IMG/VR virus record: IMGVR_UViG_3300021976_000020
Coordinates: 1 to 52,466 of that record
Source of the DNA: a virus
Lineage: Duplodnaviria > Caudoviricetes
Length of the DNA: 52,466 nt
Reading direction: 5' to 3' (one strand)
This document shows, piece after piece, positions 1 to 52,466 of this stretch. The notes beneath the pieces are model-generated. The model worked only from the letters and a program-made list of their open reading frames with translations, was not told where the DNA came from and did no database searches. The position numbers were made by a program, and so were the translations under genes. Within the stretch, counting starts at the first letter, position 1. Each line of letters begins with the position of its first letter.

Positions 1-51
1 GGCGTCTTCGCCTCGCGCCTGCCGCTACATGAAGGGGTCGTGGTACAGTAA
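1..51 (+). CDS. queD: probable C-terminal end of QueD (wraps from window end)
   Basis: Frame 1 reads GVFASRLPLHEGVVVQ* and its TAA overlaps the next ATG (TAATG). It continues the open queD frame at 52466 if the terminal G is a 1-nt overlap. Confidence 0.6.
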   Translation, partial: GVFASRLPLHEGVVVQ

Positions 52-242
52 TGCCGGCTCAGACACCGATCAAGTGCTTTAGGTACCTGCCAGGAATATT
101 CTTTGTGCAGGACTTCGCCAATCACGTAATGCCGTACCTCACCGTATTCGACGAGTCGACGATGGAAGTTGTCAAGAAGCTCCTGGCCGACCATCACAAG
201 CGTCCCGTCCTGGCATGGGACGAGGAGTACACGGATGCTTAG
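51..242 (+). CDS. hypothetical protein
   Basis: Tightly coupled ORF between queD end and queE. Confidence 0.6.
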   Translation: MPAQTPIKCFRYLPGIFFVQDFANHVMPYLTVFDESTMEVVKKLLADHHKRPVLAWDEEYTDA

Positions 243-951
243 AGTCCTCGAGGTGTACGCATCCTTTCAAGGAGAAGGCCCGAATACGGGTAAGCCGACC
301 GTCTTCGTTCGGTTTGCTGGCTGCAACCTCAAGTGTCCACTGTGGCCTTGCGACACGCAACACGCCATCGATCCTAAGCAGTACAGGAAGGAGCAGATGT
401 TCGTCACAGCTGATACCCTGTACAGAGAAGCTGCAGCATTCGACATCAGAAACATCTGCGTTACAGGAGGTGAGCCCTTCCTCCAAGATGGACCATCGCT
501 AGCCATGTTCGTAAACCTTCTACGCATGGGTAGTCACACTGTCGAGGTGTTCACGAACGGGACGCTAGAAAGGTCGCAGCAGGCTGGCGAAACCTTCCGC
601 GGCTTCACCACCTTCGTGGTGGACTGGAAGCTGCCCGGCAGCGGAGAGCACAAGGAACCTCTCGACGTGAACTGGAAGAACCTCAACAACCAGAGCGCCA
701 TCAAGTTCACTATTCGAACCGTGGCAGATTTCAAAAGGGCAGTGAGCATCTGGAACGAGAAGATCCATCCATTCTACACTGCTAACGGGATACGCCATGC
801 AAGTGCCCCTGTGGTGTACTGTGGAGTGGTATGGGGAGGTGAGTTAAACACGGAGCAACTCGCCCAGTTGATCCTGAACGCGAAGCTTCCATGGAGACTC
901 AACGTTCAGGTTCACAAGTTCATATGGGACCCCAACGAGCGGGGAGTGTAA
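235..951 (+). CDS. queE: 7-carboxy-7-deazaguanine synthase (radical SAM)
   Basis: EVYASFQGEG, VFVRFAGCNLKCPLWPCDT, CVTGGEP, FTNGT, WRLNVQVHK motifs; ATG at 235 with GAGGAG RBS. Confidence 0.93.
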   Translation: MLRVLEVYASFQGEGPNTGKPTVFVRFAGCNLKCPLWPCDTQHAIDPKQYRKEQMFVTADTLYREAAAFDIRNICVTGGEPFLQDGPSLAMFVNLLRMGSHTVEVFTNGTLERSQQAGETFRGFTTFVVDWKLPGSGEHKEPLDVNWKNLNNQSAIKFTIRTVADFKRAVSIWNEKIHPFYTANGIRHASAPVVYCGVVWGGELNTEQLAQLILNAKLPWRLNVQVHKFIWDPNERGV

Positions 952-1560
952 ATGGTATACGTTCCCAAAGTCGAACCGATCCCCGACCTGTTGCTTGATG
1001 AACACGAAGTGCAGCTACGTGACATCCTGCAAGAGTACGCAGGCCTCGAAGACGACGAGCACGGCAAGGACACTCCCGCAAGGTACCTCAAGGCCCTCGA
1101 TGAGATGACGGCCTGCAAGAATGATTCAGACGCACACATGGAGAGCTGCATCAAGTGGAAGACGTTCGACAGTCCCTCGGACGAAATGGTAACGCAGACG
1201 GGGATCACGTTCACGAGCCTATGCAATCATCACCTAGTTCCGTTTATCGGAGTCGCGCACATCGCGTACGTACCCAACGGCCGTATCGTTGGCTTGAGCA
1301 AGCTCGCGAGGGTTACGCGTCACTTCGCCAAGCAGTTGCAGGTTCAGGAGGAGCTGACAGCGGACATAGCGAACTTCATCCAGGCCTGCTTGAAGCCGAC
1401 GGGTCTAGCAGTAGTGCTGGAAGCGGAACATATGTGCATGACGATACGTGGCGTCCAAGCACCTGGAAGCAAGACGACAACAAGCAAGATGCTGGGAGTT
1501 TTCGCCGACCACACTCGCACCGCAAAAGCCGAGTTCCAGGCTATTCTCGCCAGACTCTGA
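952..1560 (+). CDS. folE: GTP cyclohydrolase I
   Basis: TPARY, SLCNHHLVPFIG, VGLSKLAR, QVQEELT, HMCMTIRGV motifs. Confidence 0.96.
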   Translation: MVYVPKVEPIPDLLLDEHEVQLRDILQEYAGLEDDEHGKDTPARYLKALDEMTACKNDSDAHMESCIKWKTFDSPSDEMVTQTGITFTSLCNHHLVPFIGVAHIAYVPNGRIVGLSKLARVTRHFAKQLQVQEELTADIANFIQACLKPTGLAVVLEAEHMCMTIRGVQAPGSKTTTSKMLGVFADHTRTAKAEFQAILARL

Positions 1561-1661
1561 ACGACTGGATCACTATCTGCATCGGTTTCGGAATGATGAT
1601 GCTGGGCATTCTTATCGGCTACTTCTTACGAATGGTGGTGGAAGCAAGTGGACTTGGGTGA
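1557..1661 (+). CDS. small membrane protein (start uncertain: CTG 1557 or ATG 1593)
   Basis: Hydrophobic stretch WITICIGFGMMMLGILIGYFL fills the folE-MazG gap. Confidence 0.45.
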   Translation: MNDWITICIGFGMMMLGILIGYFLRMVVEASGLG

Positions 1662-1998
1662 CACGATCCAGGAGTGCGTCGAGGATAGTGCTCGATGGTT
1701 CCCAGGCAAACAACAGTTGCCTTTCCTAGTGCTGGCGCTAGCTGGAGAGGTTGGTGAGGTGGCTAATGTCGTCAAGAAGATCGAACGAGGTAGTCACCAG
1801 CTGGATGAGGGACTGACCTTCGACCTGGCCATGGAGATCGTCGACGCTCTGACGTATCTGAGCGTCATCATGGGCCACCCCACCTTCTCCAAGATCGACT
1901 GGGACGAGATGTATCGGATCAAGCGTGCGTACAACGAAAGCCGCTTCGGTCCTCCTTGCGAGGAGTTCAGTGGAGGCATCATCGGGAACAAGATCTGA
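1648..1998 (+). CDS. MazG-like nucleotide pyrophosphohydrolase
   Basis: LAGEVGEVANVVKKIERG...MEIVDALTYL...KRAYNESRF all-alpha NTP-PPase pattern. Confidence 0.85.
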   Translation: MDLGDTIQECVEDSARWFPGKQQLPFLVLALAGEVGEVANVVKKIERGSHQLDEGLTFDLAMEIVDALTYLSVIMGHPTFSKIDWDEMYRIKRAYNESRFGPPCEEFSGGIIGNKI

Positions 1999-2324
1999 TG
2001 GGACAACCTATTGTCCCAGGAAACGTCGACAACCTGATCGAGACGGCTAATACAGCCTTCGAGCAGGACTGCTTCGATCGTCATGCGATGGGCGAGAAGA
2101 AGTACGGAGACGGCACCTTTCTGGATAAGGATACTATCCGGATGGCCATGGATGAAGCTATCGACATAGCCAACTACATGCGCTATACCTACGTTAAGCT
2201 CTTCCTGATGCGCGAAGGCGTCATGAACTGGGAAGGCGACGGCGTAGCCAAACCTCGTGAGGGCATGGAGAACATGGGTAAGAACGCCGTGTTCCTCCCG
2301 ATGCAAAGGAGACCGCGGGAATGA
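1998..2324 (+). CDS. second all-alpha NTP pyrophosphatase-like protein
   Basis: RHAMGEKKYG...AMDEAIDIANY resembles dATP/dGTP diphosphohydrolase-like proteins; ATG overlaps upstream TGA. Confidence 0.55.
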   Translation: MGQPIVPGNVDNLIETANTAFEQDCFDRHAMGEKKYGDGTFLDKDTIRMAMDEAIDIANYMRYTYVKLFLMREGVMNWEGDGVAKPREGMENMGKNAVFLPMQRRPRE

Positions 2325-2779
2325 AGGAAGAGCTCTTCTGGGCTCACGTAGAGAGACGCAGCAACGGCTGTTGGATCTGGATGGGTGCTAAGCGTGCTGG
2401 CTACGGAGGCTTTGGACAAGAACTTGCGCACGTCTGGGCCTATAAACACTTCATCGGACCAATCCCAGAAGGATTTCAAGTCGACCACACGTGTCACAAC
2501 GGCGACCCCCACTGCCCGGGCGGTAAGCTTTGCTATCATCAGCCGTGCGTAAACTTTGAGGAGCATCTGGAGGCAGTAGCGCCTCTAGTGAACCAACTTA
2601 GAGGTCACGGTAATCAATACAAGAGCATCGCCTACTGCAAACATAGACACGAATTCACAGAAGAAAATACATACAGGTTCGGACCCGATAAGAAGTGGCG
2701 AGGATGCAAGACTTGTCGCTACGCGCGTCGACAGGGTAAGGATCCTGCGACCTATGTTAGGAGTACACCATCAAGGTAG
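2321..2779 (+). CDS. free-standing HNH endonuclease
   Basis: CWIWMGA, GYG, AHVWAY..FIGPIPEG.QVDHTC...CVN..HLEAV...N, and C-terminal CKHRHEFTEENTY...CKTC zinc module. Confidence 0.9.
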   Translation: MKEELFWAHVERRSNGCWIWMGAKRAGYGGFGQELAHVWAYKHFIGPIPEGFQVDHTCHNGDPHCPGGKLCYHQPCVNFEEHLEAVAPLVNQLRGHGNQYKSIAYCKHRHEFTEENTYRFGPDKKWRGCKTCRYARRQGKDPATYVRSTPSR

Positions 2780-3528
2780 CACTGATCCCCCCGAAGGGCT
2801 GGGAAGACTGGGCACTGCAAGGTGATCTCCAGCTTGCCCTTGCCCAACTACCACCTGGTGGCCAGCACTCCAAGGTCTACACGGAAGCCTACACTCGTGG
2901 TGACTACGTCATCGTCGACAACGGTGCAAACGAAGGTGATGCGGTTGGCGACTACAAGCTCCTCGCACAAGCACATCTGTGGTGCGCTCAGGAGATCGTA
3001 GTGCCTGATGTGCTTCGTGATACTGCTGCAACGCTCCACCGAGCCAAGAAGTTCTTCATCAACCTGCGCGACTCTACGTACAACAAGCACGGCTTCACCT
3101 TCATGGGTGTCGTGCAGGGTACGTCATGGGAAGAGCTTATGACGTGCATTAAGTCCTACGAAGCAATGGACGAGATTACAGTACTCGGGATCCCTCGTCA
3201 TCTGATTCAGACCATGGAACAGAAGTTCGTACGGCTCATGTTGGCACAGAACATCGAAGCCAACTACGGTAGAAGGTTTCAGATCCATCTACTGGGCACT
3301 GCTCCGACGTTCGTACGTGAGTGCCGGACCGTATACGCAGATGCACCGTTCATCCGATCCATCGACACCTCGCTACCGTTCAATTATACCATCGCCGGAG
3401 AGGTTTTGCAAGTCGGCTCTCCACCCGTCGGCCGACCTCCTAACTACTTCGAACGTATTCAATCGATGGACAGTGTACGGTTGGCGAGGAATGCATCAAC
3501 GTTCCTAAGGTGGGCGCGTGGAGAATAA
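2770..3528 (+). CDS. dpdA: DpdA-like / TGT-fold guanine transglycosylase (apparent ATC start)
   Basis: Frame is open from 2761: IKVALIPP...VIVDNGANEG...EIVVPDVL...MGVVQG...IHLLG...IRSIDTS. These are TGT-like catalytic motifs, in a preQ0 gene context. The ORF track truncates it to 3001. Confidence 0.7.
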   Translation: MKVALIPPKGWEDWALQGDLQLALAQLPPGGQHSKVYTEAYTRGDYVIVDNGANEGDAVGDYKLLAQAHLWCAQEIVVPDVLRDTAATLHRAKKFFINLRDSTYNKHGFTFMGVVQGTSWEELMTCIKSYEAMDEITVLGIPRHLIQTMEQKFVRLMLAQNIEANYGRRFQIHLLGTAPTFVRECRTVYADAPFIRSIDTSLPFNYTIAGEVLQVGSPPVGRPPNYFERIQSMDSVRLARNASTFLRWARGE

Positions 3529-5917
3529 GCATCCACTAGCTGACTGTGCTCACTGCCCTTTGGCAGACGAGCCGTACGTACCTAGTCTGATCCCTCTTGG
3601 TGAGGCTAGGCTCGCAGTCGTGGGTGAAGCGCCAGGATTTCACGAGTCAGTCCGGAAGGAGCCCTTCAAGGGCCCTTCCGGACAACTCCTGGACAAGGTG
3701 CTCAATCATCACGGCTTCAAACGAAGTGAGGTGTTATACACCAATGTTGTTGCGTGCCGCCCTCCTGATAACGCGAATCCTCCTAAGGCGGCGATTACTG
3801 CTTGTCGCCAGCGTCTCCTGGGGGAGCTCGGGGGAAGTGGAGCTGGAGATGTCGTCGCGCTCGGAGGGACAGCAACTAACGCTCTCGTGGACGATCCGCG
3901 GACTATCACTAGCCTTCGAGTCGGCCCACCTAAGCGACCGACCTCAGCACTACGCGGTAGTTCTGTTCAAAGAGTTATCCCGACGTGGCACCCTGCTTAC
4001 TGCCTACGAAATGCAGATGCGTTTCCTACCCTAGTCGACGACATCGAGAAGGTTACTCGTCACGGCTTCTCAACCTGGAAAGAGCCAGACTGGAAGTACT
4101 TCGACGAGGTTCCACTAGCCCTCCAGGCTCTGAACGCTCTGATCGAGTGGCAGGACCAGAAACAACGCTACGAACTGGTAGTGGACATCGAGGTTGGTAT
4201 CGAGAAGGATACCGCCTTCGACCACCCCAACCACTACCAGATGCTCTGTATCGGTCTTGCCTATACTAAAGGCAAGGCGATCGTAATCGGGGAAGAGGCG
4301 GTCAAGGATAAGAGTGTCATTGCACTGTTGGACAAGCTTCTCCGACGCTCGAAGCTAATCGCACAGAACGGCAAGTTCGACCTGGCAGGACTGTATCCAC
4401 TCATCCCGAGGCTGGAGCTATGGTTCGATACGATGTTGGGGCACTATGTGCTGGATGAACGTCCTGGAGGACATGGACTTAAGGTCATGGCCATTGAGCG
4501 GCTTGGAGCACCGGCGTATGACGACGCTATCAAGCAGTTCGTTCCTCGCGGAGGAAACTACGCCAATATTCCACGTGAGATCCTCTACAAGTACAATGCG
4601 TACGACGTTGCGTGCACTTGGGACCTCTTCGAAGAGTTCGTACCCCTACTCGATGCTCCCATTACTGACTGGCCGTACGAAGACCAGCCAGTACGAACGC
4701 TCCGAGACGTTCACGACTTCTTGGTTGAAGCCTCCAACCAGATAATGTACCTGGAGCTTAACGGTATCACGATCGACCGTGAGTACAGCAATCAGCTGCA
4801 GGAGGACTACCTCCAAGAGCTCGCAGCCATCGAACTTGAGATCGACAACATCGTCCTACAGAGCACACAGAAGTTTGACACGCCTATCAGTCAGATCAAT
4901 CCCCGCTCCCCCAAGCAGGTGTCAAACTACCTCGAATCGCAAGGAGTCAGAGTTGCCTCAACCAACAAGGAAACGCTCGCTGGAATCCTTGAGCGAACTC
5001 GAGACGGCGTTCCGGTCCACGAGTTCGTGTCGACGCTGCTGGACCATCGCAGGCGGCAGAAACTATACGGTACGTATATCAAGGGCATTAGGAATCGACT
5101 CTATAGGGGGCGGGTGTACACAACGTACATGCTCCACGGTACGACTTCCGGGCGGCTCGCTTCGCGTAATCCGAACCTGCAAAACATCGTACGTGATAAG
5201 GCAATCCGAAAGCAGTTTGCTGTTTCGAAGCCCGAGAACGTACTGATCCAGGCCGACTACAAACAGGCTGAAGGCCGTGTCATCACCTATCTTGCACAGG
5301 ACGAGTACCTCCGTTCCATCTTCTGTGATCCAACTCGTGACCTCTTTGACGAGCTCAGCAACCAACTCTATGGAGTCGACAACTGGCGCAAGGAAGTCGA
5401 GAGGGTTAGGACGAAGGCTTTCTTCTATGGCCTTAGCTATGGTCGTGAAGCTCTTAGCATCGCACTTGAGTTCAAGATGCCATTGTCAGAAGCCACCAGC
5501 ACAATGCGTACGTTCATGGACCTTATTCCTGCTACAACAAAGTGGCAAAGTCAGGTACGGCGTCGGGTCCTTGACGGGAAAGAGCTGGTTACACCTTTCG
5601 GAAGGCGACGACGCTTCTCTCTGATCACTGATCAGAACAAGAAGGATGTGCTCAATGAAGCATTGTCCTATCTGCCGCAGTCCACTGCTTCCGACATCTG
5701 CCTCAGTGCCCTTATCCGTTTGCGACCCTTGCTGCGTGGTATGGCATTCATCCGACTTACGATTCACGACGCTCTTGTTGTCGAGTGCGCGAAACAGCGG
5801 CAAGACGAAGTATCTGAACTACTCGCTAAAGTCATGGTCGAAGTCGGGCGGGAGTTCACCGAGTACGTGCCATTTGACGTTGACCTAAGTTCTGGACCTA
5901 GTTGGGGGTCATTGTGA
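3518..5917 (+). CDS. polA: family A DNA polymerase with N-terminal family-4 uracil-DNA-glycosylase-like domain (SPO1-type) and 3'-5' exonuclease
   Basis: UDG4: CAHCPL, VGEAPG, PFKGPSG, TNVVACRPP, HPAY. Exonuclease: DIE, QNGKFDL, YNAYD. Polymerase: TSGRLAS.NPNLQN, ADYKQAEGR, KAFFYGLSYG, IHDAL. Confidence 0.95.
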   Translation: MENKHPLADCAHCPLADEPYVPSLIPLGEARLAVVGEAPGFHESVRKEPFKGPSGQLLDKVLNHHGFKRSEVLYTNVVACRPPDNANPPKAAITACRQRLLGELGGSGAGDVVALGGTATNALVDDPRTITSLRVGPPKRPTSALRGSSVQRVIPTWHPAYCLRNADAFPTLVDDIEKVTRHGFSTWKEPDWKYFDEVPLALQALNALIEWQDQKQRYELVVDIEVGIEKDTAFDHPNHYQMLCIGLAYTKGKAIVIGEEAVKDKSVIALLDKLLRRSKLIAQNGKFDLAGLYPLIPRLELWFDTMLGHYVLDERPGGHGLKVMAIERLGAPAYDDAIKQFVPRGGNYANIPREILYKYNAYDVACTWDLFEEFVPLLDAPITDWPYEDQPVRTLRDVHDFLVEASNQIMYLELNGITIDREYSNQLQEDYLQELAAIELEIDNIVLQSTQKFDTPISQINPRSPKQVSNYLESQGVRVASTNKETLAGILERTRDGVPVHEFVSTLLDHRRRQKLYGTYIKGIRNRLYRGRVYTTYMLHGTTSGRLASRNPNLQNIVRDKAIRKQFAVSKPENVLIQADYKQAEGRVITYLAQDEYLRSIFCDPTRDLFDELSNQLYGVDNWRKEVERVRTKAFFYGLSYGREALSIALEFKMPLSEATSTMRTFMDLIPATTKWQSQVRRRVLDGKELVTPFGRRRRFSLITDQNKKDVLNEALSYLPQSTASDICLSALIRLRPLLRGMAFIRLTIHDALVVECAKQRQDEVSELLAKVMVEVGREFTEYVPFDVDLSSGPSWGSL

Positions 5918-6120
5918 TCATCTTCCCTGTCCTTCTCATCATCGCCGGTGTGCTACTGGCTGTCGAGACCTACTACTCGACAATCCCTGCAAGTCGTACA
6001 GGTGGAGGGCACAGGTACGGCGGACGTACGTACGACAACCAGCGCACGTGTTACGTGTACAACATCAAGGCTGTCGCTGACCGCCTCGAGTACTTCAAGT
6101 CAGGAAGGATCACCTCATGA
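5914..6120 (+). CDS. small membrane protein
   Basis: N-terminal hydrophobic helix; GTGA overlap with pol stop. Confidence 0.55.
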   Translation: MIIFPVLLIIAGVLLAVETYYSTIPASRTGGGHRYGGRTYDNQRTCYVYNIKAVADRLEYFKSGRITS

Positions 6121-6344
6121 GAGTTCGACTCACGGCCGATGACCTCATCCAGATCGCATCAGCAGTATCCAAGATCGAGCAGCTGAAGGTACACATCAGT
6201 CAGTTCGAGAGCAACCAACACGTCGTGGACCTCGAATGGACTAACGACCAGCGAGATGGTACGAGCGTCTCCGTTGTCGGTATCACAGCAAAGCGAGACT
6301 ATCACAAGCAGGCCATGCGAGGCGAACCAGTTCCTGGGAGGTAG
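6117..6344 (+). CDS. hypothetical protein
   Basis: ATGA-coupled ORF. Confidence 0.65.
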   Translation: MRVRLTADDLIQIASAVSKIEQLKVHISQFESNQHVVDLEWTNDQRDGTSVSVVGITAKRDYHKQAMRGEPVPGR

Positions 6345-6345
6345 A

Positions 6346-6669
6346 GTGCCAAGAGGTCAGATCGCAAATATCGGCGACACGATGGTCAACGCTCTTGGCT
6401 ATCACAATACTCGTGTCGCTACTGGCTGGAGGCTCACGCATCACCTCGTTGCCGAGCAGATACTCCAGCGACCGCTTACAGCTAACGATACTGTAAGGTT
6501 CAAGGATGGTAACCGGACCAACTTGGAGCCAGACAACATCGAAGTCCTGAAGAAGCATACAGGATCGCTGAGGAGGAGGAAGGCGATCCTGGAGGCTAAG
6601 ATCGAGGATCTGCAGGCGCAGCTAGACGAAGTGAACAAGGAGATCGCAGAGCGTGGACAACGTAGCTAA
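6346..6669 (+). CDS. HNH-fold protein with C-terminal coiled coil (catalytic His apparently lost)
   Basis: HHLVAEQILQRPL..DTVRFKDGNRTNLEPDNIEV; GGAGG RBS before GTG 6346. Confidence 0.7.
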   Translation: MPRGQIANIGDTMVNALGYHNTRVATGWRLTHHLVAEQILQRPLTANDTVRFKDGNRTNLEPDNIEVLKKHTGSLRRRKAILEAKIEDLQAQLDEVNKEIAERGQRS

Positions 6670-6851
6670 GGGCTCCGACAAGGACTACTGCTCCTCGTCA
6701 GCCCCCGACGAGCCGGGACATGTAATGGCTACGCACATGCGAGGAGGCGCACTAGCTTCTGTACGGCGGTGTATGCTATGTGGGGTGGATCGACTTCGAC
6801 GATCTCGATAACCAGATCAAGTCTTTGATCGAGAAAGCTCTCAAGCGTTAG
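6653..6851 (+). pseudogene. small Cys-containing gene with apparent 1-nt frameshift in GGGG (6782-6785)
   Basis: MDNVAKG...RRCMLCG continues as WIDFDDLDNQIKSLIEKALKR* in the +1 frame. Confidence 0.4.
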
Positions 6852-6875
6852 GGCTGGGAGTAGTAGGGAAAGTAG

Positions 6876-6970
6876 AATAGACTGAGTCTAACCTAGTTCT
6901 AACTCGTGACTTTGTGAGGTCTTTACCCTAGGGTAGCTAGAGGATCTTGCGAGTCTAACTACAGTCTAAC
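6876..6970 (+). repeat. dispersed ~95 bp element, copy A
   Basis: Aligns with 28217-28313 (TAGTTCTAACTCG(A)TGACTTTGTG...GAGGATCTTGCG..TCTAACTA.AGTCTA.C) and with the inverted copy at 40155-40251. Confidence 0.85.
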
Positions 6971-6989
6971 CGCTCGTACACTTGGCAGA

Positions 6990-7000
6990 ACTCCACACGG
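6990..7000 (+). promoter_or_regulatory. ACTCCACACGG motif copy
   Basis: Exact 11-mer, one of at least 11 copies. Confidence 0.8.
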
Positions 7001-7016
7001 CGAAGGGACGGTTTAC

Positions 7017-7385
7017 ATGTTAGTTATGGTAAAGGGACGACGCGAGGGAAAGACTACCGCTCTGATTGACTGGCTCTTTCGGGGTAAGTCGATTCCCCAG
7101 TACCCTGGCTGGAACAGGATCATCGTCTGCACTACGCACGCAATGGTAAGGTACACCACTAAAATGGTAGTGGACCGCGTGCGAGAAGAGTCGTTATCTG
7201 ACACCATCGGGGTTGCCGACCTGCGCAAAGCCGTGTGGAGTGTTGCTGAGCTACAGAGCAACATCCGAGGCAGAGGGGAATTGTTTGACTACGCTGTCGA
7301 CAACGTGGATCAGCTGCTCATGCAAATGCTACAGACACACAAGTCCCCAGCTGCGATCACAATCAATGGAGAGCCGTGGGTATGA
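7017..7385 (+). CDS. hypothetical protein with Walker-A-like GRREGKTT
   Basis: P-loop-like motif near N-terminus. Confidence 0.65.
   Translation: MLVMVKGRREGKTTALIDWLFRGKSIPQYPGWNRIIVCTTHAMVRYTTKMVVDRVREESLSDTIGVADLRKAVWSVAELQSNIRGRGELFDYAVDNVDQLLMQMLQTHKSPAAITINGEPWV
7231..7241 (-). promoter_or_regulatory. ACTCCACACGG motif copy (intragenic)
   Basis: CCGTGTGGAGT on + strand. Confidence 0.65.
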
Positions 7386-7885
7386 TCATCGCCATCGATC
7401 CGGGGCCCCATACAGGTATCGCAGCCTACTACCCTCCCCCGAACTTCGGGTGGTACTTCGAGACGTTACTCTTCCTGGAAGGTGTCACACCTGCGAACTG
7501 TGCACATTTGTATGACCTGCTCAACTACAAAGTCCAGCGGGGCGATACGATCGTTCTGGAGAAGTTCGAGTACCAGAAGGAAAAGGCACAGACGCGTGAG
7601 TACCTGAATTACGACGCTTCTGAGTACGTAGGAGTAGTCAAAACGTGGCACGGCATATATGGTAAGGATCGAGGTGCCGGACTGGCCCTACAGTCACCTT
7701 CACAAGCCGTCGGCAAGCATACCGGTGATGATAGGACTTGCTTCTGGGACAACGAGAAGCTCAAGAAGCTCGGACTGTACAAACCTGGCAAACAGTTCAG
7801 GCACGAGATGGATGCTCTACGACACCTGCTGTATCACGTCAGCTTCACCTTGAAGGACAACGAGTTCATCAACCAGCTACGATAA
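7382..7885 (+). CDS. RuvC-like Holliday junction resolvase
   Basis: IIAIDPGPHTGIA, VLEKF, HEMDALRH RNase H-fold motifs. Confidence 0.8.
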   Translation: MIIAIDPGPHTGIAAYYPPPNFGWYFETLLFLEGVTPANCAHLYDLLNYKVQRGDTIVLEKFEYQKEKAQTREYLNYDASEYVGVVKTWHGIYGKDRGAGLALQSPSQAVGKHTGDDRTCFWDNEKLKKLGLYKPGKQFRHEMDALRHLLYHVSFTLKDNEFINQLR

Positions 7886-7891
7886 CAGAAA

Positions 7892-7943
7892 CCTGCCCCG
7901 CTACTCGAGGGACCCAGTGTAGGCTGGGGAGTAGCGGGGCAGG
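7892..7943. terminator. hairpin between convergent transcription units
   Basis: CCTGCCCCGCTACTC / GAGTAGCGGGGCAGG 15-bp inverted repeat. Confidence 0.8.
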
Positions 7944-7948
7944 AGTTT

Positions 7949-8218
7949 CTAGGCGGTCGCAGGCTTCCCTAGCAGCATGCGTGCGAAGTAGGACGTGACG
8001 GACACCAGGACAGTCTTAGCGAGCGATCCAGCTAGGACGATCCAGTACTCCCTGGTCCACTGGATGTCACTGCTGAATGCTACCGTCAGTACCACCACTA
8101 CTGCCGCTCCTACGTCCACCAGGAGTCCCCAAGCGAACGTGCGCACGGCGCGGTTGATCGCGTCCTGTTGTTTGAGGATCGGGTTCTCGGACGGGTGCGG
8201 GGTTACGAGTTTGGACAT
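7949..8218 (-). CDS. holin
   Basis: 89 aa, two TM helices, RAVRTF motif typical of actinophage holins. Confidence 0.7.
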   Translation of the reverse strand: MSKLVTPHPSENPILKQQDAINRAVRTFAWGLLVDVGAAVVVVLTVAFSSDIQWTREYWIVLAGSLAKTVLVSVTSYFARMLLGKPATA

Positions 8219-8672
8219 CTTGTCCGTCCTTTCCTTTGCGCGTGTATTTGTTTGTGCGTTGTTCCCTTATCTTGGCTGTCGTCACCTGACCGATACGCTT
8301 GAGTATGTCATGGACCGACTCGCCTGTCGGGTAGTAGTCAGGGGAGATACCCTTCGCCTGGAGCCGTTCTGCACCACTACTACGCTCGAGGCCCTCCTGG
8401 GGAGCTACGCGCTCTTTGCACTTCCTGACGCTCTCCATCATCGAATCGGCAGCATCGTGTTCTGGATTCACATGCGGGCCGTATAGGATGATGTCTATAG
8501 CCTCATCAGGATCATCGACTCCATAGTGTGCTGCGTGATTGACGATAGCGTCGTACGGCACGACGTGGAGAAACATCTGGGGCTCGCCGCCACCCTCTGG
8601 AGTAATTTCCTTGACGATCTCAAGGTACTTACCATTCTCAGAAGGTCGCGCGTGAATGACTTCGACTGTCAT
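8067..8672 (-). CDS. hypothetical tail-associated protein
   Basis: ATGA-coupled to upstream tail gene; 3' end overlaps holin by ~150 nt. Confidence 0.6.
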   Translation of the reverse strand: MTVEVIHARPSENGKYLEIVKEITPEGGGEPQMFLHVVPYDAIVNHAAHYGVDDPDEAIDIILYGPHVNPEHDAADSMMESVRKCKERVAPQEGLERSSGAERLQAKGISPDYYPTGESVHDILKRIGQVTTAKIREQRTNKYTRKGKDGQDVQTRNPAPVREPDPQTTGRDQPRRAHVRLGTPGGRRSGSSGGTDGSIQQ

Positions 8673-9361
8673 GGTAGACGGAACCCCCAAAGGTTGACGG
8701 TCTTAGGATCTGTCCCGGCCCAGGATACAGTCCCGCCACTGTTGTCCTGGGCGGTTATGCACCAAGCGACAGGAACGCTGTTCTTTATAGTGATGATCGG
8801 AACCATCGTGCCTGACATCACAGTACTATAGCCCCAAATGAGGCCGCTCCAACCAGAGCCGACATCAATCTGATCAGTAATGAGTGCCTGATGACTGTCG
8901 AAAGCGTACCCGGGGAGCCATGTTCCTCGCACCCAGATGCTTTCTGGTTCCGACGAAGACAGCGCAATAAGGACTTCTTCGCCAACTAGTGGCTGGTAGC
9001 TTAGGTACGTGTTGCCGCTATACAACAATACCTTACCTCCGTCTTGCTGTCCGATACCCGTCTTGGAAGCAAGCTCCAACACTGAAGAGCCAGAGGTGCC
9101 AAACTCCCAAGCGGATATGGTGAGCTTGTTGGAGTCTCCGCCCATTGGCGTGAATTGGATCTCTGGGATGAAGCCTTGCTTGATGCGAAGTACTTCAACG
9201 CCACTGTCGTTCTGGATAACGATATCACCTCCTCTAACAGTCAGCTCGCCTGTGTCGATAGAGGTGTTACCGATACGCATAGCAGTTTCTAGATCGGCTA
9301 TGCGCTTCTCTAGTTTGATTACGACGTCGACCAGATCTTCCCTATCCCTCTGACGACCCAT
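8669..9361 (-). CDS. minor tail protein
   Basis: N-terminal coiled coil (LEKRIADLET), beta-rich body, follows Tal-like gene. Confidence 0.7.
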   Translation of the reverse strand: MGRQRDREDLVDVVIKLEKRIADLETAMRIGNTSIDTGELTVRGGDIVIQNDSGVEVLRIKQGFIPEIQFTPMGGDSNKLTISAWEFGTSGSSVLELASKTGIGQQDGGKVLLYSGNTYLSYQPLVGEEVLIALSSSEPESIWVRGTWLPGYAFDSHQALITDQIDVGSGWSGLIWGYSTVMSGTMVPIITIKNSVPVAWCITAQDNSGGTVSWAGTDPKTVNLWGFRLP

Positions 9362-10427
9362 CTTCATCTCCCTCAAAACTTAGGCGGGTCATTTCCACGT
9401 TCCCACTTTGCGGCGGATAATACTCTGCAGCTATTACGCGCGTGTCCTGCTGGAACTTGTTTGGGTACCTTGGATCCTTGATGATCAATCGGCACGTGTC
9501 GCCAATCGCGTTGCCGTAGAAGGCTTCCTTCACCTCTACCTTGATAACGGATCCAGGAGCTTTCTTGACGTGCGCTTCTTGCGTTGCTATGGACGTCAAG
9601 ATGTCGAGGTCCGCGATGTCCTTGTGGCTGCTAGTAACGTCGATACGTGGGTGTCCGCCACTAATCAGGTCCGCGTGTACGACAGTAACGATGGGCATTG
9701 ATTCACCCTCACCACCTCCGGCAGTGAACAAGTGTGTGCCAGAGCTTCCAATTGACGAGGTCTCCCAGTAGTTGAATATGTTTCCAGGATACTCGAAGAC
9801 CTGAATCGCAACGCTGTCGCTCTTAGAACCGATAGTTGGATATCCCCAGCGCACTTTCCGTGTGTAGACGCCTTCATTCCTGACGGTATCGACGGTCCAG
9901 TCGAACCCGTTATCACCATCAGCGAGACTATCTATAGCGGCGCCGTACGTACGTAGTTCTGTAGCAAGGATTTCGAGCGTGCGCAGCTGCGCTGTTGACG
10001 CGAACACTGGTGGCTCAATGTCGGGAGCATTAGCATCAGCTAACATGTTCAACCAGAAAGTTCGGAATATACTGATCTGGTCCACGTCTATGAATGACTG
10101 GTCTTGTTCGATGACGCGCATGTGTGGATAGGCTCGGAAGCCCTTGCCGAACAGCTGTACCGACTTTGCTTGCGCTTGGTACGTGCGACTGGTGAGTAAG
10201 AAGTCGCCAATGATTTGAGCGTCACGCTCCATGACACAGAAGCAGCGACCAGGAATGGTGGCAGAGACCAAGGAATCGTTAGTCTTGCCCGGCTGGTCCA
10301 GATGGAACGTACCACGGTACTCCGAGCCATCGAGCTTGGTGTTCACGGACACACCTTGCACTCGGATTTCCTGAATGATACGTCCCGTGAGCACGTCACC
10401 GAACATATACGTGACCTCTGCCACCAC
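9342..10427 (-). CDS. minor tail protein (baseplate hub/Tal-like)
   Basis: DGDNGFDWTVD, FEYPGNI, IGDTCRLII.D motifs; position. Confidence 0.75.
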   Translation of the reverse strand: MVAEVTYMFGDVLTGRIIQEIRVQGVSVNTKLDGSEYRGTFHLDQPGKTNDSLVSATIPGRCFCVMERDAQIIGDFLLTSRTYQAQAKSVQLFGKGFRAYPHMRVIEQDQSFIDVDQISIFRTFWLNMLADANAPDIEPPVFASTAQLRTLEILATELRTYGAAIDSLADGDNGFDWTVDTVRNEGVYTRKVRWGYPTIGSKSDSVAIQVFEYPGNIFNYWETSSIGSSGTHLFTAGGGEGESMPIVTVVHADLISGGHPRIDVTSSHKDIADLDILTSIATQEAHVKKAPGSVIKVEVKEAFYGNAIGDTCRLIIKDPRYPNKFQQDTRVIAAEYYPPQSGNVEMTRLSFEGDEDGSSEG

Positions 10428-10432
10428 TTCTC

Positions 10433-11308
10433 CTAGGCTAGCAGGTCGACGATACGGGGAAGCCGATCCGGGCCGAGCAGTTCGCGAAGAACGTTCGCCA
10501 CTGCCTCATCAGGAGTGGTCTCGTCGGACAGCTTGGCCAGTAGCGCCTCGTCCACGTTTGTGACGGCCGTGAGCATCTCAGCATCTCGGCGGGCCAGCTC
10601 TGCGCGATCGGCGTCGAACTTCGTTGTGATGGCTGCCAGCTTGGCCTTGATGTCGTCGTCGACCAGATCGTTGACGCTCCTGATGAGTAGGTCTAGCTTG
10701 GCAGCGTTCTCGGCCGCATTGGTGTACAACATCCCCATGACCCAGAGTGTGGTGCTACCCTCGGGAACGTTTGCCATACCTCGTCCGTTGTACTGCCACG
10801 GGAAAGCTCTCATTTGCAACTCGGTGAATGCCATGTCGTCCTCCGTTACCCATAGGTTTGCACGCTGGTTGACACGCGATCGATACCAAGAGATATGCGA
10901 CCACTTGTCGTGTCCTGACCCTGTGTACTGCTTGAGGACCTTAACACCATTCCACCGCGCCCAGTAGTACACAGGCTTGTCAGCCCAAGGCTTGCCGATG
11001 AACTCACAGATCATCGGCAACTCGCCATTCATCAGGCGAGCCAACACGTTCCGATGAAGTGCCCTCAGTGTGGGATTGAACTCATGCGAGAAATCACCTG
11101 CGCACGCGTAGTCCCAGTCGACGTATGGTCCATCTGATCCGTTAGGATCCTGTCGCCGCGAGTAGTCAGTAGCAGGAACTTCATTCGCAGCACGATGGAA
11201 GCCAGACGGATGGTTGGTGAAGTTGTCTGCAGTGATGCCGAGGTTCTTACCGCCCAGCGCTAACCACTCCGCCATCTCCTCCTTGATCACCGGAGCTGCT
11301 ACTGCCAT
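10433..11308 (-). CDS. endolysin (peptidase-type N-terminal domain)
   Basis: GFH...DYS...ACAGDF...YTGSGHDKWSHISWYR resembles actinophage lysin peptidase domains; GGAGGTG RBS. Confidence 0.65.
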   Translation of the reverse strand: MAVAAPVIKEEMAEWLALGGKNLGITADNFTNHPSGFHRAANEVPATDYSRRQDPNGSDGPYVDWDYACAGDFSHEFNPTLRALHRNVLARLMNGELPMICEFIGKPWADKPVYYWARWNGVKVLKQYTGSGHDKWSHISWYRSRVNQRANLWVTEDDMAFTELQMRAFPWQYNGRGMANVPEGSTTLWVMGMLYTNAAENAAKLDLLIRSVNDLVDDDIKAKLAAITTKFDADRAELARRDAEMLTAVTNVDEALLAKLSDETTPDEAVANVLRELLGPDRLPRIVDLLA

Positions 11309-11420
11309 CGTCTTCACCTCCAAACTCTTCCTTCAGTCGTGCGCGAACATCGTCGAGTTCAGGATCAGACAAATCCTGAGTCCACTCTTCTGGCTGGCTG
11401 TTACCTGGGTCTTTATCCAC
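11247..11420 (-). CDS. small acidic hypothetical protein
   Basis: GTG with GGGAGG RBS; MDKDPGNSQPEEWTQDLSDPELDDVRARL... Confidence 0.5.
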   Translation of the reverse strand: MDKDPGNSQPEEWTQDLSDPELDDVRARLKEEFGGEDDGSSSSGDQGGDGGVVSAGR

Positions 11421-11434
11421 CTGCTTACCTCCCT

Positions 11435-12721
11435 CTAGAAGTAGGTCGTTACGATAACGAGACCAGGAGTACCATTCCCACCGGCACGAGAAGTAGCACC
11501 TGCGATAGCGTTACCGCCTCCCGCACCGAACCCTGTAGCTGCAGCTCCGTTCGACCCTGTAGACAGTGCTGTCTGTCCGCCAGCACCGAACTGACTAGAC
11601 GCGCCGATCTGCATGAAGGTCTGATCGAGACCAATAGTTCTACCTAGGACACCATGATCACCAGACCTGTTGAGAATGTTAGCACCCGAAGCAGCACCTC
11701 CTACGCCGGCAAGTGCTGTAGAACCTCCAGCCGCGTTAACACCTGCTGTACCACCACCGCCACCACTTGCAGTGAAGTGGCTACCAAAGGTAGTGTTACC
11801 ACCAGCTATACCTGCGCCACCAACGACACTAGTACCGCCAGTCCCAATTGTTACTGCAATCGTTGCTCCGACGGTCGAAGCGTCAATCATCGTCTCGCAG
11901 TAACCACCAGCAGCACCCGAACCACCACAAGCGACGTTTGCACCGCCCACGCTGCCGCCTCCAGCACCACCACCACCAACACCACGTGCCCAGATCGACT
12001 TCGCACCAGCCGGCTTAGTGTAGTTCCCTGTAACCTGAATGGTTTGCACGTTAACGATGGGAGTAGCGTAGCTCCTGGAAACCCATACGCCACCAAACTT
12101 CATCTGGATCTCACCGGTGTCGAAGAGGACAATCACTTGACCTTCGGCAACAGTGTTCAGTGCAGGCTTGTCTGTGGACTTGCAGGGGATGACTCCCTGG
12201 CTGATGAAGTCACGATCATCAGTAATCTCGCCAACGCTGATGCTCGTGTCGAGTGCTGCGACATTGACCAGAGCCAGCGGAATAGAGTTCACAGGCAACG
12301 CAGGAGCTGCAGGACTACCAGCAGCCGTTCCTGTAACCTTCTCGATTGTCCAAGTGTTAAGAGCGCCGCTGTAGACAGAATCTTGCACGCGAGCAATAAC
12401 TCGGTCAATACGAGGTAGTGACCCGTGGGCAGTATCCAGAGTAACCTGGAAGGTGGCATCACTAGTACAGATGTACACACCCTGAGTAGCTGCCTGAGTT
12501 CCTGGAATGTAACAAATCCCAGATGCCACGTTCAGGGTTAGGTTAGTGCTAGGCGAGACAACCATCCCACCACCAAGAGCAGGTGCTACACCGCCTCGAG
12601 CGTTCAAGCTAGCCGCAGAGCTAGCGCCTGCCAGTAGTGCGCCAACGCTCATTCGGTCGTTAGATGCTGTATGCGTAGCGCCAACGTTGGCAAGTACAAA
12701 GGGCGGTTGAATTAGTGTCAC
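11435..12721 (-). CDS. minor tail / tail fibre protein, glycine-rich
   Basis: LPRIDRVIARVQD N-domain; GGGGAGG-rich C-domain ending GTPGLVIVTTYF. Confidence 0.8.
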   Translation of the reverse strand: MTLIQPPFVLANVGATHTASNDRMSVGALLAGASSAASLNARGGVAPALGGGMVVSPSTNLTLNVASGICYIPGTQAATQGVYICTSDATFQVTLDTAHGSLPRIDRVIARVQDSVYSGALNTWTIEKVTGTAAGSPAAPALPVNSIPLALVNVAALDTSISVGEITDDRDFISQGVIPCKSTDKPALNTVAEGQVIVLFDTGEIQMKFGGVWVSRSYATPIVNVQTIQVTGNYTKPAGAKSIWARGVGGGGAGGGSVGGANVACGGSGAAGGYCETMIDASTVGATIAVTIGTGGTSVVGGAGIAGGNTTFGSHFTASGGGGGTAGVNAAGGSTALAGVGGAASGANILNRSGDHGVLGRTIGLDQTFMQIGASSQFGAGGQTALSTGSNGAAATGFGAGGGNAIAGATSRAGGNGTPGLVIVTTYF

Positions 12722-12725
12722 GACG

Positions 12726-14042
12726 TCACCTCCAAGCAGGTCGGTATTGAACGGTAATAGCAGTAGGCTCCATCAGTGACAACGAGGCGTTGTCAATGTG
12801 GATGACATCTGTTATTGGTGGAGTTGATCCTTCCAGGACCATAACTCTTCCTTGTGCAGTCAGAGCAGGGGCAGTATATTCCTGACTCAGCAGTGTCCAC
12901 GTGTTAGCGGTTACAACCGTAGGCGTTGCTGACGTCGAGATATACGTCCCATCCGCTTCATGCCAGTTACACGCGATTGAAACGCTGCGTGTGGTAGGTG
13001 TACGCACTCGTGCCTGCAATAGGTGCTTCCTGCTAGCGATTGCCTGGACAAGCTCCGACCGAGCTTCTACAGTTGCTGTAACACCGTCAGGAGTGAGCAG
13101 TAGGCTGAAGGCCCCTTCATACACTTGCGCGCTAGACTGTGCAACAGTACCACCCACAGCTGCCCAAGGGCTAGCTCCCGACTCAAATGTTGTGATCGAG
13201 TTTTGTGCCGGCCCCGGAGTTAAGTTGCTCGACTCTGCACGGAACCTAATGTAGTTGTTTCCTGGATACAAAAAGAACCAGTCAGGCTCGCGAAGCGCTG
13301 TCCGACGGTTGGCACCGTTAACCGTAATCGAACGGGTCTTCGTGTCAATGAGCATCGTGTCACCGGCAAGTAGCTCAATGTCCAAGATCATGGTGATGCC
13401 AAGTGTATCATTGACGATCTGCATGTTCTTAGCCGGCCCAGGAATACTTATCACTAGAGGCGTAGGACGATTACCTCCAACAATGATGTTCACACCATTA
13501 GCAATGGCAGGGGCACCGTACCCGTAAGGGTAGCCTCTAGGATATCCTCGACCAGTAACAATCAGTTCACCCTGAGGAACAGGAACGGTTTGCAGCTCGG
13601 CAGAGTAGATACGCGGATCCTCTGCAGTACAGATGAACTGCACTTCTGCAGTACCTAGACGTCGTGCCTGTGTGCTAGCGTACCTACAGCCTTGTGGCTT
13701 GACGAATGCTACCCGCTCACTGACGCCAGGATGCTTAAGGTACAACGGCATGGGCAACGTACTAGGCGCCCAGTTCATCTTCAAGTCGTCTAGGAACGGT
13801 TCAAGAGGTGCACCCTCACCACTGTATACCGTACCCTCAATAATGATGGGCCGCGACTGCTCGAACTCAGCATCAACGAATCCGCCATCAGTACCTTCGT
13901 GGTCGTGCTCAGTCACCCTAGGCGGAGCGCTATCAAAGCCTTGGACATTAGTAACGTCCACGAAGGGAGGTACAAGTGAATCAGGGTTCAGGATAACGCC
14001 GTCGTCGCCTAGCATGTATGAGAACTCATCAACAAGAGCCAT
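12726..14042 (-). CDS. distal tail protein (Dit) with C-terminal carbohydrate-binding module
   Basis: Directly after tape measure; EDPRIYS and WFFLYPGNN motifs; FESGASPW...IDNASL CBM-like segment. Confidence 0.75.
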   Translation of the reverse strand: MALVDEFSYMLGDDGVILNPDSLVPPFVDVTNVQGFDSAPPRVTEHDHEGTDGGFVDAEFEQSRPIIIEGTVYSGEGAPLEPFLDDLKMNWAPSTLPMPLYLKHPGVSERVAFVKPQGCRYASTQARRLGTAEVQFICTAEDPRIYSAELQTVPVPQGELIVTGRGYPRGYPYGYGAPAIANGVNIIVGGNRPTPLVISIPGPAKNMQIVNDTLGITMILDIELLAGDTMLIDTKTRSITVNGANRRTALREPDWFFLYPGNNYIRFRAESSNLTPGPAQNSITTFESGASPWAAVGGTVAQSSAQVYEGAFSLLLTPDGVTATVEARSELVQAIASRKHLLQARVRTPTTRSVSIACNWHEADGTYISTSATPTVVTANTWTLLSQEYTAPALTAQGRVMVLEGSTPPITDVIHIDNASLSLMEPTAITVQYRPAWR

Positions 14043-17000
14043 TACCCGTTAAGCCTCCCTTCTAGCTCCCAGCCCAACTCCGCCGCATGCTTACGCGGAT
14101 CGATCTCTTGTGTATTGACCGTGATGTAGGTATTCTTGGTTACGTTCTGTGAAGTACTCGGCGGCATGAATGGCGGCCGTCGCGAATTGGCAAACTCCAC
14201 ACGGCCTGTGCCACCTGCTCCACTAAGCGCGAGCATTTCGGAGTGCATCCTAGTCGCCTTGCGCATCTGGTTCTTGTAGCCGATCAAGTAGCCTTGTGCA
14301 GTGTTGACACCGATGCCCTCGAAGACCTTTGACGGCGACTTGATGCCGAGCGACTTCTTGATGGCCTTAACCAAAGCGTTGGCGATCGCTTGCATCTGCT
14401 TAGTGATGGCCGCTGACTGCGACTGCAAGCCCTTGACTAGGCCCTGCGCTGCAGAGATACCAGCGTTGTACATCTGTCCAGCAACGTCGTTGCCTGTGCT
14501 AGCAGCTAGCTTGCGAATGTCGTCCTGTATGCGGTTGATCTGCTGGATGTCGGCAGAGGTAGCCTGAGCCAGAGTACCTGTAATGGCTCCTGCAGCGTCA
14601 ACGCCAGCCGACGCAAGGTCTGCGATGCTCTGCTTGCTTAGGCCCTTTGAGGCTAGTAGCGCTAGGTCGTTAGAGAACTTCGCCAGAGCTGCGTAGCGCG
14701 CCGCCAAGTTAGTCTTGAGTTCCTGAGGCGTTGTGCCTTCTAGGTTAGTCAGATCAGCTGCTTGCGATAGCTGATCACGAATCTTGGCAGCGAGTTCGGC
14801 TCGAGCCTTCCACTGGTCGTTCAAGCTTTTCTGTGCCGCCGCTAGCTTGGCGTTAACCTTCGCCCGAGCAGCTTCAAGCGCCAACAGCTTCGACGTGTCC
14901 TTCGTCAGCCTCTTCCGCCACGAAGCTGTCATCTTGCGAGAAGCATCACCAGCATCGAGCGACTTCATTACCGAGCTGGTCAGACTAACCATGGCGTTCT
15001 GAAGTGCCTTGCGGGAACCCTTAATGCCATTGATCATACCCTGAATGGTGTTCGCACCAATGTCCCGGAACCTCGTTGACGGTGAGTGGATACCCAGGAA
15101 GCCAGTAACAGCGTTCACTGCACCCCGAGCAGCGTCTCTCGCTGCATTAGCTGCAGCACCGGCCATATTCCTAATGCCTTGAATGAGCCCATCAATCAGT
15201 CGTGCACCGGCCGAGAGGAAGTTACTATGAAAGTTGAGGACAGCAGTTCTTGCACCCACTAGGGCCTTGAGTATGTTGACAACGATTCCGGTAGCCCATG
15301 CACCCATGGAGTTACGGAAGTCTTGGAAAGCCTTCCAGGCCGACTTGACCCAGCTGATGACCTCCATGATCGCCTTGCGAATGGCGATGAAGATACCGAT
15401 AGCAACTGTGACAACAGCTATGACTGCTAGTACGGCCGCGACGAAGGGTCCGACGAACGCTACAACCAACACGCCAATGACTACTGCTGCAACAATGGCG
15501 AGCCACTTAGCTACCTGACCTAGTATTGCTAGGATCGGCTTGAGCTCAGATTGGTTCTGCTTCCACCAGCTCGACAAGACTATGATCGCAGGAATGACTA
15601 CGTTAGTGATCATGTTACCCAAGACCTCAAAGGCCTTGCCTACGATGTCCTTGATGATCTGCGCAGCTTCCTTGAACTTAGGAAGTATGTTCTCCTGGAA
15701 CATCGTGAGCAGGCTTTGTAGGACTGGCAACAGGTGTGTCTGGATTGTGTTCCAGAGTTCCCTAAGCGGCGGCAACAAGTTCTCTTCGAACTTCGCCTTA
15801 ACGTCCTGGGCGAAGGCGACGATAATGCCCCAAGCCGTCTGGATGCCTGAACCGATCTGATCTATAAAGGCTCTGAAGGACTCGCTGTTCTTGTATGCGA
15901 GTACGAATCCGGCTCCAAGCGCAGCTATGGCACCTACTACAAGTAGAACAGCTGCGACGGTCAACAGCATCGTTCCGGTAATACTTGCTAGCGCCACTAT
16001 GAACACTGCGGAGACGCCCACCAAGGTCGCAAGACCACCCACAGCGATCATAATCACAGAACCCCAAAGCAGGAACTGTGCGATGGTGTTCTTAGTGCCT
16101 GCTGGGAGCTTGTTGAACCAGTCAAGCAGCTGAGTCATCTTGTCTAGGAGCTGACCGAAGGCAGGTATAAGCGCCTTGCCGATACCTTCTTGGACCAGCT
16201 TCCACTGGTTGCGAAGTGTCGTGCTCTTAGCGACTGTCGACTCTGACATCTCACCGTAAGCACGAGCGAAGGCGCCGGTATCGCCTTCCATCTCCTTCAA
16301 CATGTCCTGGAAGAGCTCGAGGCCTCCCTTTGTCAGGAGCATGTTCTGGAGGAAGCGTCGAGCCTCGATCGTCCCACCGGCACCCTTGAGAGTATCAAGG
16401 ATTGATGCAACGCGGTCGGCGGGCGGAAGCTTGTTTAGTACCTTGCGCCAATCCTCCATCACGTCGACCATCGGCCTGAACTTGCCCTTAGCGTCCACGA
16501 CTTGAACGCCGAGCTCTTTCAGGTTCTTGATCGTCTTCGGATGCGAGAAGGCGTCGAAGGCTCGAGCAACAGCTGTACCTGATCGTGCAGCTGACACGCC
16601 TAGTCGAGTCGAAGCAGCGAGCGCCGCAGCCATAGTCTCAATCGACTGCCCAGCTCGCACAGCCGATGGAGTAACCAGACCAATACGTTGCGCCCACTCT
16701 TCGTACGTACCGACACCTTCCTGGACGAGCTGGAACTGAATGTCCAGGATCTTGTTGACGTCCTTGAGAGGTATCTGGTAGGCGTTCATCAGACCAATAG
16801 TGGCCCGAGAAGCAGTCTGAATATCTACCTGACCTGCAACGGCTGCCTTAGAGAAGGCGCGCAGGAGCGCTTCGGCCTGAGGTAGATTCGCCTCCGTCGA
16901 AGAGAACACGTCGAACAGTGCTACCTGAATCTCTTCGAACGGTACAGCGATATCACGTGCTACGCGTCGACCTATTTCACCTAGCGCCTCTAGGCTGGGT

Positions 17001-17440
17001 TTGAAGCGCTTGTCGACCTGCGTATACGTGAAACGTACTTGACGATCGTACTCCGCAGCTACGTCAATGGCCTGCTTGAGGCCGTAGGCAACTGCTGCAC
17101 CAGCAGCCATTGTCGCTACGCCCATTGCAGTGGACGCGTCCCCGGCGTGCATGAAGGATCGCTGCAGCAGTTCAGATCGTTGCCGTGCCTGTGTTATGCC
17201 GCGTGCCTGCTCATCATAGGCTCGAGCGGATGCCATGACAGCACTGATCTGAGCCTTCGTAGCACCTGTTACGCGTAGGTGTTCAGCGTATGCCCTAGCA
17301 CCTGCAGCCTGTGCACGAGCGCTAGCTGCATCAGCAGTAGCAGACGCCCGACGCATTTCACGACTAATGCCGGCAAGCGCTCTCTGCGCATCCTCCTTGG
17401 TACGAATAAGGAGAAGCACATCGCGAACACTTGCCGGCAT
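14042..17440 (-). CDS. tape measure protein
   Basis: 1132 aa, Ala-rich helical, TM segments, LGIHSPS and LGIKSPS motifs. Confidence 0.95.
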   Translation of the reverse strand: MPASVRDVLLLIRTKEDAQRALAGISREMRRASATADAASARAQAAGARAYAEHLRVTGATKAQISAVMASARAYDEQARGITQARQRSELLQRSFMHAGDASTAMGVATMAAGAAVAYGLKQAIDVAAEYDRQVRFTYTQVDKRFKPSLEALGEIGRRVARDIAVPFEEIQVALFDVFSSTEANLPQAEALLRAFSKAAVAGQVDIQTASRATIGLMNAYQIPLKDVNKILDIQFQLVQEGVGTYEEWAQRIGLVTPSAVRAGQSIETMAAALAASTRLGVSAARSGTAVARAFDAFSHPKTIKNLKELGVQVVDAKGKFRPMVDVMEDWRKVLNKLPPADRVASILDTLKGAGGTIEARRFLQNMLLTKGGLELFQDMLKEMEGDTGAFARAYGEMSESTVAKSTTLRNQWKLVQEGIGKALIPAFGQLLDKMTQLLDWFNKLPAGTKNTIAQFLLWGSVIMIAVGGLATLVGVSAVFIVALASITGTMLLTVAAVLLVVGAIAALGAGFVLAYKNSESFRAFIDQIGSGIQTAWGIIVAFAQDVKAKFEENLLPPLRELWNTIQTHLLPVLQSLLTMFQENILPKFKEAAQIIKDIVGKAFEVLGNMITNVVIPAIIVLSSWWKQNQSELKPILAILGQVAKWLAIVAAVVIGVLVVAFVGPFVAAVLAVIAVVTVAIGIFIAIRKAIMEVISWVKSAWKAFQDFRNSMGAWATGIVVNILKALVGARTAVLNFHSNFLSAGARLIDGLIQGIRNMAGAAANAARDAARGAVNAVTGFLGIHSPSTRFRDIGANTIQGMINGIKGSRKALQNAMVSLTSSVMKSLDAGDASRKMTASWRKRLTKDTSKLLALEAARAKVNAKLAAAQKSLNDQWKARAELAAKIRDQLSQAADLTNLEGTTPQELKTNLAARYAALAKFSNDLALLASKGLSKQSIADLASAGVDAAGAITGTLAQATSADIQQINRIQDDIRKLAASTGNDVAGQMYNAGISAAQGLVKGLQSQSAAITKQMQAIANALVKAIKKSLGIKSPSKVFEGIGVNTAQGYLIGYKNQMRKATRMHSEMLALSGAGGTGRVEFANSRRPPFMPPSTSQNVTKNTYITVNTQEIDPRKHAAELGWELEGRLNG
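14194..14204 (+). promoter_or_regulatory. ACTCCACACGG motif copy (inside tape measure gene)
   Basis: Exact 11-mer. Confidence 0.65.
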
Positions 17441-17447
17441 CGCGCAC

Positions 17448-17690
17448 CTACTTTCTGCTTCGCTTCGCTTCAGCTTCCTGGCGCTTGGCTTCGTTAGCCT
17501 CCTGCTCGGCGTAGGCCGTAGCGGTACATTCGAGAAGGTACATCAGTCTGCCTGGCTGATCTAACAGACCTCCAGGACCCGGAAGGGTATTGAACTTCAC
17601 GCATGACGAGTAAATACTGACTAACTCTACTACGTCCCCTTCTTTGTCTGGCCTACCAGCCAAGACGTAGGCACGCATGCGCGGGATCAG
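17448..17690 (-). CDS. tail assembly chaperone, -1 frameshift extension
   Basis: LPGPGGLLDQP motif; reached by -1 shift at GGGAAAC. Confidence 0.8.
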   Translation of the reverse strand: MIPRMRAYVLAGRPDKEGDVVELVSIYSSCVKFNTLPGPGGLLDQPGRLMYLLECTATAYAEQEANEAKRQEAEAKRSRK

Positions 17691-18055
17691 TTTCCCTTTT
17701 CGATGTCCTCGAAGCTGTTCATAGTGTCGATCAACTTACCGACCTCTTCACCGATTTTGGCCTGTAGCTTGTTAAGGTCGGCATCCTTGTGAAAGTCCAG
17801 CTTGCGACTGTCAGTGTCCTCCAGATTGTGATCGACGACGAGATTGGCGAAGTCCCAACGAGCAATACGCGCGACGGCCATCTCGATCTCGCCAGCGAAC
17901 TCTGAATTCTTGTCGCCGCTCACCTTCATCTTGCCCTGAAGGCTCGTGCGGAGCAGACGCTCGCCGTACGACATCTCTCGTACGACTACGAAGGCACCCT
18001 CAAGCGTCGTGAGCTCGTGCCTCTCTGTTACGTTCGTTACAACTGCGACTGGCAC
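17687..18055 (-). CDS. tail assembly chaperone
   Basis: Between major tail and TMP; ends EKGN*; GAGGGAGGA RBS before GTG 18055. Confidence 0.85.
   Translation of the reverse strand: MPVAVVTNVTERHELTTLEGAFVVVREMSYGERLLRTSLQGKMKVSGDKNSEFAGEIEMAVARIARWDFANLVVDHNLEDTDSRKLDFHKDADLNKLQAKIGEEVGKLIDTMNSFEDIEKGN
17690..17696 (-). other. programmed -1 frameshift slippery site GGGAAAC
   Basis: XXXYYYZ heptamer just before the TAC stop; -1 frame is open into the downstream ORF. Confidence 0.85.
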
Positions 18056-18150
18056 TTTAGTCCTCCCTCTGAACTGTGCCTCTGCGAAATCACTTAACCA
18101 GTCAAGCCAACTGACGATTACGGTCGCCAACCAGATAGCCTCGACTAAAC

Positions 18151-19080
18151 TCAGGTGAGGTTCTCCAGCGTCTTGACTACCAGCTGGTATGCCGACGGTG
18201 AGCCGAGAATACCAGTGTACGCGATGTTGCCCCGAAGTAGATCACCTTGGCCCGACAGACCGACTTCGTACGAGTTCTTGATGGCGACCGGAATCAGCAT
18301 CGAGATGTTGTTGTTCACGCCCTTGGTAGCCTTCAGCGTGATGCTCTGGGACGTGAGAGCCTTGAAGGCATTGAAGTCGACCTTGCTCTCGAAATCCCGA
18401 CCTAACGTCAGTCCGACGTTACGCTCACCGTACTTGACGAACTGCGCTCCACGACCGGTGCTCTTCGCACGGAACTGCGGCTCGGCGTTGTCTTCGATCG
18501 TGAACTCGAAGGTATCCGTATCGAGTACAGGTGTTGACGTCGGGATCTCGATGTCATACGACCCTGCACCGTACGGAGTAGTAGTACCCCACGTAGTTAC
18601 GGGAGCTGCTTCCGTTGCCTCGTCAGCGCCAACGATACTGACGTTGAACCCTAGCACACCATCGCTCAAGGCGAAGCGGAAGCTCGAGACCACACAGCCG
18701 ACGAACCCGAACACCAAACCATTCCGCACGACGGTGATCGACAGCGTCTGGACAGGAACGGCTGCAGCTGTCGGAGTGATCGTGTAGATCCAGTTTGGAG
18801 TCGTTCCTGTCTTCACGACTGTAGCACGTGCAGCCGTGAAGAAGTACGGCAGACAGTCGTCGAGAGCATCCATCTCGATGTCGCCCTCAACGTGCGTGTC
18901 ACCAGGAACAGCCCAGATGACGTCAGCCGACTCACGAATGGGCCGACGGTACTGGGGCTCGCCCATGTACTGCAGCGACTCGTTGTTCACAGGAATGAAC
19001 TTGGTTGGAGCCTCGTACGTTCCTGAGACGGTCTCGAGAGCAATGCCCACGACACCACTCGCACCAATGCCCGGAGCCAT
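18151..19080 (-). CDS. major tail (tube) protein
   Basis: GIALETVSGTY..PTKFIP, VEGDIEM, GCVVSSF motifs; position. Confidence 0.88.
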   Translation of the reverse strand: MAPGIGASGVVGIALETVSGTYEAPTKFIPVNNESLQYMGEPQYRRPIRESADVIWAVPGDTHVEGDIEMDALDDCLPYFFTAARATVVKTGTTPNWIYTITPTAAAVPVQTLSITVVRNGLVFGFVGCVVSSFRFALSDGVLGFNVSIVGADEATEAAPVTTWGTTTPYGAGSYDIEIPTSTPVLDTDTFEFTIEDNAEPQFRAKSTGRGAQFVKYGERNVGLTLGRDFESKVDFNAFKALTSQSITLKATKGVNNNISMLIPVAIKNSYEVGLSGQGDLLRGNIAYTGILGSPSAYQLVVKTLENLT

Positions 19081-19280
19081 TAGCCCTCCTTACCCTTCGT
19101 TGCTGTCAGCGTGACTTCGACGCCTTCAGGTACGTTATCGGTGATGAGCGGAATCCCGGCGATGCGCATGAAGGTCTCGTTAGCCTCTAGCCCGAAGGTC
19201 TGGGGCTCGTCCTTCTTGAATACGCCTAGGCCGGGAACTACTCGATCGCTGTCTGACACAACTTCATACTGCAGCATCAC
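19080..19280 (-). CDS. small virion-associated hypothetical protein
   Basis: Coupled between tail terminator and major tail genes. Confidence 0.6.
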   Translation of the reverse strand: MMLQYEVVSDSDRVVPGLGVFKKDEPQTFGLEANETFMRIAGIPLITDNVPEGVEVTLTATKGKEG

Positions 19281-19753
19281 GCCCCCAGAAGACGAGTCTT
19301 CGACTTGCCGTTCCAAGTAATTCGAACGGCCTGGTAAAGTGTACCTTCCTTAATCGAATACCCAGGGTCGATGCTGGTGCACCAGCCGTGGATCACGATT
19401 CCCTCTTCGCCTGTCGGTCCGATAAGCGTTAGGTTCTGATCGAGAAAGCTAACAATGCCTTCAGCGATCGTCTCTGACTCCAACTTGTTCGCCAGTGCAG
19501 CTTGAACCTTCGAGTGGTACACAAGAATGTAGCACTCGTGATTGTTCTCGACAACTCCACCAGGAGCAATGCCACCGAGCGGACGCTGTGTGGGGCCTGC
19601 CTCAATACATACCGTAGGGGTACTAGGCAACTTATCCTGATCACCGTAGAACAGGCTTCCAAGAGGTCCCAGGAGCGCGAGCTTGTTCGCAGGGAAGTTG
19701 AGGAGCAGGTGAATACGCTGGGCAACCTGCGACGGCCACTTAGCTGGTGCCAC
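19277..19753 (-). CDS. tail terminator-like protein
   Basis: YGDQDKLPSTPTVCIE motif, size and position. Confidence 0.65.
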   Translation of the reverse strand: MAPAKWPSQVAQRIHLLLNFPANKLALLGPLGSLFYGDQDKLPSTPTVCIEAGPTQRPLGGIAPGGVVENNHECYILVYHSKVQAALANKLESETIAEGIVSFLDQNLTLIGPTGEEGIVIHGWCTSIDPGYSIKEGTLYQAVRITWNGKSKTRLLGA

Positions 19754-20441
19754 CGAACACCCCCGCTCGTCGAGCACGCTCTTCTAACCAGTCTGCGAAG
19801 ATTTCCTGAATGTCGTCCAAATCCTCATCCTGGAATACTGCGAAGGGGCGTGCAGGAATAGTCGCGGTTCCTGCAGGGGCAGGTCCGTGAGACACTAAGC
19901 GCTTGTCGAACAGCTTGAAGCCGAGCTCGTCGATTTCCTTCTTGTCAGCTTCCGGACCAAGAATCTGCTTAGCCTTCTTCTGGTAAGGTTCAAACCACTT
20001 GCCGGCACCAAAGCTGTTACCTTCAATGCCTCCCTGGTGAACCTTGCCGTACCAGATTCTCTCAGGCAAGTCCTTAATGGTTGCTGAGGTTGTGGTGAGC
20101 GTCCAGATACTGAGTGTCGTAACACCTCGCCGCAGCTTACCTGTGCGGATCAAGATAGGCCTGGACGACTTGCGCTTCCTAACAGTCGGCAGAGCTAGAG
20201 GCTCCCAAGGAGGACGGCCACCCACCGTGAAGTTCTTCCTGATGGACGGGATCATCACTTCCTGGATCGAGCGCTTTAGCGGCTCGCGCATCGACCTAAT
20301 ATCCATGCGAAACTTATCAACGTTCTTAGCCACGATGCCCAGCGAGGGCTTGAACTCGAAGGCTGTGATCTGCTTATCGAAACGCAGGTTCGCAATGGAC
20401 AAAGCGATTTGAGAAGGTGTCACCATATCGCCAGCAGACAT
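19740..20441 (-). CDS. virion morphogenesis / tail completion protein (Mu gpG-like)
   Basis: NF..GGRPPWEPL, IL.RTGKLR, YGKVHQ.G, IPARPF motifs. Confidence 0.8.
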   Translation of the reverse strand: MSAGDMVTPSQIALSIANLRFDKQITAFEFKPSLGIVAKNVDKFRMDIRSMREPLKRSIQEVMIPSIRKNFTVGGRPPWEPLALPTVRKRKSSRPILIRTGKLRRGVTTLSIWTLTTTSATIKDLPERIWYGKVHQGGIEGNSFGAGKWFEPYQKKAKQILGPEADKKEIDELGFKLFDKRLVSHGPAPAGTATIPARPFAVFQDEDLDDIQEIFADWLEERARRAGVFGGTS

Positions 20442-20453
20442 GTTGACCTCCTC

Positions 20454-20903
20454 TCAGAAAACTTGGCCCATAGAGAATGCTGCAGGACCCAATGACGGAT
20501 CTTGGCTCGTAGGACGTTGGGCAGACGACGCATCGTTAGGGTAGAACGAAGGCATCCCAACTTCTGGGACACCTGGCAGTGGAATGTCACCTGTCTGAAG
20601 ACCTAGCATCAAGGACTCAGCATTGGCCATCAGCCGTGCTGCATACACATTGGCATCTTCATCTTCGCTGTACGTACGATCGTAAATCCACGACACGTAG
20701 GTCTTGGTAATGATCGTCTTGACGATGGCCGGAGTGTTTGAGCTGTCCGTCCACGTACTAACATCGTAACCAAAGCCCTCAATGCGAGCAATGATTTCGC
20801 CTTCGAGCTGGTTGAGGAGAGCATTATCAAGTGCAGCAAGAGCGACGCCCATCTTGGAGGGCTCTCCCCAAGCTGCCGCTTCTGGCTGCGTGATCCTAGC
20901 CAT
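20454..20903 (-). CDS. head-to-tail adaptor (Mu gp36-like)
   Basis: Helical 149 aa protein downstream of capsid, TPAIVK motif. Confidence 0.65.
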   Translation of the reverse strand: MARITQPEAAAWGEPSKMGVALAALDNALLNQLEGEIIARIEGFGYDVSTWTDSSNTPAIVKTIITKTYVSWIYDRTYSEDEDANVYAARLMANAESLMLGLQTGDIPLPGVPEVGMPSFYPNDASSAQRPTSQDPSLGPAAFSMGQVF

Positions 20904-20924
20904 CTCTCCTCCTCTTCGGTATTG

Positions 20925-20960
20925 GGGGACTGGGGTCCCTCCCCAGAGCTCCCAGTCCCC
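20925..20960 (-). terminator. hairpin after capsid operon
   Basis: GGGGACTGGG / CCCAGTCCCC inverted repeat. Confidence 0.65.
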
Positions 20961-20972
20961 CGCACTCCGCGC

Positions 20973-21257
20973 CTACTGACCGCTTGCCCCAGCAGCAGGG
21001 GTAGCAGGTCCACCAGGCTGCTCGCCGGACGAAGAGCCAGAGCCTGAGCTCTTCTTCCCCTCGTCCGACTTGGAGTCGGTACCGTCCTTGCGCTCTTCGA
21101 GCGCGCCAGCCTTCCAGAGAGCCTTCATGTCCTCCGGCGAAAGGCCCGTGACCTTGTCCCCGACCTGGAAGATCTTCTCGCGGTTCTTACTGGGATCGTT
21201 CTCGTCGACGACCTCAGCCGACTTGATGCGGTTGAGCGCGTAGAAAGTCGATGCCAT
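20973..21257 (-). CDS. small head-associated hypothetical protein
   Basis: GGGAGGTG RBS; follows capsid gene. Confidence 0.7.
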   Translation of the reverse strand: MASTFYALNRIKSAEVVDENDPSKNREKIFQVGDKVTGLSPEDMKALWKAGALEERKDGTDSKSDEGKKSSGSGSSSGEQPGGPATPAAGASGQ

Positions 21258-21291
21258 TATTACACCTCCCTAGCAGAAGAAAGAGAACCGA

Positions 21292-22272
21292 TCACACGTC
21301 CGGAGCGAGCACGTCCTTGATCAGGTAGCCCGCGACCTGCTTGGAGGTGCTGTCGACTGCCGTCATCTTGACGTCGTACCGACGCCGAACTCGAACGAGG
21401 TCGGAAACCCGCTTCTCCTCGCGCCACCGGTCGACGAACTGCTGTCCCCACCGAAACTCGTAGCCGTACGCAGGGATCTTGAGTCCCGGGCGATCTGGAA
21501 CCCACGCCAGGATCACGTCGTCGCCCCAGATGTACGAGAGCGACTCAGCTGCACCGTAGTTGGCTGCGGCATTGTAGCCACCGCCCGGAACGATCCACCT
21601 GCGAACACTGGTGAGCGCCTGCAGGAGCTCTGTCGAGAAGATGGCCCGCTCCGAGTACCGGATACGGTCCAGGAACTTCGGGTGCTCTTCCAGTGCCGTC
21701 ATCACCTGGTAAGGAATGACGCCCAGGTTGGGCTCCATGAAGATCTTGGAGTGGACCATCGTACGTGCTACGCGCACGTCCTTGATCGGATCCGACGTGG
21801 CCGACGCGGTATTGTCCCACTGAGCCGCGAGCGCCAGGTTGGTCGAGTGGTTGGTTGCGTAGTTCGCAGCGGTGATCGCCAGGTTCCTAATGATGAGCTC
21901 ACGACCTAGCATGATCTTGCTGGTCACCAACTCGGTGGCATCGCGGTCCGGTCGAAGCGGCGAGTCAGCGTTCTCTCGCTCTTCATCCGTCACAGCGATC
22001 TCGAGCGCGTGCTCCTTGGCGTAGTACGGGTTCAGAGAGACCTGCATGCCAGGGATCTCGTTCGCCTCAGTACCCGGAGCACGCTCATCGCCACGCTCGG
22101 GGAACCAACCTTCACGTCCGAAGACGTAGTACAGATCCGACTGCTTGTTCACGCCAACTGCCGGGAACAGCGCATCGCCGACGAAGCCGTTGTTCGGCCA
22201 ACCGATGCTGATCTGAGTCAGGACCTTATCGACGTGGACGTTGCCGCCACCCGTCGGGTTGTAGACTGCCAT
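21292..22272 (-). CDS. major capsid protein
   Basis: HVDKVLTQISIG, LFPAVGV, RAPGTEA, SDPIKD, AGYLIKD motifs; strong codon bias. Confidence 0.92.
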   Translation of the reverse strand: MAVYNPTGGGNVHVDKVLTQISIGWPNNGFVGDALFPAVGVNKQSDLYYVFGREGWFPERGDERAPGTEANEIPGMQVSLNPYYAKEHALEIAVTDEERENADSPLRPDRDATELVTSKIMLGRELIIRNLAITAANYATNHSTNLALAAQWDNTASATSDPIKDVRVARTMVHSKIFMEPNLGVIPYQVMTALEEHPKFLDRIRYSERAIFSTELLQALTSVRRWIVPGGGYNAAANYGAAESLSYIWGDDVILAWVPDRPGLKIPAYGYEFRWGQQFVDRWREEKRVSDLVRVRRRYDVKMTAVDSTSKQVAGYLIKDVLAPDV

Positions 22273-22295
22273 ATCGGTATTCCTCCCTTCTCAGA

Positions 22296-22694
22296 TTAGA
22301 GCGTCCGGCCGTTGGGCGTGAGCAGAACGTCGATCCACTCGCCGTTGGCGACTGGAGCCTGAAGCGCGATAGCGACCACCTTGTTGCCAGCTGTAGCAGC
22401 CAAGATAGCCTGCCCTGAGGCATCTGACATGAGCTCGGAACCGAGTACAATGCCAGTGAATACACCTACCTGGACCTTGCTGATGCCGAGCATCCGAACG
22501 TTGACCTGGGCGTTGCCCGTAGCACTGTCCGCAGCATCGATTCGATCCTGACACACGCCGACAGTGAAGATCGTCGCAGCGGTCTGCTGGAGCACGCTCG
22601 TCTCGGTCGCGAACTTCATGAACCGATAGATCGCCTGAGCTGCACCAGAGTTGCTGAGGGCAAAGCCCTTGTCGAGAACGTAGTTTGGACCCAT
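22296..22694 (-). CDS. capsid decoration/cement protein (DUF2190-like)
   Basis: GISKV.G...G.ELMSDASGQAI...AIALQA...GEWIDVLL pattern, upstream of MCP. Confidence 0.75.
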   Translation of the reverse strand: MGPNYVLDKGFALSNSGAAQAIYRFMKFATETSVLQQTAATIFTVGVCQDRIDAADSATGNAQVNVRMLGISKVQVGVFTGIVLGSELMSDASGQAILAATAGNKVVAIALQAPVANGEWIDVLLTPNGRTL

Positions 22695-22708
22695 TGTTTA
22701 CCCTCCCC

Positions 22709-23956
22709 TCAGACCTTGAACGAGTACGAGTCGTTCTGGTACTCGGTGAACAGCTTCGGATCGTCCTCGAAAACCTGCATGAGGGCGTCCGAGCGGTCCA
22801 TGTCCTTGTTCTCGGTCATGAGCTTCTTGGTACGCTCTTCGACAACGTCTTCGGCCTTCTTGCCATCGGTACGACGACTCGTCTGCACGCCTGCACCGAC
22901 CGTCTCGCCCAGCTGTACGGTGCCGTCGCCCGACTTCACCTTGTCCAGCATGTTGGTGACCAGCTCGTGGAGCTGCGTCGGAAGCACCGTCAGGAGCTTC
23001 TCAGCCTCAGTCAGAACGGCCGGCGACAGGATCTGGTTGCCGGTCTTGTACTCCGACAGCTTCACCGCGACAGCGTTCTTCTTGTTCTCCTGCATCAGCT
23101 CGGCCAGCTGCTTCTGCTGGGCGGCCTGGTCGGACAGCAGCTTCGCGATCACCGGGTTCGTCGCCGCGAGCTCGGACAACTGCTTGTCCAGATCCTTCGG
23201 CACATCTTCGACGATCGGCTTGCCATCCTTGTCCACACGCTGTGCGGCCGTAGTGGCATCATTGGGAACGCCACCAACGGTGGTCGTCTGGGTCGCAGGG
23301 GTGTTCGGCGCGTGGGTAGTCGCGGTGTGATCCACCGGAGCACCTCCTGGCGTCACACTCTGCTGGCGAAGCGATGTGGCTCGCTCGAGGACCTGCTCTT
23401 CCGATGCGTCCTCAGGCAGGCCGAGGTTCGCCCGAAGCTTCTTCGGATCCACGCCTTCCTCCTTTTTCGGGTTGTCGGCGAAACTGAGTTCGCTCAGGTT
23501 AAGAGGGAGCAGGTCCTTAAGGAAAGGCCTATTGGTGATCCCCCCGCCAAACAGTACGTCTACGTGCTCTTTCCCCGCAGCGTCAGTCCACTTGTCCTGA
23601 AACTCTGGGGAGAAGTACCTGTACGCACCCTCCCTGATCTTACCTACAGCCGTCTTGGTCCAGTCAACGAGTAGCCAAAGCGCACTGTTCTCGACCTTGG
23701 CATCCTTGACCCACCCAGCAGCTTCACGTCCCTTGGTGGGATCCAGCTTGTGATCGTAGTCGACATCGGGCTCAATGCCCCGAACCTTCGACTTCACGCT
23801 GTCAGCGAAGCGCATCAGACGATCTGGGGTGAAGGAGAGCTTACCGTACCTCGGGTGAACGTAGTCACCAACGCGCATAGCCTGAATCCAGCCACGTCCA
23901 TTCTCGTCCAGGACGATTGACCGGAGATCGGCGTAGAAACCGAAGCGCTGGGTCAC
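22709..23956 (-). CDS. capsid maturation protease/scaffold (Mu gpI-like)
   Basis: VDYDH, AAGWV, WT..A...I..G.YRYFSPEF, GGITNRPFL; coiled-coil C-terminus. Confidence 0.88.
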   Translation of the reverse strand: MTQRFGFYADLRSIVLDENGRGWIQAMRVGDYVHPRYGKLSFTPDRLMRFADSVKSKVRGIEPDVDYDHKLDPTKGREAAGWVKDAKVENSALWLLVDWTKTAVGKIREGAYRYFSPEFQDKWTDAAGKEHVDVLFGGGITNRPFLKDLLPLNLSELSFADNPKKEEGVDPKKLRANLGLPEDASEEQVLERATSLRQQSVTPGGAPVDHTATTHAPNTPATQTTTVGGVPNDATTAAQRVDKDGKPIVEDVPKDLDKQLSELAATNPVIAKLLSDQAAQQKQLAELMQENKKNAVAVKLSEYKTGNQILSPAVLTEAEKLLTVLPTQLHELVTNMLDKVKSGDGTVQLGETVGAGVQTSRRTDGKKAEDVVEERTKKLMTENKDMDRSDALMQVFEDDPKLFTEYQNDSYSFKV

Positions 23957-23978
23957 CTAGAACCTCCTAACCCTACCC

Positions 23979-24011
23979 TAATTATATAGTAGTCACACTA
24001 AGAAATCACGG
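23979..24011 (-). promoter_or_regulatory. putative late promoter CCGTGATTT-N6-GTGACTA-N-TATATAAT
   Basis: Near-identical to 28713-28745; upstream of protease/capsid operon. Confidence 0.7.
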
Positions 24012-24059
24012 GGGCAAATTGATCTCCCATGTTTAACACACGCCCTAGTCTCGAACAAA

Positions 24060-24070
24060 ACTCCACACGG
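24060..24070 (+). promoter_or_regulatory. ACTCCACACGG motif copy
   Basis: Exact 11-mer, intergenic. Confidence 0.8.
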
Positions 24071-24084
24071 CTGATGTAACGTGT

Positions 24085-25638
24085 TCATGAACCTCCCGAC
24101 TTGTCTTTGCCTGCGTTACTCCTTGGAGGGTTCGCTGAAGGACTTGCTTGCCTAGGACCCTTAGCCGGAGCAGCTGTCGGAGGCTTCGGCTTGTTCGGCT
24201 CCCCGCCAGCTTCTCCTTGCGCAGGATCGCCCGGCGCCTGAGGTGCTTCGACCTCCTTACGGGTTTCGAAGTCGATTGGCGGCAGGTCGTTCTCTGCACG
24301 AAGGAAGACTTCCAGCCGCTCATCCGGAGTCAACAGGCCGGCTCCGACGTAGTTCCGCAGCGTGAACGACTGCGTCCGAGCGTCTTCCCATTCACCAATT
24401 CGCCGAGCCCGAAGCTTAGGTAGTTTTACACGTGAGTAATTCAAGTTAACCAAGTCCGGGATCACATGCTGATTGATTGTGTCGGTAATCAGCTCTGCAA
24501 CGTACCGAGTAGCCTTGTAGAACGTCTCCAAGGCTTCCTTCTTGGTGTTCGCAGCCGTCAAGAACGGCGCCAACACATTCGCCAGGATCATGTTGTTGTG
24601 GTGCTCGACCGACTTCATACAGTCGACCGGCTGCCCTTCGAGCTCGGCGAAGATAAGCTCCCAGCTCGGAGGCAGCGTCACGTGTGCCCGCTCGTTCGTA
24701 CGAAGGTTTCGGCCTAGGTTCTCCGCGATCCTCTTGTCTTCCTTCGTGAAGCCTGGCGGAAGCTTGACGACCGGAACGCCGATGCCATGACGTTCCTTCT
24801 GGATGGCGTCGATCTTGTACAACGCCTGCTTGAACGTGAAGTGCATGTAAGCGGATCGAAGAACCGAAGTGCCACGCAGATCCCCAGCCTCTGGCTCGTG
24901 CGAGAAGATGGCCAGCTTCTTGATCGCGATAAAGACACCCTGCGAATCGTCAGCAGGATTGCCCATCTCCGGAGGCTCCATCACGACGCCATCCGGACCG
25001 CCGTGGCTATCCCAAAGCCACTCGCGCACGTCTGACGGGTGCCGAGGAGCCAGCTTGCGCAGACGCACCTTGCCGTCAGAATCCAGCTTGTACACCTTCT
25101 CCATGATCATGTGACCGTAGTCGATCATGAGCAGGATGTCTTCCAGAATCCGTCCGAAAGACACATTCAGGTGCTCGCCGCTGAAGAGGTTTTCGTGTAC
25201 GAACTCTGCGACGTTCTTGTCCCTAGTACTGTCGGAAGCCGGCTCAACGAACCAGTGCGCACCTAGAACAGGCGTCTTGTACACACGGAGAGCGCCACGG
25301 ATAATTCCGTCGATACGCTTCATCTTGTAGTACTCGTTGATGCCGAACTTGTCGCGCAGCTTCGGGTTGTGCTCTTCCCTCGTCCACGAAGTCCACGGCG
25401 AAGGGCTAGAACTAGCCAACTCAGGCCCGACAGCTACCGTCTCGACAAGCTGCGTACTCTCACCACGCTCGCTGACAATGATGTAAGGGTTCTCGCCACT
25501 CTCAGCAGCCACCAGCTCGTACTTGTCAATGATCTCCTGCAGAGCGACCGAGCCAGGATCTTCCTCTGTCGGCAGCTCGAAGAGAGTTCCCTGTTGTGGT
25601 GTATCATCCCACCCTAGGTCGTTGACAACAACAGTCAT
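24085..25638 (-). CDS. portal protein (DUF935 / Mu gp29-like)
   Basis: YGH.IMEKVY, LRKLAPR, G.SVLRSAY, ERHGIGVP motifs; after terminase. Confidence 0.9.
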   Translation of the reverse strand: MTVVVNDLGWDDTPQQGTLFELPTEEDPGSVALQEIIDKYELVAAESGENPYIIVSERGESTQLVETVAVGPELASSSPSPWTSWTREEHNPKLRDKFGINEYYKMKRIDGIIRGALRVYKTPVLGAHWFVEPASDSTRDKNVAEFVHENLFSGEHLNVSFGRILEDILLMIDYGHMIMEKVYKLDSDGKVRLRKLAPRHPSDVREWLWDSHGGPDGVVMEPPEMGNPADDSQGVFIAIKKLAIFSHEPEAGDLRGTSVLRSAYMHFTFKQALYKIDAIQKERHGIGVPVVKLPPGFTKEDKRIAENLGRNLRTNERAHVTLPPSWELIFAELEGQPVDCMKSVEHHNNMILANVLAPFLTAANTKKEALETFYKATRYVAELITDTINQHVIPDLVNLNYSRVKLPKLRARRIGEWEDARTQSFTLRNYVGAGLLTPDERLEVFLRAENDLPPIDFETRKEVEAPQAPGDPAQGEAGGEPNKPKPPTAAPAKGPRQASPSANPPRSNAGKDKSGGS

Positions 25639-27086
25639 CAGAACTCCATCTTGGAATTGAAGAAGGTTTCCCTGCCAGCGCCAAAGAACTCACGCGCATC
25701 TCGTTCATTGAGAGTCACGTCAGCCAACGTGTAGATGTCGCTCAGCCTGGAGTTACATCCGAGCTTGTAGATGTGCATGAGCCCGTAGCGAAGTGCGTCG
25801 AGTGCATGGTCGTCGTGCTTCTTCGCCTGCTCCCGCACGTTAATTTCCGGGCGCGTGTCCGGAGCTCGATAGTTATTGAATTCGCGGATGAGATTTGTAC
25901 ACGAATGATCGATGTACAGTCGCGGCTCCTGACGAGGTGTCCCGTATTCGTCGGTAACAACTAGGCCTCCCCCATCAGGCGTGTACACATCCTGCAGCTT
26001 CAAGAACTTCTTGACCATGTCGATGCCCTCACGCCAGTTCTTCTTGGCGTCAGGCTCCGTGAACGTCGGAACGAAGTGCTCGGAGAGCGTTACTCCTGCC
26101 TCGGGATCGGCCGCATCTCCGAATCCGAGATCCAGGCGATACCCAGGTGGCTGTGGCAGGTTTCGCATCTTAGCAATGTGTTCCGCAAGCTGTCGATAAG
26201 CGAAATAGTACTCCCGCCACACATGCACGTTATCCCAAGGGTCAATTTGGAAGAACACAGCAGCAAATGGATTGGTGAATCCGAAGTCGAAGCCAACGTA
26301 AGAAGGCCAGTCCGGGTTAAACTTGACGGAACGGACATGCGTGGTCTCATTGAACTCGCCATAGATCTTCCCTACAAAGGCACTGAAGTCAGCACCGTAC
26401 TCCTGAAGGAACCACTCACGAGCTGTTGTGCGCTCGACGAGCAGGATCTCTGGGTCCTTACGACCCAGCGGGTACACATAAGGGTTCTCCCATGAAGGGA
26501 ACTGCCAGGACTCGAAATCCGGCTCGTCAGGGTTACGACCTGTCTGCCAGATATTGTATAGCCAGTTGTAGCCCTCAGGCGTCGTAGGGAACGTGGCGTG
26601 ACCGCGCTTGTCCGAGAGCGCCGGCCGAATGAATCGCTCCCACGTATCGTTCTTGTGCTTTGCCGCCTCAGACATAATGGCGAAGTTGAGGCTCTCACCA
26701 ACCAGGTTCTCTGGGTGGTCAGCACTTCGACACTCGACTCTGGTCTGCCATGGGAACTCAATGTACATCTCCCCAGAGCGCTTATTGTACGCCTTCTTGA
26801 CCCTCTTGTTCCGACCAAACTGCAGCTGGATGATGAAGATGTTCCAGAGTACACGAAACTCCTTCTCCGCCAAGTCATAGGTCGGCCCTACGATCCACCC
26901 GCGTCTATCCGGAATCATAAGGCCAGGAGCTTCCTCCATGGAGCTCATTCGGCTCTTCCCGAAGCGTCGACCGCAAACAGGAACCCTAAACCTAGCCTTC
27001 GAGTTGTGGAACAGCCACTGCTTCGGGTGCGGCTCGTAGCCCACGTACTTGAAGAAGTCGTTCTTGCTTACGGCCTTCACATTCAC
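25638..27086 (-). CDS. terL: terminase large subunit
   Basis: CGRRFGKS Walker A, VGPTY, LVGESL...SEAA, TTPEGYNW, GFDFGFTNP, DDHALDALRY. Confidence 0.95.
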   Translation of the reverse strand: MNVKAVSKNDFFKYVGYEPHPKQWLFHNSKARFRVPVCGRRFGKSRMSSMEEAPGLMIPDRRGWIVGPTYDLAEKEFRVLWNIFIIQLQFGRNKRVKKAYNKRSGEMYIEFPWQTRVECRSADHPENLVGESLNFAIMSEAAKHKNDTWERFIRPALSDKRGHATFPTTPEGYNWLYNIWQTGRNPDEPDFESWQFPSWENPYVYPLGRKDPEILLVERTTAREWFLQEYGADFSAFVGKIYGEFNETTHVRSVKFNPDWPSYVGFDFGFTNPFAAVFFQIDPWDNVHVWREYYFAYRQLAEHIAKMRNLPQPPGYRLDLGFGDAADPEAGVTLSEHFVPTFTEPDAKKNWREGIDMVKKFLKLQDVYTPDGGGLVVTDEYGTPRQEPRLYIDHSCTNLIREFNNYRAPDTRPEINVREQAKKHDDHALDALRYGLMHIYKLGCNSRLSDIYTLADVTLNERDAREFFGAGRETFFNSKMEF

Positions 27087-27089
27087 CCC

Positions 27090-27194
27090 CTAACTAGTAC
27101 GTCGCTGACACCAGCACTGGCAGACTATTTCAGCGCTCGGCGAGTGCAATCCTAACAGGCGACCTAGCCAACCAGCTCTCCACCCACGCTTCAT
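27090..27194 (-). CDS. 34-aa hypothetical peptide containing LLGLHSPS
   Basis: GGGGGTG RBS; fills gap upstream of terL. Confidence 0.4.
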   Translation of the reverse strand: MKRGWRAGWLGRLLGLHSPSAEIVCQCWCQRRTS

Positions 27195-27215
27195 GCAAAC
27201 ACCCCCTATATTAAA

Positions 27216-27374
27216 CTAGTTGCGCCTTCGCATCCATGGCGCTGGGGACAGCCAAGCATCGAGTAGCAGATGCGCTGAAATGAAAACCAGTCCCAGCAGC
27301 AACATGTTGATAGAGCCTAGCTGCACTCCGAAGAGTGCCAAGATGAACACAATCAACGCTGCAAGTGCGAACAT
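27216..27374 (-). CDS. small two-TM membrane protein
   Basis: MFALAALIVFILALFGVQLGSINMLLLGLVFISAHLLL...RRRN; AGGAG RBS. Confidence 0.7.
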   Translation of the reverse strand: MFALAALIVFILALFGVQLGSINMLLLGLVFISAHLLLDAWLSPAPWMRRRN

Positions 27375-27382
27375 GCCTTCTC

Positions 27383-27757
27383 CTAACAGCTCTTGGGGAG
27401 ATCCGGATACGGATTGGCTGCCCTGACCTTATCGTTCCGGACCAGCAGCTCCTGGTGCTCCGTGATCTCACGTGCTATCCTTGCCTCGTCGCTGGCGACG
27501 ATAGCATCAAAGACCTCGGCAAGCGACTTTCGCTCCGCTTCAGCTACTGCAAGCCGTACGGTCTGCGCATCGTAGTTCTGCTTGGAGTAGCGCTCCACGC
27601 AATCCGTCAGGCGAAAGAACGCTGTGTAGCCAACAACAACAGCTACTGAGAGCACAGCGATAACAATCCACTGGCCCAGAATTACTTGTCGCAGCTGTGT
27701 AGCTGCCGCAGCTTCCGTCCTACCTGGTTTCGGCGTACTATCGTGATCTGTGTCCAT
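27383..27757 (-). CDS. membrane protein
   Basis: One TM helix, C-terminal NPYPDLPKSC; start uncertain. Confidence 0.65.
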   Translation of the reverse strand: MDTDHDSTPKPGRTEAAAATQLRQVILGQWIVIAVLSVAVVVGYTAFFRLTDCVERYSKQNYDAQTVRLAVAEAERKSLAEVFDAIVASDEARIAREITEHQELLVRNDKVRAANPYPDLPKSC

Positions 27758-27829
27758 ACCAAGCCCACTCCCCATCCGCCTAAGCTCAGGGTTCCTATCC
27801 AGAACAGTCCCTGTACGTAGTAGGAACAA

Positions 27830-28045
27830 CTACCCAGCACTAGTACGCTCCTCTCGTAGGGCTCGCGGCACAAATGGCGGGTACACCGCTAACCACGTCC
27901 CCGTGGGAATACCCAGTAGTATGGGATCAGGTAAGGATCCGTCACGGAACAAGTACATGTACAACGCGGACCCTACCACTATCACCCATACTGACAATAC
28001 CACCGTTAGGAACCTCAGCTTGAATTGTGATTCTGTTACCGCCAC
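27830..28045 (-). CDS. membrane protein (holin-like)
   Basis: Two hydrophobic segments in 71 aa. Confidence 0.6.
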   Translation of the reverse strand: MAVTESQFKLRFLTVVLSVWVIVVGSALYMYLFRDGSLPDPILLGIPTGTWLAVYPPFVPRALREERTSAG

Positions 28046-28092
28046 CCCTAGCTCCCAACCTTGGTAAACTCACCCTCCTTGGCTAATCCACA

Positions 28093-28103
28093 ACTCCACA
28101 CGG
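28093..28103 (+). promoter_or_regulatory. ACTCCACACGG motif copy
   Basis: Exact 11-mer, intergenic. Confidence 0.8.
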
Positions 28104-28188
28104 CGAATGGTCGGTGTTCCACACCTTAGGACGTCATCTTCCCGGAGTTGTAGTGCTACGCAGAAGGGGCGGCAAAACTCCTAAAGCT

Positions 28189-28313
28189 CTAGAGCTCGTG
28201 TGTAGTTTAGACTTTCGATTAGACTAGTTCTCTTATAGTTCTAACTCGATGACTTTGTGGGTTAAACCCCTTAGTGCGGCTTGAGGATCTTGCGTTTCTA
28301 ACTAGAGTCTAGC
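28189..28313 (+). repeat. dispersed element, copy B
   Basis: Aligns with 6876-6970 and the reverse complement of 40155-40279. Confidence 0.85.
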
Positions 28314-28324
28314 TGATGACCTCC

Positions 28325-28690
28325 CTATTCGTCCTCGCTGTGGCTCTTGTCGCTTCCACCCTTGTTAGCATAAGCCTCAGCTTGAGAACTGATCTCCTTC
28401 ACGACCTTGTCGAACAGATCGCTCCAAGGCTCCTTGCCATCATCGCTCTTGCCCTCGCCAGCCTCAACACCAGCGCGGCTCAGGATCTCAGTCGATGCGC
28501 GAAGCCGTACGGTCTCCGAAGTAGCGAACCGCGCAAGGTTCACGAGCTGCATGGCAGCCATAGGGGAGGCTTCCTCTATGATGGAGCGGGCTTGCTGCAC
28601 GGACGTCTGACCGGTCAGTAGTGTACGATCCATCTTCAGGGCCTCGAGATCGGCGTTGCTCACGCCGAACTCGTCATCTGATGCTTCCAT
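28325..28690 (-). CDS. probable terminase small subunit
   Basis: A..QLVNLA...SETVRLRASTEILSRAG helical motif; first gene of late operon. Confidence 0.55.
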   Translation of the reverse strand: MEASDDEFGVSNADLEALKMDRTLLTGQTSVQQARSIIEEASPMAAMQLVNLARFATSETVRLRASTEILSRAGVEAGEGKSDDGKEPWSDLFDKVVKEISSQAEAYANKGGSDKSHSEDE

Positions 28691-28712
28691 AATATCACCC
28701 CCTTCCGTACCT

Positions 28713-28745
28713 CTAGTATATATTAGTCACTTTGGAAAATCACGG
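28713..28745 (-). promoter_or_regulatory. putative late promoter CCGTGATTT-N6-GTGACTA-N-TATATACT
   Basis: Matches 23979-24011. Confidence 0.7.
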
Positions 28746-28770
28746 TCACGTAGTTAACCTTAGTCCGAAG

Positions 28771-28844
28771 TGGTTGCTTGCTAGTTTCCATACCACCACT
28801 TGTTATGTTTAACTAGGTCCCAAATGGTTGCTTGCTAGTTTCCA
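28771..28844 (+). repeat. 20-bp direct repeat TGGTTGCTTGCTAGTTTCCA x2 (28771-28790, 28825-28844)
   Basis: Exact duplicate between divergent promoters. Confidence 0.9.
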
Positions 28845-28860
28845 GTACCCCGTAGCGGGG

Positions 28861-28889
28861 TTTACATTATCAGGATCTTGCATTATAAT
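28861..28889 (+). promoter_or_regulatory. sigma70-type promoter
   Basis: TTTACA-N17-TATAAT. Confidence 0.75.
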
Positions 28890-28937
28890 ATAGTTAGAAG
28901 CAAAACAGCTTCCACCTTCCACGAAAGGATCAGGATC

Positions 28938-29306
28938 ATGACAACCACCGAGATCAACACCACCCCCGAGAACGAGATCGAGATCGACACCACCCTCGTG
29001 GACACCCCCGAGGTCGAGGACACCGAGGAGGAAGTCACCGAGGTTCCGGAGCCGATCACCCTGGATGAGCTGATCGCCACCCTCGTCCAGACGATGGGGG
29101 ACGAGATCACCGCGTACGGCCTCCACTCCCTGATCAACCACACGTTCAAGGCGTTCGGGGTGGACCGGGAGATCCCCCCGCAGATGATGTACAACTACGC
29201 CCGGCAGGGTATGATCGTGAAGGGCCACAAGGGTACCCGCAAGTACACCCAGGAGGAGGCGTACACGTTCGTCCTCAAGTACACCGCGAAGAGGATCACC
29301 AAGTAG
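28938..29306 (+). CDS. putative DNA-binding protein with acidic N-terminal tail
   Basis: ITAYGLHSLI...IPPQMMYNYARQG HTH-like; own promoter and terminator. Confidence 0.7.
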   Translation: MTTTEINTTPENEIEIDTTLVDTPEVEDTEEEVTEVPEPITLDELIATLVQTMGDEITAYGLHSLINHTFKAFGVDREIPPQMMYNYARQGMIVKGHKGTRKYTQEEAYTFVLKYTAKRITK

Positions 29307-29321
29307 ATCCCAGATGAGGGT

Positions 29322-29346
29322 AGAGGGGCCCGGCAGGGGCCCCTCT
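29322..29346 (+). terminator. hairpin terminator
   Basis: AGAGGGGCCC / GGGCCCCTCT inverted repeat. Confidence 0.7.
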
Positions 29347-29399
29347 CCTTCCTAGTCCTAAGGGTATAGTACCCTTAGACCTAGGTTGGGGAGGGTACC

Positions 29400-29534
29400 A
29401 TGATAAGGTTACTGAAAGAGGCCGTGAAGGACCTCTGGGATCCAGGAGTCCAGAATATGCTCATGTGCGGGATTCTGTTCGGGATCCTGCTGGTCGCGTA
29501 CTCCGGGGACTGCACGAACTGCTACGTCGGATAG
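29400..29534 (+). CDS. small membrane protein
   Basis: GGAGG RBS; MIRLLKEAVKDLWDPGVQNMLMCGILFGILLVAYSGDCTNCYVG. Confidence 0.55.
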   Translation: MIRLLKEAVKDLWDPGVQNMLMCGILFGILLVAYSGDCTNCYVG

Positions 29535-29550
29535 GGGGGGGGGTAGGAAA

Positions 29551-29715
29551 ATGGACCGTCCGGAACTGTACATGTATCTGGGTGAGTACATCCAGATGGA
29601 GTCGGCCACCTTTACCAGGCCGACTGCGGAAGGGTTCGTGGTCTACATGTGGACGATCCGGGAAGTCGTGATCGATCCTGTGACCGCGTACCAGATGTTC
29701 GGGAAGGAGGAGTAG
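29551..29715 (+). CDS. hypothetical protein
   Basis: MDRPELYMYLGEYIQ...GKEE; phage-like codon usage. Confidence 0.55.
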   Translation: MDRPELYMYLGEYIQMESATFTRPTAEGFVVYMWTIREVVIDPVTAYQMFGKEE

Positions 29716-29787
29716 GGTAGGACCACGGGGACGGGCTTCGAAGAAGGGCTCCACATGGGTCGATCGGAGAGGACGGGAGTCTGGTGA

Positions 29788-29841
29788 AAGGAGTCGGTCC
29801 TGGACCGAAGAAGTCGGTCCCGATTCGAAAGGAGTCGGACC
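29788..29841 (+). repeat. three AAGRAGTCGGWCC direct repeats, 20-21 bp period
   Basis: 29788-29800, 29808-29820, 29829-29841; upstream of AT-rich tract. Confidence 0.7.
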
Positions 29842-30200
29842 CAAAAGTCGCATCAGCACTCGCTGGGAGTGCCTCGGCGGGCGCACGGGTCCTAGAGTCC
29901 GATATCGGTCGTGAATTCGGGATAGTCGGACTAAGTTGGAAATAGCGCCTTCTTTTGGCAATCGAACTCCCAACTCCTGATTATTAAGGGGCAGTGTTAT
30001 CATCGGGTGGAAGCGTGAAACAACTAAAACCGTATAAAACACGCTACATACCTATATATACACATCATAAGAATAATACTACTACGTATAGTTAATGGTG
30101 AAATTTAGAACCTGTCAAGCACCGATCTATGGTCTACCCAGATGCGCTCTGTGCAGAGGGATCCACGATCCTTGTGCAGAAAGCGTACCAAAAATACCCG

Positions 30201-30230
30201 TTGCGTTCAACGAGAGGTCTATGATATAAT
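30201..30230 (+). promoter_or_regulatory. sigma70-type promoter
   Basis: TTGCGT-N18-TATAAT. Confidence 0.6.
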
Positions 30231-30297
30231 AGAACTATATAGATCCTTAATCTTACAAAGGGTCGCGTAAATCCAACGAAGGTGAGGCACACAGATC

Positions 30298-30792
30298 ATG
30301 CCACTCACAAGAGCTCAGTGCACAGTTTTAGACCCACAACGCTTAGGAGATGTGCGTGTTGTGGAGATTGAATTCCTGGAGGGAGACGGACAGTTCGACG
30401 AGTGGCTAGCCCATCCTGTCGCACGTCAACGTCAACTGTTCCCTAGCGAGTTCGTCAAGGCCAATGGCGTCGTGATGTACCAGCGTGAGTCAGGTCGACC
30501 CGAGGTCTATCACTTCGAATTTGTCAGCTTCGAGGAGGCCAGAGGGTGGTTCGAGCACATCAACGCCCTGACCTCAACAGGTCACACGAAGGGTCGAAGG
30601 GCGACGGCTGTACAGCCGCGCCGGACCTGGAGAGAGATGCAAGGTAAGGACAGGCAGTGGAAGAGGTCGGCACCGATCGAACGTCTAGGTCCCCCACAGT
30701 CTCAGGCAGAAAAATTGAAGCTGGGCCGAATTGTGTCGCACGAAGAGTTCTATGGACCTGGGTATGCAAAAGATCTTGAAGAGAACCTCTAG
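30298..30792 (+). CDS. hypothetical protein
   Basis: Downstream of promoter, GAGG RBS. Confidence 0.7.
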   Translation: MPLTRAQCTVLDPQRLGDVRVVEIEFLEGDGQFDEWLAHPVARQRQLFPSEFVKANGVVMYQRESGRPEVYHFEFVSFEEARGWFEHINALTSTGHTKGRRATAVQPRRTWREMQGKDRQWKRSAPIERLGPPQSQAEKLKLGRIVSHEEFYGPGYAKDLEENL

Positions 30793-30823
30793 AAAAGTCC
30801 TAGGGCACCTGAGATATAATTAA
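30768..30823 (+). promoter_or_regulatory. promoter with upstream AAAAGATCTTG box and TATAATTAA
   Basis: Architecture shared with 33350 and 38073. Confidence 0.6.
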
Positions 30824-30858
30824 TCGATCGACAAAATCTAGGCACTCGGAGGTAAGTA

Positions 30859-31215
30859 ATGGCAACAGGCCGTAAGAGCCAGGCACAGAGACTTAAAGAG
30901 GCCTCCGAGGCCCTTAGAGCGAGTCGCAAGGTAGAGCGGCGTGCCGCTGATGTGGTTCGCCTTACCAAACTCCAGAAGGACATTGGGCCGCCTAGTAAGA
31001 GGCGAGTCAAGAACATGGCTGGGAAGGCTGCGCCGAGTTGGCACTTGGCAGCCGTACAAGGAGTGCCTGGTGGGAATGGCAAAACCGCGATCTCACGAGC
31101 CAAGATGATCTGGGCACCGTACACAGGTTGCAGGGTCGCGAGTGCGCCGGTTGAGGTTCGCCTTACCAGATCAGCACAAAACTCTAACACCACGACGTTC
31201 AGGAGCGGAAGGTAA
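30859..31215 (+). CDS. basic hypothetical protein
   Basis: GGAGGT RBS; Arg/Lys-rich. Confidence 0.65.
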   Translation: MATGRKSQAQRLKEASEALRASRKVERRAADVVRLTKLQKDIGPPSKRRVKNMAGKAAPSWHLAAVQGVPGGNGKTAISRAKMIWAPYTGCRVASAPVEVRLTRSAQNSNTTTFRSGR

Positions 31216-31361
31216 TGTACAAGTGCAAGTGGTGCTCGGAGGAGTTCGAGACCGACATCCAACGGAGCGTTCACCACGTGCTGCACCTTCAACTGAAGGA
31301 CGTGGAAATGGTGAGGCTGGAAGGGATCGAGGAGTACGATCTCGAGGCGCTAGACTTCTGA
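31215..31361 (+). CDS. C2H2 zinc-finger miniprotein
   Basis: MYKCKWCSEEFETDIQRSVHHVLH = Y-x-C-x2-C-x3-F-x8-H-x3-H. Confidence 0.65.
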   Translation: MYKCKWCSEEFETDIQRSVHHVLHLQLKDVEMVRLEGIEEYDLEALDF

Positions 31362-31371
31362 GGAGGAGAAC

Positions 31372-31767
31372 ATGTACGACGACCGGATCACCAAGAAAGC
31401 ACGCGGCACCGACCACATCAAGTTCACCTGCAAGAACCACCCTAACCTGGAGTGGTCAACCAAGAACATCTCGCCATTCGGCTCGCGCTCGATCTTCTTC
31501 AACGGTGAGGAGGGGCGCAGCAAGATGAGCGCGCAGGACTTCTACCCGACGTTCAAGCAGGCCATGCAGATGCTGATGGACGGGAAGCTTCTCGACCGCA
31601 AGGACCCGAAAGCCGAGGCGATCGCACAGTTCAACACGGACACCGTTGCTGAGTTGGCTGCGAGGTACGTGAAGCTGGAAGAGGAGTTCGTGTTCGAGTG
31701 TGCCTGCACCGGCGGTGAGCTGATCCTGCACCCGAAGTACAAGGACATGCCAAACGTGGAGGCCTGA
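31372..31767 (+). CDS. hypothetical protein
   Basis: GAGGAG RBS; CKNHP...CAC motifs. Confidence 0.75.
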   Translation: MYDDRITKKARGTDHIKFTCKNHPNLEWSTKNISPFGSRSIFFNGEEGRSKMSAQDFYPTFKQAMQMLMDGKLLDRKDPKAEAIAQFNTDTVAELAARYVKLEEEFVFECACTGGELILHPKYKDMPNVEA

Positions 31768-32081
31768 TGAAGACGATGCTGACTGAGCACCAGGTGAAAC
31801 TACTAGTACGTGCGGTGTACGAGTGGTGCCAAGCGAACAGCTCAAGGACCGAGGACGTCGAGGAGCTGGAGGGCATCGAGTTCCACGAAGAAGATGATGA
31901 TGTGCGGATCCGCACAGCGCTCGTAACGGCCCTAGTGGCGAAGTTGGGCGGCGGACCGATCATTATCTCCCGTGGAGAGGTGGAAGCCGTGGAAGATGTC
32001 GCCTTTAGATACGTTGTGGTAGGAGACGAGCACCTGGTGTTGGAGACGTGGAACGTAAAGGAGCACAGTGAAGGCATCTGA
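31767..32081 (+). CDS. hypothetical protein
   Basis: TGATG-coupled. Confidence 0.7.
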   Translation: MKTMLTEHQVKLLVRAVYEWCQANSSRTEDVEELEGIEFHEEDDDVRIRTALVTALVAKLGGGPIIISRGEVEAVEDVAFRYVVVGDEHLVLETWNVKEHSEGI

Positions 32082-32361
32082 GCTGGTTGCGAAACTGGAA
32101 GCTCTGGCCAAGGTGTACGGAGACCTAGATGTGCTGGTCTTCGACGGCCATGATGAGCGCGTGCCTAAGCTGGAGTACAACACCGACATGGAGGACCCTG
32201 TCTTCTTGATCACGCTCGAAGAGAGTCCGATGAAGCTGGTCTGCAACTTCCTCGGCTGCTTCCGGCGGCTTGAGCAGAGGGTTGTGGCCCAGGTGCGATT
32301 TGAGGAAGACTGTGGAACTACGTCGTACAAGCTGGAGGAGTGCGGCCACTGGGTCATGTGA
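32068..32361 (+). CDS. hypothetical protein
   Basis: AAGGAG RBS. Confidence 0.65.
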   Translation: MKASELVAKLEALAKVYGDLDVLVFDGHDERVPKLEYNTDMEDPVFLITLEESPMKLVCNFLGCFRRLEQRVVAQVRFEEDCGTTSYKLEECGHWVM

Positions 32362-32421
32362 ACTCGGTTGAATTGCGATTCGTACACAGTGAAACACAGC
32401 CCACGAAGGGAGGTGATTACA

Positions 32422-32445
32422 ATGCGTGGTTGGGACTGGAGCTGA
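32422..32445 (+). CDS. 7-aa micro-ORF MRGWDWS
   Basis: Strong GGGAGGTGA RBS, TGATAG double stop, within structured region. Confidence 0.4.
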   Translation: MRGWDWS

Positions 32446-32502
32446 TAGCTCCGTGAGAAGGTAGTATCAGTCACAGGGCTGTGTTGACGAGCTACACAGC
32501 GC

Positions 32503-32513
32503 CCGTGTGGAGT
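32503..32513 (-). promoter_or_regulatory. ACTCCACACGG motif copy
   Basis: Exact, intergenic. Confidence 0.8.
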
Positions 32514-32560
32514 TCTGTGGCTGGTACTATTGGCTTACGATCTTGTAAGGAGGAGTAGCC

Positions 32561-32788
32561 GTGATACACAAGAATAGGACAGGCGTAGCAATCGTAGACT
32601 ACATGTGCCGTGAGGGTGATCGTGACACACATGTCGTGATCACCATCGAGGACTCCGGGATCGTGTGTCACTGCGATGACCCGAACTGCGCACACAAGGT
32701 GCAGTGTGACAGGAGTTGTGAGAAGCCGTCCGTTAAAGGTCGGCACAGGCAAAAGTCGTACACCTCGATCGAGGAGATGGGGTACTGA
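32561..32788 (+). CDS. Cys-rich hypothetical protein
   Basis: AGGAGGAG RBS. Confidence 0.65.
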   Translation: MIHKNRTGVAIVDYMCREGDRDTHVVITIEDSGIVCHCDDPNCAHKVQCDRSCEKPSVKGRHRQKSYTSIEEMGY

Positions 32789-32934
32789 TGGCAGACTGTT
32801 CGAGGTGTGGGGAGCCGGGCGCAACCATTCCTGACCCTTGCTGCGGCGCCCCTGATTGCGACGGCCTGACCAATGTGTCGCATCTCGAGTGCATGCCCCT
32901 CGCACTACAACGGATCGAGATGGAGGAGGACTGA
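32788..32934 (+). CDS. small Cys-rich protein
   Basis: MADCSRCGEPGATIPDPCCGAPDCDG...HLEC; coupled both sides. Confidence 0.6.
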   Translation: MADCSRCGEPGATIPDPCCGAPDCDGLTNVSHLECMPLALQRIEMEED

Positions 32935-33344
32935 TGAACCTGAAGGAACGGAACAAGAAGCTCTTCGACCAGTTCACTATCGACGGTACGATAACCTGGG
33001 AGGAGTACTACTGGTTGAGGTTCGAGCCGACGGAGGAGAACGTCGCAGTCCTGGAGATCCTGAGCTGGGAAGTCTGCGTCGCACTGTTCGACAAAAGCAT
33101 CTGGCCGAACGCCGGGATCTACATGGACTACCACTCGCACGTGTACGGCGGGTGCGGGCACCGAGGCCTGTGTACCTGGAGCGTAGACCACGCGCTGGGG
33201 ACGCCGTGCCAGGCGTACGAGCACTGGGACAAGACCGACAAGTGCTGGGACTGTTCTATTAAGGGAAACTGTCACTGGTGTAACGCAGACACGGACAACA
33301 AGTACGGCCTGTGCGGAGCCTGCAAGAAGTTCCCGCCCAGGTAG
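32934..33344 (+). CDS. Cys/His-rich hypothetical protein
   Basis: GGAGGAGG RBS; multiple CxxC. Confidence 0.7.
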   Translation: MNLKERNKKLFDQFTIDGTITWEEYYWLRFEPTEENVAVLEILSWEVCVALFDKSIWPNAGIYMDYHSHVYGGCGHRGLCTWSVDHALGTPCQAYEHWDKTDKCWDCSIKGNCHWCNADTDNKYGLCGACKKFPPR

Positions 33345-33349
33345 TAGGA

Positions 33350-33404
33350 AAAAGATCTTGCGAGGAACCACTTGAATGGTCCTTGAGGTTCCAAGTATAA
33401 TTAA
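33350..33404 (+). promoter_or_regulatory. promoter TTGAAT-N18-TATAAT with AAAAGATCTTG box
   Basis: Consensus-like hexamers. Confidence 0.7.
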
Positions 33405-33439
33405 GTTAACAGCAAAAGCTGCAGAGGGGAGGGGTTCGA

Positions 33440-33637
33440 ATGCCGTGCGAACACACGCTGTGCAACGAGGCGACAAAGCCAGGTATGACCGCCGAGGAAG
33501 TACAGCAGATTATCGACTGCCTTGTCGAACAAGGTACGCTGGTGGATTGCGGTAACGGAAGGTACGCCGTCAACGACGAGAAGTACCGGGCGTACGGAGA
33601 CACCAAGAACTACTACAGGATCTCCGACGGTACGTAG
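33440..33637 (+). CDS. hypothetical protein
   Basis: GGAGG RBS after promoter. Confidence 0.6.
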   Translation: MPCEHTLCNEATKPGMTAEEVQQIIDCLVEQGTLVDCGNGRYAVNDEKYRAYGDTKNYYRISDGT

Positions 33638-33659
33638 CAACAAGGCCCGAAAGGGCTGC

Positions 33660-33740
33660 GCCCCTGAAGCTCAGTGGTAGAGCACCTCCAAGCTATGAAC
33701 GCGGAAGAGGAAGGTACAGGTTCGACACCTGTCAGGGGCA
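33660..33740 (+). ncRNA. tRNA-like RNA 1 (enlarged anticodon domain)
   Basis: Acceptor GCCCCTG/CAGGGGC, D arm GCTC-AGTGGTA-GAGC, T arm ACAGG-TTCGACA-CCTGT; CCTC/GAGG stem encloses 18 nt. Confidence 0.8.
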
Positions 33741-33767
33741 CGTAAACATTGATCCTGGAGGAAGGTC

Positions 33768-34109
33768 ATGCCGGACAAGTACAGTAACGACAAGGGTCAC
33801 TACTCCGAGGGAGGGAACATGTTCGACCTGGACAAGCTGGCCGACATGTTGAACGACGCGATCAACAACCCGGAGTCCTCCGAGGTCAAGCTAATCAAGA
33901 TCAACTCGGAGCTAGATGCTGCCGCTGCACATGCAGTGCTGAAAGGACAAGGCTACTTCCGCAATATCACTGCCCAAGGGATCTCCGAGCTGGAGGAGAG
34001 GCAGCCAAACCATCCCATACCGCGACTGTTCTGGACCACTCGGAGCCTAATGACTGCTCAGGTCTACGGGCTCGCGGCCAGCAAGTTGGCCTACTGGAAC
34101 AAAATCTAG
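33768..34109 (+). CDS. hypothetical protein
   Basis: GGAGG RBS. Confidence 0.7.
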   Translation: MPDKYSNDKGHYSEGGNMFDLDKLADMLNDAINNPESSEVKLIKINSELDAAAAHAVLKGQGYFRNITAQGISELEERQPNHPIPRLFWTTRSLMTAQVYGLAASKLAYWNKI

Positions 34110-34121
34110 GGGAGGAACACA

Positions 34122-34412
34122 ATGCCAGGACCGAACTCGAAGCCATCTGCCAAGACCAAGAGCGGTGCAACCGTGAACGGGAAGTCGAAGCTGAAGCACC
34201 TGAAGCTGAAGAGCGGAGAGAACCTGTACCGGGACAGCAAGGGCCGTACCCGAGAGGACGTAGTACTGACTCGGGAGTTCCAGGAGCATCAGGAGCGCGT
34301 TGGGCGTCTTTTTCCGAAGCAGCGGACCGAAATCGAGGGTCCCGTCGCCGATGACATCATCGTCTCCGAGGCCGAAGCGTTCCACGAGAAGCTGGAGGAC
34401 CAGTCCGCATGA
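34122..34412 (+). CDS. hypothetical protein
   Basis: GGAGG RBS. Confidence 0.7.
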   Translation: MPGPNSKPSAKTKSGATVNGKSKLKHLKLKSGENLYRDSKGRTREDVVLTREFQEHQERVGRLFPKQRTEIEGPVADDIIVSEAEAFHEKLEDQSA

Positions 34413-34597
34413 AGATCGACACGAAAGAGAAGTACGAGGCCAAGCACCGTCGGATCGTGCACAAGAACCGCAACAGGGTTCGCAACGCTGACGTGAAGGG
34501 CGACAACGGTACGCTGACAGCCATGGAACCGAAGCACCACTTGCGGTTCCAGAGCATCTTCGATATCTTCCCACCCCTGAGGAAGACCACAGTCTGA
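34409..34597 (+). CDS. basic hypothetical protein
   Basis: ATGA-coupled. Confidence 0.6.
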   Translation: MKIDTKEKYEAKHRRIVHKNRNRVRNADVKGDNGTLTAMEPKHHLRFQSIFDIFPPLRKTTV

Positions 34598-34610
34598 CGA
34601 CTGCGCACTT

Positions 34611-34703
34611 CTGCATGTGGCCTGATAGCTAGGTAAGGACCCGAGTTAGCCCGTCGAGCTAGTTGGTCGGGACCCGCAAGCTGACTCGAGTCGCCACATG
34701 CAG
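34611..34703 (+). ncRNA. candidate structured RNA with pseudoknot potential
   Basis: Closing stem CTGCATGTGGC/GCCACATGCAG; internal TAGCTAG/CTAGTTG and CGAGTTAGC/GCTGACTCG pairings cross. Confidence 0.45.
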
Positions 34704-34731
34704 GACTCGGAATCGTTAGGAGGTGATAAAC

Positions 34732-35475
34732 ATGGGTCATTATGGGGACTCAGAGGACATCCGGACGAATGAGGAGATCTCGGACGACGAGGAAGCGTAC
34801 GAAGGTAGAAGCTGGGATCTTATGCTAGCCGAGTTAGCGGGGTACGTCAGTCCGATTGGAGATGGTCCACGAGGACCTTCGTCACACCTTCATGACTATG
34901 CCGAGGTCGACGTCCGCAACACCATCGCGTTTCAAGAGAACCTGAGGGTACATCGAAATCCGACAGTCCAAGACTGGTACGAGATCGAGAAAGCTCGGCA
35001 GCGTGAGCGTGAGGACGCGCACCGCAGGGTGATCGCCGAGCGCATCTCTACGACCTCGCAACAGAGGATCAATGCACAACTGGCAGACAAGAGGGGAAGG
35101 GACAGACAAGTGAACATCGAGTCGGAGATCCGATCGCAGCGCCGACACCTGGCGCGGCTGGAGGAGCTCAAGGAGAGGCACGAGGCACTAGCTCCGCTAC
35201 GAGATCTGGACGCGGGGTCCGTAGTGTACTTCACCAAGGAGCTCCCCTCCAAGAGGGTCGGCGGGATCGTCAAGGAGAAGAAGACGTACCACTACGCAGC
35301 TGTTCGAAGCGGTGACGCAGATGGCGCAGCCTGGCACGTCACAGGTGCTCAGGGCAACCTGGCCTGGGTGAGCGACGACGCCTTCATCGAGATGCTGGAA
35401 GACGCCAAGCTGGTCGGGCTGGTACAGACGTACCGGTCGCTCGTTGGCGGACCTGAGGAGGTCAAGGGTGCCTGA
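34732..35475 (+). CDS. hypothetical protein with coiled coil
   Basis: AGGAGGTG RBS; KTYHYAAVR...WHVTG C-terminal domain. Confidence 0.75.
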   Translation: MGHYGDSEDIRTNEEISDDEEAYEGRSWDLMLAELAGYVSPIGDGPRGPSSHLHDYAEVDVRNTIAFQENLRVHRNPTVQDWYEIEKARQREREDAHRRVIAERISTTSQQRINAQLADKRGRDRQVNIESEIRSQRRHLARLEELKERHEALAPLRDLDAGSVVYFTKELPSKRVGGIVKEKKTYHYAAVRSGDADGAAWHVTGAQGNLAWVSDDAFIEMLEDAKLVGLVQTYRSLVGGPEEVKGA

Positions 35476-35848
35476 GAGTCGCGCGGTGACTGTAGTCATC
35501 AACACGCACATCGGTCCGGGAGAACTTCTCGAACAAGTACGTGAATCGCTCAAGAGCGACGGCTTTGTCGTCGAGAAGGTGAGGAACGCACCCGTCGAAC
35601 TGGTGGTCACGCGATCGATTCAGGTCACGTACACTTCACCGCTAGCTTCGTACGGCGGTGACACGCTCGAGCAGGCGATGGAGTACGAGCGGACGCTGGA
35701 AGGGTCTGAAGCTCTCGAGGCCCTCATCACCGCCGCAGAGGTTGAAGATGAGAACGTGCAGTACGGAGTGCACGTAACTGTCAAGAACGGAGAGGAACAC
35801 GGAAGCATTCAGGCACTCTCCGGCCCGAATCCGGTGATGTCCGACTAG
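35468..35848 (+). CDS. hypothetical protein
   Basis: Coupled ORF followed by hairpin. Confidence 0.65.
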   Translation: MPESRAVTVVINTHIGPGELLEQVRESLKSDGFVVEKVRNAPVELVVTRSIQVTYTSPLASYGGDTLEQAMEYERTLEGSEALEALITAAEVEDENVQYGVHVTVKNGEEHGSIQALSGPNPVMSD

Positions 35849-35860
35849 GAGCTGGCAGGA

Positions 35861-35891
35861 GGGTCCAGAAGCGCCCCTTACTTCTGGACCC
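35861..35891 (+). terminator. hairpin terminator
   Basis: GGGTCCAGAAG / CTTCTGGACCC. Confidence 0.7.
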
Positions 35892-35918
35892 GATGCTATC
35901 GCCTATCTGGGGAGGAAC

Positions 35919-36017
35919 ATGCAAAGGAGGAGGCTATGGCAGGGATTGTTGCTAAGTGCAATACCAGTGGTCGATGCTGTGTTCACAGTAGTCCAGTGGA
36001 CCAGGGCTCTACTGTGA
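35919..36017 (+). CDS. 32-aa hydrophobic peptide
   Basis: GGAGG RBS; MQRRRLWQGLLLSAIPVVDAVFTVVQWTRALL; GTGA-coupled to next gene. Confidence 0.45.
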   Translation: MQRRRLWQGLLLSAIPVVDAVFTVVQWTRALL

Positions 36018-36268
36018 TTCTGGGACAGCTACCTACACGATTCACGCAATTTGAAGTCTACGTCCTGAAAAAGTACGTAGACGGAAGGAATGACCTCTAC
36101 GAGAAGGTGGGGATCGCTTGGCCTAACGAGCATGCTGCAGAGCAGTTCGTCAGAGGGTTCGAACGTAGGAACGCTTGGGCGAGAGGCAAGACGAAGATCC
36201 TGGAGAAGACCACGACCTACGTAGTCCCATCGGACTATGAGGAGGGGACAAGTGCACACGCTGCGTAG
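36014..36268 (+). CDS. hypothetical protein (alternative start 35936)
   Basis: ORF track frame. Confidence 0.6.
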   Translation: MILGQLPTRFTQFEVYVLKKYVDGRNDLYEKVGIAWPNEHAAEQFVRGFERRNAWARGKTKILEKTTTYVVPSDYEEGTSAHAA

Positions 36269-36563
36269 CGGGGAGACGACCTTCCATCACCACGGTGACT
36301 TCACTGGCAAGGTTAGGATCATCATTCCGTCAGCCGGTAGCAACTACGAGCTGCGTCACAATGATCATACGGTAACGTTCGAAGTCCCGTACAGGGATCT
36401 CGAAGTGCTAGTACTGACGAAGATCCAGCGTGACCTGGTCGAGGAAATCGAGGGCATCGACATTGCCACCCCTAGGGGCGTCGAACGCATACTCACCTTC
36501 ATGAATGCGGCTATGGTAGCTCAGCAAAACTCCACACGGCTCGGGCCAGGTGGGCAAAGGTAA
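36252..36563 (+). CDS. hypothetical protein
   Basis: GGAGG RBS; FHHHGDFTGKV motif. Confidence 0.65.
   Translation: MHTLRSGETTFHHHGDFTGKVRIIIPSAGSNYELRHNDHTVTFEVPYRDLEVLVLTKIQRDLVEEIEGIDIATPRGVERILTFMNAAMVAQQNSTRLGPGGQR
36529..36539 (+). promoter_or_regulatory. ACTCCACACGG motif copy
   Basis: Exact; 10 nt before next start. Confidence 0.75.
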
Positions 36564-37350
36564 GACCCGATACATTCTCGAGGGAGGAATGGACGGTATG
36601 GTAAGAGGTAGGAAGGTAACAAACACTAACGAGCTTCTGGCTCGTAAGGTGAAGTGCCCTGTCTGTGCGGTGGGCGTAGGAGAGCCTTGCCGAACTAGTA
36701 GGGGCATGCGCAGGGGTCACCACGTGGAGCGCTACAACGCGGCCGTGCGGCTCGCCGACCTCGCGACAAAGCCGCGGGGGCGGAAGTACGACACCGCCAA
36801 AGAGGCGAAGGTCCGTAAGGTCGTGTGCCCGAAGTGTAAGGCGGGCAACGGCGATCAGTGCACCACCTACAGCGGTCGCAAGATGGGCTTCAGTCACACG
36901 GAGCGCTACGAGAAGTTCGATGAGCTGGTGTCTGAGGCCAGAGTCGAGAATGGTCTCGAGGTGAAGGCGGAAGCTACGCCCGAGGTGAAGGCGGAGTCGG
37001 ATACCCCGGCCGTCGATTGGTCGTGGGATTCGTTGCAGGATGCGGAAGCGCAGGTGAATGCTGCCACGAAGCAGTGGACGAGCGACAAGTCGTACGTTAT
37101 CGATAACCTCCCAGGCATCCAGGAGGAGATCAAGAGGAATACCATCCAGCACCTGGACAACATGATCGAGGATTCGAACAAGATCGTCAAGGCCGCCCTC
37201 GGTGGCTCCACTGAGGAGGTCTTGGCCCGCAAGGAGCAGATCAAGATGATCACCGACGCCTTCTGGATGCTGTACAACCTGGAAGGTACTGAGTGGTTCA
37301 TCAATCGTATCGCCGAGATGATCGTCGATGGGGAGGACTGGCTAGGCTGA
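36550..37350 (+). CDS. tandem zinc-finger protein (two CPxC-A-x2-G-x2-C...H-x-ER repeats)
   Basis: VKCPVCAVGVGEPCRT...HVERY and VVCPKCKAGNGDQCTT...HTERY. Confidence 0.75.
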   Translation: MGKGKTRYILEGGMDGMVRGRKVTNTNELLARKVKCPVCAVGVGEPCRTSRGMRRGHHVERYNAAVRLADLATKPRGRKYDTAKEAKVRKVVCPKCKAGNGDQCTTYSGRKMGFSHTERYEKFDELVSEARVENGLEVKAEATPEVKAESDTPAVDWSWDSLQDAEAQVNAATKQWTSDKSYVIDNLPGIQEEIKRNTIQHLDNMIEDSNKIVKAALGGSTEEVLARKEQIKMITDAFWMLYNLEGTEWFINRIAEMIVDGEDWLG

Positions 37351-37404
37351 TGGATGTCGTCCGCGAGAAAACTGAATAGCACGGAGCGGGCGAGAGCCCG
37401 TCTT

Positions 37405-37485
37405 GGGCGGGAACCTTGTACAACGATCGACGGATCAGTACAACGGTACACACGGCATCTGCAGGTTCGAGTCCTGCCCCGCCCT
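37405..37485 (+). ncRNA. tRNA-like RNA 2 (long hairpin replaces D/anticodon arms)
   Basis: Acceptor GGGCGGG/CCCGCCC, T arm GCAGG-TTCGAGT-CCTGC, internal TTGTAC..GATC-GACG-GATC..GTACAA hairpin. Confidence 0.7.
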
Positions 37486-37523
37486 CGTAAACGGGGAGGC
37501 ATCCGTCGCAAAAGGGAGACTCT

Positions 37524-37763
37524 ATGGCAACTGTAGCAACATGGTCCCGCAAAGAACTAGTGGGATCAGACATCGGAATGGTCGTTCGTGACCTCCGACG
37601 CAAACGTGCGATATCGCCACGTGTACTAGCCGAGTTAGCTGGCGTAACACACAACACCGTATACGACTTGGAGAACGGGCGTAACGTCATGGTCTCCTCG
37701 TTGGTAGCCATCCTGGCTGCGCTCAACTACGATCTGACCGTACAGAAGAAGGCGAACACGTAG
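37524..37763 (+). CDS. XRE-family helix-turn-helix protein
   Basis: VRDLRRKRAISPRVLAELAGVTHNTVYDLENGR. Confidence 0.88.
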   Translation: MATVATWSRKELVGSDIGMVVRDLRRKRAISPRVLAELAGVTHNTVYDLENGRNVMVSSLVAILAALNYDLTVQKKANT

Positions 37764-37770
37764 ACAAAAG

Positions 37771-37781
37771 CCGTGTGGAGT
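37771..37781 (-). promoter_or_regulatory. ACTCCACACGG motif copy
   Basis: Exact, intergenic. Confidence 0.8.
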
Positions 37782-37826
37782 TCTGACTGAGCTTCGAGCG
37801 GTTGTTAAACAAGGACTGGAGGAGAT

Positions 37827-38073
37827 GTGCGCACTATCAGTAATGGAGAAGGCGTGGAGATGTCGTTTCGGGTAACTGCAACGCAGCCAATGCCGAAGTC
37901 CAACCTCAGTTACGGCCGAGAGTGGCTGGAGGCCGAGGAGGATGCCGAAAGCTTGGACGACGCCATCGAGATCATCCGCCGGAGAGGTAGAGCCGTACGG
38001 CCACGGCGAGGTAGCATTCCACATCACCGCCACCCCGAAGAACCTGGAGGTCGTAAACCTAACTGAGCGGTAA
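37827..38073 (+). pseudogene. hypothetical gene with possible 1-nt frameshift near 37983
   Basis: ...DDAIEIIRR continues more plausibly as EVEPYGHGEVAFHITATPKNLEVVNLTER* in the +1 frame. Confidence 0.35.
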
Positions 38074-38136
38074 AAAGATCTTGAAAGAAATTCGCTTGCC
38101 ACCCTTGCTTTTCACTTTAGGCTGCTGTATAATTAA
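38073..38136 (+). promoter_or_regulatory. promoter TTGCTT-N17-TATAAT with AAAAGATCTTG box
   Basis: Consensus-like hexamers. Confidence 0.75.
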
Positions 38137-38183
38137 TCCAGAAGCGCAAGACAAACAACTACCCCAGAGGGAAGGGTACAGAA

Positions 38184-38819
38184 ATGTCAGAGCACGAGTA
38201 CAAAGAGCCAAACTTCGAGGACAACTCGCACAGCGAGGGCGACCACCCGGCCTTCGAGGGTCAGGCAGAGCCGGCCGACGAGATCGACTTCAACGTCGAC
38301 CCGGATGCCCCGGACGTGGATCCCGACGTGGAGATCGGCGCGGCGGACGATGAAGACGCCGAGGTCGTGCCGCCGCAGGGCAGCGACAAGGCGCCGACGG
38401 ACCCGAAGGCTGCGAAGGCGAAGAAGGAGTCCACCAGGCCGCCGGTGCCCGAAGGCTTCATCAGCCCGGTCCAGTTCGCAAAGCTCCTGGGTGAGCACCT
38501 GACCGCCAAGGCTCGTGAGACCAACCCCGAGGCCGAGGCCATCGAGGTGCGTCCGCAGGTCGTGTACAGCTACATCAAGAACAACGACGCCAGCAGCAAG
38601 AACCCCTTCCCGTGCCGCACCGACGTGCCGGGTCGCGCGATCGTCCTGAAGGCCGACGAGGGCCTGGCCTGGTGGGACGAGAAGAACGCTCGGGTCGCCA
38701 AGAGCAAGGCGGACCGTGCAGCTGCTGCCGCCGCGAAGGCCAAGAAGGCCGAAACCTCCCCGCAGGCCGCTGCCGAGACCGGCGAGGTCGCGACGGGTCA
38801 GGTCGAAGAGGTCGAGTAA
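38184..38819 (+). CDS. putative DNA-binding protein, acidic N-tail and Ala/Lys C-tail
   Basis: ISPVQFAKLL...VRPQVVYSYIK HTH-like; strong codon bias; own promoter and terminator. Confidence 0.75.
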   Translation: MSEHEYKEPNFEDNSHSEGDHPAFEGQAEPADEIDFNVDPDAPDVDPDVEIGAADDEDAEVVPPQGSDKAPTDPKAAKAKKESTRPPVPEGFISPVQFAKLLGEHLTAKARETNPEAEAIEVRPQVVYSYIKNNDASSKNPFPCRTDVPGRAIVLKADEGLAWWDEKNARVAKSKADRAAAAAAKAKKAETSPQAAAETGEVATGQVEEVE

Positions 38820-38851
38820 CAAGCTCCTATGCTGCGAGCATAGGAAAAGGG

Positions 38852-38890
38852 GAAAGGTCGTCCACCACCGCAGGCTGGGCGACCTTTCTT
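38852..38890 (+). terminator. intrinsic terminator
   Basis: GAAAGGTCGTCCA / TGGGCGACCTTTC then TT. Confidence 0.7.
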
Positions 38891-38926
38891 CTGCACCATT
38901 GTTACTACAATATCCACAAGTGTAAC

Positions 38927-38958
38927 CCGTGATTTACCCCTTGGTTCACCGGTATAAT
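38927..38958 (+). promoter_or_regulatory. promoter CCGTGATTT-N17-TATAAT
   Basis: Shares CCGTGATTT box with the late promoters. Confidence 0.55.
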
Positions 38959-38971
38959 AGAAGGTAGAGAC

Positions 38972-39226
38972 GTGAGTGCATTAGCTGACCTCTCCGACGA
39001 CGATATCGTCGAGTGCATATCACTGATCGAGAATTGGTTCAGAGACGACCGTGAGATCGAACAGGAACGCTATACCGACCCTTCGTACCGAGATCCAGAG
39101 TCGTTCCTGCAAGACCTTGACGAGCATCCGAAGCAACGCACAGCGATGATCAGGATGCTCAACCTACTGGAGGACGAACGTGACAGACGAAAGGCCGGTG
39201 CCAGCGCAGTACGACTGGGCCCTTAA
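38972..39226 (+). CDS. hypothetical protein
   Basis: Downstream of promoter. Confidence 0.65.
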   Translation: MSALADLSDDDIVECISLIENWFRDDREIEQERYTDPSYRDPESFLQDLDEHPKQRTAMIRMLNLLEDERDRRKAGASAVRLGP

Positions 39227-39632
39227 GGTATGGGAGGCGATGCGGGACGCGGCCACTCCTGAGCAGATGGAAGGGGAAGACGCGCCTGTTCTGGTTTACC
39301 AGGGGCATCTGACGAACCTGTTCCAGCAGTTCAAGGTGCCGAATCCTTACTACAGCAAGATCACCACTGCCTTCAAGAACCAAGGCTACGCTGTACAGCT
39401 TCGCCGAGGTGGAGGAAGTGCGGAGTCTCGCTGGGCGCTCCTAAAGGAGCCAGACCCGGAGAGCTTTCGGGAGGCAGCTACCCGCAACAGAGTACGCCAG
39501 GGAAAGGTGGGCCAGCTAGAGCAGAGGGTCAATGACCTGCAGAAGCTTGCCATCTCGAGCGTGGAACGGTTGGAGCGAGTGACCCTTCGTCTCCAGGAGC
39601 GCGTCGAGGCGTTGGAACAGAAAGGAATCTGA
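39180..39632 (+). CDS. hypothetical protein (winged-helix-like plus coiled coil)
   Basis: GGAGG RBS; YQGHLT.LF...PYYS...QLRRGGG. Confidence 0.7.
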   Translation: MTDERPVPAQYDWALKVWEAMRDAATPEQMEGEDAPVLVYQGHLTNLFQQFKVPNPYYSKITTAFKNQGYAVQLRRGGGSAESRWALLKEPDPESFREAATRNRVRQGKVGQLEQRVNDLQKLAISSVERLERVTLRLQERVEALEQKGI

Positions 39633-39958
39633 TGGCATCTAGCTGGGAAGATGCAAGGCGGTGCCCTTCGGACGAGTCTCCTGGTGAGATCGTAGGGCGC
39701 CGTCCAGCGTCGAGGGAATCTGGTGCAGCGCCAGGTAGTCAGTTGGTTACGCTGCAGTGCAAGAACACACGGTGCGCGTATCACGAGACGCCGTGGGTCG
39801 TGCAGATCAATCCAGACAACACCATTCCGGACCCAATCACAGATCGGGAGAAGTTCTTTCCGAAGCTGCCTGGAGGTCAACGTGCCAGAGACGTCGTGGA
39901 CATGTTGACCCGTCAGGTAGAACGGGAAACGAAACCGGGAGGTGAGATCCGCGGGTGA
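39632..39958 (+). CDS. hypothetical protein
   Basis: TGATG-coupled; CP...CKNTRC. Confidence 0.7.
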   Translation: MASSWEDARRCPSDESPGEIVGRRPASRESGAAPGSQLVTLQCKNTRCAYHETPWVVQINPDNTIPDPITDREKFFPKLPGGQRARDVVDMLTRQVERETKPGGEIRG

Positions 39959-40170
39959 AGATCTACGTCGTGTCACAAGGCAACGAGGAGTTCCATCGCA
40001 TCTCGCACGTGGATAGTGACTGGAATCGCGCTGTGAAGCACGCTGTCGAAGAGCTCAGGGTCGACGATGTAGAGCTCCGCAACAACAAGAGAGACCGAGA
40101 AGGCGTTGTAGCATGGGAGTTCTGGAGCGGCGCTACGCTTACCAGGATATCCCAGCTAGAACTTAGTTAG
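39955..40170 (+). CDS. hypothetical protein
   Basis: GTGA-coupled. Confidence 0.6.
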   Translation: MKIYVVSQGNEEFHRISHVDSDWNRAVKHAVEELRVDDVELRNNKRDREGVVAWEFWSGATLTRISQLELS

Positions 40171-40279
40171 ACTTCGAGGATCTTGAAGCCGCACTAACCG
40201 TACTAAAGCGGTAAGTCATCTAGTTAGAAGTAGGTTAGATCGGGTCTAATCAACCTTCTCTAAGCTACGAGAGCTCTAG
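40155..40279 (-). repeat. dispersed element, copy C (inverted)
   Basis: Reverse complement GATTAGAC...TTCTAACTAGATGACTT...TTAGTGCGGCTT..GATC...TCTAACTA matches copy B. Confidence 0.8.
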
Positions 40280-40300
40280 CTAGATGAGGGAAGGGACATT

Positions 40301-41794
40301 GTGCCAAAGCTGTTCGACTTCCAGCAGGTGAGCACCAAGAGGCTGGTACCTGAACGTTCGGTGCTCAACGGTGATGACATGGGCCTTGGCAAGACGGTTC
40401 AGGCCATTGCGATGGACGTGATGCGCCGCAATATGCACAACTGCGGCCTCACAGCTCAGACACTCGTAGTGACAAAGATGACGGTTATGGGGAGCTGGAA
40501 GGACCACTTCGAAGAATGGGCACCCAACCTACGGGTCTTCGTAATGAACCCGAAGAACAGACGCAAGTTCACAGCAGCTTTTCACGCGAAGGATTCCAAG
40601 GGGCTACCGCTCTACCACGTGTTCGTATGTCACTGGCCGGCCCTGAGGTTCATTACGGACGAGCTCAAATCGGTAGCATGGTTTCACGTTGTTGGCGACG
40701 AGATCCACGCGATCAAGAATCGCAAGGCCCAAGTTACGAGATCGTTCAAGGCCATGCGCCCGTACTACAGGACAGGCCTATCGGGCACATGGGCAGATAA
40801 CAACCCGGACGATGCGTGGAGTGTCCTGAACTGGCTTTGGCCGAACGTGTTCACAAACTTCACCCGCTTTAGTAACTACCACACCATCAAGGTGCAGAAG
40901 GAGACCCAAGACGGACGCAAATACAATGTCATTGCCGGGACTGCGAACGCTGAGGAGCTTCACGCCCAGATTGCGCACGGATACGTAAGGCGCACCAAGG
41001 AAGAAGTACTGGACGACCTTCCTGACAAGTACTACAGTACCGTCAAGGTTGACCTGCATACGAAGCAGAGATCCGCGTATAACCAAATGCGCGATACTAT
41101 GCTGGCCTGGGTGGGGGAGCACGAGAACGAACCGATCGCAGCACCAATGGTCATCGCAAAACTGGTGCGGTTGCAGCAGTTCGCTTGTGCCTACGGTCAA
41201 CTCGAGACGATCTACAAGACGATAGTCGACGCTGACGGGGAAAAGCAGAAGATCCCCATGCAGGTACTTCGTCTAACCGAACCCAGCTCTAAGCTGGACG
41301 CGGTGATGGAGATTATCGATGCGACATCTACACCCGTGGTGGTGTTTAGCCAAAGTAAGCAGGTCATCAACCTATTGGGTAAGAGGCTACAGGCTGAAGG
41401 TATTGCGGCCGGGATTCTTACTGGAGACACCCCAGCGAGAGATCGTAGTCAGTTGGTATCGGACTTTCAGTCGGGGCGGCTACGTGTGTTTGCGGGAACC
41501 ATCGCGGCTGGTGGTACTGGGATCACCCTTACAGCTGCTAGTACATGCATTTTCATTGACCGAGCGTGGTCGCCGTCGCAAAACCGTCAGGCTGAGGATC
41601 GCCTTCACCGTATTGGACAAAAGAATGCGGTCCACATCATTGACATTGTGGCACGAACTACCATCGACTCTGGGAGAAACAGAAAGATCGCCCTCAAGTG
41701 GGAGTGGCTCCGAGAAATGCTGGGCGACAAGGGCGAAGAGCTTCGTAAGGAAGTACACATCAACGACGTAATCCCCTCGGTAAAATTCTGGTAA
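40301..41794 (+). CDS. SNF2-family helicase
   Basis: DDMGLGKT, DEIH, LSGT, RRTK, GTGITLT, QAEDRLHRIGQ. Confidence 0.95.
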   Translation: MPKLFDFQQVSTKRLVPERSVLNGDDMGLGKTVQAIAMDVMRRNMHNCGLTAQTLVVTKMTVMGSWKDHFEEWAPNLRVFVMNPKNRRKFTAAFHAKDSKGLPLYHVFVCHWPALRFITDELKSVAWFHVVGDEIHAIKNRKAQVTRSFKAMRPYYRTGLSGTWADNNPDDAWSVLNWLWPNVFTNFTRFSNYHTIKVQKETQDGRKYNVIAGTANAEELHAQIAHGYVRRTKEEVLDDLPDKYYSTVKVDLHTKQRSAYNQMRDTMLAWVGEHENEPIAAPMVIAKLVRLQQFACAYGQLETIYKTIVDADGEKQKIPMQVLRLTEPSSKLDAVMEIIDATSTPVVVFSQSKQVINLLGKRLQAEGIAAGILTGDTPARDRSQLVSDFQSGRLRVFAGTIAAGGTGITLTAASTCIFIDRAWSPSQNRQAEDRLHRIGQKNAVHIIDIVARTTIDSGRNRKIALKWEWLREMLGDKGEELRKEVHINDVIPSVKFW

Positions 41795-41810
41795 GGAGCA
41801 CACACCCCTC

Positions 41811-42077
41811 GTGATCGCAGCAGGTAAAGGTGCCGTAGGTAAGAACTGGGCCAAACGACGTAAGTCCTCCAAACTGGGCTTCGTACCGGTCATGGAAGAC
41901 CTCAAGGGATGTCTGCACGCACTGACCTTCCACGAAGAAGTCACAGGTAAGAACGGTCGACCGAAGACCGTTAAGTACGCACTGCCCTGCCGTGCCAAGC
42001 ACACCGCCAAGATGGCCAACGGTAAGCTCCAGGTAGTAGGTGCACACAAGACCACGACAGGGGTGACCTGGCAATGA
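41811..42077 (+). CDS. basic hypothetical protein
   Basis: AAGGAG RBS. Confidence 0.6.
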   Translation: MIAAGKGAVGKNWAKRRKSSKLGFVPVMEDLKGCLHALTFHEEVTGKNGRPKTVKYALPCRAKHTAKMANGKLQVVGAHKTTTGVTWQ

Positions 42078-42319
42078 TCAAGATCGGTGACTACGAAGCA
42101 GACCGACACAGCTATCACCACCCCGACCTGGGCACCGATCTCCAGGTCATCCAGCAGCAGTCGATTAAGGCTGCGCAGGACAAGTACTACCCACACAGCT
42201 CGGTAGTTCACCACCACCTGTCGACAGAGCCTTGCAAGGTGGAGGGCTTCGACAACAAGGAACACGACAACGTTCACGAAGTCTACCCAATTATACCAAG
42301 CCAGCGGGTGGGCGACTAA
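42074..42319 (+). CDS. His-rich hypothetical protein
   Basis: ATGA-coupled. Confidence 0.65.
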   Translation: MIKIGDYEADRHSYHHPDLGTDLQVIQQQSIKAAQDKYYPHSSVVHHHLSTEPCKVEGFDNKEHDNVHEVYPIIPSQRVGD

Positions 42320-42321
42320 AA

Positions 42322-42332
42322 ACTCCACACGG
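42322..42332 (+). promoter_or_regulatory. ACTCCACACGG motif copy
   Basis: Exact, intergenic. Confidence 0.8.
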
Positions 42333-42343
42333 GCGAGGACACT

Positions 42344-42523
42344 GTGGCAGTTACGAAGAAGCCGATCCTGAAGCTTGTATCGGACAATCCAGGATTCAAG
42401 CACTGTGACGCCTGTAAGATTGAAGGCGTTCCGATGGAAATGGTTCGCAAGAGTGGTTACGACATCGTAATTTGTGTCGAGCCTGTCTCATGCAGGAGGC
42501 GGTATGAGAAGTCTTCTGATTGA
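42344..42523 (+). CDS. small Cys-containing protein
   Basis: GAGG RBS; HCDAC...CVEPVSC. Confidence 0.55.
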   Translation: MAVTKKPILKLVSDNPGFKHCDACKIEGVPMEMVRKSGYDIVICVEPVSCRRRYEKSSD

Positions 42524-42608
42524 CGCCATTGTCATCACAACCATTGCACTGATGTGTGTATTTGGCTACATACTCTGCTCTGGGATTGCCGGACAGAGTT
42601 ACCAATAG
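42504..42608 (+). CDS. small membrane peptide
   Basis: AGGAGG RBS; MRSLLIDAIVITTIALMCVFGYILCSGIAGQSYQ. Confidence 0.55.
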   Translation: MRSLLIDAIVITTIALMCVFGYILCSGIAGQSYQ

Positions 42609-42620
42609 AAGAGGAGAACC

Positions 42621-43223
42621 ATGAGGGTAAGGACTGTAGCGGTGGCGACTTCTGCCTTCGCTCTGTTGCTGCTCGGGGGAACCGCTGCTCAGGCGGCCAC
42701 CGACACAACCAAGCACGAGTCGGGCCTGATGGACTTCGGTCCCAATGGCTTCGGCGGATGGTCGTGCCCGGAAGGCACCGAGGTGGTCACCGGCGGATAC
42801 ACCTACGCCGAAGGCGCGGAACACCTCGATGTCAAGGTCGACGCCAAGATGGAGGCCGCGACCGAATACCCGCACTACACCACCAAGGCCGATGAGACCG
42901 GTTGGTACGTGCAGAACGGTGAGCAGGCGCAGAAGCTGAACGTGTGGGTCGAGTGCAAGGCCAAGGTGGAGGAGAGCCCCAGTCCTGAACCGGAGCCCAG
43001 TGAGACCGTTTCCCCAAGTCCTGACGTGACGGCTTCTCCGAGCACCTCCCCGAGTACCGCGCCGACCTCGCCCGTCCCCGGACAGGCTGGCTCGGATGAC
43101 GACCAGCCCGGCTTGCCCGTAACTGGTGCAAAGGGGAAGGTCATCCTGGCTAGTGGCGCAGGGCTCCTGCTTGCAGGGGTTGCTCTGATGTTCATCGCGC
43201 GTCGACGACGCTTTACTGCATAG
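42621..43223 (+). CDS. secreted LPXTG (LPVTG) cell-wall-anchored protein
   Basis: Signal peptide ending AQA, Pro/Ser/Thr linker, LPVTG, TM helix, RRRR tail. Confidence 0.88.
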   Translation: MRVRTVAVATSAFALLLLGGTAAQAATDTTKHESGLMDFGPNGFGGWSCPEGTEVVTGGYTYAEGAEHLDVKVDAKMEAATEYPHYTTKADETGWYVQNGEQAQKLNVWVECKAKVEESPSPEPEPSETVSPSPDVTASPSTSPSTAPTSPVPGQAGSDDDQPGLPVTGAKGKVILASGAGLLLAGVALMFIARRRRFTA

Positions 43224-43263
43224 GAATGCCCCCGACAGGATGCAAGTTCTGTCGGGGGAACAA

Positions 43264-43378
43264 GGTCCGGTAGCACGTATTGGAAAGTGCATCCATGCGC
43301 AGCCCTGCATGTACGTAGTAGTGATTAGAGATACTCGTACGGGGTGGAAGGTAGCAGGTTCGAGTCCTGCCCGGGCCA
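43264..43378 (+). ncRNA. tRNA-like RNA 3 (~47-nt structured insert in anticodon loop)
   Basis: Acceptor GGTCCGG/CCGGGCC, D arm GCAC..GTGC, stem TCCAT/GTGGA, T arm GCAGG-TTCGAGT-CCTGC. Confidence 0.8.
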
Positions 43379-43417
43379 CGTAACTAACAACACATCCCCC
43401 AAACTAAAGGAGTCGTA

Positions 43418-43834
43418 ATGAGGAAAGGCACGAAGATCGCGCTGGTAACTGTTGGTCTCGCTGCGTGTTGCGGTGGCGGCGGTACACTCGCCGTGGCAGG
43501 GCTCTCAGGGATCGCGGAGTCAGCACCTGAGACCTTCGCCCCGACGCTCGCGCCCGACAAGACCACAACCCCCAATCCTGGCACGCGTCCGAAGGTGAAC
43601 ACCGCTCCGACCATCGAGAGCGGTACGTGGACGATCAGCGTCGATGTCCCTGCGGGCACGTACAAGCTCAACCAGCCCCAAGATGGTCCCTGTTACTGGG
43701 GCATCTACAAGAGCGGGACCAACCTAGAGAGCATCATCACCAACGACATCGTGGACGGCGGACGCCCGAGTGTGACTCTGAAGAAGGGTCACGACTTCAA
43801 ATCCGACTGCGGAACCTGGACGAAGACCAAGTAA
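43418..43834 (+). CDS. putative lipoprotein
   Basis: LAACCGGG signal/lipobox; GTW.I..DVPAGTY...CYW...CGTWTK domain. Confidence 0.8.
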   Translation: MRKGTKIALVTVGLAACCGGGGTLAVAGLSGIAESAPETFAPTLAPDKTTTPNPGTRPKVNTAPTIESGTWTISVDVPAGTYKLNQPQDGPCYWGIYKSGTNLESIITNDIVDGGRPSVTLKKGHDFKSDCGTWTKTK

Positions 43835-43889
43835 TCGCAAGAAGGTGAAATGTCCATCGAACATTTCACCGTGACAACGTTTCAAAGGC

Positions 43890-43900
43890 CCGTGTGGAGT
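43890..43900 (-). promoter_or_regulatory. ACTCCACACGG motif copy
   Basis: Exact, intergenic. Confidence 0.8.
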
Positions 43901-43941
43901 ATTGCCTGAACAACTAGTCGTATTGAGGAAGGTGAATGAAT

Positions 43942-44337
43942 ATGAGTACATGGAAAGAGTCCATGGTCAAGTACATGGGCAAGGCCGTCGTCGCACGGGA
44001 ACAATTCTACAAAGGTCTGGACGAGGCGCGAGACGATTTCATCAATCGTGTTCCCGGTTCACCATACGCCAACGCTTCGACTGCGGAGGATGCGGAGTAC
44101 CAGTTCGGCAATACGCCCAAGGGCAAGCTCTTCATCAGCGACAACCGTTGGCACATGGCCCAAGCGATCATGTTCGGCGTGGCTTCCATTGCTGGCAAGA
44201 TGGGCGACATCGCCGCAGACGTACATGCAATACGACAGATGATGGAGGAAGACCGTGTCGACCACCCCTCAGATGCCGGAACCGGACGGCAGCGTAACAT
44301 TCTACTTCCACGACAGGGCTCCGGACAGGAAGGGTGA
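43942..44337 (+). CDS. hypothetical protein
   Basis: AGGTG RBS. Confidence 0.7.
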   Translation: MSTWKESMVKYMGKAVVAREQFYKGLDEARDDFINRVPGSPYANASTAEDAEYQFGNTPKGKLFISDNRWHMAQAIMFGVASIAGKMGDIAADVHAIRQMMEEDRVDHPSDAGTGRQRNILLPRQGSGQEG

Positions 44338-44605
44338 GCTCCATCAGATAGCACACTTTCCCTTCAAGGACATCGAGTGCTGGGGCCCTTGGCCTGCCGA
44401 CCTCAACAACTTCATGCACGTTCGGCTCAAAGACGATCGGTACCTCCTGTACCCTATCGCGAACATCTCTGGCATCATCGTGCAGAAGAATTCGAAAGAG
44501 TGGCGAGAGAAAATGCACGAGGCTGCTCTCGAAGCTCTCGCGGACGATCTGCTGTCGAGCCTCTACACCGAGGAAGAGCGCCAGCGTAACAGCGATCTGA
44601 ACTAG
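44255..44605 (+). CDS. hypothetical protein
   Basis: GGAGG RBS before GTG. Confidence 0.7.
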   Translation: MSTTPQMPEPDGSVTFYFHDRAPDRKGELHQIAHFPFKDIECWGPWPADLNNFMHVRLKDDRYLLYPIANISGIIVQKNSKEWREKMHEAALEALADDLLSSLYTEEERQRNSDLN

Positions 44606-44606
44606 A

Positions 44607-44828
44607 ATGGGATTCGAGGTCAAGAGAAGCGGTATGGCTGGCGGAGCAACCCCTCGAGGACATGAGTATGTGTGCCCTCTGTGCAAGACGGTCATGAAGT
44701 CTGGCGCTCTAACCATGATAGCACGTCTCCCTCAGGAGACGCACACTGAGGTCCGAAAGGTGCACGTGATCTGTGTGCCTGTAAGCAGTCCGAACTACGC
44801 AGAAGCGCTACAGCTGCTGGGGGCATGA
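44607..44828 (+). CDS. small zinc-binding protein
   Basis: CPLC...HVIC. Confidence 0.6.
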   Translation: MGFEVKRSGMAGGATPRGHEYVCPLCKTVMKSGALTMIARLPQETHTEVRKVHVICVPVSSPNYAEALQLLGA

Positions 44829-45277
44829 TGGCAAGGTACGTACTACTAAGCTTTGACGACAACGCTGAGGCCGAACGCTTCATCGAAGCCGTCAAGCAGC
44901 GCGATGTCTTCTTTTCCGCTGCCAATCCTAATGGAGAGGGGGGTAGCTACGGATACTTCTCGGACAACGTATTCACCCGTGCTGTCTGGGGTAAGCCCGT
45001 CAAGTTCTGTGAGTGCACGAACCCTGGCGACAACTCCGTACTAGGCGCAAAGTTCGGCTGGTGGGTCCATCGTCCTTGCGGAAGGCCCAAGAAGGGTCAG
45101 TGGCAGCATCCGAAGAACCTCATCGAACCGCTCACGCATCCCCGTGAGCGGAGTGCGTACTTGGGGATCGAAGAGCCCACACGGCCTACTGTCCTGGAAC
45201 GCCTAGGAACTATCGAACCAATCCCGCCTGATCAGGAGGCCCACTTCAAGGGAGGAACGGATGCTCGACCTACGTAA
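44825..45277 (+). CDS. hypothetical protein
   Basis: FCEC...GWWVHRPCGRP. Confidence 0.7.
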   Translation: MMARYVLLSFDDNAEAERFIEAVKQRDVFFSAANPNGEGGSYGYFSDNVFTRAVWGKPVKFCECTNPGDNSVLGAKFGWWVHRPCGRPKKGQWQHPKNLIEPLTHPRERSAYLGIEEPTRPTVLERLGTIEPIPPDQEAHFKGGTDARPT

Positions 45278-45434
45278 GATACTCGACTGCGGTCTCTGTC
45301 CGGAAGAGACAGAGGTACCCGTCTTCTACCAGCTCGTGCACGAACGTGGGTACCCCTCCCGCGAGCCTGCACACCCTCCCCAGTTGAAGGTGATTGAAGG
45401 GACCGCCGTAGAAAACAACAAAAAGTCCTCTTAA
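45261..45434 (+). CDS. hypothetical protein
   Basis: GGAGG RBS; MLDLRKILDCGLCPEE... Confidence 0.5.
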   Translation: MLDLRKILDCGLCPEETEVPVFYQLVHERGYPSREPAHPPQLKVIEGTAVENNKKSS

Positions 45435-45447
45435 TTACCCCCTAGTG

Positions 45448-45477
45448 TTCATCACGGTTTACCCGTTATAATATAAT
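45448..45477 (+). promoter_or_regulatory. promoter for replication operon
   Basis: Tandem TATAATATAAT in AT-rich intergenic region. Confidence 0.55.
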
Positions 45478-45532
45478 AGAACACAAGAACACAAACGAAC
45501 AAGTATCCCCCTCATAGCTAGGACACCCCTCC

Positions 45533-46819
45533 ATGCTACGGAGTGTAAACGATTACATCAATGCGGGTCTGACGCACTCACTGCACACCTCTGAGCGTCG
45601 GTCCTTTCGTGGTTGCCGCAGGCGTTGGGACTGGATCTCTCGCCAGATGTACTACCCGAGAGTGACCGCACGTCCTCTTGAATTCGGCGTTGCGTTTCAC
45701 GCAGCGATGGAAGCCTATTACGGCTTCTGGTTGGGTCTATGGGAGAACCCAGACCCGGAAGCAGCGTTACAGTTGGCGCTGATAAAGTTCCGGGAGATCA
45801 CCGATTCCCAAAGGGCCGCATACATTCGCATGAACGACGAGATCAGTCCTGAGATGTCTGCGGACTACAAGGACAGGGTCAAGCTCGGCGAGAGTATGCT
45901 CAAATACTACTTCCGAACCATAGCACCAAAAGCGGACATGGATCTCAAGCCTTTGAAGGTCGAGATCAAGTTCGAAGTACCCATTACCGGTCCGAACGGC
46001 GAAACTCTGTGGTGCAAGTGTGACCACTGTTGGGCTCGCTACACTAACTGGTGGTTGAGCAAGCGTCCAGAGCCTCTCGGTGGAGTCGATCCAGAACAAG
46101 AGAGAGCTCACTGGAAGGGTTTGCCTGTTACCTACGGTGGACGTATCGACATCATCTTCCAAGATCGGTACGGACGCATTTGGGTCGGTGACTGGAAGAC
46201 AGCAGCACGTCTGTCAGGTGTTGATACGAACACAACGGACGACTATATGTGGAACGATGACCAGATCACCTCGTACTGTTGGGCACTAGCATCTATTGGA
46301 CTGGACGTCGCAGGCTTCATCTATGCCGAGATTAAGAAGGCAGTTCCCGAAGAGCCTGAGTTGCTTTCCCGTCCGTACAAGGGTAGAATGTTCTCCACCA
46401 ACAAGCAGCAAACTACTACCCTGGCGCTATTCCGAAATACGGTGTCGGAGAACGATGTTGAAGCGTATGAGTCAGGTGCCTACGATGACTTCCTCGAGTA
46501 CCTGAAGCACAACGCTCCGCAGTTCCATGCACGTCACCAGATTCATCGGAACGACGAGGAACTCCGACAAGCTGGCGAGATGATCTATCTCGAGGCGACG
46601 GAGATGACCAACCCGAGCTTGCCGATCTATCCTAATCCAGGACGCTTCCACTGCAAAGGTTTCACTGACGCTAGTGGATGTGCCTTCTGGGAGCCTTGCC
46701 TCGGGAAGAACCGTGGCGAGGATTATGAGTACACCTTGGAAACAATGTTCGAAAAACGTACACGTCACTACTGGGAAGAGGCTCAACCAAGTACTGACAA
46801 GAGGATGGAGGCTCTGTGA
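45533..46819 (+). CDS. PD-(D/E)XK exonuclease (Cas4/RecB-like)
   Basis: SE..SFRGCRRRW, FGVAFH.AME, GRIDII...DWKT, Q...Y, C-terminal Cys cluster. Confidence 0.88.
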   Translation: MLRSVNDYINAGLTHSLHTSERRSFRGCRRRWDWISRQMYYPRVTARPLEFGVAFHAAMEAYYGFWLGLWENPDPEAALQLALIKFREITDSQRAAYIRMNDEISPEMSADYKDRVKLGESMLKYYFRTIAPKADMDLKPLKVEIKFEVPITGPNGETLWCKCDHCWARYTNWWLSKRPEPLGGVDPEQERAHWKGLPVTYGGRIDIIFQDRYGRIWVGDWKTAARLSGVDTNTTDDYMWNDDQITSYCWALASIGLDVAGFIYAEIKKAVPEEPELLSRPYKGRMFSTNKQQTTTLALFRNTVSENDVEAYESGAYDDFLEYLKHNAPQFHARHQIHRNDEELRQAGEMIYLEATEMTNPSLPIYPNPGRFHCKGFTDASGCAFWEPCLGKNRGEDYEYTLETMFEKRTRHYWEEAQPSTDKRMEAL

Positions 46820-46980
46820 ACCACCTCGACTTAACATCACTGCTTAACCCGTCGGAACACTCCGGTTCAGCAAGAAAGGTTCAGGTACTTACGGAGGGCG
46901 GAGAGGTCTGGGATATCATGGACGTAGAGTTCGATCCCGAGGCTGCCACGCTCTACCTTAAGTGCGAACCGGAGGAATAA
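46816..46980 (+). CDS. hypothetical protein
   Basis: GTGA/TAATG coupled. Confidence 0.55.
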   Translation: MNHLDLTSLLNPSEHSGSARKVQVLTEGGEVWDIMDVEFDPEAATLYLKCEPEE

Positions 46981-47132
46981 TGCGCACCAAGTTGTTGTAC
47001 CGACTATTTCCCTACCTCAAGAGGCGAGCAGTCATCCGGCAGCTCGAGCAGTACCGTGCGTACGACATGAAAATCGATCCTAACGTGAAGGCCGCGCTGC
47101 GTGCACGGCTTCTGCGGGAGATGAACAAGTGA
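46980..47132 (+). CDS. hypothetical protein
   Basis: Coupled both sides; GGAGG RBS. Confidence 0.55.
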   Translation: MRTKLLYRLFPYLKRRAVIRQLEQYRAYDMKIDPNVKAALRARLLREMNK

Positions 47133-47893
47133 CTGAGACGATCACGCCGACACAGTTCGCTGGACTGCCGATTCAACGGCCACGTGATCGAGTACGCAAC
47201 GTTAACATGCTGATCTATGGTGAAGCGGGTGTTGGCAAGACTTGGCTCGCAGGGTCAGCACACGAAGTGCCTGGAATGCGGAACGTCCTCTACGTGGATG
47301 CCGAATCGGGTGCAGACACTTTGAAGCAGGCCTGGCCTGACGTCGAGACGCTGACCGCAACATGTTGGGCGGACTACGATCGGATCTACGCAGCATGCTT
47401 GGCTGGTGCTCACGACTACCGAACGATTGTTCTAGACTCCATCAGCGAGATCCTGGAACACTGTAAGGAAGCCGTGATGGAAGAGCTCAAGATGGATCCC
47501 GAGAACGAGAAGCGGGATCCGGACATTCCTAGCATCCGCGAGTGGGGCAAGATTCTTGTCCGTATGCTGCGGTTCGTTCGTAGATTCCGGGACTTGCCGA
47601 TGAACGTCATCTTCATTGCCCATGCTGACCTCACAAAGGACAAGATGGGCAAGTCGAAGTGGGAGCCGCTCGTCAACGGCAAGTTCCAGAAGAAGCTACC
47701 TCAGATCCCTGATGTAGTCCTCTTTATGTACAGACAGGAGATTGAAGGCGTCCAAACTCGACTTCTGCTTACACAGCAGACTGACAAGGCAGTAGCAAAA
47801 GTGCGCGGCGTAGTCATGCCGATGGTAATCGGTGCAGAAAACGAATCGGTAACAATGGAAACGATCATGAACTACTACAAGGAGAACGCGTAA
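47129..47893 (+). CDS. Sak4-like AAA ATPase (AAA_24)
   Basis: LIYGEAGVGKT, D.ESG, TIVLDSISE, NVIFIAH. Confidence 0.88.
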   Translation: MTETITPTQFAGLPIQRPRDRVRNVNMLIYGEAGVGKTWLAGSAHEVPGMRNVLYVDAESGADTLKQAWPDVETLTATCWADYDRIYAACLAGAHDYRTIVLDSISEILEHCKEAVMEELKMDPENEKRDPDIPSIREWGKILVRMLRFVRRFRDLPMNVIFIAHADLTKDKMGKSKWEPLVNGKFQKKLPQIPDVVLFMYRQEIEGVQTRLLLTQQTDKAVAKVRGVVMPMVIGAENESVTMETIMNYYKENA

Positions 47894-48399
47894 TGGGTAT
47901 CACCGTTAACATGTCCGACAAGGAAGCCAAGGCTGGTGTAATCGAGCCAGTCCCGGCTGGGTGGTACAAGGTCGTCATCTCTGACGGCGAGCTCAAGGAG
48001 TCGAACTCGCAGAAGAACTACGGCAAGCCGTACTACAGCCTCGAGTTCACCATCGCGGAGCCGGAGGCGTACGAGGGTCGGAAGATCTTCACCAACGCCA
48101 TGCTCTTCGACAAGGCTCTGTACACGATCTCGGGTCTGATGAAGGCTCTCGGCTACAACGTCACGGCTGGCGAGCTCGAGGTTCCCGACCTGGACGAGCT
48201 CATGGGCCGTGAGGTCATGCTGAAGGCCAAGATCACGCCGGAGCGCACAGTGACTGACGCGAGCACCGGCGAGAAGAAGACCTACGAGCCGCGGAACGAC
48301 GTGAGTGGGTTCAAGGCCCTCGGCGAGGTTACTGCTTCAATCCCTCAGCAGCGGACTGGCGGAAGCGTCACTGCCGCTGGCAAGAGCATCCTCCCGTAG
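47893..48399 (+). CDS. single-stranded DNA-binding protein (DUF669-like)
   Basis: PVPAGWY, LEFTI...YEGRKIF, RNDV; follows Sak4. Confidence 0.8.
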   Translation: MGITVNMSDKEAKAGVIEPVPAGWYKVVISDGELKESNSQKNYGKPYYSLEFTIAEPEAYEGRKIFTNAMLFDKALYTISGLMKALGYNVTAGELEVPDLDELMGREVMLKAKITPERTVTDASTGEKKTYEPRNDVSGFKALGEVTASIPQQRTGGSVTAAGKSILP

Positions 48400-48415
48400 T
48401 ACCCCTTTCCAATTG

Positions 48416-48456
48416 AGTTGGGGCCACTCATCGTCGCGCCTGGGTGGCCCCAATTC
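48416..48456 (+). terminator. hairpin after SSB
   Basis: GAGTTGGGGCCACTCA / TGGGTGGCCCCAATTC. Confidence 0.65.
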
Positions 48457-48482
48457 CCTTCCATTCCCACGCGGAGGGGAAC

Positions 48483-50687
48483 GTGAGCGATGATATACAC
48501 AAGACTCTTGATACGTTCTTCCGTGCGGCCTTCGGTCCTAGGGCCACTGGCTTCGTTTGCCTCGCGTTCCTAGCTACGAACTCAGGCGAACGAAAGCTCA
48601 CGGAACACTTCTTTGAGTACCCGACACAACTGAACAACATGATTGCCACAGTACAACGTGGCATGCTAGAAAGTAACGCATACTACTGCCCTATGCTCTT
48701 CTCGGAGCGGAAGCGCAGAAAGGATACGGTTAAGGAATGTCCAGCAGCGTGGGCGGATCTGGACACTTGCGACCCGACCAAGATGCTAGTATCACCGACG
48801 CTAGCAGTGGAATCAAGCCCTGGGCGGTACCAAGCCCTATGGCGCTTCACAGAGCCGCAGCCGCCGCACGTCGCAGAAGACTTGTCGAAGAGAATCGCCT
48901 ACTATCACGCCTCCGATGGCGCAGATCGTAGTGGCTGGGATCTGACACAGCTCCTGCGACTGCCCGGTACGCCTAACTTCAAGTACAGCGGCCATCCTAG
49001 AGTGCAAACGATCGCAACTGATCGAGCACTGTACACACTGAAAGATTTCGGCAAGTATCCTGAGGTACAACACTCCGAGTTCCTAAAGGCGCCGATGCCG
49101 ACGGCAGAGGAGCTGCCAGAAGAAACCGCAGAGCAGTTGTTCCTTAAGTATCGCCATCAAGTACTACCAGCAGCACTAGCCACCTTCATGCACGAGCCAG
49201 AAGGATCATGGAGCGAGGCTCTGTGGAAGATGGAGATGATGTGCTTCGAAGGGGGCATGTCAAAGGAAGAGGTATTCGTCGTAGCTAGTGCGGCGAAGTG
49301 TAACAAGTACCAGCGCGATCATAAGGACCCAACGTACCTGTGGATAGAAGTATGTCGAGCGTTCGTTAAGTACCAGGAGAACGTGAACGCAGTCTTCTTC
49401 CAAGGCGCGGAGATCCAACCGCTACTGTCAATCGAAGAGTCCAAGATCGCTGATGCGCAGGAAGGCTTCGCAGAGAGGTACGTCGAATGGGCTTCGTCGC
49501 TGGGGGATGCCGCTGTTCAGTATCACCAGGCTGGTGCCTTCACGATTCTATCCGCTTTGCTAAGCGGTCGGCTAGTACTGCCGACCAGCTTCGGAACAGT
49601 GATACCGAACCTTTGGTTTATGATTCTCGGCGACACAACGTTGACGAGGAAGAGTACGGCGATGGACATCGGGATCGACCTCCTACTGGAAGTCGATCCT
49701 GACGTTATCTTAGCAACTGATGGATCGATCGAAGGCCTCCTGCAACAGCTAGAGGCAAGGCCGAAGAGACCGTCAGTGTTCTGGAGGGATGAGTTTAGTG
49801 GACTCCTCGAGCAGATTACCAAGAAAGACTACATGGCAGGCATGGCCGAGGTGCTTACCAAACTGTACGATGGAAAGATGCAGAAGCGAGTCCTGCGAAA
49901 GGAGACAGTTACTGTTCGCGATCCTATTCTGCTTGTTCTGGCGGGAGGGATTCGCAATCGCGTGCAGTCACTACTTACGCACGAACATGTCAGTTCAGGT
50001 TTCATACCACGATTCATCTTCGTTACAGCGGAATCTGACACAACTCGAGTCAAGCCACTTGGACCACCTGCGCTACGCGATATGGGCAACAAGGCGGCGC
50101 TCGTAGAAGAGATGGAGAAGATCCGCGACCACTACGGTCAACAGCGGACGATCCACATCAAGGCACTAGACCAGCACAGACCGATCGAAGGTGGCTTCGA
50201 AGCGCATCTGACACCAGATGCTTGGGAGCGATACAACAGACTAGAGGGCGAGCTGCTGGAGTGTGGACTCAAATCGGAGAAGCCCGACTTGATGACACCA
50301 CTATTCGATCGGTTAGCCAAGTCAGGCCTTAAGGCAGCGGTCCTCTTAGCAGGCGCCAGACAGTTCGACAAGCACGTGTCAGTAGAAGTAACCGACATCC
50401 TACATGCGATCCGATATGTCGAGCAGTGGCGTACGTATGCCATCGAAGTCGTCAACGGGATCGGCAAGACAGTGTTCGAGCGAGACATTGAGAAGATCCT
50501 AGGCGCGATTGTAAAGCGTCCAGGTGTCAGTCGAGCACAACTGATGCAGAGCTACCACCTCACAGCGAGGATCGCAGACCAAGTCTTCGACACGCTAATC
50601 CAACGAGGCCAGATAGCAATGCAGCGGACAGATGGCACAAGTCGGCAAGTGTACTATCCGACAGTATCACGAGGAGGAGTTAAGTGA
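48483..50687 (+). CDS. RepB-type DNA primase fused to DUF3987-like helicase
   Basis: AWADLD, ESSPGRYQALW, LLRLPGTPN.KY; TRKST, DEF, GFIPRF; GGAGG RBS before GTG 48483. Confidence 0.85.
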   Translation: MSDDIHKTLDTFFRAAFGPRATGFVCLAFLATNSGERKLTEHFFEYPTQLNNMIATVQRGMLESNAYYCPMLFSERKRRKDTVKECPAAWADLDTCDPTKMLVSPTLAVESSPGRYQALWRFTEPQPPHVAEDLSKRIAYYHASDGADRSGWDLTQLLRLPGTPNFKYSGHPRVQTIATDRALYTLKDFGKYPEVQHSEFLKAPMPTAEELPEETAEQLFLKYRHQVLPAALATFMHEPEGSWSEALWKMEMMCFEGGMSKEEVFVVASAAKCNKYQRDHKDPTYLWIEVCRAFVKYQENVNAVFFQGAEIQPLLSIEESKIADAQEGFAERYVEWASSLGDAAVQYHQAGAFTILSALLSGRLVLPTSFGTVIPNLWFMILGDTTLTRKSTAMDIGIDLLLEVDPDVILATDGSIEGLLQQLEARPKRPSVFWRDEFSGLLEQITKKDYMAGMAEVLTKLYDGKMQKRVLRKETVTVRDPILLVLAGGIRNRVQSLLTHEHVSSGFIPRFIFVTAESDTTRVKPLGPPALRDMGNKAALVEEMEKIRDHYGQQRTIHIKALDQHRPIEGGFEAHLTPDAWERYNRLEGELLECGLKSEKPDLMTPLFDRLAKSGLKAAVLLAGARQFDKHVSVEVTDILHAIRYVEQWRTYAIEVVNGIGKTVFERDIEKILGAIVKRPGVSRAQLMQSYHLTARIADQVFDTLIQRGQIAMQRTDGTSRQVYYPTVSRGGVK

Positions 50688-51541
50688 CTCAGCCGATCGA
50701 GTTCCCCCCGGTCACGCACCAGCCTGACAGCGTCGCCATTGTTTCTGGCGGTCTCGACAGTACGACGTTGGTCTACGACATGCTGGACAAGGGCTACACG
50801 CCGCATCTGCTCAGCTTCAACTACGGACAGCGGCACGCCAAGGAACTGACCTTCGCCAAGATGACCGCACAGATCCTAGGCCTCAAGCACGACATCGTCG
50901 ACCTGACAGGACTGACACACCTGATCAGCAACTCGGCTCTGACCTCCGATCACAAGCATGCCGAAGGCAACGACATCATCGAAGTTCCTGAGGGGCACTA
51001 CGCTGAGGACAGCATGAAGGCTACGGTTGTCCCAAACCGTAACATGATTATGCTGAGCATCGCTACAGGCTTGGCTGTCAACAATCACTACCGCACGGTC
51101 GGTATCGGTGTTCACGCGGGTGACCATTTCGTATACCCTGACTGCCGACCAGAGTTCATCTTCTCCCTGGGTCAGGCAATACTGCGGGGTAACGAAGGTT
51201 TCCACAATTTCACCACCAACGATGAAGTCGTCGAATTTGGTGGTATGCAGTTCAAGGGAACGGCTCTTCCAATCTACGCACCGTTCCTACACTACTCGAA
51301 GGCAACCATTGCCTATCGTGCCATCGAGCTCAGTGTTCCGTTTCATCTGACCTGGAGCTGCTATAAGGGTGGCGAGAAGCACTGCGGTAAGTGTGGGACC
51401 TGCGTGGAGCGCCTAGAGGCTATCAATCATGCTCAGTGGCAGATTTCAAAGGACGTTCCAGAGTGGTGCGACACTCCGTATAAGATCGAGGACCAGACAG
51501 AGTACGAGAACACAGATTTCTGGAAGACCGCGAAGAAATGA
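50684..51541 (+). CDS. queC: 7-cyano-7-deazaguanine synthase
   Basis: SGGLDST, YGQRH.KE, VPNRN, YPDCRPEF, TWSCYKGGEKHCGKCGTCVER. Confidence 0.96.
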   Translation: MTQPIEFPPVTHQPDSVAIVSGGLDSTTLVYDMLDKGYTPHLLSFNYGQRHAKELTFAKMTAQILGLKHDIVDLTGLTHLISNSALTSDHKHAEGNDIIEVPEGHYAEDSMKATVVPNRNMIMLSIATGLAVNNHYRTVGIGVHAGDHFVYPDCRPEFIFSLGQAILRGNEGFHNFTTNDEVVEFGGMQFKGTALPIYAPFLHYSKATIAYRAIELSVPFHLTWSCYKGGEKHCGKCGTCVERLEAINHAQWQISKDVPEWCDTPYKIEDQTEYENTDFWKTAKK

Positions 51542-51708
51542 GCTGGCAGAGGAGTTCGCGATGCGAATCTCAATCCTGTGTCGAGGTTCGAAGAGTAGCT
51601 ACCGGACGAGAAGTTCGGAACAGTCGCGGTAGTGAGCGACAGGTGTACTTCAGCGAAGCCGAATGGCGGGAGTTCCTCGAAGCCGTCAGACGCGGTGAGT
51701 TCGATTAG
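51538..51708 (+). CDS. DUF397 (BldB-like) protein
   Basis: MSWQRSSRCESQSCVEV...VRNSR...FSEAEWREFLEAVRRGEFD; missed by ORF track. Confidence 0.88.
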   Translation: MSWQRSSRCESQSCVEVRRVATGREVRNSRGSERQVYFSEAEWREFLEAVRRGEFD

Positions 51709-51739
51709 TGTTTAACAAGCAATAGAGCTCCTAAGCAGT

Positions 51740-51750
51740 ACTCCACACGG
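51740..51750 (+). promoter_or_regulatory. ACTCCACACGG motif copy
   Basis: Exact, intergenic. Confidence 0.8.
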
Positions 51751-51767
51751 GCCTAGGAACGGTGGTC

Positions 51768-51995
51768 ATGAAGCGTGCGATAGTGTCCCTGAGCGAAGAG
51801 CTCATTTGGCAGATACTGGATCTGCCTGAGAACGTTCACCTAATGGGGGTGCGTGACAACTTTCTACAGCTAGGCATCGACGTCATGATAGAGGGTGAAG
51901 GTCTGCAAGGCATACCGGATCACATGGTGGGAACGGAGCCGTGGCGGCTAGAAGCGCGTATGGTGGATGGCCGAATCAAGCTGGAGCTGGCATGA
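51768..51995 (+). CDS. hypothetical protein
   Basis: Coupled to queD by ATGA. Confidence 0.65.
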   Translation: MKRAIVSLSEELIWQILDLPENVHLMGVRDNFLQLGIDVMIEGEGLQGIPDHMVGTEPWRLEARMVDGRIKLELA

Positions 51996-52466
51996 GCTTT
52001 ATCGAACTGAAGCACAACATGGAAGTGGCACATCGACTGTACAATCTGCCTGGTAAGTGCCAGAAGATTCACGGCCACTCGATGGTTGTGACGCTTCGAG
52101 TGCACGGAGAGATCAAGCCTGGCGGAATCTTGCACGGCTTCTTGGGTCAGCAGTTCGAGTTCGGTGCGATGAAGAAGTCGTTCAGGAGCTATCTGGATGA
52201 CCACTACGATCACCAGCTGCTGCTGAACAAGGTAGATCCATGGGCTGGACCGATCTTCCAGCTCAAATCGGATTACAGCCAGTCGGTGGATGGTGACCCT
52301 GCAGCGTACCTGCTGGACTCGACGCAGAAGTTCCTGCCTGGTCTAGTTCCGTGCGAAGAAGATCCGACCACGGAGAACATTGCCAAGTGGATCGCCGAGA
52401 AGATGTGCGAGATGTTCGACGCACACGTGGAGGTCTTCGTTCAAGAGACAGCTACGAATGGTGTTG
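51992..52466 (+). CDS. queD: 6-carboxy-5,6,7,8-tetrahydropterin synthase (runs off window end)
   Basis: EVAHRL...GKCQKIHGHS, YDHQLLLN, PTTENIA, VQET. Confidence 0.93.
   Translation, partial: MSFIELKHNMEVAHRLYNLPGKCQKIHGHSMVVTLRVHGEIKPGGILHGFLGQQFEFGAMKKSFRSYLDDHYDHQLLLNKVDPWAGPIFQLKSDYSQSVDGDPAAYLLDSTQKFLPGLVPCEEDPTTENIAKWIAEKMCEMFDAHVEVFVQETATNGV

Follow-up and report, generated by a model that had tools for sequence, protein, structure and literature searches.

The free base preQ0 is made from GTP by FolE, QueD, QueE and QueC. The hydroxymethyl-dC pathway of phage T4 comprises the dCTPase gp56, gp42 and the dNMP kinase gp1. A pathway built from PurZ, MazZ, DatZ and DpoZ has been described for Z-genome phages (PMC12783734). 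Among phages with 7-deazaguanines in their DNA, those carrying DpdA3 are reported to replace G completely (PMC10516641), and modification by DpdA1 of phage 9g is reported to be partial, at up to ∼27% of dG.

The window analyzed here, a viral record of 52,466 bp with an estimated completeness of 91%, comes from an uncultivated soil phage and contains a DNA-modification module (Table 1), very probably a 7-deazaguanine module of the DpdA3 type. From the gene context we infer, with about even confidence, that this module acts at the nucleotide level, exchanging the base on free nucleotides before replication. The initial annotation of this DNA is partly confirmed: its genes, the dpdA frame and the gene chain stand, while an HNH gene, the dpdA start and a supposed second pyrophosphatase had to be revised.

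Table 1. Genes of the locus and their predicted products, in window coordinates.
Feature	Position	Strand	Evidence and remarks
QueE (7-carboxy-7-deazaguanine synthase, radical SAM)	235..951	+	phrog_2076 E=3.7e-35; Radical_SAM/Fer4_12
FolE (GTP cyclohydrolase I)	952..1560	+	PF01227 E=1.5e-57
MazGa (MazG/DCTPP1-like all-alpha dNTP pyrophosphohydrolase), 116 aa, GTG start	1648..1998	+	family profile A2; phrog_229 E=3.2e-05
MazGb (conserved small helical-hairpin protein), 108 aa	1998..2324	+	conserved in related loci; AF2
HNH homing-type endonuclease, 152 aa	2321..2779	+	HNH_3 E=1.3e-07; phrog_826 E=1.2e-36
DpdA3-type guanine/7-deazaguanine transglycosylase, 252 aa	2770..3528	+	ATC start, GGAG 6 nt upstream; homologue starts, AF2, Foldseek, hhalign
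Family A DNA polymerase with N-terminal UDG-superfamily domain and 3′-5′ exonuclease, 799 aa	3518..5917	+	PF00476 E=5e-61; PF03167 E=7.7e-24; PF01612 E=1.1e-09
QueC (7-cyano-7-deazaguanine synthase), 285 aa	50684..51541	+	PF06508 E=8.2e-55; phrog_1550 E=7.9e-62
QueD (6-carboxytetrahydropterin synthase)	51941..52466	+	PF01242 E=7.7e-19, profile positions 3-115/121; phrog_2389

The four preQ0 genes named in the initial annotation all have Pfam or PHROG matches, and their predicted functions are assigned by family membership. The queD frame is open at the record end, and joining the record ends closes it 10 codons further on. Against the Gat-QueC PHROG profile, QueC aligns solely with the QueC portion (positions 255-463 of 476), and it has no glutamine amidotransferase domain, in agreement with the earlier statement that Gat-QueC is absent. 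QueF was rightly said to be missing as well, since the sole match in the record is the T-fold of FolE itself, at 18.5 bits and below the cut-off. By default, the base made would be dPreQ0. The window has the full preQ0 pathway including QueC, the enzyme that phiST is described as lacking (PMC10516641).

The gene first described as TGT-like is predicted, from its structure model and profile comparisons, to encode a minimal transglycosylase with the TGT fold that belongs to the DpdA3 branch, and not a DpdA1 or DpdA4. The AF2 model is confident over its whole length (pLDDT 96.4), its top Foldseek matches are all TGT/QTRT1 (probability 1.00), and the intact open frame of 252 codons contains VDNGANEGD and keeps all 14 family-invariant columns, which bears out the original call; the Pfam TGT family has no match anywhere in the record. 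Placement of the window family among DpdA types by hhalign, as the initial annotation had proposed, gave near full-length profile homology to DpdA3 of phiST (99.2%), immuto (98.8%) and CP220 (98.6%), against 5.6% for DpdA4 and 0.3%, no detectable similarity, for 9g DpdA1. These DpdA3 references (PMC10516641) share with the window enzyme the fold, the D-N-[GS] and HLLG...D-T-S motifs and the neighborhood of que genes, NTP hydrolase and polymerase, but are only ∼24–25% identical to it. In a quick tree, the window clade, BSP7 and the long-branched phiST separate from immuto and CP220 (split 100% SH-aLRT). The DNGANEG string had been considered unusual next to DSG; within this branch D-N-G is unremarkable: the references carry LDNS, while DpdA1 carries LDSGAF and is longer (317 aa in 9g versus 252 aa). 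TGT-type zinc sites follow a Cys-based pattern, and as the family alignment of the window DpdA has no invariant Cys, this family appears to lack such a site.

Upstream of dpdA, the MazG-like call for the first small gene holds. The MazGa family profile A2 matches DCTPP1/RS21-C6 in the PDB at E=1e-11, along with other MazG-like chains, and the metal site EXXE...EXXD (E34, E37, E63, D66) is shared with these all-alpha NTP pyrophosphohydrolases and invariant in 30 sequences; the single protein has no Pfam match at E<=0.01. The nearest solved relatives of this predicted enzyme are by name dCTP pyrophosphatases, with a preference for dCTP and its derivatives, rather than dGTP-specific enzymes. The second gene, annotated as another all-alpha pyrophosphatase, matches no pyrophosphatase family by Pfam, PDB, hhalign or Foldseek, and this assignment is not supported. 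The MazGb model consists of two long helices (pLDDT 70) with no Foldseek match, Pfam gave none, the best PDB match has E=0.1, and hhalign finds no detectable likeness to MazGa (3%) or DUF3310 (0.03%). MazGb homologues fill 537 representative clusters at E<=0.001 and measure 77-180 aa among the 150 matches listed. The polymerase is of family A with a 3′-5′ exonuclease, as described before, and additionally has the UDG-superfamily domain, which distinguishes it from the polymerases of the DpdA3 references; in 76 of 80 related loci, PolA and a UDG-like N-terminus share one ORF.

Related loci repeat the block of MazG-like gene, small protein, DpdA3 and UDG-PolA. In the window clade, 60 loci have flanks of at least 1500 nt on either side of dpdA; of these, 57 contain MazGa, 51 MazGb and five DUF3310, and 55 have either MazGb or DUF3310. 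Of 57 such loci from canonical DpdA3 relatives, 43 have a small P-loop kinase no more than 3 kb away, and in 17 it begins within 60 nt of the dpdA stop; 14 loci have no kinase within 3 kb, and one subclade has only QueC/D/E beside dpdA. The 10 kinases sampled from 56 matches all belong to Pfam AAA_28, and some of them also match dNK or thymidylate kinase weakly. By comparison, 80 DpdA1 loci with flanks, a single lineage with 57-100% identity to 9g, contain no kinase and no MazG within 3 kb; DUF3310 occurs in one of them and FolE in 78. Loci within each set are related, and these counts are not independent events. Cultured phages show MazG, AAA_18 and DpdA3 in phiST; an HD+AAA_33 fusion, DpdA3 and an AAA_28 “thymidylate kinase” in CP220; a PRA-PH-type NTP pyrophosphatase, DpdA3 and thymidylate kinase in immuto_2-6A; and a small Walker-A kinase immediately upstream of the DpdA3-like gene in BSP7 and Youna2. 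Across the DpdA3 branch, genes for dNTP hydrolases and for small nucleotide or nucleoside kinases are regular neighbors of dpdA, which they are not in the DpdA1 loci; together with the gene identities, the fold and the branch membership, this conserved linkage is directly demonstrated by the analysis. The window itself has no recognizable nucleotide kinase (three Walker-A matches are not kinases), and MazGb occupies the place of the P-loop kinase of the DpdA3 references.

DUF3310, a Pfam domain found in T7 gp1.7 (E=4.5e-23), provides a further connection. Of 80 related loci, six have a DUF3310 gene adjoining dpdA, either upstream of it (L055, L081, L083) or between dpdA and polA (L012, L043, L049); in L051 such a gene lies ∼2.7 kb upstream. 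In P0068, a single metagenomic protein, DpdA3 (residues 3-256, hhalign 99.9%) is fused to DUF3310 (residues 420-477, hhalign 96%; 23.6 bits against a Pfam cut-off of 24). T7 gp1.7 is reported to phosphorylate dGMP and dTMP (PMC11897194). Its N-terminal 120 residues are missing from the short DUF3310 proteins. The window has no DUF3310 gene, and MazGb, which stands in that place, is not detectably related.

We infer the substrate, the direction and timing of the exchange, the nature of the base and the specificity of every enzyme from this context. Most likely, DpdA3 would swap guanine for preQ0 on a free deoxyguanine nucleotide rather than in finished DNA. MazGa would hydrolyze dGTP to dGMP, removing the competitor and supplying the substrate, and DpdA3 would convert dGMP to dPreQ0-MP. 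The triphosphate would be rebuilt by a kinase and the host NDP kinase; candidates for this kinase in the window clade are MazGb, the DUF3310 protein replacing it in some relatives, and a host enzyme. The adjacent PolA would then incorporate dPreQ0, leading to near-complete replacement of G. The linkage of the DpdA3 branch to hydrolases and kinases, the contrast with DpdA1 and the DpdA3-DUF3310 fusion support this order of events, as do the small size of the enzyme and the apparent lack of a TGT-type zinc site in its family. Complete G replacement in DpdA3 phages, ADG nucleoside in the cytoplasm of CP220-infected cells and the failure of DpdA3 tested by itself in E. coli, all reported in PMC10516641, point the same way. 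The resemblance to nucleotide-pool replacement noted in the initial annotation is strengthened by the linkage and the fusion, but not by a second pyrophosphatase or by polymerase adjacency, as phage 9g, with DpdA1 and partial modification, also has FolE-DpdA-clamp-polymerase. Similarly, the likeness to MazZ/DatZ/DpoZ holds as an analogy: the Z-genome and T4 pathways would share the logic of reducing a dNTP to its monophosphate, changing the base there, re-phosphorylating and incorporating it by the phage polymerase. In the window this logic is predicted from genes, and no homologous enzymes are shared beyond the MazG-like fold (E=0.018 to MazZ, 7ody, versus 1e-11 to DCTPP1).

Several points weigh against nucleotide-level exchange. 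To our knowledge, no DpdA3 has been studied biochemically, every TGT/DpdA-superfamily member characterized so far works on a polynucleotide, and no nucleotide-level pathway employs a TGT-fold enzyme for transglycosylation. Phages without base modification commonly carry MazG-like genes. Bacterial DpdA has an ATPase helper, DpdB, and by analogy the P-loop neighbor could be such a helper of a DNA enzyme. The proposal is also weakened by the missing window kinase, by MazGb resembling neither DUF3310 nor MazG, by the dCTP-type relatives of MazGa and by the 14 of 57 canonical DpdA3 loci with no kinase within 3 kb; these 14 loci likewise suit exchange in the polymer. In a somewhat less probable alternative, DpdA3 would swap G for preQ0 in DNA after replication, with MazGa and the kinases of other DpdA3 loci only managing nucleotide pools or the P-loop proteins serving as ATPase helpers, all adjacent since the whole region is a replication and nucleotide module. 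Cui et al. 2023 argue for post-replicative exchange in all DpdA subfamilies (PMC10516641), and the TGT-fold relatives DpdA1, DpdA2 and bacterial DpdA are described as inserting bases into DNA. The replication module of the window also resembles that of 9g and other Queuovirinae, running from PD-(D/E)XK, AAA_24, DUF669 and primase to que genes, dpdA and polymerase; as the replication modules are alike, dpdA may simply fill the same slot. Post-replicative exchange, however, leaves both the branch-specific linkage (57/60 and 43/57 versus 0/80) and the DpdA3-DUF3310 fusion unexplained, must account for a complete exchange of G in both strands during a single infection cycle, and sits poorly with the report that DpdA3 alone produced no modification in E. 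coli (PMC10516641).

A separate question is whether the window dpdA is still expressed. The proposed translational chain is seen in the overlaps: MazGa and the next gene share 1 nt (TGATG, 1996-2000), the MazGb stop and the HNH ATG share ATGA (2321-2324), dpdA overlaps the HNH gene by 10 nt up to the HNH stop (2777-2779), and polA overlaps dpdA by 11 nt up to the dpdA stop (3526-3528). The HNH gene within this chain had gone unmentioned, and the ATC start had been missed. The related loci have no HNH gene at this junction, and most of them have a dpdA start that overlaps the stop of MazGb; an HNH homologue occurs in 1 of 80 related loci, at a different place; the gene landed on the MazGb/dpdA junction in the window genome and left dpdA with an ATC start. 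That this insertion took away the start codon and thereby silenced or crippled dpdA, so that the locus no longer modifies DNA, is improbable. From the upstream stop (2758-2760) as far as 3001, the dpdA frame offers no ATG, GTG or TTG, and Logan contigs from two runs are identical to the window letter for letter, placing the ATC in the DNA itself. Yet the frame and its invariant columns are intact, the model is confident end to end, and homologues begin with M[KR]xALIPP exactly at 2770, which indicates a non-canonical start. With GGAG upstream and the HNH stop 7 nt past the first base of the ATC, near-cognate initiation and termination-reinitiation are both plausible, and coupling to the HNH stop probably allows the ATC to be read.

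A tRNA role, in which the phage boosts the supply of host queuosine precursor and the TGT-like protein acts on tRNA, was raised by Hutinet et al. 2019 for phages with que genes and no recognized DpdA, but is highly improbable here, where the enzyme groups with DpdA3 of phages reported to have fully modified DNA (PMC10516641), lacks the extra domains of tRNA-TGT (252 aa versus 340-392 aa for the Foldseek targets) and is encoded between dNTP pyrophosphatase and DNA polymerase genes. Exchange on free nucleotides before replication, if it takes place in this module, would contradict the published post-replicative view of DpdA.

The dpdA gene of the window encodes a new, deep-branching member of DpdA3, the subfamily defined by Cui et al. 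(2023; PMC10516641). The AlphaFold (AF2) model of the DpdA3-like protein (pLDDT 96.4, pTM 0.93) has the TIM-barrel fold of the tRNA-guanine transglycosylases (TGT): Foldseek returned 145 PDB matches at E ≤ 0.001 and, among the matches listed, all are tRNA-guanine transglycosylase/QTRT1 (TM by query 0.52–0.63). The fold search was needed to place the protein, since a search of PDB sequences with the family profile recovered no TGT; it gave chance-level matches to the guanylate-kinase domains of Dlg proteins (best E = 0.0013), which were set aside. Against Pfam, the protein matched no family, TGT included, and a Pfam TGT search of the whole record was equally empty; founding DpdA3 members are likewise reported to have needed HHpred for detection (PMC10516641). 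Two PHROGs of unknown function match the protein weakly. A protein search identified 61 relatives at E ≤ 0.001, most of which are 245–270 aa in length and cover ∼98% of the 255-residue translation.

A loose tblastn search recovers exactly the phages that define DpdA3, namely Flavobacterium immuto, Campylobacter CP220-like and Cellulophaga phiST-like phages, with the immuto matches annotated as DNA guanine transglycosylase, and also finds Bacillus BSP7/BSTP phages and Weizmannia phage Youna2. Of cultured phages, BSP7, BSTP and Youna2 come closest, and we know of no cultured member of the window's own clade. The initial annotation had described the gene as a divergent TGT/DpdA-like gene to be placed among the DpdA types by profile, and alignment of the family profile (A1) with hhalign assigns it to DpdA3, with probabilities of 98.6% against the CP220 protein, 98.8% against immuto and 99.2% (E = 1.4e-19) against phiST, as well as 99.8% against BSP7_057, versus 5.6% for DpdA4 of HVTV-1 (HVTV1_69) and 0.3% for DpdA1 of phage 9g; this comparison covered DpdA3, DpdA1 and DpdA4. 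Membership in DpdA3 is seen both in this profile kinship and in the co-encoded 7-deazaguanine synthesis genes. In a quick maximum-likelihood search on 30 clade and 35 canonical rows, sampled randomly out of 130 non-identical sequences of 225–300 aa, the family split at 100% SH-aLRT into one side with the window's clade, BSP7 and the long-branched phiST, and another with immuto, CP220 and 35 metagenomic relatives. The clade itself is a large group of roughly 50-kb soil phages that share a fixed block, MazGa-MazGb-DpdA3-UDG/PolA, where MazGa and MazGb are the two small proteins encoded upstream of dpdA.

The D-N-G-A-N-E-G site, at first called unusual, is instead the norm of the branch: the clade consensus is DNGAAEG, while the DpdA3 references have LDNS and DpdA1 has LDSGAF. 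Columns invariant in 33 sequences include D53, N54, E58, E78, D83, Q119, H176, G179, R199, D202, P206, and R225, and no cysteine is invariant in the same alignment. Two of these residues, D53 of the DNG motif and D202 of D-T-S-L-P, may by their motifs correspond to the general acid/base and the nucleophile of TGT. Isoelectric point and charge were considered as a hint of DNA binding and discarded as uninformative, DpdA1 of 9g being equally acidic as DpdA3. The C-terminal halves of two relatives (P0053 and P0026) have weak, sub-threshold matches (E = 1.9e-05 and 3.1e-4) to DUF6610, the Pfam family reported to be matched by DpdA4 of HVTV-1 (PMC10516641). These matches are a faint vestige of the TGT-fold ancestry that DpdA3 and DpdA4 share.

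Features of the window, with coordinates in the 52,466-nt record
Feature	Coordinates	Remarks
QueE	235-951	
FolE	952-1560	
MazGa	1648-1998	
MazGb	1998-2324	
HNH endonuclease gene	2321-2779	
dpdA (DpdA3-like)	2770-3528	252 aa
PolA	3518-5917	
UDG-superfamily domain of PolA	3518-4090	N-terminal ∼190 residues
Possible second HNH gene	6256-6669	HNH_3, E = 5.6e-4, 19.9 bits, below cut-off 24.8
Replication module	45533-50687	PD-(D/E)XK nuclease, AAA_24 Sak4-like ATPase, DUF669, RepB-type primase with DUF3987
QueC	50684-51541	285 aa; match confined to the QueC portion of the Gat-QueC PHROG profile
QueD	51941-52466	frame runs off the record end

Across the loci examined, dNTP hydrolases and small kinases accompany the DpdA3 branch and never DpdA1. 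Three sets of IMG/VR loci were compared by searching their ORFs with identical profiles; a gene was counted if it lay no more than 3 kb from dpdA, and a locus if it extended 1500 nt or more to each side of dpdA. MazG-like genes were present in 57 of 60 loci of the window's clade, in 8 of 57 loci of canonical DpdA3 relatives and in none of the 80 loci of the DpdA1 (9g-like) control, while the corresponding counts for small P-loop kinases were 0, 43, and 0. FolE was found in 78 of the 80 control loci, thus the search itself worked there. The canonical kinases begin within 60 nt of the dpdA stop codon in 17 loci, and all ten that were sampled belong to Pfam AAA_28. DUF3310 was found in five loci of the window's clade and in one control locus, and in 0 of all 80 canonical loci. 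Within the clade, MazGb is present in 51 of 60 loci and either MazGb or DUF3310 in 55; DUF3310 occurs in 4 of the 9 loci without MazGb versus 1 of the 51 with it (Fisher p = 0.0012, descriptive only, as the loci are related), and the DUF3310 genes that adjoin dpdA are mostly in loci without MazGb. When all 80 related loci are counted, FolE (71/80), QueD (63/80) and QueE (56/80) lie within 3 kb of dpdA, and PolA was found in 77.

DUF3310 lies directly upstream of dpdA in three metagenomic loci (L055:6763-7005, L081:6087-6314, L083:5751-6011) and between dpdA and polA in three others (L012:7753-8130, L043:2306-2638, L049:7744-8157), and in locus L076 a PRA-PH/MazG-type enzyme takes the place of MazGa. 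Two DpdA1 matches in metagenomic contigs (L178:5001-5927 and L182:5001-5855) contain an in-frame stop codon.

The same contrast is found among cultured phages. In phiST, MazG, an AAA_18 protein and DpdA3 stand in a row, followed by the polymerase, while CP220 has an HD+AAA_33 fusion, DpdA3 and an AAA_28 “thymidylate kinase”. The order in immuto_2-6A is NTP pyrophosphatase, DpdA3, thymidylate kinase, QueF, and PolA, and in BSP7 and Youna2 a small Walker-A kinase overlaps the start of the DpdA3-like gene, with PolA next; the Youna2 paper is silent on queuosine, restriction and deazaguanine. In contrast, the DpdA1 phage 9g (Queuovirinae) has the block FolE-DpdA-clamp-polymerase, without hydrolase or kinase. 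The replication module of 9g has the same gene order as that of the window, and it is the slot after FolE that differs, holding DpdA1 in 9g and MazGa-MazGb-DpdA3 in the window.

A search for longer relatives revealed three kinds of DpdA3 fusion. Three proteins (P0064, P0065, and P0066) are fused to QueF, and one (P0067) carries an N-terminal 330-residue region with no Pfam match. The third kind, P0068, joins DpdA3 (residues 3–256, hhalign 99.9%) to a C-terminal DUF3310 (residues 420–477; hhalign 96%, E = 4.7e-09; Pfam 23.6 bits, cut-off 24). In the window's own family, QueF was the only fusion partner found. DUF3310 is also carried by T7 gp1.7 (Pfam E = 4.5e-23), which is described as a kinase converting dGMP and dTMP to dGDP and dTDP (PMC11897194).

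The two small genes upstream of dpdA had both been read as pyrophosphatases, and the reading held for the first. As a single protein, MazGa has a weak PHROG match (phrog_229) and no Pfam match at E ≤ 0.01; its 30-sequence profile matches DCTPP1 (dCTP pyrophosphatase 1)/RS21-C6 and MazG-like chains in the PDB, at E-values from 1e-11 (DCTPP1/RS21-C6) to 7e-4, and phage MazZ only at E = 0.018. The metal-binding motif EXXE...EXXD (E34, E37, E63, D66) is invariant in all 30 sequences. Together with the likeness to solved members, this motif identifies MazGa as a MazG-like dNTP pyrophosphohydrolase. It is a candidate for the hydrolase of the excluded canonical dNTP in a pool-replacement scheme.

For MazGb, a role as second pyrophosphatase is unsupported. 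The protein is conserved, with only E53..D56 nearly invariant; it lacks EXXE, and none of 29 members matches a pyrophosphatase Pfam family. Comparisons with hhalign were negative against MazGa (3%), phiST gp040, T7 gp1.7, one DUF3310 protein and the DUF3310 alignment. MazGb had no match in Pfam, a best E of 0.1 in the PDB and zero Foldseek matches, and its matches in the ESM Atlas were viral hypothetical clusters only. The model is a two-helix hairpin (pLDDT 70). A representative search yielded 537 clusters at E ≤ 0.001, of which the 150 listed are all small and stand-alone, and the MazGb family is a large one of small stand-alone proteins. A complex prediction of the DpdA3-like protein with MazGa and with MazGb as partner scored 0.00, which weighs neither way on binding.

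PolA is a family A DNA polymerase, as first described, with a 3′-5′ exonuclease domain (PF00476, E = 5e-61; PF01612, E = 1.1e-09). Its N-terminal UDG-superfamily domain contains the motifs GEAPG and HPAY, with a CxxC at the N-terminus; the phage that carries it here probably has no plain G. Of 80 related loci, 76 have the UDG-PolA fusion, and 68 of these show GE[AGS]PG; neither the canonical DpdA3 loci nor the first 17 DpdA1 loci have the fusion.

An HNH endonuclease gene, missing from the gene chain originally drawn, lies between MazGb and dpdA. The dpdA start in related loci overlaps the end of the small upstream gene (MazGb at 6663–7004 and dpdA from 7001 in L006, for instance), while in the window the ATG of the HNH gene occupies the ATGA overlap (2321–2324). 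A homologue of the HNH gene was found in one of 80 related loci, at a different place. We infer that a homing endonuclease landed on the MazGb/dpdA junction and took over its start signal. The HNH start ATGAAGG (2321–2327) and the dpdA start ATCAAGG (2770–2776) form a short, imperfect 7-nt direct repeat (6/7 identical) that brackets the inserted gene and may echo the target site of homing. No contig lacking the HNH gene was present among the Logan contigs compared.

The dpdA frame opens after a TAG at 2758–2760 and contains no ATG, GTG or TTG before 3001. In an alignment of 33 sequences, three of which are N-terminally shortened, 29 full-length homologues have their initial methionine (once valine) aligned with the ATC at 2770, ahead of a common xALIPP, and a GGAG lies 6 nt upstream of this ATC. 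Logan contigs of two runs show no differences from the window over the studied stretch, thus the ATC is not a slip in assembly of the record. The HNH stop codon (2777–2779) overlaps the first dpdA codons, which makes it plausible that dpdA is read by coupled re-initiation at ATC.

FolE, QueD, QueE, and QueC are all present in the window, as initially annotated. With QueC present and no QueF (the whole-record Pfam search for QueF matches only the T-fold of FolE, under the cut-off), preQ0 is the expected base, in agreement with the earlier prediction. The record (52,466 bases, G+C ∼55%) is classed as linear with a completeness estimate of 91%. When its ends are joined, the QueD frame closes 10 codons on, at a stop at ∼30–32, which brings the C-terminus to the length seen in relatives and makes it probable that the que genes form a single contiguous block. 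The gene order primase-QueC-QueD-QueE-FolE is seen directly in related contigs, and the record may be a complete, circularly permuted genome despite its class. No near relative of the window DNA was found in the phage collection. The studied stretch is letter-for-letter identical in two runs of one soil-metagenome sample, and exact short pieces of it also occur in two runs (X3 and X4) of another soil sample and study. These pieces are 107–224 nt long, lie at 1792–2015, 2341–2491, 3150–3300, and 3594–3700, and cover a portion of the HNH gene. This phage, HNH gene included, seems to be present in the second sample at low depth, with X3 covering 8/30 bins and X4 5/30.

The initial observation of a 7-deazaguanine locus thus holds for the most part, subject to three corrections: an HNH gene lies in the chain, dpdA starts at an ATC, and a pyrophosphatase reading of the second small protein is unsupported. 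Its further suggestion of nucleotide-pool replacement is strengthened by the comparative evidence and stays a suggestion. The window has no recognisable nucleotide kinase (none of its three Walker-A matches is one), while other DpdA3 lineages have one.

The route by which some phages reach 100% replacement of G with 7-deazaguanine is unsettled, and the gene-context contrast and the DpdA3-DUF3310 fusion reopen the question. A DNA transglycosylase that acts purely after replication could do without both a dNTP hydrolase and a nucleotide kinase. A scheme at pool level requires the two, the hydrolase to supply dGMP and remove dGTP and the kinase to re-phosphorylate the product of base exchange. 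Known DpdA3 members are reported to have all G replaced (PMC10516641). Since the linkage is confined to this branch, with its complete G replacement in known members, we favour base exchange on the free nucleotide, giving it an even chance of being correct. From the gene linkage and a single fusion, we propose that DpdA3 is a free-nucleotide-modifying enzyme. More tentatively, DpdA3-type enzymes may not be DNA transglycosylases but the first TGT-fold enzymes to exchange the base of a free deoxynucleoside or deoxynucleotide, and would then stand at the centre of a new pathway for pre-replicative purine replacement. Such a pathway would run from dGTP hydrolase through transglycosylase and kinase to polymerase, with an exchange such as dGMP + preQ0 → dPreQ0-MP + guanine. 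MazGb could then be a novel type of nucleotide kinase or a specificity factor, in the role that AAA_28 or DUF3310 would have elsewhere.

Acceptance by the polymerase should be no obstacle, since 7-deazaguanines are reported not to inhibit polymerases and work on synthesis by polymerases with 7-substituted 7-deaza-dGTPs has been published (judging by a title cited in PMC10516641). The reports that DpdA3 by itself failed in E. coli and that the ADG nucleoside was observed in CP220-infected cells (PMC10516641) agree with a nucleotide-level route. In 2019 a route through modified dGTP was put forward for Campylobacter phages (PMC6884629); it was dropped in 2023 on the finding of DpdA3, when all such modifications were stated to be post-replicative (PMC10516641); a paper from December 2025 still gives 7-deazaguanine as an example of modification at the nucleic-acid level. 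Within the literature open to search, which leaves most subscription journals outside, DpdA3 is treated in one relevant work, and we found no paper proposing or testing a nucleotide-level DpdA3.

The question is directly testable with a few purified proteins and the cultured phages BSP7/BSTP (Bacillus subtilis), Youna2, and phiST. If the proposal is wrong, the gene is an ordinary new DpdA3 member, still with a homing-endonuclease insertion and an ATC start. If it is true, the nucleotide-level route would bring the TGT fold a new enzymatic activity and would give simple enzymatic access to 7-substituted 7-deaza-dGTPs and G-free DNA, and free-nucleotide exchange would explain how some phages replace every G.
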